Below, one piece after another: positions 1-64,000 of a stretch of DNA of 64,000 bases. Made by a program: the position numbers and the translations under genes. Each line of letters opens with the position of its first letter. Positions within the stretch are counted from its first letter, which is position 1. Location: NCBI GenBank assembly GCA_002269645.1, contig NIVC01000403.1:133076-197075 (forward strand). The letters run 5' to 3'. The notes under the pieces are model-generated. The model saw nothing but the letters and a program-made list of their open reading frames with translations, was not told where the DNA came from and did no database searches. The stretch comes from Macrostomum lignano (Eukaryota).

Positions 1-260
1 ATCTCTACTAGGTAGATAGGAAGCGAGATGAACAGGTAGCAGAAGATATTAGCGCACAGCGTGATCACTGTGCTGCTATTGTTCCTATAGAAGTGCAGCG
101 GCGGCAGGTACAGCATGAGGATGGCCATCCACATCTCCGAGTGGTTGATCAGATGACGCTTGTGCGGGCTGTGCGAAGCCAAGTTCCAGCTGCCCAGCAG
201 CTTCATAGCATTGTTATCCATTGCTTTCGTTCTATTGAGGATTTTCGTGTTTTGAATCTG
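1..260 (-). CDS. Probable coding exon of a membrane-protein gene, running off the left edge of the window
   Basis: The minus-strand frame is open from a candidate acceptor (tttgtcaaacag, ~261) or ATG at 221 to position 1: MDNNAMKLLGSWNLASHSPHKRHLINHSEMWMAILMLYLPPLHFYRNNSSTVITLCANIFCYLFISLPIYLVE. It has two hydrophobic segments. It is absent from the ORF track because no stop lies in the window. Family not recognised. Confidence 0.5.
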
Positions 261-629
261 TTTGACAAACAACTTCTCTAGCTAAACCGTGCCGTAACAG
301 ATGAGAAAGTTGAATCGCTAATGCTTCAAACAGCGACACCCTGTTTCAGCCATAGACTCAATCATCGCTTCGTGAATCATATTTGGTTTTTTATCTATCC
401 GTGGCAAAAGCTGTTTGCACTTTTATAAATTGGCCTACGCACACTATTACATTGCAGAGATAAAATCATTGCACTTTACCTGTGTTGCCAATTAGAAAAC
501 ACATTGATTTTCTAAAACAACTTCAAATGCTAAAAAGAATGGAACAACTAACTTCGCGTTCACAAGACGGTATTAGAATTAAAAAAAGTGAATTGAAAAC
601 GCTTAGAAATTACTCTGAGCGAAACTAAG

Positions 630-1376
630 CACTGACCCAAGACTTAAACACTGACCCAAAACTACACACACTGACCTAAAACTTAAACACTGACCTAAAA
701 CCTAAACACTGACCTAAAACTTAAACACTGACCCAAAACTTAAACACTGACCCAAAACTACACACACTGACCCAAAACTTAAACACTGACCCAAAACTAC
801 ACACTGTTCCAAAACAACACATTGACTCAAAACTACACACTGACTCAAAACTACACACTGACCTAAAACTACACACACTTACCCATTGCTAAACACTGAC
901 CCAAAACTACACACACTGACCTAAAACTTAAACACTAACCCAAAACTACACACACTGACCTAAAACTACACACTGACCCAAAACTACACACACTGACCTA
1001 AAACTTAAACACTGACCCAAAACTACACACACTGATCTAAAACTTAAACACTGACCCAAAACTACACACACTGACCTAAAACTTAAACACTAACCCAAAA
1101 CTACACACACTGACCTAAAACTACACACACTGACCCAAAACTTAAACACTGACCCAAAACTTAAACACTGACCCAAAACTACACACACTGACCCAAAACT
1201 ACACACACTGACCTAAAACTACACACACTGACCCAAAACTTAAACACTGACCCAAAACTTAAACACTGACCCAAAACTACACACACTGACCCAAAACTAC
1301 ACACTGTTCCAAAACTACACACTGACTCAAAACTACACACACTGACCCATAGCTAACTAAACACTGACCCAAAACT
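630..1376. repeat. Minisatellite, ~20-22 bp unit (ACACTGACCCAAAACT plus AC/TAA variants)
   Basis: Directly visible tandem copies of acactgacccaaaacttaa / acactgacccaaaactacac. Confidence 0.95.
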
Positions 1377-2139
1377 AGACGCTGATACGAGCTAAAATAA
1401 ATAAAGACAGCAAAAAGCAGTAAAAACAACATTTTTAAGCAGAACAAATGTCTTCTACAAGCAAAAAGAGCATTTCGTATGCAAACAAATAGGGCCTCCT
1501 GTGTATATGTATTTAACCGATGAAACCTGGATCCTCAGTAAAACCATACCAAAACTATTCATAATAATCAGGATGGTTCAACTCAATCGGATACAACTCA
1601 CAAAAAGGCTTGTGCACACCTAGTGACTGTAATATATATATATATATCTATGCAATGAAATTATAGATTTGCAATAAGTTAATGCGAGTTAAATTGCATA
1701 TTTAGATGACGTCAAAATTATATTAACTTCTACTAGCCGGACACGCAACATATAAAAAAACAACAAATAATTTGCGTGATAAATTGATTGAAGCGAAATA
1801 TCTGCGCAATTAAATCGAGACACATCGTTGCTAGGATACGAAAATTAGGGTGGGCAGCAAGTTTCACAGTTGGTCGCTTAGCTTAAAGCTGTCACTGAAA
1901 TGTTTTATTTGCATGTAAGCTACTATGAGTAGAAAGTTCAATATTTAAAACAAGACTCTTATAAACCACTAGCTTGACCACTTCTATCGCTTCAATAAAA
2001 CAATTTTATTATTGCTTAATTCAGTGTTCCAGCCAAAAAAAACTGAACTAATTTAAATCATGGCAGGAAATTAATAAAAATCAGAATAGCTTTCCTATTC
2101 TTCCTTGCTACTAAATTGAAAGTAGTGAAACTGGAACTG

Positions 2140-2392
2140 TGGGTTTAGATTTAGTAATTAGGGCTGTTTATTAGGGTAGTTTAAGATAGGGTTTCCGTTT
2201 GGGTTTAGTAATTAGGGTTTAGAATAGAGTTTAGGTTAAGTTTAGGACACGGTTTAGGTCAGGGATCAGGATAATGTTTAGGATAAGGTTTAGAATAGGG
2301 TTTAGGATGGGTTTATGATAGGGTTTAGAATAGAGTTTTAGGATTTAGGAGAGTTTATGATAGGGTTTAGAATAGGGTTTATGATAGGTTTG
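2140..2392 (+). repeat. Degenerate TTAGGG-like (telomere-like) repeat tract
   Basis: Repeated gggtttag/ttaggg/tagggtt motifs, highly decayed. Confidence 0.6.
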
Positions 2393-3697
2393 GCAGTCAA
2401 TTAGTTGGGGTGAAATAGTCGTTAGTCAGTTGTCGCAGACATTTCAAACTGGCCTAAACAGTTATTATAAAGTATAATTCTTGGCTGCCAGTTCTAAAAG
2501 CGATTGACAACAGCAAAAAATGTGAGGCCTAATCTGACTAATTTATCTAATAAAATGTTTAAGGTAAGTATATTGTATCACTAATTAAAGTTCATCTTTA
2601 ACTTCCAAGGAAAAAATGCACTTTATATTAGTTGTATATATATATATATATATATGCATATGAAGTAATGTTACACACATGCACAAGTGATGAAGCATAC
2701 AAGGATTATAAAATTAATTATGATGAGGCGGCTGGGCGGGCCAAACAGCAGGAAAGCACTTGTTCACAAGTTTTACACATTGATTCAATATTTTTTTGTT
2801 TTGAAAAAATAAAGTAGAGACAATGCAAGCTAGAATGACAAGCGAGTCAACATTGGTAATTATGGGGAACAAAATTTGGGGATTGGAGGGCCACCAGAGC
2901 TGTAGTCAAGGAAATGACCATTACAACAGCTATATTACAAAACATAGTCACAACGTACAATTCACAGTTTTTTATGTTATTATTTGTGCTTTGTTTTCTA
3001 AATCGATAAAAATCAATTAAACAATGTTCAGGTGAAATTTAATAAATACAAATGTGACTATAGCATTAGAAAACCGACGGGCATTATTCAGAGCAATCAT
3101 ATTATTTGGCACTAGACACAGGTTTCCCCAAAACTGTGTTGCTTTGATAATAATATTTTTTGCCTGCGTCAGAAAAAAGAACGGTGGAAAAAACTTTTTG
3201 CAACTTTTGTTCTCCGAGGAAGCCCTGGAACTTAAAGTATTAGTTATGGATGCTCTCTAGTTTATAGAAAACCAGTTTAGCAATTTAGAGAACTTCCTAG
3301 GACCTCTTAGAAGTTGAAGATTTGAAAATTACACACTAATATACAAACAGGCACTATACTAGTAACAACTAGATTGGCCACTCAACATATTCGCGTTTAA
3401 GCTACTTGTCAGATCAGTAGAAAGTGCAGCATTTTAATGTTTTTAGAACAAAACCCTTGCAGCGGCTCCGACTTTCTAATCGTCAGGTGTGTACACTCTC
3501 TATGCATTGGGGCTTGGCCCTGATGGCTGTGAGGCCGCGTACGGAATCGAACCAAGGGGCCACTGCATGGAGCGTTACTGCCTAAAAAATAGCTTACTGA
3601 TGACTTACTGAACCGAAGTAGAGAAACAGTATTACTATATCAAGCCAGAATGCCTAGGTGGCTCATCTAGATATTAACAGTATCTGTGAGAGGCCAA

Positions 3698-6600
3698 TCA
3701 GATAGGCCTGCCCAGCAGTGTCACTGAGCTAGGCAGGCGCGAGTCGGTTGTATAGGACAGCTCAAGGAAGCCCAGCCGTTTATAGACCTCCGCGGTGGCG
3801 TCGCCGGCGGCCAAGCGGCAGTGCACGCCAGGACTGCCGTTGGTCTTCAGGGCGGCGAAGCAGCAGGCAAGGAGCCGCCGAAGCGCCAGCAGGTCCTGCT
3901 CGGTGCTAAATACACCAGGCAGAGCGTCCAGATGCACCACCGAGGGGAAGCGGGAGAGCACCTGATTGGGCAGGTTGCTGCCCGGCTCCGGCTGCTGCGA
4001 GTGAAAGTACTCGATGGCCTCCTGCGATTGCGGGGTGAAGGCTTGCTTGAATCTGCCCAATCCGCTGCTTGAATCTGCCCAATCCGCTGCTTGAATCTGC
4101 CCAATCCGCTGCTTGAATCCGCCCAATCCGCTGCTTGAATCTGCCCAATCCGCTGCTTGAATCTGCCCAATCCGCTGCTTGAATCTGCCCAATCCGCTAC
4201 TTGAATCTGCCCAATCCGCTGCTTGAATCTGCCCAATCCGCTGCTTGAATCTGCCCAATCCGCTACTTGAATCTGCCCAATCCGCTACTTGAATCTGCCC
4301 AATCCGCTGCTTGAATCTGCCCAATCCGCTGCTTGAATCTGCCCAATCCGCTACTTGAATCTGCCCAATCCGCTACTTGAATCTGCCCAATCCGCTGATT
4401 GAATCTGCCCAATCCGCTGCTTGAATCTGCCCAATCCGCTGCTTGAATCTGCCCAATCCGCTGCTTGAATCTGCCCAATCCGCTGCTTGAATCTGCCCAA
4501 TCCGCTAATTCAATCTACAAAACCGCTACTTGAATCTGCCCAATCCGCTACTTGAATCTGCCCAATCCGCTGCTTGAATCTGCCCAATCCGCTACTTGAA
4601 TCTGCCCAATCCGCTGCTTGAATCTGCCCAATCCGCTACTTGAATCTTCCCAATCCGCTAATTCAATCTAAAAAACCGCTACTTGAATCTGCCCAATCCG
4701 CTGCTTGAATCTGCCCAATCCGCTGCATGAATCTGCCCAATCCGCTAATTCAATCTACAAAACCGCTACTTGAATCTGCCCAATCCGCTACTTGAATCTG
4801 CCCAATCCCCTGCTTGAATCTGCCCAATCCGCTACTTGAATCTGCCCAATCTGCTGCTTGAATCTGCCCAATCCGCTACTTGAATCTGCCCAATCCGCTG
4901 CTTGAATCTGCCCAATCCGCTGCTTGAATCTGCCCAATCCGCTAATTTAATCTACAAAACCGCTACTTGAATCTGCCCAATCCGCTACTTGAATCTTCCC
5001 AATCTGCTGCTTGAATCTGCCCAATCCACTGATTGAATCTGCCTAATCCGCTACTTGAATCTGCCCAATCCGCTACTTGAATCTGCCCAATCCGCTACTT
5101 GAATCTTCCCAATCCGCTGCTTGAATCTGCCCAATCCGCTAATTCAATCTACAAAACCGCTACTTGAATCTGCCCAATCCGCTACTTGAATCTGCCCAAT
5201 CCGCTGCTTGAATCTGCCCAATCCGCTACTTGAATCTTCCCAATCCGCTGCTTGAATCTGCCCAATCCGCTAATTCAATCTACAAAACCGCTACTTGAAT
5301 CCGACCAATCCGCTACTTGAATCTGCCCAGTCCGCTAATTCAATCTACAAAACCGCTACTTGAATCTTCCCAATCCGCTAATTCAATCTACAAAACCGCT
5401 ACTTGAATCTGCCCAATCCGCTACTTGAATCGGCCCAATCCGCTAATTCAATCTACAAAACCGCTACTTGAATCTGCCCAATCCGCTAATTCAATCTAAA
5501 AAACCGCTACTTGAATCTGCCCAATCCGCTAATTCAATCTACAAAACCGCTACTTGAATCTGCCCAATCCGCTAATTCAATCTACAAAACCGCTACTTGA
5601 ATCTGCCCAATCCGCTAATTCAATCTAAAAAACCGCTACTTGAATCTGCCTAATCCGCTACTTGAATCGGCCCAATCCGCTAATTCAATCTACAAAACCG
5701 CTACTTGAATCTGCCTAATCCGCTACTTGAATCTGCCCAATCCGCTAATTCAATCTACAAAACCGCTACTTGAATCTGCCCAATCCGCTAATTCAATCTA
5801 CAAAACCGGTACTTAAATCTGCCCAATCCGCTAATTCAATCTACAAAACCGCTACTTGAATCGGCCCAATCCGCTAATTCAATCTGCAAAACCGCTACTT
5901 GAATCTGCCTAATCCGCTACTTGAATCTGCCTAATCCGCTACTTGAATCGGCCCAATCCGCTAATTCAATCTACAAAACCGCTACTTGAATCTGCCTAAT
6001 CCGCTACTTGAATCGGCCCAATCCGCTGCTTGAATCTGCCCAATCCGCTACTTGAATCTTCCCAATCCGCTGCTTGAATCTGCCCAATCCGCTAATTCAA
6101 TCTACAAAACCGCTACTTGAATCCGACCAATCCGCTACTTGAATCTGCCCTGTCCGCTAATTCAATCTACAAAACCGCTACTTGAATCTTCCCAATCCGC
6201 TAATTCAATCTACAAAACCGCTACTTGAATCTGCCCAATCCGCTACTTGAATCGGCCCAATCCGCTAATTCAATCTACAAAACCGCTACTTGAATCTGCC
6301 CAATCCGCTAATTCAATCTAAAAAACCGCTACTTGAATCTGCCCAATCCGCTAATTCAATCTACAAAACCGCTACTTGAATCTGCCCAATCCGCTAATTC
6401 AATCTACAAAACCGCTACTTGAATCTGCCCAATCCGCTAATTCAATCTAAAAAACCGCTACTTGAATCTGCCTAATCCGCTACTTGAATCGGCCCAATCC
6501 GCTAATTCAATCTACAAAACCGCTACTTGAATCTGCCTAATCCGCTACTTGAATCTGCCCAATCCGCTAATTCAATCTACAAAACCGCTACTTGAATCTG

Positions 6601-9600
6601 CCCAATCCGCTAATTCAATCTACAAAACCGGTACTTAAATCTGCCCAATCCGCTAATTCAATCTACAAAACCGCTACTTGAATCGGCCCAATCCGCTAAT
6701 TCAATCTACAAAACCGCTACTTGAATCTGCCTAATCCGCTACTTGAATCTGCCTAATCCGCTACTTGAATCGGCCCAATCCGCTAATTCAATCTACAAAA
6801 CCGCTACTTGAATCTGCCTAATCCGCTACTTGAATCGGCCCAATCCGCTAATTCAATCTAAAAAACCGCTACTTGAATCTGCCTAATCCGCTAATTCAAT
6901 CTACAAAACCGCTACTTGAATCTGCCCAATCCGCTAATTCAATCTACAAAACCGCTACTTGAATCTGCCCAATCCGCTAATTCAATCTAAAAAACCGCTA
7001 CTTGAATCTGCCCAATCCACTAATTCAATCTACAAAACCGCTACTTGAATCTTCCCAATCCGCTAATTCAATCTACAAAACCACTACTTGAATCTGCCCA
7101 ATCCGCTAATTCAATCTAAAAAATCGCTACTTGAATCTGCCCAATCCGCTACTTGAATCTTCCCAATCCGCTAATTCAATCTACAAAACCGGTACTTAAA
7201 TCTGCCCAATCCGCTAATTCAATCTAAAAAACCGCTACTTGAATCTGCCCAATCCACTAATTCAATCTACAAAACCGCTACTTGAATCTTCCCAATCCGC
7301 TAATTCAATCTACAAAACCGCTACTTGAATCTGCCCAATCCGCTACTTGAATCTGCCCAGTCCGCTAATTCAATCTACAAAACCGCTACTTGAATCTGCC
7401 CAATCCGCTACTTGAATCTGCCCAGTCCGCCAATTAAATCTACAAAACCGCTACTTGAATCTGCCATATTCACCCTTTGACACCATCTGTCGGCTCAATA
7501 TGCTATTTACTAATCTAGACCCCTCTGCTCTATTGAATGAGTTCTCCAGCCAGTTAGCAAATAAACTCGACTCTCACGTGCGCCGCGGGATGCACAGCCG
7601 CTTCATGGCCGCCGCCGGCTCCGGTCCCGGCGCTAGAAACGGCGCCGCCGGCGCCTCGCCGACGCAGCATCGGATGGCGCCGGCGCATCAGGCCGAAAAA
7701 CTCGCCAGCCTGATCGCGAAGCTTGGCAACGTCAAGAGCGGCGCAGACGAAGCCGCAGACGCCGGTGTCGCTCTCCAATACGAAGCAATAGTCGCAGCTG
7801 AGCTCCAGCAGCAGGCCAGCGTACCGATCGCCGTACAGCTCAGCATCAGCGGCCGACATGATGCCGACTCCGGGACCCGGCCCGGCGATCGACACGGCAA
7901 CGGAGGCGGCGGCTGCGGCGTCGTCGACAACAACTCCGTTACTGCCGGCTGCCGCAGAAGTTGACGCGCCGGCGATGCGCATCGGAGCGGTCAGGGCGCA
8001 GATGGCGTAGACGGAGGACCTGTCAGCGGCGGAGTAGGGCCGGACACTGTAGACTCTGGCCGACGGCTGCGGAGGCGGGTGAGGCGAAGGCGGCAACTCG
8101 GCGGCCTTGCCAACTAGCAGGTCCTGGCCGGCCTCTAGCGGCAGCATTCGCTGGAATTCGGCGGCTATACCGCCGCGGAACATCCACGGCTCGTGCTCGC
8201 CGCTGCTGTACACCTGCGCGTAGCCTGGGGTGCACCCTGCAGAGCGGGGACAGGCGCGAAAAGTACATTAATTATTTATTTGGTTGCTTCTATATTGAAT
8301 TAGGTGCAGTAATGAGTATGTAGATTAGTGGGATAGCAGGGAGATTGTAGGGAAGGACTGGGGTAGCAGGGAAAGTTTAGGGAAGGACTGGGGTAACAGG
8401 AAGATAGATTGTAGGGAAGGACTGGGGTAGCAGGAAGATTCTGGGGATAGTTATACGTAGGGATACGAACATATTATACAGCCAATTAGCTAGCGAAATT
8501 ACTCACATGACAGGTACCGGCGAAGGAAGCAAACGCTCAGGTAAGAGACGAGTCCCAGTGCTGAAGAGATTAGCAGGGAGAGGCGGGAGTTTTGGGATAT
8601 ATTTAACAACAAAATGAAAGAGATACGGGCTCCTAACGTGTTGAGAACGCAACTATATATGTTATTTTTAATTTATATTTATTTTAATTTTTCATTAGTA
8701 TTCATAATTTGCAAAAGAAAATTTCCGTCAACGAAATAAAAGAATTAAAAAATTAAAAACCTGTGCGGCAAGAGATTCTTTTGTATAGAAACATTTTCAA
8801 GCAGCAAGAGCGCTTCCAATGCAAGCAATTAAAAGCAGAATTAAGCGGCAATTAAAAAGTTAGCGCGATATGTGTGTGTGCGTGTTGTTCAACTGTCAAT
8901 ACTAATACATAAATGCCAGTTGCCAACGCTTCCAGTCAGAATAGGCTTGATTTTTTAGTGATAGCGTATGTCTTTCCTGTAGTTCCGAGCTGGATTCCAT
9001 TCAAATAATATTCCCTAATTTTTGTATTTCATATTTCACATTTCACAAGACTTCTGTTATAATTATTAAATTTGAGTAACCTGTAAACATGGAGCCTTCA
9101 GAATTCTGGCTAGGGTAAGAGACATTGACTGAATTCATGCAGAGCCAGGAAGTCAAATGGCTCTGTGAGTTCTCACCACGCAAGAAAACACAGCTAGAAA
9201 AACACGGCTATTTTAATGCAGTGTAGAATCGCGAACAAAGGTCCCGAGTTCGAATCCGCTATTGGGACAAAAACGCATGACGGTACACAGCGAATTTGCA
9301 GCTAGGTCATACATTTATGCGCATATTTGGTTTGGGAAGAAAATCTCAAAAAACAACCGCATACAGCACAACATAAACGACTTAAGTTGATTAGTAATGA
9401 TATAATAGTAATAAACCGAAATTGTGACGTCAGCGCAAGTAATGTTTATACTATGTACTTTTAGCTCTGGTTCTCGCATAGCAAATGCAATCGCGTATTT
9501 AAAAGACAAATTGCTATCAAAAAATGGCACACACCATCACTTTGAGGAAGCGTTGGCACCTGTATCCTCTATCTGTGTAAGTATTATTGCACTTTCACAA

Positions 9601-12600
9601 ACACACGGAGCAACTAGCAAGTTTAGATAAAACTTTCGGCACTAATATCATATTTTATAATTCAATAAGACTGCTTTCAATTGCTGTTTGTCACGCCATT
9701 AGAAACGACGAGAAAAATATCCTAGGAAAAAGTACACACAACAGAATAAAGGCACAATGTACTTTTTGAAAATTTGTTTGTGTACAAATTATGTCATGCC
9801 CTGAAGCTGATATACCGGTATACCGGTATTTTGAGCATGAACGGGAAAAGGATTCTAATGCTGACAATTGAGGGAAGGTAGAGCGGACATGGAGACACCG
9901 AGTAAACACAATGGGTCAAGAACAAAGGATACCAGTGGTGCCGAGCAAGGATATTAAGGATCCAGATCAGAGTCATTGCGAATCATTAATAAGGAGAACA
10001 TTATGGGGTGAAGATCGCTATGAAAGACTATAATAGTAAAGTACGAGTATTAGGGGATTGTGAACAAGGATACCAAGGATCGTGAACAAGGATACCAAGG
10101 ATCGTGAACAAGGATACCAAGGATCGTGAACAAGGATACGAAGGATCGTGAACAAGGATACGAAGGATCGTGAACAAGGATACCAAGGATTGTGAACAAG
10201 GATACCAAGGATCGCGAACAAGGATACCAAGGATCGCGAACAAGGATACCAAGGATCGTGAACAAGGATACCAAGGATTGTGAACAAGGATACCAAGGAT
10301 CGCGAACAAGGATACCAAGGATCGTGAACAAGGATACCAAGGATCGTGAACAAGGATACCAAGGATAGTGAACAAGGATACCAAGGATGGTGAACAAGGA
10401 TACCAAGGATCGCGAACAAGGATACCAAGGATCGTGAACAAGGATAGCAGGAAATCAATAATAACAAAGGATAAAGTTTATCAGCTCTCGTTCATGCTCC
10501 ACACAGGCAGTTACAAATAAAAAAATGCCAATAACTGGTGCGGTGGACTGAAGCGAGCTTTGAAAATGCTACAACTACGAGTAATAACTAAAAGAGTGCA
10601 ACAAACGCAGATGATTTTGCATTGGTTATAGAAAAATGCCTCACTGAGCCAGTTGAGATAGGCGTCCAATATGCCGAGTATAGCTGACATGTCCGCTACA
10701 TAGGGCAGCAGTTCGAACGCGATGGCTCTATTCGGTATTGCCTCGAGTTTACGCTGCACCGCCCTCAGGCGAGCCACTTCGCGCCTGAACCTGGCGGCCC
10801 GGTCCAGCCACTCCGGCCTGCTAGCGGTGCAGTCGGACTCAACCGAGCCAGAATTGCTCATTAGATGAGCGTTGCATTTTAACCATTGGAAATCTTCGAG
10901 TAGAACTAGGGCCGACGGGCCGTGTTGAAAAGGCTCGTAAAATAGGTGACAGACCAGCAGCAGTTCGTCCATTGTGAGCTGCTCTTCCGGCGAGCAAGCT
11001 GGCGACCAATCGTCGTTCGGTTCTACCTGGAATTGTTTGAAAACAAACTCGAATGCGACTGCGAATTGAGCCCGGACACGGGGCAGAGAAATCATAATAC
11101 CACGATGCATGTAATAATATACAAACAATAGTATGACGCAAATAATAAACGGAGGCAAATAAATCAAACAGAAGACAAAGACTAGTCAGACAGACATAAA
11201 AACCAGACTACGAGTAGACTAACCAGACGGACTAGAGAGAGTAGAGACTAGCCAGGCACAAAGACTAGACTGGACAGACAAAGACTAGAGAAAGCAAAAC
11301 AAAATATTTGACTAGCCAGACACGGACTAGAGTCTAGCCAAACACAAAGACTAGAAGCCTGACACAAAGATTAGAGGCCAGACACAAAGACTAGAGACTA
11401 GCCAGAAACAAAGACTAGAGACTAGCCAGAAACAAAGACTAGAGACTAGCCAGAAACAAAGACTAGAGACTAGCCAGAAACAAAGACTAGAGACTAGCCA
11501 GAAACAAAGACTAGAGACTAGCCAGAAACAAAGACTAGAGAATAGCCAGAAACAAAGACTAGAGACTAGCCAGAAACAAAGACTAGAGACTAGCCAGAAA
11601 CAAAGACTAGAAGCCTGACACACAGACTAGAAGCCAGACACAGACTAGAGACTAGCCTGATACAAAGACTAGAAGCCTGACACAAATATTAGAGGCCAGA
11701 CACAAAGACTAGAGACTAGCCAGACACAAATACTAAAGACTAGCCAGAAACAAAGACTAGAGACTAGCTAGGCACAAAGACTAGAAGCCAGACACAAAGA
11801 CTAAAGACTAGCCAGAAACAAAGACTAGAGACTAGCTAGACACAAAGACTAGAGACTAGCTAGACACAAAGACTAGAGACTAGTCAGACAGACACAAAGA
11901 CTTGAAGCCAGTCAGACAGACAGGCACAAAGACTAATGCAGACATGCTATCGAGCATCACGAACCTCCATAGGCTCCACCAAGCTATTGACTGGCTGCGG
12001 CAGCGGCTCGGGCAAGGCGAATTCGGCCGGGGCAGCGGTGGCTGAAACAGCGCCGGTGCCAACAGCGCCAACAACGCCAACGGCGGCGGCGGCAGCTGCT
12101 GCGCTGGGCTCGGCTGGCTGCATGGCCGGCGCGGGAGGCGGCCGCTTGCGCCTGTAGAACATTGGCAGCCATTGGGCTAGAGCGCGCCTAAGCGCCCCCT
12201 CCGGACTATAGGCGGCAACGGCACCTTCGCTTTCTAATTGAATGTCGCTTTTCACGGGACTGCTAGAGATCAGGGCGTCGAGTTGGACCCGCTCTGGCGA
12301 GCTGCGCGCCCAATCGGCCAGGCTGCTGAGAGCTACGAAATTGACCTGCAAATTTATTGATTTTTACTGCTGATAGTACTATTGTAGGAATTTCATTAGA
12401 ATTCTCAGGAATGGAAAAACTCGGGGAAAATCCCAAGGTAAGGAATTCTTAGTGGAAATTGTAAGGACGGGAAATCAAGAAGGAAGTCTAAAGGAGGGAG
12501 CGAAAATCTCAAGGAGAACTCGGAGGAATCTCAATGAGGGTAATCTCAAAGTGAACAAAACTCGAAGGAAATCCCAGAGAGGAAATCTCGGGGGAATTCC

Positions 12601-15600
12601 TTAGGAGTGGAAACTCGTGGGACTAGCCAAACACAAAGACTAGAGACTAGCCTAGAGACTGAGAAAATCTCGGGGATCCCAAGGAAGGGAATGCCGAAGG
12701 AGGGAGAATCACAAGGGATATCCAAAGAGGAAATACTGTAGGAATCTCACGGAGCGAAAACTTCAGGGAATCCTAAGGGGGGGAATCCCTGAGGGAAAAT
12801 CCTTAGGAGGGGATTTCCTTGAGTGTACATCCCAAAAAGAAAAATCCCAAAAAGGGGAAATCCCTGTATGGAAATCTCAAGGAGGGAAATCCTAAAGAGG
12901 GGAATCCCTGAGGGAAAATCCTAAGGAGGGGATTTCCTTGAGTGTACATCCCAAAAAGGGGAAATCTCTGAGTGGAAATCTCAAGGAGGGAAATCCTAAA
13001 GAGGGGAATCCTTGAGTGTAAATCCCAAGGAAGATAAATCCAAGAGGGGAATCGCAGAGGGAAAATCCTAATGAGGGGGGAAGGGGAATCCCCCTAGGGT
13101 TAATCCCGAGGGAAAATCCCAAGGAGGTGAAATCCTAAGGAGTGGAGATTTCTAGGGGAATCTCGGGGGAATCGCAAGGAGGGGAATATCGAGGGAATCC
13201 GGTGGATATCACAAGAAACGGAATGTCCGGAAATCCTAAATAGGGGAAATCAATCCCAGACAGAGCCATGAAAATCAAGCCGCACAATAATAATAGGAGC
13301 ATCCGACTCACCTCAAACTCGCAATTAGGATTAGTAAGCACGCCAGCCAGGTGGGGAATCAATTCTGGGCTGCGACCCTCGAACGGGCCAAGAAATACAC
13401 GCTTAGGATCGTAGTCGTTGGCGTGGATATTATCCCAGATTAAAGGCCGGCGGCGAAGCACTTCGGCCAGCTCTTTAACCGAGGCGACGCTAATCTCCTT
13501 GGAGACAACCTTGGGCCCTGTCCACATGACGTGAATGCCAGGCAGCAGGCGACTGCCGATGATGTTCAAATAGGCTGAACTGCGAACGTCTGGCTGGGCG
13601 CGGCTGGCGCAGTACTCTGTTGGGCAGAACAGGAACTGCTGCACGCCTGCGCCAAGATGTTGAAACACCTCGTTAGTAACAGACACCTGGGCGTGGGCCG
13701 GAGATTGGAATACCTCTTTGTCGACGTGGCACAGTTCTATGTCGATATCGTCGAATAGCAGCGCGAAAGATTTGCAGCCTAATTCGCTAACTTGAACCAG
13801 TTTGCGCTTCAACAGGTGCACCTCCTTGGAGAACACCATGTCTAGGCCGGGCGAGATGGCGTAGATGAAGGTGACACCGGCCGCTTGAGCTGCCTGCACC
13901 AGCGACTGCAGGTTCTCTGCCATGGAGGGATGAGATCCAAGTTTAGGAACGAGAATTTTAACAGGGATTTTTTTATGAATAAGACCAGAAATCTCACCCT
14001 AGAATTATGAATGAGACCAGAAATCTCACCCAAGAATTATGAATGAGACCAGAAATATCACCCTAGAATTATGAATGAGACCAGAAATCTCACCCTAGAA
14101 TTATGAATGAGACCAGAAATCTCACCCAAGAATTATGAATGAGAATGAGACCAGAGGTCTCAACCTTAGAATTATGAATGAGACCAGAAATCTCACTCTA
14201 GAATTATGAATGAGACCAGAAGTCCCAACCCTAGAATTGTGAATGAGACCGAAATCTCACCTTGAATTATGAATGAGACCAGAAATCTCACCCTAGAATT
14301 ATGAATGAGACCAGAAATCTCACTCTAGAATTATGAATGAGACCAGAAATCTCACTCTAGAATTGTCCATGAGACCAGAAATCTCACCCAATAATTATAA
14401 GTGAGACCAGAAATCTCACTCTAGAATTGTCAATGAGACCAGAAATCTCACCCTAGAATTATGAATGAGACCAGAAATCTCACCCTAGAATTATGAATGA
14501 GACCAGAAATCTCACCCTAGAATTATGAATGAGACCAGAAATCTCACTCTAGAATCGTCAATGAGACCAGAAATCTCGCTCTGGAATCGTCAATGAGACC
14601 AGAAATCTCACCCTAGAATTATGAATGAGACCAGAAATCTCACCCTAGAATTATGAATGAGACCAGAAATCTCACTCTAGAATCGTCAATGAGACCAGAA
14701 ATCTCACCCTAGAATTATGAATGAGACCAGAAATCTCGCTCTAGAATCGTCAATGAGACCAGAAATCTCACCCTAGAGTTATGAATGAGACCAGAAATCT
14801 CACCCTAGAATTATGAATGAGACCAGAAATTTCACCCTAGAATTATGAATGAGACCAGAAATCTCACTCTAGAATTATGAATGAGACCAGAAATCTCACC
14901 CTAGAATTATGAATGAGACCAGAAATCTCACCCTAGAATTATGAATGAGACCAGAAATCTCACTCTAGAATCGTCAATGAGACCAGAAATCTCACTTTAG
15001 AATTGTCAATAAGACCAGAAATCTCAACCTAGAACTATGAATGAGACCTGAAATGACAATAGAATTATGAATGAGAACTGAACTGTCATCATAGGATTGA
15101 GACCTGAAGCCTTAGTCTATGAATATCAGACTTAAAACTGCACCATTTGGTATATCAGACCCCTCCTGTGAGTATAGGAGCCAAAATGACATTATTAAAT
15201 TTTCCAAAATTGTACTGTCTTTCTACTAGCGCATCAAACAAAAATCAACAAATCAACAAACTCATATACCTATCTCCTCCACTGAGTAGAGCTCTCGCCA
15301 AAATCTTCTGTGCTTGCAGTCGTCTTTTGGCGCATAAACATAAGTGTTCATCTGCATGGACTTCATGCGTTGGAACAGCTCCTTGCGCTGATCTGATGTC
15401 CATGGTCGGCCATAGAAGCCTAAATGTATATGTGGATTTGGTTAGAAATTATTATGTACATTACAGAAAGTATACTAATATGTAGTTATTTGTTTAGCTC
15501 CCTATAGTCAGGAAGGTGGCACTTTTATTGTACTAGAATTTTCTAGTGCAAAAAAGGATTCTATATCTTGCACTCAATGTACATACTTAGCCTTATGTTA

Positions 15601-18600
15601 TAGTATAAGTACACATTCTTTAATACACAGTGCATATTTACCCTTATAGCTAAAGAATAGTTCTAACACACACACTACACTAATTTGTTAATTATAGAAG
15701 CTCCTGTGTATTAAATTAATTGTCAAATTCAAACATGTACTATAAAAATTAAGAGACAATTTTAAACAATCATTAAGCATCTTTGAAAGTATAAAATAAA
15801 TTTTAGAGTTCAATCCCATTAACTTCATATTAAATATGCACATTTACTAGTCATTATAAACAAACTGTTGCAACATATATTATAGCATATAGAAAATTAT
15901 AGCATACAAGAACTGGAGTATACTGGTCATTGGCATACAACTTTGTATATGAAGGGGTCTAATATGCCTTCTTAACATATAGTCTAATATATAAAGATTG
16001 CCAAAACAGCAGATAGGACAAAATTTCAAGTCCTAACCAATGTACTACGCTTGATATACAAAAAATGATCAGGTTTAAGTTTTAGAATAGGCTTCACATG
16101 CATAGTTGGGATAGTTAAATTTTGATCAAAAAGAATATCTCAAAAAAATAATGGATAACTAAAAAAGAAACTATGAAAAACAAAAATAATTAATATTAAC
16201 TAATTCTTTTTTATAGAAATTATAGTTCAATAGAATACTAACAAGTCTTTATTTATTTTTGCTAAGATTAATTAAGATTTTCAGCTTAAAATATAGTTTG
16301 TCATTTTTTGTATTTGTTTTAGTATATTCTTATGTACAATATTAGCCCATTGGTATAGATTTTTTATTTTTTTTAAGCTTTGCACTACTAGCAAAGAATA
16401 CTAATAGTAAAAGTTTGAAAACTACTACGTACTAGCTAATAGGGGAAATCTATATAAAAAAAGAATAAAAACCATAAATTTTACATATAACTTATGTACT
16501 TTTATGCAAGTTGGTCTATATTTACTATAAATAATTATAAAGAACAATTTATCACAAGTTTTATTTTTTATTATTAATATTTATTATGCTTATTATTAGG
16601 TTAGTTAAAAATATAATTTTTAAAATTAAATTAGTAAATAGTTAAATTTATAGTAGTTATTATGGTTACTATGATTGTATAGATAAAAAATAGTTCTTTT
16701 TATAATCTATGCATAAGACATTATCTGGGCTTAAGGTTTTAACTTAATGTAACTAAAAAAATAGCAAAACTTTTTGTAGTTATTATATATAATATATATG
16801 AAATAAAATATCTTTGCCACTTATGAAAAAAAAATAATTATTCATCTCCAAAATGATATATAAAATCTAACATAGATTAATACGAGGGGTGTCCCAAAAG
16901 TCGATGCACTTTCTTCACTACAGTATTTTCTGATCGATCAGAAATATTAAGTCTTTTGCAGTTGAAAAGAGAATTATCTGCCCATTAAAATGACTTTCTG
17001 TTTATTTCTGTATCTGCTAGCATTCTTGAGATATGAGCACTTTTCTGCCCCACCCCCTGTGCTACTTTTACAAATTGCCATAGACCAAAGCTTTGTACCT
17101 GATGCACAAAACAACGAAACATTCAACAAATCAACAAAACATCCGCAACATGAAAGCTAAGGAAAGAACAGTTAAAAGTTAATCAACATTGTCCTGAGGC
17201 TTCTCCACATAGTCACCACTATGCTGCACACTTCTGCCATCGGCTGTGCATGTCGACAACACACGTCCCACATGGCCAAGAAACTGGAGGAGACAATCGA
17301 GCAGGCAAATTTTGTGCTGCTCTCACTGCTACCCTACTCTCTGGATTTCTCAACAGCTGACTTTGCCTTCTTTCCAAAGAGAAAGAAGCTGCTGCATGGA
17401 CAAATCTTTGCTTGTCGTGGGAGCCTGGAAGCACTTGCCAAGTTCTCCTTCATGAGATGCTGCACTCAGATTTTGCTGATTGACGACATTGATGACTTGC
17501 ACAGCCAATGGCAGAAGTATGCAGCGCAGTGGTGACTATGTGGAGAAGCCTCAGGACAATGTTGATTAACTTTTAACTGTTCTTTCCTTAGCTTTCATGT
17601 TGCGGATGTTTTGTTGATTTGTTGAATGTTTTGTTGTTTTGTGCATCAGGTACAAAGCTTTGGTCTATGGCAATTTGTAAAAGTAGTACAGAGGGTGGGG
17701 CAGAAAAGTGCTCATATCTCAAGAATGCTAGCAGATACAGAAATAAACAGAGTCATTTTAACGGGCAAATAATTCTCTTTTAAACTGCAAGAGACTTAAC
17801 ATTTCTGATCAGTCAAAAAAGACTGTAGTGAAGAAAATGCATAGACTTTTCGGACACCCCTTGTAGTTAACAATTATATTGAATAAGCTATAGGCTATAA
17901 GCTAGGCCTAGCTAAAGTCACTGACAGAAACACTATAATATAACCTATATTATAGAAAGTTTTCTGTGTATTCCAGATACATTTTCATTGAATTTTCAAT
18001 TATATGCCAACAAATTTTGAATGTATACCAACTTTCTTAATATGTGCCAACAAAAACAAAAATAGAAATTAAACATAACCAGAAGTCAGAATCAGAACAG
18101 TATATTATAATTATAAATAGTTATAGTAAAAAATTGATGAATATTTAAATTTGAATTTAACTTACAAAAAATTGATAACAGCATGACAATTGTTGTAACG
18201 ATTCTGGTAATTAAAATGATTAGTAAATGAGAAAATAGTAGCAGAAAATATGGTTTTTTAAATAACTTAACACAGAAAAATGCACAAAAAATATTCTTTA
18301 TATTAATTTATATGCCAGTCATGTATGCCACACTGTATGCCACACTGTACACAGCCAAGAAATGTACACTGGTATATGCTATAAAACTCAAGTGTATGCC
18401 AGAAAATTCCAGTGTACACACTCCTTCCGCAATATGGAATATAACCATAATATATTGATATTATTAACATGTTTCTTAATTATTTTCTAACTTACTAGCC
18501 TTTTTTATTTACATTGCTAATTTTTTACTTAATTTAGAATCTAGATGGTTTTTGTGTTATGTGTTAACCATAAAAATAACTATCTTGCTTTTTGTATGCT

Positions 18601-18797
18601 GTATGGTCACTGTAACAATAACAACTGCCTAAATGTAAATAATAATTTTTAATAACATATATTATTTATTATAATATTGATTATATGAGTAAGACCACTC
18701 TAGTTAAATAGATACATACCAACATATGATACATTGATTAAGACAATATTTTAGGTAGTACTTACCTTCAACAACACCACAAAGAAAGGTGTTTGAT
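3698..18797 (-). CDS. OGA: Protein O-GlcNAcase (GH84 catalytic domain, stalk, C-terminal pseudo-HAT/GNAT domain); multi-exon, 5'-most exon not located
   Basis: Seven phase-consistent GT-AG exons: 18797-18766 ([11 protein letters not shown]), 15419-15270 (FYGRPW...YAPKDD), 13916-13312 (YAISPG, LLFDDID catalytic Asp pair, [17 protein letters not shown]), 12345-11965, 11026-10645 ([10 protein letters not shown]...FQWLK), 8236-7578 ([26 protein letters not shown]), 4021-3698 (LKTNGSPG...YKRLGF, TGA). The motifs match animal OGA/MGEA5. Confidence 0.96.
4045..7465. repeat. Intronic minisatellite, 22-bp unit GCTTGAATCTGCCCAATCCGCT plus derived 21-bp unit AATTCAATCTACAAAACCGCT
   Basis: A 3.4-kb array filling the last OGA intron. 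It explains the spurious [20 protein letters not shown] ORFs. Confidence 0.97.
10059..10445. repeat. Minisatellite, 22-bp unit GAACAAGGATACCAAGGATCGT
   Basis: Tandem copies in an OGA intron. Confidence 0.95.
11180..11935. repeat. Minisatellite, ~24-bp unit GACTAGAGACTAGCCAGAAACAAA
   Basis: Tandem copies in an OGA intron, decaying toward 11180. Confidence 0.93.
12400..13260. repeat. Degenerate purine-rich GGGAAATCC-type repeat with internal duplicated blocks
   Basis: Recurrent gggaaatc/ggaatccc motifs. The block ggaatccctgagggaaaatcct...gatttccttgagtgtacatccc occurs twice (~12783 and ~12902). Confidence 0.75.
13975..15110. repeat. Minisatellite, 32-bp unit ATGAATGAGACCAGAAATCTCACCCTAGAATT
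   Basis: Tandem copies filling most of OGA intron 13917-15269. Confidence 0.96.
16881..17865. mobile_element. Non-autonomous mariner (Tc1/mariner) derivative with ~370-bp inverted arms and a transposase C-terminal remnant
   Basis: The termini TACGAGGGGTGTCCCAAAAG and CTTTTCGGACACCCCTTGTA both carry TA. Arm 16881-~17252 is the near reverse complement of ~17498-17865. The core translates to HTSHM...[28 protein letters not shown]...WQKYAAQW, then after a frameshift GDYVEK. This resembles the mariner HPPYSPDLAPSDF...GDYVEK C-terminus. Confidence 0.9.
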
Positions 18798-19943
18798 CTG
18801 TTATGCATAGGCCTAATAATACTACTAGGTAGCTAAACAGGGTGAAATATGAAGTAGGAAGGTCTCTCAAGGACTGGTCAAAGATATATATATACTAATT
18901 TAACAGCACTTTTACTACTATAGATTGCAATAAATTAAAACCACCAAAGGTAGCAGAAAATTTATAAATAATTTAAATATTACTGCAATAATATTTAATA
19001 TGCAGGTTAATGCCTACTAAAATTAGGAAGTTCTCGCAAGAATGAAAAATTATATTACATAATATGAAATACAAAAAATGTGAAACTGGTAACGCGAAAA
19101 CGATAATATAGTATTTGCAAGTTTTTAAACTTTATAGGCAGCAAGCCAGTTCGGTCGATGTCAATCAATAAATAACTGGAAAAATCTGGAACGAAAAATG
19201 AAAAATAGAAGCTAGAACTAAAAATTGACAGCCATCAAGCATTTATGTACATAATTCAGTGTAATTTAAAGATAATATTTTAAGATAAGCGCTATTGAAG
19301 TACCTTTTTTTAATACAAAGTTTTTTATTTGTTATTTGTTTGAACGGTGCCTTTTTTTAATTGTGTTTCTAAAACTAAAATTAGCTTTCACGTTTCACGA
19401 CTTCCTCGGTTGAATTATAAGGCCTTTTCATATTGCTTGTTCTGGTTCTAGAACCAGATCCATTTGTAAAGTATAACTTTTTGTCTCCTAATCTAGAGGG
19501 ATATAAGTGCTTTAAAGTTGTGATTATTGAATGGCAATAGCCAAGAAGAAAGTGAAAAATTGTGCAAAGTGAAGCTGTAAGGCAGTCAAACATTCAGTGC
19601 AGCAAAAAGTTAAATAGTTATACTTGCTTTTTTTCTTAGAAGATCCGAATTAATTCTGGTTTTGGAATTAGTAATGTGAAAAGCCCTATAGATAATCAAA
19701 AATCGGGACTACGAACAAACAAGAATTCTAAAAAGTCTGCGGAAGAGAAACTGAGGTGGTTATTTGCGTGCATTGTGTTGGTGAAGGCGGGCAGGTCTGT
19801 ATTCAGTTGGCTGTCTTGGCCCTTGGTGGTTTTTTTGCGCACTTGAATTTTTCTTCCTTCCGATTACAATTCTCTGCTTGCACATATTTATCTTAGAAAG
19901 CTAAACGTGAATAAATAATACTGGCTTTGAGAGGGGCTTCGTG

Positions 19944-20196
19944 CAGGGGCGAACCAAGGATTTCTCTATAACTAGAACCTATAGTTCTAGTTATAGAGAA
20001 ATCCTTGGGCGAACCCAGGGTTAGGGTATGGGTGGCACCCAGGGGGCCATATCCCAATTCAAGTCGTGATAGAAATTATAGGCCATATTTTTTCGCTTCT
20101 AACTATATGCATGTACATTCTTATATTGGGATGCACCTGTGGCACCTGTGTAGTTGTAAATGTATCTTCGTCCCAAAAAATCTGGGTCCGCCCCTG
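19944..20196. mobile_element. Putative MITE with imperfect terminal inverted repeats, containing a perfect 25-bp hairpin
   Basis: The left end CAGGGGCGAACCAAGGATTT compares with the reverse complement of the right end, CAGGGGCGGACCCAGATTTT. Hairpin arms are 19954-19978 and 19984-20008. Confidence 0.55.
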
Positions 20197-20639
20197 GCTT
20201 CGAGCTTGCTCGCACCCAGCTTCATCTTCCTCAACGTCCTCTGCTTTCGCCTTCACTTCACTAACTATAGATCGAGTAGCTACATGTAGCATGCATGTAC
20301 ATGTACAGAGAGGACGTAGATAGACCTGGGTCCTGAACATGTAAAATCATAACATGTAACATGTAAGGGACGCTTCAGCTTGGCTTCAAGAACTTCAAGA
20401 ACTTAACTTGAAATGAAAAAGAGATACTTCTTCGATCCAACTCAATCCTGATCGAAGCCAGTTAGCTCAATTAAATTTATGAAGCTCTTAACGTTCAGGT
20501 CTTCAATAACAACGAAATTAATATGAAATCATCTATTTTCGTTCCCGTTTATAAATGCTGTAATATAGCGCTACACATGTACATGCACGTGTAACTGTTG
20601 CGGCGAGCGTCGGCCTGGTGGTCAACACGCAGAAAATCG

Positions 20640-21060
20640 TCGTGCACTGTGTGCCGGACGACATCGAGGTTGCTATTTTCTGCTAAGGCGCTGACGGGGC
20701 AGGTGACGAGGCTTCCGCGCTGTCATCAGTTTGTCTACCTCGGCGGTCTGGTGCCTGACGTTCGCGAGGATCTGCGACGTCGCCGTAGACTTTCCCAGAC
20801 TGCCTTCCGTTCCGTGAGGGCTGTCCTGCAGTCCGAGGCCCTGTTCCAGGCGGTGGTTGAGACCGTCCTGTTGTACAACGGACGGAATCGCTCATACAGC
20901 AGGTCGGTGCGGCGCACGCTGGCCTGCTGCGCGCCGCCTTCAAGATCGGCTACGAGTGACGAGTCGCCAGCAATGCGGCACTGCCTGCTGGCTGATCCCG
21001 GCGCCCGGACACTGCTGGCGGTGCGGCCTACTTTCGCGCCCAGGCCCTGAAACGCGCCTT
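20640..21060 (+). mobile_element. Decayed non-LTR retrotransposon fragment (RTE-like RT C-terminal region)
   Basis: The translation QFVYLGGLVPDVREDLRRRRRLSQTAFRSVRAVLQSEALFQAVVETVLLYN resembles the RT thumb pattern F-x-YLG...R...AF...LF-x-A-x-VE-x-VLLY of RTE-type elements. It is internally deleted and has no termini. Confidence 0.65.
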
Positions 21061-21576
21061 GTGATATTGTCCCAATGCTTGACTGGCTGACAATATTTTT
21101 GTGGTCCTTGACTACATGTACCAACTACAGTTATACAGGTTGTACATGAGGATGTACTAGCTAAGATTCGATACCAAGGGAGTTTATTTTATCATGAATT
21201 TGTTGCAATGTCAAATGAACTTTTATTTTGCAGACTTGAAAATAACTGCAAGAACTGCAATATGAGAAAAAAATAGATAAAAAAATCCTTTTGTTTATAT
21301 GATTTTTGTTCAAAGCAACCACTAATTTTTCCGCTATCTCATGCTCAATCTCGTTTCTTCGAATGGTTTTCTATAGGAATTAACAAAACTGCGCAGCATT
21401 TTTTTTGCGCAGATTTGATTTAAAAACAAAATACTGGGCGAAATCGCATAGAGCTGAGATACTGTGCCATAAAAGTTTTTCGTCTAAAACAAACTAAAAG
21501 TACATTTGATTAGAAGCAAAGAATAGAATCTCTATATCAATGGTGCGAGACTAAACTGTCTTTTTCACCGCTGATA

Positions 21577-26245
<4,669 letters not shown>

Positions 26246-26344
26246 GGAAGAGGTCAGCGAGTGCGTAGTCTTCGGCTGCACCGGATCTGTTGGACAAAAG
26301 CAAGTCGAGATGAGCAGGTCCATGAGCAGGCTAATACCGCGTGA

Positions 26345-26738
26345 GGGATGATGTAGGATTGCCAGGGATGTTGCTAGGTGTCAGGAGTGTTGTTGGAATT
26401 TCAAGAGTGGTATTGGGATGTCAGGAGCGTTGTTGGGATGTCAGGAGCGTTGTTGGGATGTCAGGAGTGTTGTTGGGATTTCAAGAGTGGTATTGGGATG
26501 TCAGGAGCGTTGTTGGGATGTCAGGAGCGTTGTTGGGATGTCAGGAGCGTTGTTGGGATGTCAGGAGTGTTGTTGGGATTTCAAGAGTGGTATTGGGATG
26601 TCAGGAGCGTTGTTGGGATGTCAGGAGCGTTGTTGGGATGTCAGGAGCGTTGTTGGGATGTCAGGAGTGTTGTTGGGATTTCAAGAGTGGTATTTGGGAT
26701 GTCAGTAGTGTTGTTGGGATGTCAAGAGTGTTGTTGAG
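26345..26738. repeat. Minisatellite, 20-bp unit TTGTTGGGATGTCAGGAGCG with TTTCAAGAGTGGTATT variants
   Basis: Tandem copies just upstream of the SLC10 start. Confidence 0.93.
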
Positions 26739-27254
26739 GGGCTAAATCAGATCTTCCACCGTGGTTTCTTGGGGCCCTAAGTGGCAAGTTAAAACTGTGT
26801 ACTAATTAACTATTGACTTTGCTCTCAAAGCAACATAGCAGCATATCTCGTCAAGCACTGTTGGGTGAAAGGAATATAAGAGAAAGCCCACCAACCTTCA
26901 GCGTGTCTGTCAGTTTGCACTTTTGCGCAAGACATGAAGATTAGAAGTCAAACAGCTCGTGCGCTAGTTGCTAGGGCTTGCGTTGGAAGGGGGGCGAAAT
27001 GTTGCTGCCGCTGTGTGCGATCCACTGGGAGAAAATCGATATGGTTCGGTCTCATCTAAGACACCGGTTCGCCCAAGAGACTCCACTTAACCAGCACTTG
27101 ACATGGGGGGAAACGGTTGGACTTCTCTGTAGTTTTCTCTACTATATTCTTTTGATTCTTGCGGTTGCATTTGTACTTTTACGCTGAGAGGATTGAATTT
27201 GGGAGCTACGAGCTAATAGTACACAGTTGGTATATTTACGTGCCATGGCCAAGA

Positions 27255-27735
27255 CTGAGGGTAGGAAACCGGGACTGAGGGTAGGCAACCGGGACTGGGG
27301 GTCCGGGACTGAGGGTAGGCAACAGGGACTGGGGGTAGGGTGAGACAACCGGGACTGAAGGTAGGCAACAGGGACTGGGGGTAGGCAACCGGGACTGAGG
27401 GTAGGCAACAGGGACTGGGGGTAGGGTGAGACAACCGGGACTGAGGGTAGGCAACAGGGACTGGGGGTAGGGTGAGACAACCGGGACTGAGGGTAGGCAA
27501 CCGGGACTGAGGGTAGGCAACCGGGACTGAGGGTAGGCAACAGGGACTGAGGGTAGGCAACAGGGACTGAGGGTAGGCAACAGGGACTGAAGGTAGGCAA
27601 CAGGGACTGAGGGTAGGCAACCGGGACTGAGGGTAGGCAACAGGGACTGAGGGTAGGCAACAGGGACTGAGGGTAGGCAACCGGGACTGAGGGTAGGCAA
27701 CCGGGACTGAAGGTAGGCAACCGGAACTCGCGGTA
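27255..27735. repeat. Minisatellite, 20-bp unit GGGACTGAGGGTAGGCAAC(A/C)
   Basis: G-rich tandem copies. Confidence 0.95.
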
Positions 27736-28494
27736 GGCAACAGGGGCTGTGGATAGGCGAAGTTGACTTGGTGTCTGGGTGGACTAGTCAAGGCCTGTAG
27801 TGCTTGCAGGCTAAGGGTGCACGAGCGGCGATACAGGGATTATCTTTGCCTTTGCTTCACAAAGAACTGCACACGGAATGCTTTTGATTTTCTTAGATTT
27901 TTTGTCCGTCTCTTTTGCCGCCCAAGATCTTGCAGTGGAATTTCTATTATTTATTCAGACAGCGAAATCAGCCACGCAGACACACCCAATGCGTGTGTTT
28001 TCCCCCTAAAGGCAGCTCACTCACCGTAATGATGCTTGAGATAGCTGATTCCTCTGTCTGTAGCTGACGATTCTCTTCGCTTCGTTGAATTCAATTTCAT
28101 CTGCTTTCGCTGCTCAGCATTGCTAATCGCGTAAAGAATATTTGATACACTCAAGACAAGCCCGAAGCAGTTAGCAGCGTCAATACGGATTCAACGCTCG
28201 TCTGTTGTTTCTGCAACAAACTGAAAGCAGGGTAGAGCAAAAGCAGAGCCGAGCGGGAAAGAGATCTCACAGTTTTTTTATTGTGACCGCCCCGTCCTCA
28301 CAGCCAAGGATTGGCCAATGGGGAGGATCTCTTTAGGGCAGTGAGTCAACTCAACTTCTCTTGTTGTTACATTGCTCTGAAAGCGTGCGATTTTGGGACT
28401 CTCGCTAATGTTGAATTATAGGTTCTGAAGACGCAAAGGGTAATCTTGTCAAAAGCACCAACAACACCTACACCGACAACCTGTATGGATGGTC

Positions 28495-29272
28495 AGGCTG
28501 ATTCAGGATGGAAAGGATGCTCAGGCAGAGTGATTCAGGATGGAAAGGATGCTCAGGCAGAATGATTCAGGATGGTAAGGATGCTCAGGCAGAGTGATTC
28601 AGGATGGAAAGGATGCTCAGGCAGAATGATTCAGGATGGTAAGGATGCTCAGGCAGAGTGATTCAGGATGGAAAGGATGCTCAGGCAGAATGATTCAGGA
28701 TGGAAAGGATGCTCAGGCAGAGTGATTCAGGATGGAAAGGATGCTCAGGCAGAGTGATTCAGGATGGAAAGGATGCTCAGGCAGAGTGATTCAGGATGGA
28801 AAGGATGCTCAGGCAGAGTGATTCAGGATGGAAAGGATGCTCAGGCAGAATGATTCAGGATGGAAAGGATGCTCAGGCAGAGTGATTCAGGATGGAAAGG
28901 ATGCTCAGGCAGAATGATTCAGGATGAAAAGGATGCTCAGGTAGCATGATTCAGGACGGAAAGGATGCTCAGGCAGAATGATTCAGGATGGAAAGGATGC
29001 TCAGGCAGAGTGATTCAGGATGGAAAGGATGCTCAGGCAGAGTGATTCAGGATGGAAAGGATGCTCAGGCAGAGTGATTCAGGATGGAAAGGATGCTCAG
29101 GCAGAGTGATTCAGGATGGAAAGGATGCTCAGGCAGAGTGATTCAGGATGGAAAGGATGCTCAGGCAGAGTGATTCAGGATGGAAAGGATGCTCAGGCAG
29201 AATGATTCAGGATGGAAAGGATGCTCAGGCAGAGTGATTCAGGATGGAAAGGATGCTCAGGCAGAGTGATTC
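28495..29272. repeat. 32-bp satellite ATTCAGGATGGAAAGGATGCTCAGGCAGA(G/A)TG, left part
   Basis: Tandem copies interrupted at 29272 by the retrotransposon. The array resumes at 35020. Confidence 0.97.
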
Positions 29273-29377
29273 TTCTTGACTTAGCTGCAGGGTGGTCCGT
29301 AGACACAGCGGGGAGGCGAGGGTCGCCCATTCCGCTAGCCCCTGAAGGCCCGCAGACAGGCAGAGGCGTGGGGCCGG

Positions 29378-32300
29378 TCAGGGTGGTCCGCCGGTCCGTC
29401 CTGCAGCGTGATCTTCCGTTGGGAAGAAACTGGCTCGTCTAGTCGCCCGAAGGAACTGGATGAGCCGTGGGATGCTGTCGGGCTGGCAAACCTCGTCAAT
29501 GGACGGGTTCGGCCCGAGGTAGCTTAGCGGTCTCTGTTAAAGAAAGGGCAGTGACAGACAAAGTGTTGAGCATCTTCATTGTCGCACTCGCAAAAGGGGC
29601 AAATTTCGCTCTCGAGGTCGCCTCGGAGGAAGCAGTGCCTGGCGAGGTAGCCATGGCCGGTAAGGGTCATGACAAGGGCTCGAATATCCTTCCGATTCTG
29701 GTTCAGAAGGATGTTTCTGAGCCTGTGAGACGGGCAAGGAACCGCGGCACGAGATTGCCGGCAGTTTTGGGTGCCCGCCCATCTGTCCCTGTGGAGGGAG
29801 TCAGCCCAGTCGTCGATCTGACGATTGATGACTGTCAAGGGCATAGGGACCAGGGGGGCAGGGCCGAAGAAAGAGCCAGAGCCGCCCCTCTTGGCGAGGG
29901 TGTCTGCCAGCTCGTTCCCCGGAAACCCTGCGTGCCCTGGGATCCACTTCAGCCTGACAGTATTGCTTCTGGCCAGGAGGTTGAGCTGCCGGGCGCAGTC
30001 GGCGACTGTCCGGGAGTTCGTTGTGGTGTGGCAAAGGGCCTGTAAGGCCGCTTGGCTGTCGGAGTGGATGACAATAGTCTTTCCTCTCGTAACCTTGGCG
30101 TTCAGCTCTGCAGCGCAAGAGCTGATGGCAAGGACTTCGTTCTGGAAGACTGTGGAGAGTCTACCAGTGTGCTGGGCATGCGTGGCAATTACGCGGCCGT
30201 TGATGATGATGCAGACCCCAAAGCCGGCGCGACCGTCTTTGATGGATCCGTCCGTGTAGCAATGGACCTCCTGGAAATTCCAGTGGTCATTGGCAGCATC
30301 CCTAGAGGGGATGGTGACCTTGTAGCGCTGAAAGAGGTTGAGAGTGCGGGGTTCGCCGTCAGATAGGACGTGGAGCCCGCCGCTGTCTCTCAAGTCCTTG
30401 AGGCAGAGGTCAGCGTGGGGCAGAAGCTTGCGCTTAGCCATGGCCCTATGGGGCTGGATTCGAATGCCAGCGTCAGCTAGACGGCGGGCAGTCTTAGCCG
30501 CTTCCCTGCGGACAAAGATGTCCAGCGGAGGAATGTTGAGGAAGGCGTTGAGGCCATCGTAAGGAGCAGACGGAGGGGCGCTCATGATCATGCGACAAGC
30601 GCGCCCTTGCGCTCTCCTGAGAGCCTCTAGACAGGTCTTTATCTGCAGGGCGCTAGCCCAGATCAGGCCGCCATACGAGATAGCGGGCCTAACCATTGCA
30701 GTGTAGATCCACCAGAGGCGCTTGGGGGTGAGCCCCCAGGTGGTGCCGACAGCCCTGCGCAATTGCGCGAGGACTGCGAAGGCCTTTTTGGCTTTTGTTT
30801 GAACGTGGGGTGACCAGTTCAGCCTGTGGTCCAGGGTAATACCCAGACATTTAGTCTGCTTGCAGAAGGGGATTTCCCTTCCGTAAAGCATGAGCGGCCG
30901 AATCTGCCACTTGGTCCTGCTGGTGAACATGATCGCTGCGGTCTTAGTCTCAGAGAGCCTTAAACCACAGCGGTCCGCCCATTGCTCAGCAGCGTAGATG
31001 AAGTTCTGAAGAAGGTCCCTGAGGGTATCAGGGGACGGACCAGATGCCACCGCGGTGACATCGTCCGCATATCCAACTTTCAGAATGGGGTCAGGCCGAA
31101 CATCCCGGAGGAGCTCATCGATGACCATATTCCAGAGAACTGGAGACAGCACCCCACCTTGCGGGCTACCTTTGCAGACGGGGACCGTCCTCTGGTAGCC
31201 CAGCAGACTGGCGGTGGCCGTGCGATGGCTGATCATGTACATGATCCATCTGGTGAGATGTGAGTGCGTTTGCCTCTCACAAAGAGCTCTTCGGAACGCC
31301 TCAAAGAGGACGTTATCGAAGGCGCCAATGATGTCCAGGAAGATCCCCAGAGCAAAGCCATTACCAAGCACGGCCTTCTCGAGTTTATCGACCAGGACGT
31401 GCAGCGCGCTTTCAGTGGAGCGACCCGCCCGAAAAGCGTGCTGGTTCTCGCTGAGAGGTTTGTTCTTCAGCTCAACAGAGAGAAGGCGCCAAAGCACCAG
31501 TCTCTCCATCAGCTTGACCAGGGAGGAGGTCAAGCTGATCGGTCTGAAGGATTTGATAGAATGGTAGTCCGGGCGGCCTGGCTTAGGGATAAAGATCACC
31601 TTTGCCTCGGTCCATGCCTGCGGGACATAACCAAGCGTGATGCATGCCCGAAGAAGGCTGCAAAGTTTGCGCAGGAAGCCTGGGCATTTAACCGCCTCTC
31701 TTAGAAGGGCCGGTACAATGCCGTCGGGTCCTGGGGCTTTGAAAGGCTTGAAGGAATTTGCCGCTCTCACAATGCGGTCCTCCGTGATGATAGAGGCAGC
31801 CAGCGCGTGACCTCCCTCCGAGTGATCCGGAGTGGTCTGGTTAGCTGGCTCGTTGGGGAAAAACGCAGTGAGCATTACATCAAGCGTTTCCCCTGGGTTG
31901 TCCGTGGACGTACCGTCGGTGCGTTTGACCGAGGAGAGCTTAGACATTTTGTCCAGCGTGAGCGCTTTCACAACTCTGGAGGTGGGGCGTGAGCCCTCTA
32001 GCTCCTCACAGTATTGTCGCCATTTTTGAGCCTTTGCATTCCTAACCTGCCTTTTAAACTCATGAATTGCGTCATGATAGGCGGTTTGGTCTGCAGGGCT
32101 CTTAGTTTTAGTTGCTCTGCGGTGGAGTCTCTTAGCCCTGCGACGGAGGTTGCCGAGCTCGGGATTCCACCACGGCGCCGATTTTTTCCCTTTATAGGCT
32201 TTTAAAGGGCAGGACGCCTCAAAGGCGGCGGTTAGCGTCTCTGTCAAAACAGTCGCGCACTCATCCGCCTCTCGGCACGACGTGATCGTGGATGGTTGGC

Positions 32301-33086
32301 CAGGAGACCGATGGAATTCCTTCAGGGCGAGCCCGAAGGTTTCCCAATCCGTATTTCTGGCGTTCCGTCTCCACGTAACACGAGTTGCGCTACGCGCGGC
32401 CATTAGGTTGAAGGAGATGAACTTGTGATCCGAGAGTGAGGACACTGGAAGCACCCGCCACGCCCAATACTCTGGTAGAGTCTGGGCGTTGCGAGCGTAG
32501 CGTCGATCACCTCCGACCACCGTCCGTTGTCAAAGGTAGGGGTGGACCCAGAGTTGCAGAACTCGAGGGTCGTAGAGGCAACGTAGGCTAGGAGGTCTTC
32601 GCCTCTCTGATTAATGCCAGTGCTGCCCCAGTGAGTGTGGTGGGCGTTGATGTCGCCGGCAACCATGAGCTCGTAGTTTTTGGCAGAGCAGAGCTCTACC
32701 AGCGTAGCGAGGGCTCTGGGGACGACCGCAGCATCGCCTGGTAGGTAAACCGAGGCAATGAGGGTGGTCTTCCCAGGAAGAAGGTCCTCGGATTGGATGA
32801 CGCAGATGTCCCTGTTGGACAGGTCCGATCTGAGCCACGCACTGAGCGTTTTGCTCGCAAAGATGCAAGCTCTGGGAGGCTGGTTGGCCTCGCGAGGGTA
32901 AGTATAAAAACAATTGTAGCCAGCAGGGGCGTTTTGAGGCTTACCTCTGAGAGTCCAGGGTTCCTGGACGAGGATGAGCCCCGGCTTGTCGAGCTCGGCG
33001 TAACGCATAAGGTTGACCGAGGCTGCGACGCAGTGCTGCAGATTAATCTGCAGGCAATGGATTCCCTGGTTGCTGATCATTATCAC
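29378..33086 (-). CDS. Retrotransposon ORF2: AP endonuclease, reverse transcriptase, RNase H, CCHC knuckle (two 1-nt frameshifts)
   Basis: APE motifs LQINLQH, VQEPW, GDINAHHTHWGS and SDHK; RT YADD; RNase H YTDGS, IHSDSQAAL and WIPGHAGFPGNELAD; CPFC...HFVCHC. Frameshifts lie at ~32464 and ~29525. After the second, the frame continues YLGPNPSIDEVC...LIQFLRATRR to TGA at 29378, homologous to the C-terminus of the second element. Confidence 0.92.
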
Positions 33087-33177
33087 GCAGTTGGGGAATC
33101 GTTGAGCAGGTCATCCTCCTCCTTTTCAGTGGTGGGTGACCCGCAGACCTCCATGGGAGTTTCAGCGTCCTCAGCAG

Positions 33178-34547
33178 TTAGGGTGGCTGTGGAGTCCTCC
33201 GCGGACGTGAGCCCAGCGTGGACGTTGCCGTCGCCTCCCTGCGTGCTTCGGTGCTGTCACTGCCCGTCCCCTCTGCCTCGTCGGTCAGGTCGATGCGGGT
33301 GGCGCCAGCCTCCTGGTGAGTCACAGACTCGAACCAGTCGGTCGGAGCCTCCCCGCTTAGAGTCTGGCCTTCTGGCTGTTGGGGTGGAGCGCGAGAAGCG
33401 CGGGCCCGCTCACGATGCGCACGAAGGTTCTTGGCCTGGTCCAGCGCGCGCTGGATCAGGCCGGACCTCCGGGTGCTCCTGGCGGGTCTGCGATTGCGAT
33501 TTCCGGTTTCAGCAGCGCGAACTGCTTTACCGGGCATAGGATCGGCCGTTTGCCTCGGCTTCTTTGCCGGAGGAGCCTGGGCCCCAGTTCCGGTTTCGGA
33601 AGCTTTGGCATTCTTGGCTTCATCAGCTTTCCGCTCCTCGCAACGGAGGATGGTCAGCTGAGTCAGACCAATATGAATTGTGGACTTAGGCGGCAAGCGC
33701 TTAGCCCAGTCATCAGAGAGCCCTAGGATCACCGTAGCCCCCTTCTCCTTGCGGGAAGTGGCGTGGTGTAGGAGCCCGTTGACCTCAAGGTCGGGGTGCA
33801 GCTTAAGCAATATTTGCCTAAGCTGATCTCCGGACTTAATGGCACTGCCGGCCGGGATCCAGACGCGAAAGCGCTGGGTCTTCTGTCGTTCGCCCTCGCT
33901 GGCGAAGACGAGCTTGCCGAGCTTCTTGGGCCAGTTCAGCTTTGGCAGAAGCTCGCGTAGATTGCTTCTGCTCTCCTCCGAGCTGCACCAGATGAAGATG
34001 CAGCCGTCGGTCTTGGCAGACTTGACCACGCTCACAGGGCGGCCCGCCAGGAGCTGGTCGATGAGCGCAGCATCGATGGTGCGCCAGGCACTGTCGAGCT
34101 CGTCGGCCGTGAGGTCCTGCTCTTCCCCGAAGACGATGACCGCCGGTTGGAGCTTGACCTTTGAGGCGTAGTTGGTGGCGGCGGTTCCCGAAGGCCCGGC
34201 CGCGCTTGTAGCAGGTATACTGGGTGGCTCACCAGCGGGGGTTGTATCCTGGGGGGCAGGGGTTGCTGTGGTTCCTTTCGGCCCAACAGCAGCCTCGCCC
34301 TCCCTAGGTTCCCCTCCGCCGGTGGCCGGCCCGCAGTACCCCGTAGTCGCCGTCGCCGCTCGTTGCGGCGTTGGTTGCGGGTGCGTCGGGCTTCAGCGGA
34401 GGGCCCGGTCGCGCGTGCGGGCATGTCACCGGCCGAGCCGGCGGCAAGCCCATCTGCCCCCGGTGGGGCGGCGCTGGTGCCAGAGTCACCGGCCGGAGTT
34501 GCCGGGGCCCCGGCTTCAGCGGGGGTTAAAGAGGCGGATGACGCCAT
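33178..34547 (-). CDS. Retrotransposon ORF1 (low-complexity N-terminus, DUF4780-like C-terminal domain), one 1-nt frameshift
   Basis: ATG at 34547 (MASSASLTPAE...RRTRNQRRNERRRRLR) joins, via one missing G at 34311-34314, the frame GEPREGE...AVIVFGEEQDLT...RFRVWIP...KLHPDL ending TAA at 33178. No CCHC knuckle was seen. The DUF4780 likeness is pattern recognition only. Confidence 0.78.
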
Positions 34548-34773
34548 AGCTAAAAAGCGGGAAGGAGTGAGCTGAGTCACAAAAGAAAGAGGAAAGAAGA
34601 AAAAGAAAAGGACCGCTAGCGACCGGACAACCCCCCGGCCTTCCAGCCCATCGGCACGGTCAAACACCTTAGGCATTAGGGGGTACGTTAAGCAGTACCA
34701 CGGCCTGCAGGCTGGCAAGCCAGACCCGCATACCCAAATTCGGCCGAAGCCACTGGATGGGTCGCCAGCGTCG

Positions 34774-35019
34774 GAGCCCAGTCTGTCCAGCAGCCCTAGG
34801 GTCTGCCTTGAACACACGCGGGGACGAGTACCCTGGGTCGACTTGTGAAACAGCGTGAGGGGGGGGTCTGCGGCTGCCAGCGCCAAATAGCGGGTGCAGA
34901 CCTCCCTCTCCAGCCTTGACCTGCTGAAGATAGGGGCAGGCGTGAAGCATCGCAGACCGTAGCCCATAGGCCTGGTCTGTCTCATACTTCACTGGCGTGC
35001 TGAATACACCTTCGCGTGC
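34774..35019 (-). ncRNA. HDV-like self-cleaving ribozyme (predicted) at the retrotransposon 5' end
   Basis: P1 GCACGCG (35019-35013) / CGCGUGU (34820-34814); P2 GACCCA / UGGG(C)UC; P3 GGG/CCC; L3 UACUCGU; P1.1 A-U plus C-G; P4 hairpin; J4/2 CAGA(C) with the candidate catalytic C at 34785. G1 is the first base after the TSD. Activity is untested. Confidence 0.8.
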
Positions 35020-35735
35020 GGCAGAGTGATTCAGGATGGAAAGGATGCTCAGGCAGAATGATTCAGGATGGAAAGGATGCTCAGGCAGAATGATTCAGGA
35101 TGGAAAGGATGCTCAGGCAGAATGATTCAGGATGGAAAGGATGCTCAGGCAGAATGATTCAGGATGGAAAGGATGCTCAGGCAGAATGATTCAGGATGGA
35201 AAGGATGCTCAGGCAGAATGATTCAGGATGGAAAGGATGCTCAGGCAGAATGATTCAGGATGGAAAGGATGCTCAGGCAGAATGATTCAGGATGGAAAGG
35301 ATGCTCAGGCAGAATGATTCAGGATGGAAAGGATGCTCAGGCAGAATGATTCAGGATGGAAAGGATGCTCAGGCAGAATGATTCAGGATGGAAAGGATGC
35401 TCAGGCAGAATGATTCAGGATGGAAAGGATGCTCAGGCAGAATGATTCAGGATGGAAAGGATGCTCAGGTAGCATGATTCAGGATGGAAAGGATGCTCAG
35501 GCAGAGTGATTCAGGATGGAAAGGATGCTCAGGCAGAGTGATTCAGGATGGAAAGGATGCTCAGGCAGAATGATTCAGGATGGAAAGGATGCTCAGGCAG
35601 AGTGATTCAGGATGGAAAGGATGCTCAGGTAGCATGATTCAGGATGGAAAGGATGCTCAGGCAGAATGATTCAGGATGGAAAGGATGCTCAGGTAGCATG
35701 ATTCAAGATGAAAAAGATGTTTAGACAGCATGATT
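35020..35735. repeat. 32-bp satellite, right part (continuation of 28495-29272)
   Basis: Same unit, mostly the gcagaatg variant, decaying at the distal end. Confidence 0.97.
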
Positions 35736-36594
35736 TAGGACCGAAAGTGCAACTGGAACAAGCAGTTATATTTAAGGTCATCAGTTGCACATTGTGCGAA
35801 AATGACCGACAGAGCAAATAGATAGGGAGAGTAGCGTCGACAATCCATCAACTTTCAACCAGCAATTTTATCGATTAAATATCCTATATCTGATGACTAA
35901 GGTAAAAGTACATTTCGTCCTTCATCAACTTCATCCTGTGCGTGATATGAAGCTTATAAAAAATTTCTAGAAGTCACTCTGAAAAGAAACCTACATTCTT
36001 AAAATCGAAGCGATATTGGTCACGATTTTGACTTCTACTCCACACCACCCCGTACTACGTAGTTCTGTGCTAACTAGCTAAATCACAATTCTAGTGGAAC
36101 ATATTGTGTGTGTGCAGAGTTCCTGTTAAAAGGCCCGGTAAAAGTATATATCTTAAGTGACCCCGCTTTATCACGTCAGGCAATGGAGTACAGCCGTGAA
36201 TTCACTGGAATGCCAGGCTTTTATTTATACCTATAGAAGCTTATGGCTAGAGTGTAATCTTAGCTTGGCTTTTGAGTTACGACTACTGGGGGATTTACAG
36301 ATCTTGAAATTTCTTCCAAGACTGGCCAAAGAGCCCCGCCGCTTCGGTTGCCAGCCGGGGCAAGCAAACGCAAATTATTGATCGAATTCTGACGCCAGTG
36401 CTGCCGCGTTCAACAAATCTACTGAGCGCTGTCTACTGTGTTCCATTGCGTCTGCTTTAGCGGCTTAGATTTGCCTTTCTTACTACTTGCTTGGGTAGTT
36501 ACGTATGTATTGTGAATTTTCGTCATTTTGTCAATTTTCGTCAATTCGTCCTTTTCGATAACTCACTGCAGAACGTTTATGGTAACCCGATACC

Positions 36595-37945
36595 TTAGTG
36601 CCTCAGTGCCTCAGTACCTCAGTGCCTCAGTGCCTCAGTGCTTCAGTGCTTCAGTGCCTCAGTACCTCAGTGCCTCAGTGCTTCAGTGCTTCAGTGCTTC
36701 AGTGCCTCAGTGCCTCAGTGCCTCAGTACCTCAGTGCTTCAGTGCCTTAGTGCCTCAGTGCCTCAGTGCCTCAGTGCCTCAGTGCCTCAGTGCCTCAGTG
36801 CCTCAGTGCCTCAATGCCTCAGTGCCTCAGTGCCTCTGTGCCTCTGGGCCTCAGTGCCTCAGTGCCTCAGTGCCTTAGTGCCTCAGTGCCTTAGTGCCTC
36901 AGTGCCTCAGTGCCTCAGTGCCTCAGTGCCTCAGTGCCTCAGTGCCTCAGTGCCTCAGTGCCTCAGTGCCTTAGTGCCTCAGTGCCTCTGTGCCTCAGTG
37001 CCTCAGTGCCTCAGTGCCACAGTGCCTCAGTGCCTCAGTGCCTCAGTGCCTCAGTGCCTTAGTGCCTCAGTGCCTCAGTGCCTCAGTGCTTCAGTGCTTC
37101 AGTGCTTCAGTGCCTCAGTGCCTCAGTGCCTCAGTACCTCAGTGCCTCAGTGCCTCAGTGCCTCAGTACCTCAGTGCCTCAGTGCCTTAGTGCCTCAGTG
37201 CCTCAGTGCCCCAGTGCCTCAGTGCCTCAGTGCCTCAGTGCCTTAGTGCTTAGTGCCTCAGTGCTTCAGTGCTTCAGTGCTTCAGTGCCTCAGTGCCTCA
37301 GTGCCTCAGTGCTTCAGTGCCTCAGTGCCTCAGTGCCTCAGTGCCTTAGTGCCTCAGTGCTTCAGTGCCTCAGTGCCTCAGTGCCTCAGTGCCTCAGTGC
37401 CTCAGTGCCTTAGTGCCTCAGTGCCTCAGTGCCTCGGTGCCTCAGTGCCTCAGTGCCTCAGTGCCTCAGTGCCTTAGTGCCTCAGTGCCTCAGTGCCTCA
37501 GTGCTTCAGTGCTTCAGTGCTTCAGTGCCTCAGTGCCTCAGTGCCTCAGTACCTCAGTGCCTCAGTACCTCAGTGCCTCAGTGCCTCAGTGCCTCAGTGC
37601 CTTAGTGCCTCAGTGCCTCAGTGCCTCAGTGCCTCGGTGCCTCAGTGCCTCAGTGCCTCAGTGCCTCAGTGCCTCAGTGCCTCAGTGCCTCAGTGCCTCA
37701 GTGCCTCAGTGCTTCAGTGCCTCAGTGCCTCAGTGCCTCAGTGCCTCAGTGCCTCAGTGCCTCAGTGCTTCAGTGCCTCAGTGCCTCAGTGCCTCAGTGC
37801 CTCAGTGCCTCAGTGCCTTAGTGCCTCAGTGCCTCAGTGCCTCAGTGCCTCGGTGCCTCAGTGCCTCAGTGCCTCAGTGCCTCAGTGCCTCAGTGCCTCA
37901 GTGCCTCAGTGCCTCAGTGCCTCAGTGCCTCTGTGCCTCAGTGCC
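36595..37945. repeat. 8-bp tandem repeat (GCCTCAGT)n
   Basis: A ~1.35-kb array. It explains the SVPQCLSA ORFs. Confidence 0.98.
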
Positions 37946-38529
37946 TGCATGTACGAGCATCCGCCTTGGTCTCTGTCCTGCCTTTCTGCTTTCATTGGTC
38001 TCAAAGTTCTGTTGAAGTGTTGTCAGCTGAAAAAATTAACAAAATATGCCTAATAGAGCATTCATTGCATTCAGAATTATATCACAATTGAAGTTTCGAG
38101 TTACAGATTAAACGCATCCCTCAGCTGCTCTGAAGTCTTAGACGGAGCAATTCAGCTTTATTTGCCGAAATGAGAGACTCACAGATTAACAAAGCTGAGC
38201 ATGGCAATGTCAATATCTAAATTTCCTCTTCCATAGATCCTTGGATTTGTTAATCGCGTTTAAACTGAGTTATGAAACTGCTTAGCCATTTTGGGTAACT
38301 TAATACACAACTGGGTATTGTAGCAGATATTGGGGTAAATCTTTTGAATGGCTTTTCAGGCGGAAATCTGCGACTGTTTAAACAGCAATAATCGATATTT
38401 TAATAAGTTGATAAAATTCGGTGTCAAAATGGTGTTTTAGTGTCAGTGTCTTTAAAGATTTAAGCAATACAGTTTCTTTGCATATTAAAACGTTAATTTT
38501 TTGAGAGATGCGATTTTCTGCGAAGTAAC

Positions 38530-39060
38530 TGTCTGAGAGAGTCACTGTCTCAGAGAGTCACTGTCTCAGAGAGTCACTGTCTGAGAGAGTCACTGTCTGA
38601 GAGAATCACTGTCTGAGAGAGTCACTGTCTGAGAGAATCACTGTCTGAGAGAGTCACTGTCTGAGAGAATCACTGTCTGAGAGAGTCACTGTCTGAGAGA
38701 ATCACTGTCTGAGAGAGTCACTGTCTGAGAGAGTCACTGTCTTAGAGAGTCACTGTCTGAGAGAATCACTGTCTTAGAGAGTCACTGTCTGAGAGAATCA
38801 CTGTCTGAGAGAGTCACTGTCTGAGAGAATCACTGTCTGAGAGAGTCACTGTCTGAGAGAATCACTGTCTGAGAGAGTCACTGTCTGAGAGAGTCACTGT
38901 CTTAGAGAGTCACTGTCTGAGAGAATCACTGTCTTAGAGAGTCACTGTCTGAGAGAATCACTGTCTGAGAGAGTCACTGTCTGAGAGAATCACTGTCTGA
39001 GAGAGTCACTGTCTGAGAGAGTCACTGTCTGAGAGAGTCACTGTCCCCAGAGAGACTCAC
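38530..39060. repeat. Minisatellite, 16-bp unit CTGAGAGA(G/A)TCACTGT
   Basis: Tandem copies downstream of the hunchback-like stop codon. Confidence 0.96.
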
Positions 39061-39150
39061 TGAAACGCCCTATTTCGATAGTCAGTCTTCAGAGTTAGAA
39101 AAATGTTTAGAGTCACAATTTTTAGAAAAATCAGACTGCAGCCTCCATCA

Positions 39151-39407
39151 TCAGCCGTGCGCGTCCCTGTACAGGTGCATGTTGAAGCCGAGCTCGCTAT
39201 AGGCCTGGAAGCCGCAGCCGTTGCACCTGAAGGGGTTGGCGCCGGTGGAGTGATAGCCGAGATGCATGACGCACAGGACGAAATTGCGGAACACGATGCC
39301 GCAGTGACGGCACTCCATCGGCCGGACGGGTGGGCCGCGACTCGCTGCTGGCGGTAGTAGCGTCGCTCGTTTCAGAGGAAGCGAGGGCGGCTGAAGCGGC
39401 GGCGGCA

Positions 39408-39442
<35 letters not shown>

Positions 39443-42400
39443 CGCGGAGGCGGTGGCGGATGCTGCACAAAAAAGCGACTGATTGGCGGCAGTTGCATCG
39501 ATGCGGTCGCGGCAGCGGCGGCAGCGGCAGCCGCTTGCATCACCATGGAAACTGCTGGAGCACCCACCGCTTGCTGAGCAGGCTGAGAACTTGTAGTTAC
39601 ATCAGCAGCACCGCCAGCACCAGCTGATGAACGAGTAGATCTTTCCGGAATATGGCGTCGACGTCCAGCCGTTTTGTTTCCATCGGCGCTGCCGTCACAG
39701 TCGCCTCCTCGGTGCCCGAATCGTCTGGTGTGCAGGTGCAAATTGTGCACAAACTTGGTGGTGAAGCCGCAGTCGTGGCATCGGTGCGCCCGATTGGCCG
39801 AATGGCTGCGCAGGTGCGAGTTCAGCATGGAACGGTTGATGCAGACGTAGTCGCAGTTCGGGCACTTGTACGGCCTCGAGCCCGAGTGATTGGCGGCGTG
39901 ATATTTCATGTGGTGCTTGTACTCGGTGACGAACGGGCACTGCGAGCAGCGCAGCACCCTGTCTGGTCTCATGTGCTGCACCCGGTGCCGCCAGAACTCC
40001 TCCTGAAGATGAAGGTGCGAGTGTTGGACTGGGTGAGGACTGGGACTGGCGCTGAGTGAGGGCTGGGACTGGCACTGAACGGACACTGGGAAGGCTGAGA
40101 CTGGCACTGAACGGACACTGTGAGGGCTGAGACTGGCACTGAACGGACATTGGAAAGGCTGGGACTGGCACTGAACGGACATTGGGAGGGCTGGGACTGG
40201 CACTGAACGGACACTGTGAGGGCTGAGACTGGCACTGAACGGACATTGGGAAGGCTGGGACTGGCACTGAACGGACATTGGGAAGGCTGGGACTGGCACT
40301 GAACGGACACTGGGAAGGCTGGGACTGGCACTGAACGGACACTGGGAAGGCTGGGACTGGCACTGAACGGACACTGGGAGGGCTTTGACTGGCACTGAAC
40401 GGACATTGAGAATGCTGAGACTGGCACTGAACGGATACTGGGAAGGCTGAGACTGGCACTGAACGGACATTGGGAAGGCTGGGACTGGCACTGAACGGAC
40501 ACTGTGAGGGCTTTGACTGGCACTGAACGGACACTGTGAGGGCTTTGACTGGCACTGAACGGACATTGTGCCCACTAGCTAAAGTATCGATTTCGTCAAT
40601 TCTTTTAATATTTATTCCGTAAAAATTGCCGAAACAATTTTCAGCATTTCCAGATAATGGTTGCTACTCTTCAAGCAAATAAAAGATTTTTATGAATAAA
40701 AAATTGGCCCAAAAAGCAGCAATTGTATTTGGTACACAATGGCCTGCTACTTGTTGCTGTGCATGCAAAAGGAAAGGCAATATTGAAGTGTTTGCCTCAG
40801 AGATATGAGGGGACAATCAGTGAATAATTTCCATCTCATCTCAGTATCTTTGGGAAGTCTGTTTGCTGCCTGCCTCTTTAGCAGACCCGAGGGGGGGGGG
40901 GGGGTTGGCCGGTTGGGTCAGAAAAAATTGCCAATCAAACAAACTGATTTATGATTGACAATAGCCTCTGGATAAAACACGATGCCAGCTCACAACTCGC
41001 AACACCTTACCATTTTTTCTCTCACCTTATTTTTATTCCCAGCTTACCAGCGTGGGTAAACACAACAGGGATTCTTGTGAGGCACTCTACCATCCTACCA
41101 AACAATCCAAAATCTAAGAATCCACTTCTGCGCATAGCGCCGCGCCCTCCAAATCCCCTTCATCGTGGGCGCCATTTGCCCGCAATGCATTCTTTCCTGC
41201 GTATATATATATATTTAGATTACATTCTGCAGCCACTGCTCTGGGAATCGGGCAGCTGGACTTGCCAAAATTTTGAGCATTAATATTTTTTCAACAACTG
41301 AACGAAGGAGGGGATGAGGAGGAGAAGCTGAGGGTGAGAGAGGCGGAGCGACTCGCTAGGGGCGGGGCAATTTGCAGTTTTTACAGCTTAGGGATAAAAA
41401 TGTTTTGTTAGGCGCCACTTTTTGCCTCATACTGGACTTTTTTATTCCCTTTTTCCCTATCAGTGGTGGTCGCCTGGATAGAAAGAGCTACTGCTGTTTG
41501 TTGCTGCTGGCTTACCGAGCCGCATCTGGGGATTCGAGTTCAGGACCACCAAGGAGACGGGGGCACCCACCTAGGAGACAGGGGGCACCCACCTAGGAGA
41601 CAGGGGGCACCCACCTAGGAGACAGGGGGCACCCACCTAGGAGACAGGGGGCACCCACCTAGGAGGCAGGGGACGCCCACCTAGGAGACAGGGGGCACAC
41701 ACCTAGGAGACAGGGGACACCCACCTAGGAGACAGGGGGCACCCACCTAGGAACCAGGAGGAACACACCTAGGATACAGGGGGCACCCACCTAGGAGGCA
41801 GGAGCACCCACCTAGGAAACAGAGGGCACCTACCTAGAAGAACAGGGGCACCCACCTAGGGAGCCCCCCTAGGAGGCAGGGGTCGCCCACTTAGGAGACA
41901 GGAGGCTCCCACATAGGAGGCAGGGGTCGCCCACCTAGGAACCAGGAGGAACACACCTAGGAGACAGGAGGCACCCACCTAGGAGGCAGGGGACGCCCAC
42001 CTAGGAGACAGGGGGCACCCACCTAGGAGACAGGGGACGCCCACCTAGGAGACAGGGGGCACACACCTAGGAGACAGGGGACGCCCACCTAGGAGACAGA
42101 GGGCACCCACCTAGGAACCAGGAGGAACACACCTAGGAGACATGAGGCTCCCACCTAGGAGACATGAGGCTCCCACCTAGGAGACAGGAGGCACCCACCT
42201 AGGAGACAGGAGGCACCCACCTAGGAGACATGAGGCTCCCACCTAGGAGACATGAGGCTCCCACCTAGGAGACAGGAGGCACCCACCTAGGAGACATGAG
42301 GCTCCCACCTAGGAGACATGAGGCTCCCACCTAGGAGACAGGAGGCACCCACCTAGGAGACATGAGACTCCCACCTAGGAGACAGGAGGCACCCACCTAG

Positions 42401-42860
42401 GAGACATGAGGCTCCCACCTAGGAGACATGAGGCACCCACCTAGGAGACAGGAGGCACCCACGTAGGAGACATGAGGCACCCACCTAGGAGACAGGAGGC
42501 TCCCACCTAGGAGACAGGAGGCACCCACCTAGGAGACAGGGGGCACCCACCTAGGAGACAGGAGGCACCCACCTAGGAGACCGGAGGCACCCACCTAGGA
42601 GACATGAGGCTCCCACCTAGGAGACAGGAGGCACCCACCTAGAAGACAGTGATGTTGAATTAATGGTCTTGGCTTAAACCCTATTTTAAATAAAGCTTTG
42701 TCTTTTGGGTATTTGATCGCAGGGTGTGAAAAGCAACAGAAAACAACTCAAGATCATCTCACCTTGCTTGGCAGTATCACGCTGCAGATTTTGCACTTTA
42801 ACTGACCGCTACCGCTGCCGCCTCCAGCGCCACTGCCGCCCTCGCCGCCATGGCAACTAT
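39151..42860 (-). CDS. hb: Hunchback-like C2H2 zinc finger transcription factor (4 central plus 2 C-terminal fingers); 5' exon(s) not located
   Basis: Exon 42860-42763 (…QLKCKICSVILPSK) splices in phase 0 to exon 40002-39151 (EEFWRHRVQHMRPDRVLRCSQCPFVTEYKHH, CINRSMLNSH, C-terminal CRHCGIVF...HLGYH and FRCNGCG...HLYRDAH). These match the Hunchback signature fingers. Confidence 0.88.
40025..40570. repeat. Minisatellite, 32-bp unit ACTGGCACTGAACGGACACTGGGAAGGCTGAG
   Basis: Intronic array starting ~25 bp from the hb acceptor. It produces the false N-terminus of ORF 39151..40575. Confidence 0.95.
41560..42645. repeat. Minisatellite, 22-bp unit GGGGGCACCCACCTAGGAGACA
   Basis: Tandem copies in the hb intron, shifting to a catgaggctc variant distally. 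Confidence 0.95.
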
Positions 42861-43269
42861 CTGAGCAGTTTTGATTTTCAAACATCTCTACGAGTGTATC
42901 TCAGTTTCTAAATGGTGCCGTATTAGTGTAATTGTCGTTCGCTTCTCTACATATTTTTCAGATCCAACTGAGTTCCCATTTTTATATGTAAGGATGAGAA
43001 CTGTTTGCTGAGGCCTCCCACCTGTGCTCAGGAAAATGGGAGACGAAGCTGGGGGGGGGGAGGGTAGAGAATTTTTAATTTTTTTGGATTGGCAGCCCAG
43101 TGCGGATTTGTTAATTTGCTTGATAATTTCACTGCTAGAGAGTTGCAGATGGCGCTCTCAGACTGTATCAGTCTGCGCGATAGTCCTGAGAGTCAGTGCT
43201 GTCAGCAACATGACTATTAAGGAGATTTTAAAGTGTCAGACTGAGATTTGATCTGAGACAAAAGATTAA

Positions 43270-45790
<2,521 letters not shown>

Positions 45791-46630
45791 ATTAGGAGCG
45801 TAACTATAATTAAGAGTATTTTCAGAGGAGGCAGAGGAATCAATGAATTATTCTAATATTCGCATGCAACTACTGCCAGTGTGGAAACCAGTAGTAAGTT
45901 TAGCAAACGCGCGACGGAACGAAAACTGTTTGGCAAGAACTCGAGGTTTGCAAAAGAGAGGCGGGAAAACCTCACTATCTGCACAAAACTTCAACCAACA
46001 AAGAATCAAAACTTTTCGATGTCGATTTTAGCTCATATAACACGCTAAAAATCATTTCTTTGAACTTTCCTGCCGCATAAAGCTGAGATGTCAAGGCTCA
46101 CAAGGGATTGCTGAGGTTATTGCAAAGAGAAACTGTAGTTTAAACGGGTAGTTTATTCAAAAGTAGAATAAAGCCTTGACAAAAGAAGTGTCATGTCAGA
46201 CATGAAGGAAGCGTAATGTCAAAAATAAAAGAAACGTCATGTCAGACATTAAAGAAGCGTCATGTAAAAAACGTCACTTGAAACTGTGTGCTGTGACTCT
46301 TGGGGAGAATTACTATGTTGTCAAAGCTTACGGGGGAATAGCTGAGATGTCAAGGCTCGGGAATAACTGAGATGTCAATGCTAAAGTCAGAAGCTACATG
46401 TAGTGTATTCAAAACTTTTTATTACATTAATATTTGTTGGCTCCTCACGGGGGGGTCGCTGATAGAAAAAGCGTCATGTAAAAAAGAAGCGTCATGTAAA
46501 AAAGAAGCGTCAAGTCGAAGTTAAGAGATTCATTTGGGAATCCCTACGATGTCGAGGCTTGCAGGGAATCGCTATAGTGCTGTAGTGCTATAATGACTCT
46601 TGGGGGGAATTACTGAAATGTCATTGCTTT

Positions 46631-46750
46631 AGGGTATTAGGGTTAGGGTTAGGGTTAGGTATAGGGTTAGGGTTAGGTTATGGTTAGGAGTAGGGTTAGG
46701 GTTAGGTTAGGGATAGGGTTAGGGTTAGGGCTAGGGTAAGGGTTAGGGAT
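46631..46750 (+). repeat. Interstitial telomere-like (TTAGGG)n tract
   Basis: ttagggttagggttagggttagg... with scattered variants. Confidence 0.85.
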
Positions 46751-48204
46751 TTTTTAAGATTTCAAGGCTTATGGGGGCATGAGATGTCAAGGGGGGAGTT
46801 GATATGTTAAGGCTTACAAGGGACTGCTGAGGTATAATGCAAAGAGACGCTACATTTAGTTTATTAAAAACTTGTACTGCATTCTTTTGGCCCTGATTGC
46901 TAGTAACATGCTAAAAATCATTTCTTTGAACTTTCCTGCCGCATAAATAACTGAACTCGTGTCTTTTCTGTCACAAGTCGTGTCAGTTGTGGAAAATAGA
47001 TTTTCCAGCTTTAAAACGAAACCAAGACTGTTTAAATCGGTTCTGCTGTTTCGAATATATTGAGAATCAATTGCCAATCTATTCTTGCATGCTCCCTCCA
47101 GTCAGTGTTCCCTGACCTAAGGCGTAGCCGGTGCAGAGTTTCCTGGATTTTCGTTCTAATTTTCCTGGACAAGAGCAATCCAATTTTTCCATTTAACCTA
47201 ACAGATGGAGATCAAAATTGAATTCGCGTCAAAGTTGTTAGCCCGAGTAGGGTAGTGGGGGGCATTTCTGGTTCGATCGAAGTTTACTTTTTCGCTTTTT
47301 GAATTCAAGCACTTGACGCCAAGCCGAGAGGCCTGTCGAGCGGTGGTTGGGTGACTCAGGAAAACAATGAGTGCCGAGGTGAGGAGATGGGCGTTGGTGG
47401 GGGGGGGAGACGCCGTCTGGAGTGAGTCGTTGTGGGCGGTCTGCCACGTGATAAACAAATTAGCGGGCCCGACAGCTCCAGGTGATGGATTGGGCAGGTT
47501 TATTAAAAAGCAGAATTTTCCGCTCCCAGCTGGCCACACCTCTCTGTGAGCCGTTCTCCCGTCGTCCTCGATTTCCCCTCGGGCTGTGGGTGGGACAGGG
47601 AGCCTCCTTCCCCTTTCTCTCTTCCAATCTTCCCTTGACGTGCCGCCAGTCGCGAAACAACCTGACACAACCCGCCCCGGCAGCCGCCCACGAAGTCTTC
47701 TTCTTATTCTTGACTTTACACTCCGTCAGTTTGTTTTCCTCTCTGCTCCGGTGTTGCAGCGGGCGGGGGGAGATGAGCTCGCCCCAGCAACCAAAGCTCG
47801 GTTGAGCAGGTCTCTAGACGAGGAGGGACGAGAGAAAGAGAGACTAGCCACTCGGTTGCTTCGGCAGACAAGCGACCCCACCTGTCACCCAGGGGGGATG
47901 CCCATCCAACAGGGGGAAGTCCCACATCTACATGCTGTAATTCGATTATCTCCCCCTATCTGCATACTCTCTCCTCTCTCCTGTCTGAGTCTCTCAGCCT
48001 CCAGCGTCAGCTCCGACCGCTCGAGTCCTTGAGGCCACTGTCCAGCTCTTAACGGCCTCCCCTGCCTCCTTGTCTACCTTGGAAACACGGCATCAAGTTT
48101 CGACTGTATTATAGCTGTCTCTAAGTTGGGCTTATCCTTGGCCTGACTCAGACTGGTTGAACTACAGCGGAAAAAGCATCCGCCATGGGGAAAATCTGGG
48201 ATTA

Positions 48205-48660
48205 AAGATGTGGGAAAACTTCAGAAGATTCCCAATGAGGATGTGGGATAACTTCAGAAGATTCTCAATGAGGATGTGGGAGAACTTCAGAAGAATCTCA
48301 ATGAGGATGTGGGAGAACTTCAGAAGATTCTCAATGAGGATGTGGGAGAACTTCAGAAGAATCTCAATGAGGATGTGGGAGAACTTCAGAAGAATCTCAA
48401 TGAGGATGTGGGAGAACTTCAGAAGATTCTCAATGAGGATGTGGGAGAACTTCAGAAGATTCTCAATGAGGATGTGGGATAACTTCCGAAGATTCTCAAT
48501 GAGGATGTGGGATGACTTCAGAAGATTCTCAATGAGGATGTGGGAGAACTTCAGAAGATTCTCAATGAGGATGTGGGAGAACTTCAGAAGATTCTCAATG
48601 AGGATGCAGATAACTTCAGGAGAATCTCAATGAGGATGTGGGATAACTTCAGAAGATTCG
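48205..48660. repeat. Minisatellite, 33-bp unit GATGTGGGAGAACTTCAGAAGATTCTCAATGAG
   Basis: Tandem copies. They explain the MWENFRRFSMR ORF. Confidence 0.95.
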
Positions 48661-49194
48661 AAACGAGAATGAGGGTGAGTAATTGAGTAATTCAGCTTCG
48701 AAATAGGAAAATTCCAAGTTTACGAACAGCAAAGATCGCATAGGAAAGAGGAAAATGAGGATTAACTCAGCGTGAGCAGGGGGGCAATTTCAGGCGGAGA
48801 TGAGGCCGTGAATTGACCAGGAGTCTGCGATGGGGCTGCCAGGAGGTGCAGGGCTCACCGGACAGGTGGTTGCAAGGTCCCGGCCGATAAATAATGCATT
48901 CGGGGATGCAGAGTCCAATTGCTGCTGGGAGAGGAAGGCCTGGGCGAGGGAAACTCGGTCTCGTATGGAGGAGCCCCGCTGGGATTTCACGTTGCAAGGG
49001 GGAAATGGGAGGGGGGAGAAGTCGAAATCCTCAACCCTTCAGCCTGTGCATCTCCTTTCCCTTCTTTTCTCTCTATCTATCATGCGGCCGATACAGAATC
49101 TATCCATATGGGGGCACAGCATCCTCCAGTCACCTCCGCTACCTCTTCTTCGATTGCTGCTTTTGTAGCTCAGTTTACTGTTCGGAGAGTATAT

Positions 49195-49683
<489 letters not shown>

Positions 49684-49695
49684 CTCGGCACAGTT

Positions 49696-51732
49696 ACTTA
49701 CTTACTACTAACTTACTACTGACGGGGGGCGCAGGCGCCGCGAATAGGCCGCGAGGCCCCTATCGCAACCCCAAGGTAAAAGAGCACAAGGATTAGCCTT
49801 GGGGGTGCGCCCAGTCCCCGCCAGTAGTCGGCAGGTCCGCAGTGGAGGCATCGGCGACCCTCATCCGGCCGGAGTCCCGGACGAAGGCGCGGAGGTCTCG
49901 GATATTGTCCGCGGTGGTCAGCTCGTCCATCCGCTGGGGGTGGCCGAGGTATTTGTGCCGCGCCTTGTTGAAGTAAGGGCAGAAGGTGACGTGATGCTCC
50001 GCGGTCTCCTCTCCTATGCCACAGAAGGGACAGGTGGGAGGGCAACCGGTTTGCAACGATATATGTCTCTGGAAGAATCCGTGGCCGGTTAGGACCATGC
50101 ACATCTCCCTGAGGTCGGTTCTGTTAAGCGAAATCAGATAATCAGAGACTTTCCTGTTCAGGTTAGGCATGGCAGAGCGGCTCTGCCTGTACTCGGTGCA
50201 GCTGTTCCAGTGGAGCTGGTGCTGCTGATGGAGCCACCTGTTGATATGGCGGGTGACTTGCGACCTGGGGGTGGGTAGCCTCATCAGACGGTGGTTGCCG
50301 TCTGGGTTGCTGCCCTCCTTGGCGAGAGAGTCCGCGAGCTCGTTGCCCAGGATGTTGCTGTGACCAGGTGTCCAGATAATTCTAATCCTGTTAAGGACTG
50401 AGAGAGATTGCACACTGCGGTGGCATTGAGATACTGTAGCAGCGGAGATATTCTCAGTGGTTAAGGCCTTAATAGCAGCTTGGCTATCAGTGTAGAAATT
50501 AATGTCAAAATTATTAATGTTCGCCTGAAACAGTTGCTGGGCACACTGCTCAATGGCGCAAATTTCAGCTTGGAAAACTGAGGTGTTCTCACCGAGGTGC
50601 AGACTTTCCTGGAGAAGCATCTTACCCTCGTGGAAAATGGCAATACCCGCTCCAGCGCGGCCGTTGAACAGCGAGCCGTCGGTGAAGCAGTGAATGCCCT
50701 GGCTGCGCCGGTTCACACCGACATCCAGCGGAATGTTGTCTCGGCCAGGGATGGCGGTCTTGAAGCCCCTCCTGATGTTGAGGGCGGGAGGTCGACTATC
50801 CACATTGCCCAGGTCCATGTGGATGTTGTTAAGGTCGCGGCGGACAAAGTCCATATGCGGGATTAATGTTTTCATTGGCATAAAGCCAGAGGGCGCGTTA
50901 TTTAACGTTTTATCTCTGATAAGCCGGGAGGCAGACTTCATAGCCTCCGCCCTAATAAATAGGTGAAGCGGAGGTAGGTTAAGGATAGTGTTCAGCCCCT
51001 CGTAAGGGGTGGACGGGTACGCACCTGTGATGGCACGGCAAATGCTGCCCTGAAGCTGGTACAGCCGCTGACGGGCGGCCTTCTGCTCCAGCACGCTAGT
51101 CCAGATGAGACTCGCGTATGTGATACTGGGCCGGATGATGCCGGTATAAATCCAACGGACCGTTCTAGGCGAGAGGCCCCAAGTCGGCCCGATGGCTCTG
51201 CGCAGCTGGGCAAAGCAGCGTTTTGCCCGACCGATGACGTTATCAAGGTGCTTCGTCCAGCGCAGGTCATGCGTTAGCGTCACACCGAGGTATTTGACCT
51301 CCTTCTTGAAGGGGATGTTTCTGCCATAGACAGTGAGGTTTTTCATCTCCCACTTACGGCGCTTGGTGAAAACGACAGCGACAGTCTTAGTGACGCTGAT
51401 TTTTAGGCCATGCTGTGTAGCCCAGTCGGCCGCCTTGTCGGCGAATTGCTGCATCAGGTTGCGCAGAGTGGCGGGGTCGGGTCCGCTGACGACCGCGGCA
51501 ACGTCATCGGCGTAGCCCGCCCTGGTGATACTGCTGGGAATGTCAGCGGTTAGAAGTTCGTCCATGACGAGATTCCAGAGAAGTGGAGTTAGCACGCCAC
51601 CTTGCGGGCCGCCTTTCATCACCGCCCGGGTGAGGGTAACGCCCATAAGTGTGGATGTCACAAACCTTTTGCGGATCATAAAATAAATCCAGCGAACAAT
51701 GCTGTGTCTTACATTCCTGCGGGAAAGAGAAA
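49696..51732 (-). mobile_element. 5'-truncated LOA-like non-LTR retrotransposon, second family (RT C-half, RNase H, CCHC knuckle)
   Basis: 14-bp TSD GTCTCGGCACAGTT at 49682-49695 and 51733-51746, with an AGT/TAAG repeat 3' tail. The frame is uninterrupted to TAA at 49793, with [44 protein letters not shown] and CPFC...HHVTFC. The first ~46 aa of the listed 692-aa ORF are flanking DNA. Confidence 0.93.
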
Positions 51733-52849
51733 GTCTCGGCACAGTTTGCAGTGGCGGCAGCGCAGCAACTCGTGAGAGAGCAAGCCGCACTTCAAAGACA
51801 CAAAGCGCGCACGGGCCCTTTGCACAGCTCAGTGCTCGGTGCTGCTCCCCCCCCCCAATTTCCATACTCATCCCACCGGCCTCTCGCTACCGATTTCTCT
51901 TCGGCTCCGCCAATTCTCCCCATTTTCCATCTCCTCCCGTCTACTCCCCATTTTTTCTTATAGTCGGCCGGTTCTCTCCGGTCAACGAAGCGGATGCGGC
52001 TGCTGGTTGGCGGCCGGCCCTCACCTTCCCCCTCTGGTCGAGTCGAGTGGGTGGGCGCGCGGTAGCGGTGGCGGCTTGTAGGTATGGGATAGGTAGGACT
52101 GAGAGACCGCGGGGCCGGCCTCACCGAGCCCGTCTGAAAATCCCCAGGGAAAGTTTTTGGGGCCTGCGGTGCCGCAGAACTTAAAGCCTGCGGACCACCT
52201 CCCCGCTTCTCTCTCGCTCTTTTTTCAACTGCTCCCCTCCAGTCTCTCCGCTCTTCCCCTTCATCAATATACGTCAGATCTCCAGTGAGCTCTGACCCAC
52301 CTCTCCCTGTCTCTCTCTCTCCTCCCGTTCTTGTGCACCAAGGTGGATTCGAACAGACGGGGGTGGCAGAAGTGGAGCAGGCAGGACTTCGGCGAGGGGA
52401 ATGGGGTAACGAGTGGAAACGCGCGGGACCTCGATGGGCAATTTCAAAATCAATAATTAACCAATCACTCCTGCAGTCAGTTCCAATCAGTCTGCCGGGA
52501 AAAGAAGCTGGAGGGGTGGGGGGGGGAGTTTTGGCGTTCGATAGGGCTGAGGGCCACCTTAGTCAACCTCTGCCGGCGCTGACCCTGGGGAGGCTGTGGC
52601 TTCATTTTGGATGGGATCGGTTCTAACTGCGCACTGCTCAGGTCGCGGACTCAGTAGGGGTGGAAGCGACTCACGGATCGAGAAATTTTCACAAAAAATT
52701 CAGCACTGAATCGCAAACTCATAGTTTGGAAGGTGAGGGACTCAAAAATCACGGGTGACGGACTCTAAATTCGGAGGGTGATGGACTTCAAGCTCAAGGA
52801 TTGTTGACTCTAAATTTGGACAGCGTCCGTCCACTATCCAAATTTGGAA

Positions 52850-53165
52850 ATCTGGACAGTGACGGACTCTAAACTTGGACAGTGACGGACTCTAAACTTG
52901 GACAGTGACGGACTCTAAACTTGGACAGTGACGGACTCTAAACTTGGACAGTGACCCCGGACTCTAAACTTGGACAGAGACAGACTCTAAACTTGGACAG
53001 TGACGGACTCTAAACTTGGACAGTGACGGACTCTAAACTGGGGCAGTGACGGGCTCTAAACTTGGACAGTGACTGACTCTAAACTTGGACAGTGACGGAC
53101 TCTAAACTTGGACAGTGACAGACTCTAAACTTGGACAGTGACTGACTCTAAACTTGGACAGTGAC
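52850..53165. repeat. Minisatellite, 23-bp unit GACAGTGACGGACTCTAAACTTG
   Basis: Tandem copies, with degenerate related copies back to ~52755. Confidence 0.94.
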
Positions 53166-55667
53166 ACGCCAAAGCTCAAAGCTCAGAGTTGACGAACTCA
53201 ATAACAACCAACAGTTTACACAAAACTAGTGCTCAATAGCTGAGTCCACTATCAAGCGAGTTAGTGTGGACTTGGCGGCCATCTAGCGAGCGCTGAATAC
53301 GAGCGGTATAAGCAAGGCCATTTTTTTAGTCATTTGCACGCTCCATCAGTTGCACCTTGCCTATAGCCCAGGAGACGACTCCCCGAGCCCAGGGAAAGGA
53401 ATTCCCACGCCAGAACTCGCTCCCACATATTCGCTTGGCGCACTGGGCCTGCAGCTTCCCCCCTGATTCCCAAATCCCACCCTAAGTAGAGCATTCCTAC
53501 TTAGTATTTATGACATCTGTTACACCGCTGTGGCTCATTTGGCATGCAGACTGCTAGGCTTGGACCTTCATTGAGTTTGAGAAGCCGCTCATAGCCTCCT
53601 GGCACGCGATTTAGCTGCCAGTAAGTTTGCCAGCTTTGAGTCCGGGTTTGGGTTGCTCATGTTGTTTTTGTGTGTTACGGACCAGCGCACCGAACTAGTG
53701 AGTGCTAAATGTAAATAGGTTTATAACTAATGTACAAGGTTATAGGTTTTATGCGGTTCTAAGTCTCCTACTAGCAGGAGGGTAGCTTAATGCGTAAATC
53801 ACAGGCTGTTGACTCCTGAACACATACAAGCGCGCCAATACTGTGCGCAGGCACGCACTGAGACACACGCTCACACAGGGTGTACAGCGACCCTGACTTT
53901 CTAATCGTCAGGCATGTACATTGTCTGTGCCTTGGGGGCTGCATGACTCTCATGACTGTAAATAATCGCTTGGCAACCCGGCCAATTTTTCAAGCACACA
54001 AGTCCCAGATTAATGTGTCCGTTGCAGAGTCGGACGCGTTTACCTCTGAGCTGCTCTGCCCCAATGATTCACAGGTTTGTCAAAGCAAACCTTTTCCTAA
54101 AGGGACTTGGCAAGCAAGCCAAGAAAAAAATTCAGTTTTGTCTCTATATTTTTATTGTTTTTTTTCCAGAGACTTTTCTCGACTAAGTTTTGTCTATGGT
54201 GAAACCTCGAAAACTAAAAAAGAAACTGGCAAGGCTGACACAGTGGCATTTAATTTGGTCCCAAACGCTCGTGAGCCAGTCGGCAAACAATTGCTTTCTC
54301 GCAACCGTCTGCAGGTGGTCGCGCACCCCTGGAATGTCAGCGTCTTTACCAACAATTTTCAGTTGCTTTTCCAGAGCTCTGCTGATAGTCGAAATCTGAT
54401 AACCAACTGGAACTGTTCCTTCAACTTCTGCTGCATTTTCTGCAATATCAACAAATTGTTCGTCTCAACTGCATCGAGTAGCAGTTGGACGGTTGGACCT
54501 GAGGCTCTCGAGCAACTTGCCTTGGCGATAGCCGGCAGTGGTTTCAACGCAATCTTGCAACCTTGCAATGTCCTTAGGGTATTCACCTCTGTCGAGCGCT
54601 TCGTTGCAAATGAAGCTATGGACCAAATTGATGCTTGTTGGACCAATTGAATGCCGCTGTGCCAGCCTTGCTACCATAGACGAAAGCTCCACTTTGGCAA
54701 ACGTATCTTGGATTAAATTAAATGCGCGTAAGCCCAAATGGGCTGATAAAAGCTATATTATATATAGGCAATACAATAAAGTTCCAAAACATCAGGTGGT
54801 TTTTATTGAAGCATAATTCAGCAAGTCAAACAATTTTTATATTATTTTAGCCGATAAGTTTATTTGGAAAAAAGCAATCAAACACAAAAAACAAATTTAA
54901 AACAAACGGTTCGCTTTCTTAGAAACCGCACAATGTCGCGTGCAGAATAACAGAAGGACATCGAAACAGACACGACAAAGAACGCTGAAAATTTCTGGAA
55001 ATTCTTTCTCGAAGGAGTACAAACGCGCGCGGAAAGCAATAAAACTAAATGACGGCAGGTTAATAAATAATTAATGCTTAGAAATATTTTATACAATTTT
55101 TGTTATTTCGTTATGATAAGTAATGCTTGCTCGCTAAGAGACTCGGTGCGGGAGTATCTGTGCGTCTCCATGGTTACCAATAATATTGCATTATATACGC
55201 TTAATTATAGCATAACAGTATAATATAGTATATGTAGCACAATATATTACTGCCTGACAATAATTAAAGTAGTAGTTGATTTGCACAACGCCAAATATTA
55301 TTATATAATTGCTATACAATGAAAATACTGAGTCGTTAAGCAACTAGTCCGGCCTTACGGTTTTGCATCGCAACTCTGTATTGTTGGGTCAGAATTGCAC
55401 AAATCGATAGGTCGGTCAGACAGCAGGTTATGAATAAGCACTCAGAAGCAAGCATTTTAGGCTGCATATGCGTACATAATACATGTATAAACACACAAAG
55501 GCTTTAAAAATCTATTACACAATTCAGCTAAACTTTAATTAGATTAATAAACTCACAAATTAACAAAGCAATTATAGCAGTAGGCATATTGAGTGGGATT
55601 AATATTATATTAGTAGTAGTTTCTTGATTAAAACAAAAGTCAAATTTATCATAAGCATGACCGGCTG

Positions 55668-57367
55668 TTACGGCCGGCAGTATTTGTAGCGGTTGTTCAT
55701 GTGCTGGGAGAAGGAGCCGCTGTGTGAGAACCGCTTGCCGCACCGGCCGCACTGGAACGGCTTCTCTCCGCTGTGCAGGCGCTCGTGCTCCGTCAGGTGG
55801 TGCTTGTGCTTGAATGCTTTGCTGCAGGTGGAGCAGGAGAACGGCCGGATGCCTGCGGCGGAGTGTGCGCGTCATATGCTTAGCTGTCTATCGTCAGGGA
55901 GGAGGTACGGGTTGGGCCTGATCTACCCTTATCTATCTGCCCCAGCTACCGCAGCCCATCTCTCTACCCCACCTACCACCTAGGCAGTCTACCCTACCTC
56001 TACCCCAATGTCTACTATTTCTCAACCCCCATCTACCACAGTCTATCTCTCTACCACAAACCCTACCATTTCTCTACCCCAAACCCTACCATCTCTCTAC
56101 CCCAAACCCTACCATCTCTCTACCCTAAACCCTACCATCTCTCTACCCTAAACCCTACCATCTCTCTACCCCAAACCCTACCATCTCTCTACCCTAAACC
56201 CTACCATCTCTCTACCCTAAACCCTACCATCTCTCTACCCCAAACCCTACCATCTCTCTACCCCAAACCCTACCATCTCTCTACCCTAAACCCTACTATC
56301 TCTCTACCCTAAACCCTACCATCTCTCTACCCCAAACCCTACCATCTCTCTACCCTAAGCCCTACCATCTCTCTACCCTAAGCCCTACCATCTCTCTACC
56401 CTAAACCCTACCATCTCTCTACCCTAAACCCTACCATCTATCTACCCCAAACCCTACCATCTCTCTACCTAAACCCTACCATCTATCTACCCTAAACCCT
56501 ACCATCTCTCTACCTCAAACCCTACCATCTCTCTACCCCAAACCCTACCATCTCTCTACCCTAAGCCCTACCATCTCTCTACCCCAAACCCTACCATCTC
56601 TCTACCCCAAACCCTACCATCTCTCTACCGCCCTACCATCTCTCTACCCTAAACCCTACCATCTCTCTACCCTAAACCCTACCATCTCTCTACCTAAACC
56701 CTACCATCTATCTACCCTAAACCCTACCATCTCTCTACCCCAAACCCTACCATCTTATCTACCTCAACCTACCCCACCATCTATCTACCCTAAACCCTAC
56801 CATCTCATCTACCCCAAACCCAACCATCTTATCTACCTCAACCTACCCCACCATCTATCTACCCTAAACCCTACCATCTCATCTACCCCAAACCCAACCA
56901 TCTTATCTACCTCAACCTACCCCACCAGCTCTCACCTGTATGCTCGTATCGGTGCCTCGTTAGCGAGCTCAGCTTAGAAAACACTTTGCTACATTTTTCG
57001 CACGGGAAACAGTCGCCTCCGCCGCCGCTGCCGCCAACGCCGACTCCTCCAAGCCCGCCGCCAGACTGGGCGCTGTCGGGCCGGTCGCCGACAAGCGGGC
57101 TGATCTGAAAGCAAAGAAGCAGATTTTTGTATTTAATTCCATTTCCATCTTCCTACCTTTAAAATGACTTGTCAGCCTATAATGACAACAATATTAACAA
57201 TAAATTTGCCTGAATTATTTAGCCAGGTGGCCCCTATTCAGCGGATTAAAGACATTCTGCCTGCTGGCCCATTGTGGCGCAGCTAAAGCCTCCGGGGATG
57301 AAGCGGCTAAGGTAGATAGGTGATTGGGGATAAGGTTGGGAGTCTCTTCAGAATCTTGAATTTCTTG

Positions 57368-57398
<31 letters not shown>

Positions 57399-58583
57399 TC
57401 AAAACCTACAGCTATCGGGCTGCTCCGGTCCCATGGGGAAGAGATGGCTTTGCTCATCTGTTGTCCTATTTCGGTGCTGCTTCAGCCTCCTACTAGCCTA
57501 TATAATGCATACGCATGATTGTATACATTATATATCTATATTATGCAGGTCTATCTTCAGTTCACGTGGAGATGAGGGCTGGCGGCGGCAGCGGCGTAAC
57601 ACTGAAGGGGGATGGGCGAGGTAATTTTAGGCAAACTGCGGTTGCACCAACCCCCCTCCTTTATTCCGCCTACTCGACTCGTTCGGATCTTCCTCCTCCT
57701 TCCTCAGCTAGGAGAGCGGCGGGAGGCGCCTTCTTCTGGGCCGCCTCTTCAAGGCCGGGACTCTCCTCACCTTAACTTCGTTAGCCGTCAAGTCGTAGGT
57801 GCCGCGCCGCTAATCAGCATGCGTAAGAGAGAATGATTTAATTTATCCCCTCCCCGCCTATACCGACTCCCTTACCGCCGCCCACCGGCGCCAGTCTAAT
57901 GATGACTATCGGACTCTAAAGAGACGAAAATGCAAAATAAATCGAGAGGAGCTGACTGACTCACGGGAGCTCGCAGGAGGGCTCGAGCGGTGGGCGCAAC
58001 GCGAATGAGAAAGTGGAGCGGACCGCCCAGCAGTTTCAGATACATAGGTGGCCTTGGCCAGGAGGAAACTGAGGCGGCGGAATGGGAGAACGAGGGGCAG
58101 GGAGGAGAGCAGCGGAGGCCCCGCCTCTCCACCTCGGCGCCGCCGCGCTTTGGAAGTGCCCGCGGTGGCTATCGAAGGCCCAGCTAGGGGGGTAGGGGGG
58201 GGGGGGCTGGGAAAAGTAATTTAGCGGCCTATGTAAATTTATTGATTTTCCCAGATTCCTGCGCACCGCCTTCGCCTGTCTGAAAAGCTCGCCCTGCGCT
58301 TTCTCTTTCTCTCTCTCTCTGCTCAGATTTCCCATCCTTTGGGATCCTTTTTCTGGGAGCGGTGGGCCTAGCTCTCCTGACAGTTATTGGTAGAGCTGTC
58401 AGGTGGGAGGCCGGCCCAGCTGATCTTGATGAGCGGGAAAAAAGAGACTGGCTACTGGGAAAACTCTAAAACAGACGGGGAAAATTCTTGGACAGCTCGC
58501 AAATTGTGCAAATTTTGCTGAAAGTTGACATTTCGGCCATAGACATCAGCACTAAGAACACTGCCAGCAGCCCCATTTCCCAT

Positions 58584-58655
<72 letters not shown>

Positions 58656-61343
58656 AGTTTTGAAAACTGTTATTCAATTTAGTTAAGATAAGAATTATCA
58701 AATTGCTTGCCTATTTCACGTCTATGGGCAAGACCAAATCTACTGCTGCCAAATGGGAATTCTCTACTTGGTTGGCTTAACTATCAACTTGGCTGATGTG
58801 CAGCCGGATTTTTATACGGATTTCGCAGGACCGGAAGAGAGGAGAGAAGGGGAGAGAGGAGAGGAGAAAGGAGAGGAGAGAGGAGAGAGAGGAGAGGAGA
58901 AGAGAGAGGAGAGGAGAGAGGAGAGGAGAGAGGAGAGAGGAGAGGAGAGGAGAGGAGAGAGGAGAGAGGAGAGGAGAGGAGAGAGGAGAGAGAAGAAAGG
59001 AGAGGAGAGGAGAGGAGAGGAGAGGAGAGGATAGGAGAGGAGAGGAGAGGAGAGGAGATGATAGGATAGGGGAGAGGATAGGAGAGGAGAGGAGATGAGA
59101 GGATAGGAGAGGAGAGGAGATGAGAGGATAGGAGAGGAGAGGAGAGGAGAGGAGAGGAGAGGAGATGAGAGGATAGGAGAGGAGAGGAGATGAGAGGATA
59201 GGAGAGGAGAGGAGAGGAGAGGAGAGGAGAGGAGAGGAGAGGAGAGGAGAGGAGAGGAGAGGAGAGAGGGAGAAGGGAGAGGAGAGGGGAGGAAAGAGGA
59301 AAGAGGAGAGAGGAGAGAAGGGAGTGGAGAGGAGAGGGGAGAGGATAGAAGAGGAGGAGAGAGGAGAGAAGGGAGAGAAAAGACAAGAGAGAGGCTTCGC
59401 GGGCCGCATGTGGCCCACAGGCCGAGTTTGCCGACCCCTGACTTAATTTGTCAATGGGGAAAACTGCCCAATCTACTAATTTTCGCTCACCAGTCCGTCG
59501 GAAGCGAGCCTGGCCGAGCCGTAGCTGCTATCAAGGGCGTCATCGCTCATCTGTTCTGCCTCGTCTGGCGCCGGCTCCCGCTTGAGGCAGAGGTCCAGCA
59601 CTTGGTCGGCCGCGCTTAGCGCCTGCTGCTCCAATGCCAGCTGATGCTGGTTGATGTGCTGGGGCTGGTGCTGGTGCTGGTGCTGCTGAAGGAGCTGCAG
59701 TTGCTGGCGATGCAGCTGGTAGGGCTGCTTCAGCTGCTGATGCGAAGCGAAGGCCGGCCATTTGGAGGAGGCGGTCGGCATCAGACGGAGATCCAACGGC
59801 TCGGCTTGTTCCGCCGTTACCATGGAAACTGAACTCGGCTTGTCCGAGATTGACGCGGATGCGGCAGCTGCAGCCGCCGCGGCAGCCGCAGCGGCCTGAG
59901 CAGCTCGCATGGGATTCTGGCTGCTGGCGATGGCGGGCAAGTAGGCCGGCCACGGGTAGGCGGGCTGCGCAGCCGGCAGCCACATGCCGCCGCCGCTGCC
60001 GCCAGTCAGCGGGAACGGGATCATGCAGGTATTCTGCACAATCTGCAAATTGTGAATCACCGCCTCCTTGCTGGTGGCGGCGGCGGCGGCGGTGCACACC
60101 GGGCTCCGACTGGTCAACGAGCTTGGCAGCAGCGCCTGGGTCGACGACGGCTGCGTCGACTGCGGCTGCGGTGGTGGCGGTGGCGGCGCGGGCACGGGCA
60201 CGCCCGTGGCTTTGATCTCCTTGCCCTGGCGACGGTCGCGGGATCGCGAGTTCTGGAACCAGACGCGGACAACCTTCGGTGACAGTCGGGTTGCAGACGC
60301 GATTCGCTGCAGGTCCATCGCAGTTGGCAGCGGATTGGACTGGTAGAACACCTTCAACGCGTTCACTTGGTCCGCGTGAATCACCGAGCGAGTCCGCTTT
60401 TCTCGGTCGGCGCTGCCGCCACTGCCGCCGCTGCCGCCGCCGCCGACTCCGCCATTGATGCTACTTCGCTCGGCGTCCGCCATCAAAGCGTCGCCGTCGG
60501 CTTCGTCGAATTCGGCGCCGCAAGACGCCGCAGTGGAAGCGGCGGCGCCGTCCGGGTCGGCCTCGTTCGACTCGTCGCGTTGTCGATGCTGGAAGCCAAC
60601 GGCCGGTGTAGCGGATTTGCCGCTGCCGCGCACAGTCTCCAGGATTCGCCGGATCGAGCTGAGATCTTCTCCGCAGGACGAGGCGCCGTCCGGAGATCGG
60701 CCGCCCACGGAGCCGCCGCCGCTGCCGACGGCAGTTTCGTCCATGCTAGCCGGAATCAGCGGCGGCGGCGGCGGCAGAAGCATTGGCTGGCGATGCAGCT
60801 GAGGAAACTGCAGCTCAGGCTGCCGCTGAGTCAGCGGCGGCGGCGGTGGCGGCGGCGGAGGTGGCGGAGGCGTGGCAGGCACAGAGCATTCCGCCGGCGT
60901 AACGCAACCGCCGCCAGGCTTCGCAGGCGAGACGACAGCGGCGCACTTCTTCGATGTCATGTGGCTGCTGTACGAGCCGCTGTGGGAGAAGCGCTTGCCG
61001 CATGACTGGCACATGAAGGGCTTTTCACCCGAATGGATGCGCACGTGCTCCTTGAGGTGGTGCTTAAACTTGAACGCCTTGCCGCACTCTTGACATTTGA
61101 ATTTGCGCAGCTCCGAGCTCTCGTTGTGACTGATGAGGTGCCGCTGCAGCCGGTAGATGTTGGCGAACATCTTGTTGCAGACGGTGCACTTCTGCGCGTC
61201 GGGACTGTGCTCGGCGCTGTGCCGATCGAGGTCGGTTTTGCTCAGGAAAATTCCGCCGCATTCGATGCAAGCAAAAGTGCCGTCGGCGTTCGCTTCAACG
61301 TCAATGTCCTCGGCGGCAGCTTCCGTAGGGCTGGCCGCGGGTG
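55668..61343 (-). CDS. zfh1: Zfh1/ZEB zinc finger-homeodomain transcription factor; 5' exon(s) not located
   Basis: Exon 61343-59491 has the N-terminal fingers ([34 protein letters not shown]), a homeodomain with [14 protein letters not shown] and a CtBP-type PLDLR motif. Exon 57104-56936 has [13 protein letters not shown]. Exon 55852-55668 has [25 protein letters not shown] and TAA. Splice phases are consistent. Confidence 0.95.
56050..56928. repeat. Minisatellite, 23-bp unit AAACCCTACCATCTCTCTACCC(T/C)
   Basis: Fills most of the last zfh1 intron and begins within ~10 bp of the donor site. Confidence 0.95.
58586..58655. repeat. (CT)n microsatellite
   Basis: Dinucleotide run in the zfh1 intron. 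Confidence 0.95.
58838..59392. repeat. (GGAGA)n polypurine tract
   Basis: ~550 bp of almost exclusively A/G on the plus strand, in the zfh1 intron. Confidence 0.95.
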
Positions 61344-64000
61344 CTGCGGGGACGGAATGAAAATTTTGTTTGAAATCGAAAGCGTCTCAACCATCAATGT
61401 CTTAGATTGGGAAATTTAAAAATCAATCTAAAGTGTCCAGAATTATACTTCTATTTGAGTCATTGACATTTCACCTGACAATAGTCTCCAATTGATATCA
61501 ATTTACCTTCTTCGCCAGCCGAGTTGACGCTGTGATTTAGGCTGCGAGCAGTCAATTTCGGAATTTTATCAATGTCGACACTCATTGCTGTAAAATAATG
61601 AAGTGTTACACAGGAGTTATAATGTCGCATAAACTCTATTAAGCCAATTAGAACACGAGAATGAGCACTCACGGTACGTGTCGGCCATTGGGGCCAGATT
61701 CTGATTCTCGTCCGGCTTCATCAGAGCATTGGTTTCTTCCTCTGTTGCAGGTGTCCCCGCCTGAGTGGCAGCTGGCTCGTGAGCAGCTTTGGTGGGATCG
61801 CCGCCCTCAGTGTCTGAAGTTTACAGCGAGGAGAATTTGGTTCGCCAGGGTCAGTTTGGCGCCATATATAGCCAGACTGTCTGAACGTTTACCAGCAGAG
61901 AACGCATTAATAATTTGGAATTTTGACTTTTTTGCACAACTAAAAAGATAAGAAGACAAATGGAGGCAGTTTTTTATTATTATTTCACGCCTTGACACGC
62001 AATTAGAGTGTGCTCAGCCAGAGTGTGCTGTGCCCTGCTCAACAGACAGAAATATATCTTTCGACATTTTTGTTGCTTTACACAGAGGACAAATAGAAAT
62101 TCAATTGGGTTTTCTTCCACCTACTATAGTGTATCTTCCCATGCGGCCAGCCACTGCCGGACTAAACCTATAGACTCTGCAGCAGACCGGGTGTCACGTC
62201 ACTGACTATACTCAAGGTATGGGGGTGGTGGACTCTCCAAGCAATACAGGTCGAAAATCGATCACGCCAGGGCCTCGTGCCGCGAATGCAGCAGACGCAG
62301 CGCCGGTTCCCACAAGGTATTTTAGGAGCAGCAATCGAGGTTCGAGCTGCAGGCAGAAGGCCCCCCCCCCCGACTAGTATATTAGAGCCAGGCAATGGAT
62401 CGCAAAGTCAACAACGGAATAATAACAACAAACGGATTGTTACTTTGAAAGGCAAGAGAAGAATAAGATGAAGAAGCACTGCATGAAAGCAACACTAACT
62501 GCACATGGTGCAAGATACAAAGTATCAATGTCAATTCTGCAGCAACCCACGCGTCCAGAGCGCAAGACTTTTATTCCTGTCTCTCTCACTCTCTCTTGCG
62601 CAAATTGTTACTGCCGAGCTCGACCGACGGAAAGGCACAATAATGATTAAGAGCCAAAATGATTATTTTCCTTATTATTGCATATACATAATGCACACGT
62701 CGAGTTGGATAAGGTATTAAAAAAACAAAAGATTCAGGACGGCAATACGCCGCCCTCTTCGAGCCTTCACTTTGCGGTTGACAGCAAGTCCGGAGGAGGC
62801 GGCATAGCAATGGCGCAGTTACCCAGGAGACACCCGCTATTTGACGTGTCACATTCTGTTGGTTCTACCAACTTTTCACTTTGCACAGTTTCTCTGCCTT
62901 TCTCTCGGATCTTTTTTCTTAGCAGGAATTAGCCTCTCACCGGGGCTCTGTAGAGAGGGGGCCAGATATGATTAGTGCGCTGTGCAGCTGGAGACTTTCT
63001 GCTTCATCTCACGGCTGCGCATGCGACTGTTGATATGCATACTATAGCGCCCGTGCTGAAGGCCCACTGCTTAATATCTGCAGTCACCAGCGATTATACT
63101 AAATGCTTGCGTTCGTGCACAAATTGGCTCGAATGAAACCCAAGCGGGGGGAGGTGCACAGACTGGTTCTCACAATTGTCAAAAGCCAGAAAAACTGCAC
63201 AAATAGCTCTTAGTTAATACTTCGTAGGGCATAGCCTAACGGTGTTATTCAAAAAATAACAATTTCCTAGTGCGAAAACCTATATATGACTTCATTCTAC
63301 TGATAGAGCCAAAAAGATTCTTAACCAGGAACAGAAGGGTTAGAACTCAAAAACGCTCTATATTTGTGTAAAACTTGAAAGGATTGAATAAGAACGGAAC
63401 GTTCCCCATGTTGGGGCCTGGTCAAACACCTCTATAAGAAAGAAGGATGAGCTATTGACCAGCACAGATTGGCGCTCCTTCTGCTCCTCAATCGGCCCGT
63501 GTGTGTGTGTGTGTGTGCTAATGTGTTAGAGGCGCCGTGTTTGCTGATTGAGCGGTGTGGATTCTCTCACTCACTGTGTGTGTGTGCAGGCACGCGTTCC
63601 AATCCATCTCATGCTTCTTCCCAGCCATCGGGCCTGCTGCTCCTCCAGATTGCTCGAGCTTTTTGAGCATTTCGCCGCCGCGCGAGGCGAGAGAGAGAGA
63701 GCGAGAGAGAAAAGTGAGAGACCCGAGATTAAGCAGCCAGGAGGCGGGGCGAGATTGGTGGGCAAAAAAGGGGGAGGAAACAAGACAAGACGGAACCGCG
63801 CCGGCGCGGAGATTACCTCAAAAATTGATCTCCTCAACCCTCTCCTCCTCCTCCTCATCCGACATCGGGGGAAATGGGAGATGCAACGGAGGTCCAGCTT
63901 CACCCCCAATGCAGCCCTGCGGAATATTTGCCCAGAAATCTTCCGGGCGGTGTGTCGAAGATGGCTGACTGGGAGGGTCTTAGGAAACAGTTAGCCGCTA

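Follow-up and report, generated by a model that had tools for sequence, protein, structure and literature searches.

HDV-like ribozymes are known from the 5' ends of several retrotransposons, including R2, R4, Dong, Baggins, L1Tc and RTE, and an IRES-like role has been proposed for them (PMC3774820, PMC6765202). The sequence-only reading of the present locus had placed it beside the ribozymes of R2, RTE, L1Tc and Baggins, and the literature agrees that these lie at the 5' ends of their elements. Here we analyze a candidate of the same kind, located at the start of a retrotransposon within a 64-kb stretch of Macrostomum lignano DNA (hereafter, the window). In our view, the first 250 nucleotides of the retrotransposon RNA (35019-34770 on the minus strand) are likely to fold into a large self-cleaving ribozyme of the HDV-like family. 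The non-site-specific APE LINE L1Tc of Trypanosoma cruzi begins with its ribozyme, L1Tc/Pr77, as is predicted for our element; this ribozyme cuts L1Tc out of co-transcripts and, with a minimal length of 77 nt, doubles as an internal promoter (PMC3185411). R2, known from Drosophila, silkmoths and the planarian Schmidtea, also carries a 5' HDV-like ribozyme on a non-LTR element, and shares with our locus the possibility of a very long J1/2, a conserved P1.1/P3/L3 core and a covarying P1 (PMC3774820). Unlike our element, R2 is specific to 28S rDNA, encodes a restriction-like endonuclease in a single ORF and is often cut upstream in the 28S sequence (PMC3774820), whereas the element in the window has APE and RNase H domains, two ORFs, an insertion site in satellite DNA and a predicted cut exactly at the junction. 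Baggins1, a LOA element of Drosophila (Ruminski et al. 2011, cited in PMC3774820 and PMC6765202), is, going by its description in the citing papers, an APE-RT-RNase H LINE like ours with cleavage at the element 5' end, the position predicted here; ORF2 of our element, however, is only ~35% identical to the named insect relatives, annotated Lian-Aa1 (LOA).

Two further systems are close in structure. The drz-Agam-2 ribozyme of Anopheles gambiae (Webb et al. 2016, PMC4908430) has the double-pseudoknot core and the retrotransposon association in common with our locus. It combines a P1.2 helix in J1/2 with an extended P2, leaving linkers of 5 and 2 nt (PMC4908430) against 3-4 and 2 nt here. The two differ in that the locus shows no detectable sequence similarity to drz-Agam-2 and no match to the Rfam drz-agam models, its J1/2 comprises several hairpins over ~170 nt where drz-Agam-2 has a single P1.2 helix, and its host is a flatworm. 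In the CPEB3 and drz-Spur ribozymes of mammals and sea urchin, L3 and J1/4 are nearly identical to those seen here: the drz-Spur alignment has UUCACGU and GU, against UUCUCGU and GU in one relative of our element (L001, below) and UACUCGU and GU in the window, and the 3-bp P3 and the initial C of J4/2 are common to all. Unlike the window copy, these ribozymes are compact, with a J1/2 of a few nucleotides, and have a U.U mismatch in P1.1 where the window has an A-U pair. 5'-terminal HDV-like ribozymes in LINEs are thus an already known device, and there are precedents for both a large J1/2 and a weak or variant P1.1. The term 'new variant', which the sequence-only reading had used, is too strong, since the family already includes long structured J1/2 domains combined with an extended P2 (PMC4908430, PMC3774820) as well as weak or altered P1.1 pairs. 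We found no published report of a ribozyme in Macrostomum, and the flatworm precedents we found are limited to an R2 ribozyme predicted in Schmidtea (PMC3774820) and to variants of twister carried by LINEs of Schistosoma (PMC8501958).

The host element is a non-LTR retrotransposon of 5,747 bp (~5.75 kb) on the minus strand, full-length but decayed (Table 1). Its ORF2 matches the Pfam domains Exo_endo_phos_2 (APE), RVT_1 (RT) and RNase_H and ends C-terminally in a Cys/His motif. ORF1 opens with an ATG at 34547, and the predicted ribozyme lies upstream of it on the sense strand. By tblastn against intact proteins of relatives, ORF1 has one frameshift and one in-frame stop, and ORF2 has two frameshifts. 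The window copy is therefore a relic with broken ORFs, and its ribozyme may still cleave or may have been inactivated by substitutions. The best named matches of ORF2 are chimeric Macrostomum lignano models, one of them 99% identical over 18% of the query, followed here by the insect proteins annotated 'Lian-aa1' at ~35% identity. ORF2 has the APE, RT and RNase H domain order of the LOA clade, and by this order and the 'Lian-aa1' matches the element is probably LOA-like. The window holds a single copy of the retrotransposon. A short fragment at 51552-51616, with 82% identity to part of its ORF2, is probably the remnant of a related retrotransposon.

The insertion interrupts a 32-bp satellite, arrays of which flank the element at 28499-29272 and 35020-35747, and is bordered by a target-site duplication of 11-13 bp with the sequence (GA)ATCACTCTGCC. 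With boundaries marked by slashes, the 5' junction reads ...GAATCACTCTGCC/GCACGCG... and the 3' junction ...AAGAAGA/ATCACTCTGCC/TGAGC.... Taking out the element together with one copy of the duplication returns the satellite to its register. The duplication and the restored register identify the first base of the element unambiguously as G35019, which bears out the earlier placement of G1 at the duplication boundary: 35020 is the last base of the duplication and 35019 the first of P1. The surrounding region is dense in tandem repeats, with 20-bp arrays at 26379-26736 and 27253-27758, a 1.35-kb (CCTCAGTG)n array at 36593-37946 and an array of ~22-bp repeats at ~41680-42610.

Table 1. Features of the retrotransposon, its 5'-terminal HDV-like fold and P1-like strands close to P2. 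Positions are window coordinates except where a relative is named; element nucleotide n corresponds to window coordinate 35020-n on the minus strand.
Feature	Position	Element nt	Strand	Basis or remark
Retrotransposon	29273-35019		-	Pfam domains, ORFs, tblastn against relatives
Target-site duplication, 5' copy	35032/35030-35020		-	last flank base C35020
Target-site duplication, 3' copy	29272/29270-29260		-	junction sequence
P1, 5' strand GCACGCG	35013-35019	1-7	-	7 bp with 34820-34814, G1-U wobble
J1/2 peripheral domain (P1.2-like), 170 nt	34843-35012		-	folding
J1/2 closing helix	35009-35007 and 35002-34999 with 34854-34851 and 34847-34845	11-21/166-175	-	3+4 bp
J1/2 hairpin A	34992-34942	28-78	-	conserved
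J1/2 hairpin B	~34941-34919		-	folding
J1/2 hairpin C	~34910-34857		-	folding
P2, 5' strand	34834-34842		-	outer GUCG 34842-34839, unpaired A34838, inner CCCA 34837-34834
P3 GGG/CCC	34833-34831 with 34823-34821	187-189 with 197-199	-	invariant in three sequences
L3 UACUCGU	34830-34824	190-196	-	TYYHCG*Y except A at position 2
P1, 3' strand CGCGUGU	34814-34820	200-206	-	pairs with 35019-35013
J1/4 GU (3' strand of P1.1)	34812-34813	207-208	-	G34813-C34828, U34812-A34829
P4 hairpin	34786-34811	209-234	-	sequence and fold
J4/2 CAGAC	34781-34785	235-239	-	C34785 (C235) and A34782 of CNRA
P2, 3' strand	34770-34780		-	inner UGGG 34780-34777, loop CUC 34776-34774, outer CGAC 34773-34770
Proximal strand CACGC	34857-34853		-	complement of P1'
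Proximal strand CCUGCG	L002 151-156			complement of own P1'
Proximal strand GCUCGC	L001 76-81			complement of own P1'

The sequence that begins right after the target-site duplication can adopt the nested double pseudoknot P1/P1.1/P2/P3/P4. All pairings listed in the sequence-only reading (P1, P2, P3, P4 and three helices within J1/2) are present on the minus strand, and its central claim, an HDV-like double pseudoknot with P1 formed from the first nucleotide of the element, agrees with the descriptor, the fixed nucleotides, the covariation and the energetics described below. The extent of P2 needs correction. P2 had been drawn as GACCCA 34839-34834 (nt 181-186) paired with UGGG(C)UC 34780-34774 (nt 240-246); the inner pairing holds. 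Homology with relatives resolves P2 into an inner and an outer helix with a 1x3 internal loop between them, and the outer helix GUCG/CGAC moves the end of the structure from 34774 to 34770. P1.1 consists of a C-G and an A-U pair, the latter formed by A34829 of L3 with U34812 (U208). By its position in J4/2, C34785 is the candidate catalytic cytosine, and the predicted cleavage site lies 5' of G35019, exactly at the first base of the element.

We compared the locus with the descriptor of the Lupták laboratory, which combines a P1 of the form GNNNNN*:NNNNNY, a P2 of 6-7 bp with one insertion allowed, a P3 of three Watson-Crick pairs, an L3 of the form TYYHCG*Y, a J1/4 of RN, P4 and a J4/2 of CNRA*; the descriptor paper defines the HDV-like family with six conserved nucleotides. 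An initial generic core scan was dropped as too loose, returning ~355 anchor sites and missing the candidate through the bulge in P2. With the descriptor relaxed to admit J1/2 lengths to 200 nt, a single mismatch in L3 and a loosely defined P4, a search of the window on its two strands (128 kb in all) finds exactly one locus, whose P1 begins at 35019 and whose J4/2 C is 34785. The nested order P1-J1/2-P2-P3-L3-P3'-P1'-J1/4-P4-J4/2-P2' is present in the window copy, as are all six fixed nucleotides of the family (G35019, U34830, C34826, G34825, C34785 and A34782). The sole departure of L3 from the 7-8 nt consensus is the A in place of a pyrimidine at position 2. At 170-173 nt, J1/2 of the window copy exceeds the 50 nt allowed by the search descriptor; this bound is a convenience of the search and no limit of the family, as ribozymes with J1/2 of 216-498 nt do cleave (PMC3774820).

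A descriptor match alone is weak evidence, since ~17% of shuffled windows give one: block-wise dinucleotide shuffles yield 0.22 full matches and 1.35 cores per window. The expectation for a core on the sense strand within the first 300 nt of the element is ~0.003, and a P1 with 7/7 pairs at the fixed position defined by the duplication has P ~2.7e-3. The MFE z-score of the region is unremarkable (-0.8). No Rfam model of the HDV type (HDV_ribozyme, CPEB3, drz-agam and others) matches at the gathering score across the whole window, or at E<=10 in a stretch of 801 nt and in the 81-nt core. These models are specific to sequence families and accommodate neither pseudoknots nor a 170-nt insertion, so that their failure counts against membership in those particular families and not against the fold. 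The Rfam searches returned only noise: mir-1228, Guanidine-II and a weak CsrB match on the 32-bp satellite, the last being spurious and derived from the CAGGATG motif.

Two relatives of the element, L001 and L002, are informative for the 5' region, giving a small covariation sample of three sequences. L002 is a Logan contig (run ERR14788467) with an ORF2 63% identical to that of the window. It starts at the nucleotide homologous to nt 1, with its first 40 bases aligning gap-free to 35019-34980, and extends ~530 nt (5964-6492) beyond the 3' end of the element. Such ends fit a 5'-processed RNA with 3' read-through, and could also come from an assembly break. L001 is a JGI metagenome contig with an ORF1 74% identical to that of the window; it begins ~85 nt upstream of P2 and hence lacks the terminal P1 strand. 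In L002, P1 is GCCUGC/GCAGGC against GCACGCG/CGCGUGU in the window, amounting to two double compensatory changes and a G-U to G-C change, and all six pairs form at contig nt 1 (P ~2.8e-3). In both sequences that reach the 5' end, the window and L002, G1 is paired to a pyrimidine at nt 1. Both relatives fit TYYHCG*Y in L3, L001 with UUCUCGU and L002 with UCUCCGU; their J1/4 is GU and AG, respectively. The P1.1 of L002 consists of U-A and C-G, with both pairs changed on both sides relative to the window, in keeping with the compensatory character earlier ascribed to the A-U and C-G pairs; L001 has C-G and a U.U mismatch. In P2, the relatives have GCCG/CGGC where the outer helix of the window reads GUCG/CGAC, a U-A pair of the window corresponding to C-G; the inner helix also covaries, with CCCA/UGGG in the window, CCCAAA/UUUGGG in L001 and CUCAGA/UCUGAG in L002. 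The position of P4 holds a hairpin of different sequence in each relative.

Among the fixed nucleotides, the relatives keep G1 (in L002), the U, C and G of L3 and the C of J4/2, the last located four to five bases before P2'. The purine-A of CNRA is missing from both, the corresponding sequences being CGUG(U) at ~143-147 in L001 and CUGC at 228-231 in L002. Either the CNRA requirement is relaxed in this lineage, or these copies are weak. In an alignment of the window, L001 and L002 with J1/2 removed, 96.4% of cells are paired and seven pairs are double-changed, two of them in P1 and two in P1.1. Only 1/500 shuffles reaches the observed pairing and number of double changes, and control alignments with the 3' partners slid by one to three columns are 31-49% paired with 0-1 double changes. 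Three sequences are few, but each helix that varies carries the signal consistently.

Other searches for relatives contributed little to the alignment. Exact look-ups of the window ORFs found nothing, a protein search and a profile search with ORF1 recovered P0001 only, and an ORF1 profile scan of metagenome contigs gave no match. Two further loci, L003 and L064, are without a 5' UTR. A degenerate DNA pattern of the core hit 27 metagenome, 31 genome and 0 viral loci, all of which we take as chance, given their short low-identity blastn matches to reference elements and GC-rich, bacterial-like flanks. The 5' regions of four more distant LOA-like relatives with 35-45% ORF2 identity (L004, L005, L065 and L066) contain no descriptor match; a minus-strand match in L004 overlaps the end of ORF2 in antisense orientation and has the look of a chance hit. 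The contig of L005 (39% ORF2 identity) begins with GUGGGCCCGUC (1-11), which pairs perfectly with GACGGGCCCAC (151-161) located 150 nt downstream, with no adjoining HDV-like core.

The long J1/2 is itself structured. Three helices within it are perfect: 34992-34984 with 34950-34942 (nt 28-36 with 70-78), 34979-34974 with 34958-34953 (nt 41-46 with 62-67) and 34902-34896 with 34871-34865 (nt 118-124 with 149-155). Hairpin A displays three double changes relative to L002. The closing helix is weak in the window and absent from the constrained MFE structure; its counterpart in L002 has 9 bp (11-19 with 154-162) and compensatory changes relative to the window. Between the closing helix and P1 there remain 3-4 nt, and between it and P2 there remain 2 nt. 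Experiments have shown that large HDV-like ribozymes are activated when a P1.2 helix and an extended P2 'pinch' P1 and P2 together (PMC4908430), and the linkers left by the closing helix, together with the extended P2, would produce the same arrangement here. In silkmoth R2 ribozymes, the J1/2 loops of 216-498 nt are in part required for activity (PMC3774820). We estimated the energy of the pseudoknotted fold by forcing P1 and P3, keeping the P2 strands free and summing the nested part with the P2 duplex. The sum is ~-104 kcal/mol in the window, where the unconstrained MFE is -100.7; in L002 it is -135.8 and the MFE -132.1. The pseudoknotted fold is thus competitive with the MFE structure.

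Drawing on the established behavior of the family (PMC3774820, PMC6765202), we propose the following course of events. The element would be transcribed within a longer host or read-through transcript, in which the ribozyme would fold, with the closing helix of J1/2 holding the distant P1 strand beside the extended P2. C34785 in J4/2 would serve as the general acid/base, the RNA would cut itself 5' of G35019, and cleavage would release the element RNA, its exact first nucleotide bearing a 5'-OH. A cut at this position would provide full-length copies whichever promoter was used. The folded 5' UTR may also aid translation of ORF1 on uncapped RNA, as proposed for R2 and L1Tc, among others. If the ribozyme cleaves, a LINE family of the APE/RNase H type from free-living flatworms joins the known bearers of 5'-terminal HDV-like ribozymes, and the origin of precise full-length element RNAs from read-through transcripts would be explained. 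The locus would also offer a natural large ribozyme with a multi-hairpin J1/2 and an A-U/C-G P1.1, in which activation of the HDV core by a peripheral domain could be studied. The current picture of ribozyme or retrotransposon biology is unchanged by it.

Other readings of the same observations have to be weighed. A GC-rich 5' UTR might meet a loose descriptor by chance, the P1 match at nt 1 being a coincidence; the 0.22 full matches per shuffled window, the frequent occurrence of duplexes of at least 5 bp to P1' in shuffled upstream sequence and the z-score of only -0.8 all agree with this. We disfavor chance as a very improbable explanation: a core in the 5'-most 300 nt coinciding with a complete P1 at nt 1 is hardly to be expected, the arrangement recurs in L002 with compensatory changes, and the seven double compensatory pairs stand against slid controls that collapse. 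A real structure, on the other hand, need not be a catalytic one, as covariation speaks for structure and not for catalysis. A conserved pseudoknotted 5' UTR could resemble the HDV fold without self-cleavage and serve in binding the element's own proteins, in IRES-like translation or in RNA stability, with an internal promoter starting transcription at nt 1. Internal promoters are frequent in LINEs of the I, LOA and jockey types. The R2 protein, moreover, also binds the region of the R2 ribozyme (PMC6765202), and both the missing A-minor 'RA' of J4/2 in L001 and L002 and the lack of a match to the Rfam HDV families point in the same direction. We nevertheless judge a non-cleaving structure unlikely, because the window has the exact HDV topology with every fixed nucleotide in place, the C at the catalytic position is conserved in 3/3 sequences, and in the window and L002, which extend to the 5' end, nt 1 itself is a G paired to Y, whereas a structure without a role in cleavage has no reason to pair its first nucleotide.

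A different question is which strand pairs with P1'. In 3/3 sequences, a complement of the sequence's own P1', of 5-6 Watson-Crick bp, is found no more than 45 nt upstream of P2, and its sequence differs between the elements. These proximal strands have shuffle P values of 0.15 (window), 0.08 (L002) and 0.07 (L001), with a combined Fisher P of 0.03 in a post hoc test. They could be the relics of an older compact ribozyme left after a 5' extension, alternative pairing partners, or noise. In the 5'-extension model of Eickbush, old P1 strands stay behind in J1/2 (PMC3774820), which agrees with a real ribozyme that uses, or also uses, the proximal strand at 34857-34853, forming a compact structure that cuts inside the 5' UTR, with the terminal strand as a later 5' extension or an alternative partner. 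We find this arrangement extremely doubtful: no individual P value falls below 0.07 and the test is post hoc, the L001 strand is not at a position homologous to those of the window and L002, the proximal strands of the window and L002 lack the initial G and are shorter than the terminal P1, and a cut there would remove 160 nt that new copies nonetheless keep. Quite unlikely, too, is a combined scenario for this flatworm lineage, in which the A-minor adenosines of J4/2, missing from both relatives, have become dispensable or been replaced and P1' chooses between the terminal and the proximal strand. Should P1' switch partners, the outcome would be either a switch between conformations or cleavage at a second, internal site, governed by the 170-nt J1/2. 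Further P1-like strands occur in the window copy at 35000-34995 and 34944-34940. A ribozyme that pairs P1' with the terminal strand and cuts at the first base of the element is the reading we prefer.

Two more features of the 5' UTR were observed. An AUG in hairpin A of J1/2, at 34985-34983 (nt 35-37), opens a frame of 317 codons that runs through the ribozyme into the N-terminal frame of ORF1. The GUAUGAGA motif is conserved in L002, where the called ORF1 starts only at 548, and we suspect that its conservation is structural rather than coding. Downstream of the ribozyme, at 34769-34740 (nt 251-280), lie two conserved hairpins, GCUGG...CCAGU and GGC-UUCG-GCC, the second with a UUCG-type loop. 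They are common to L001 and partly to L002, and may represent a further structured domain of the 5' UTR.
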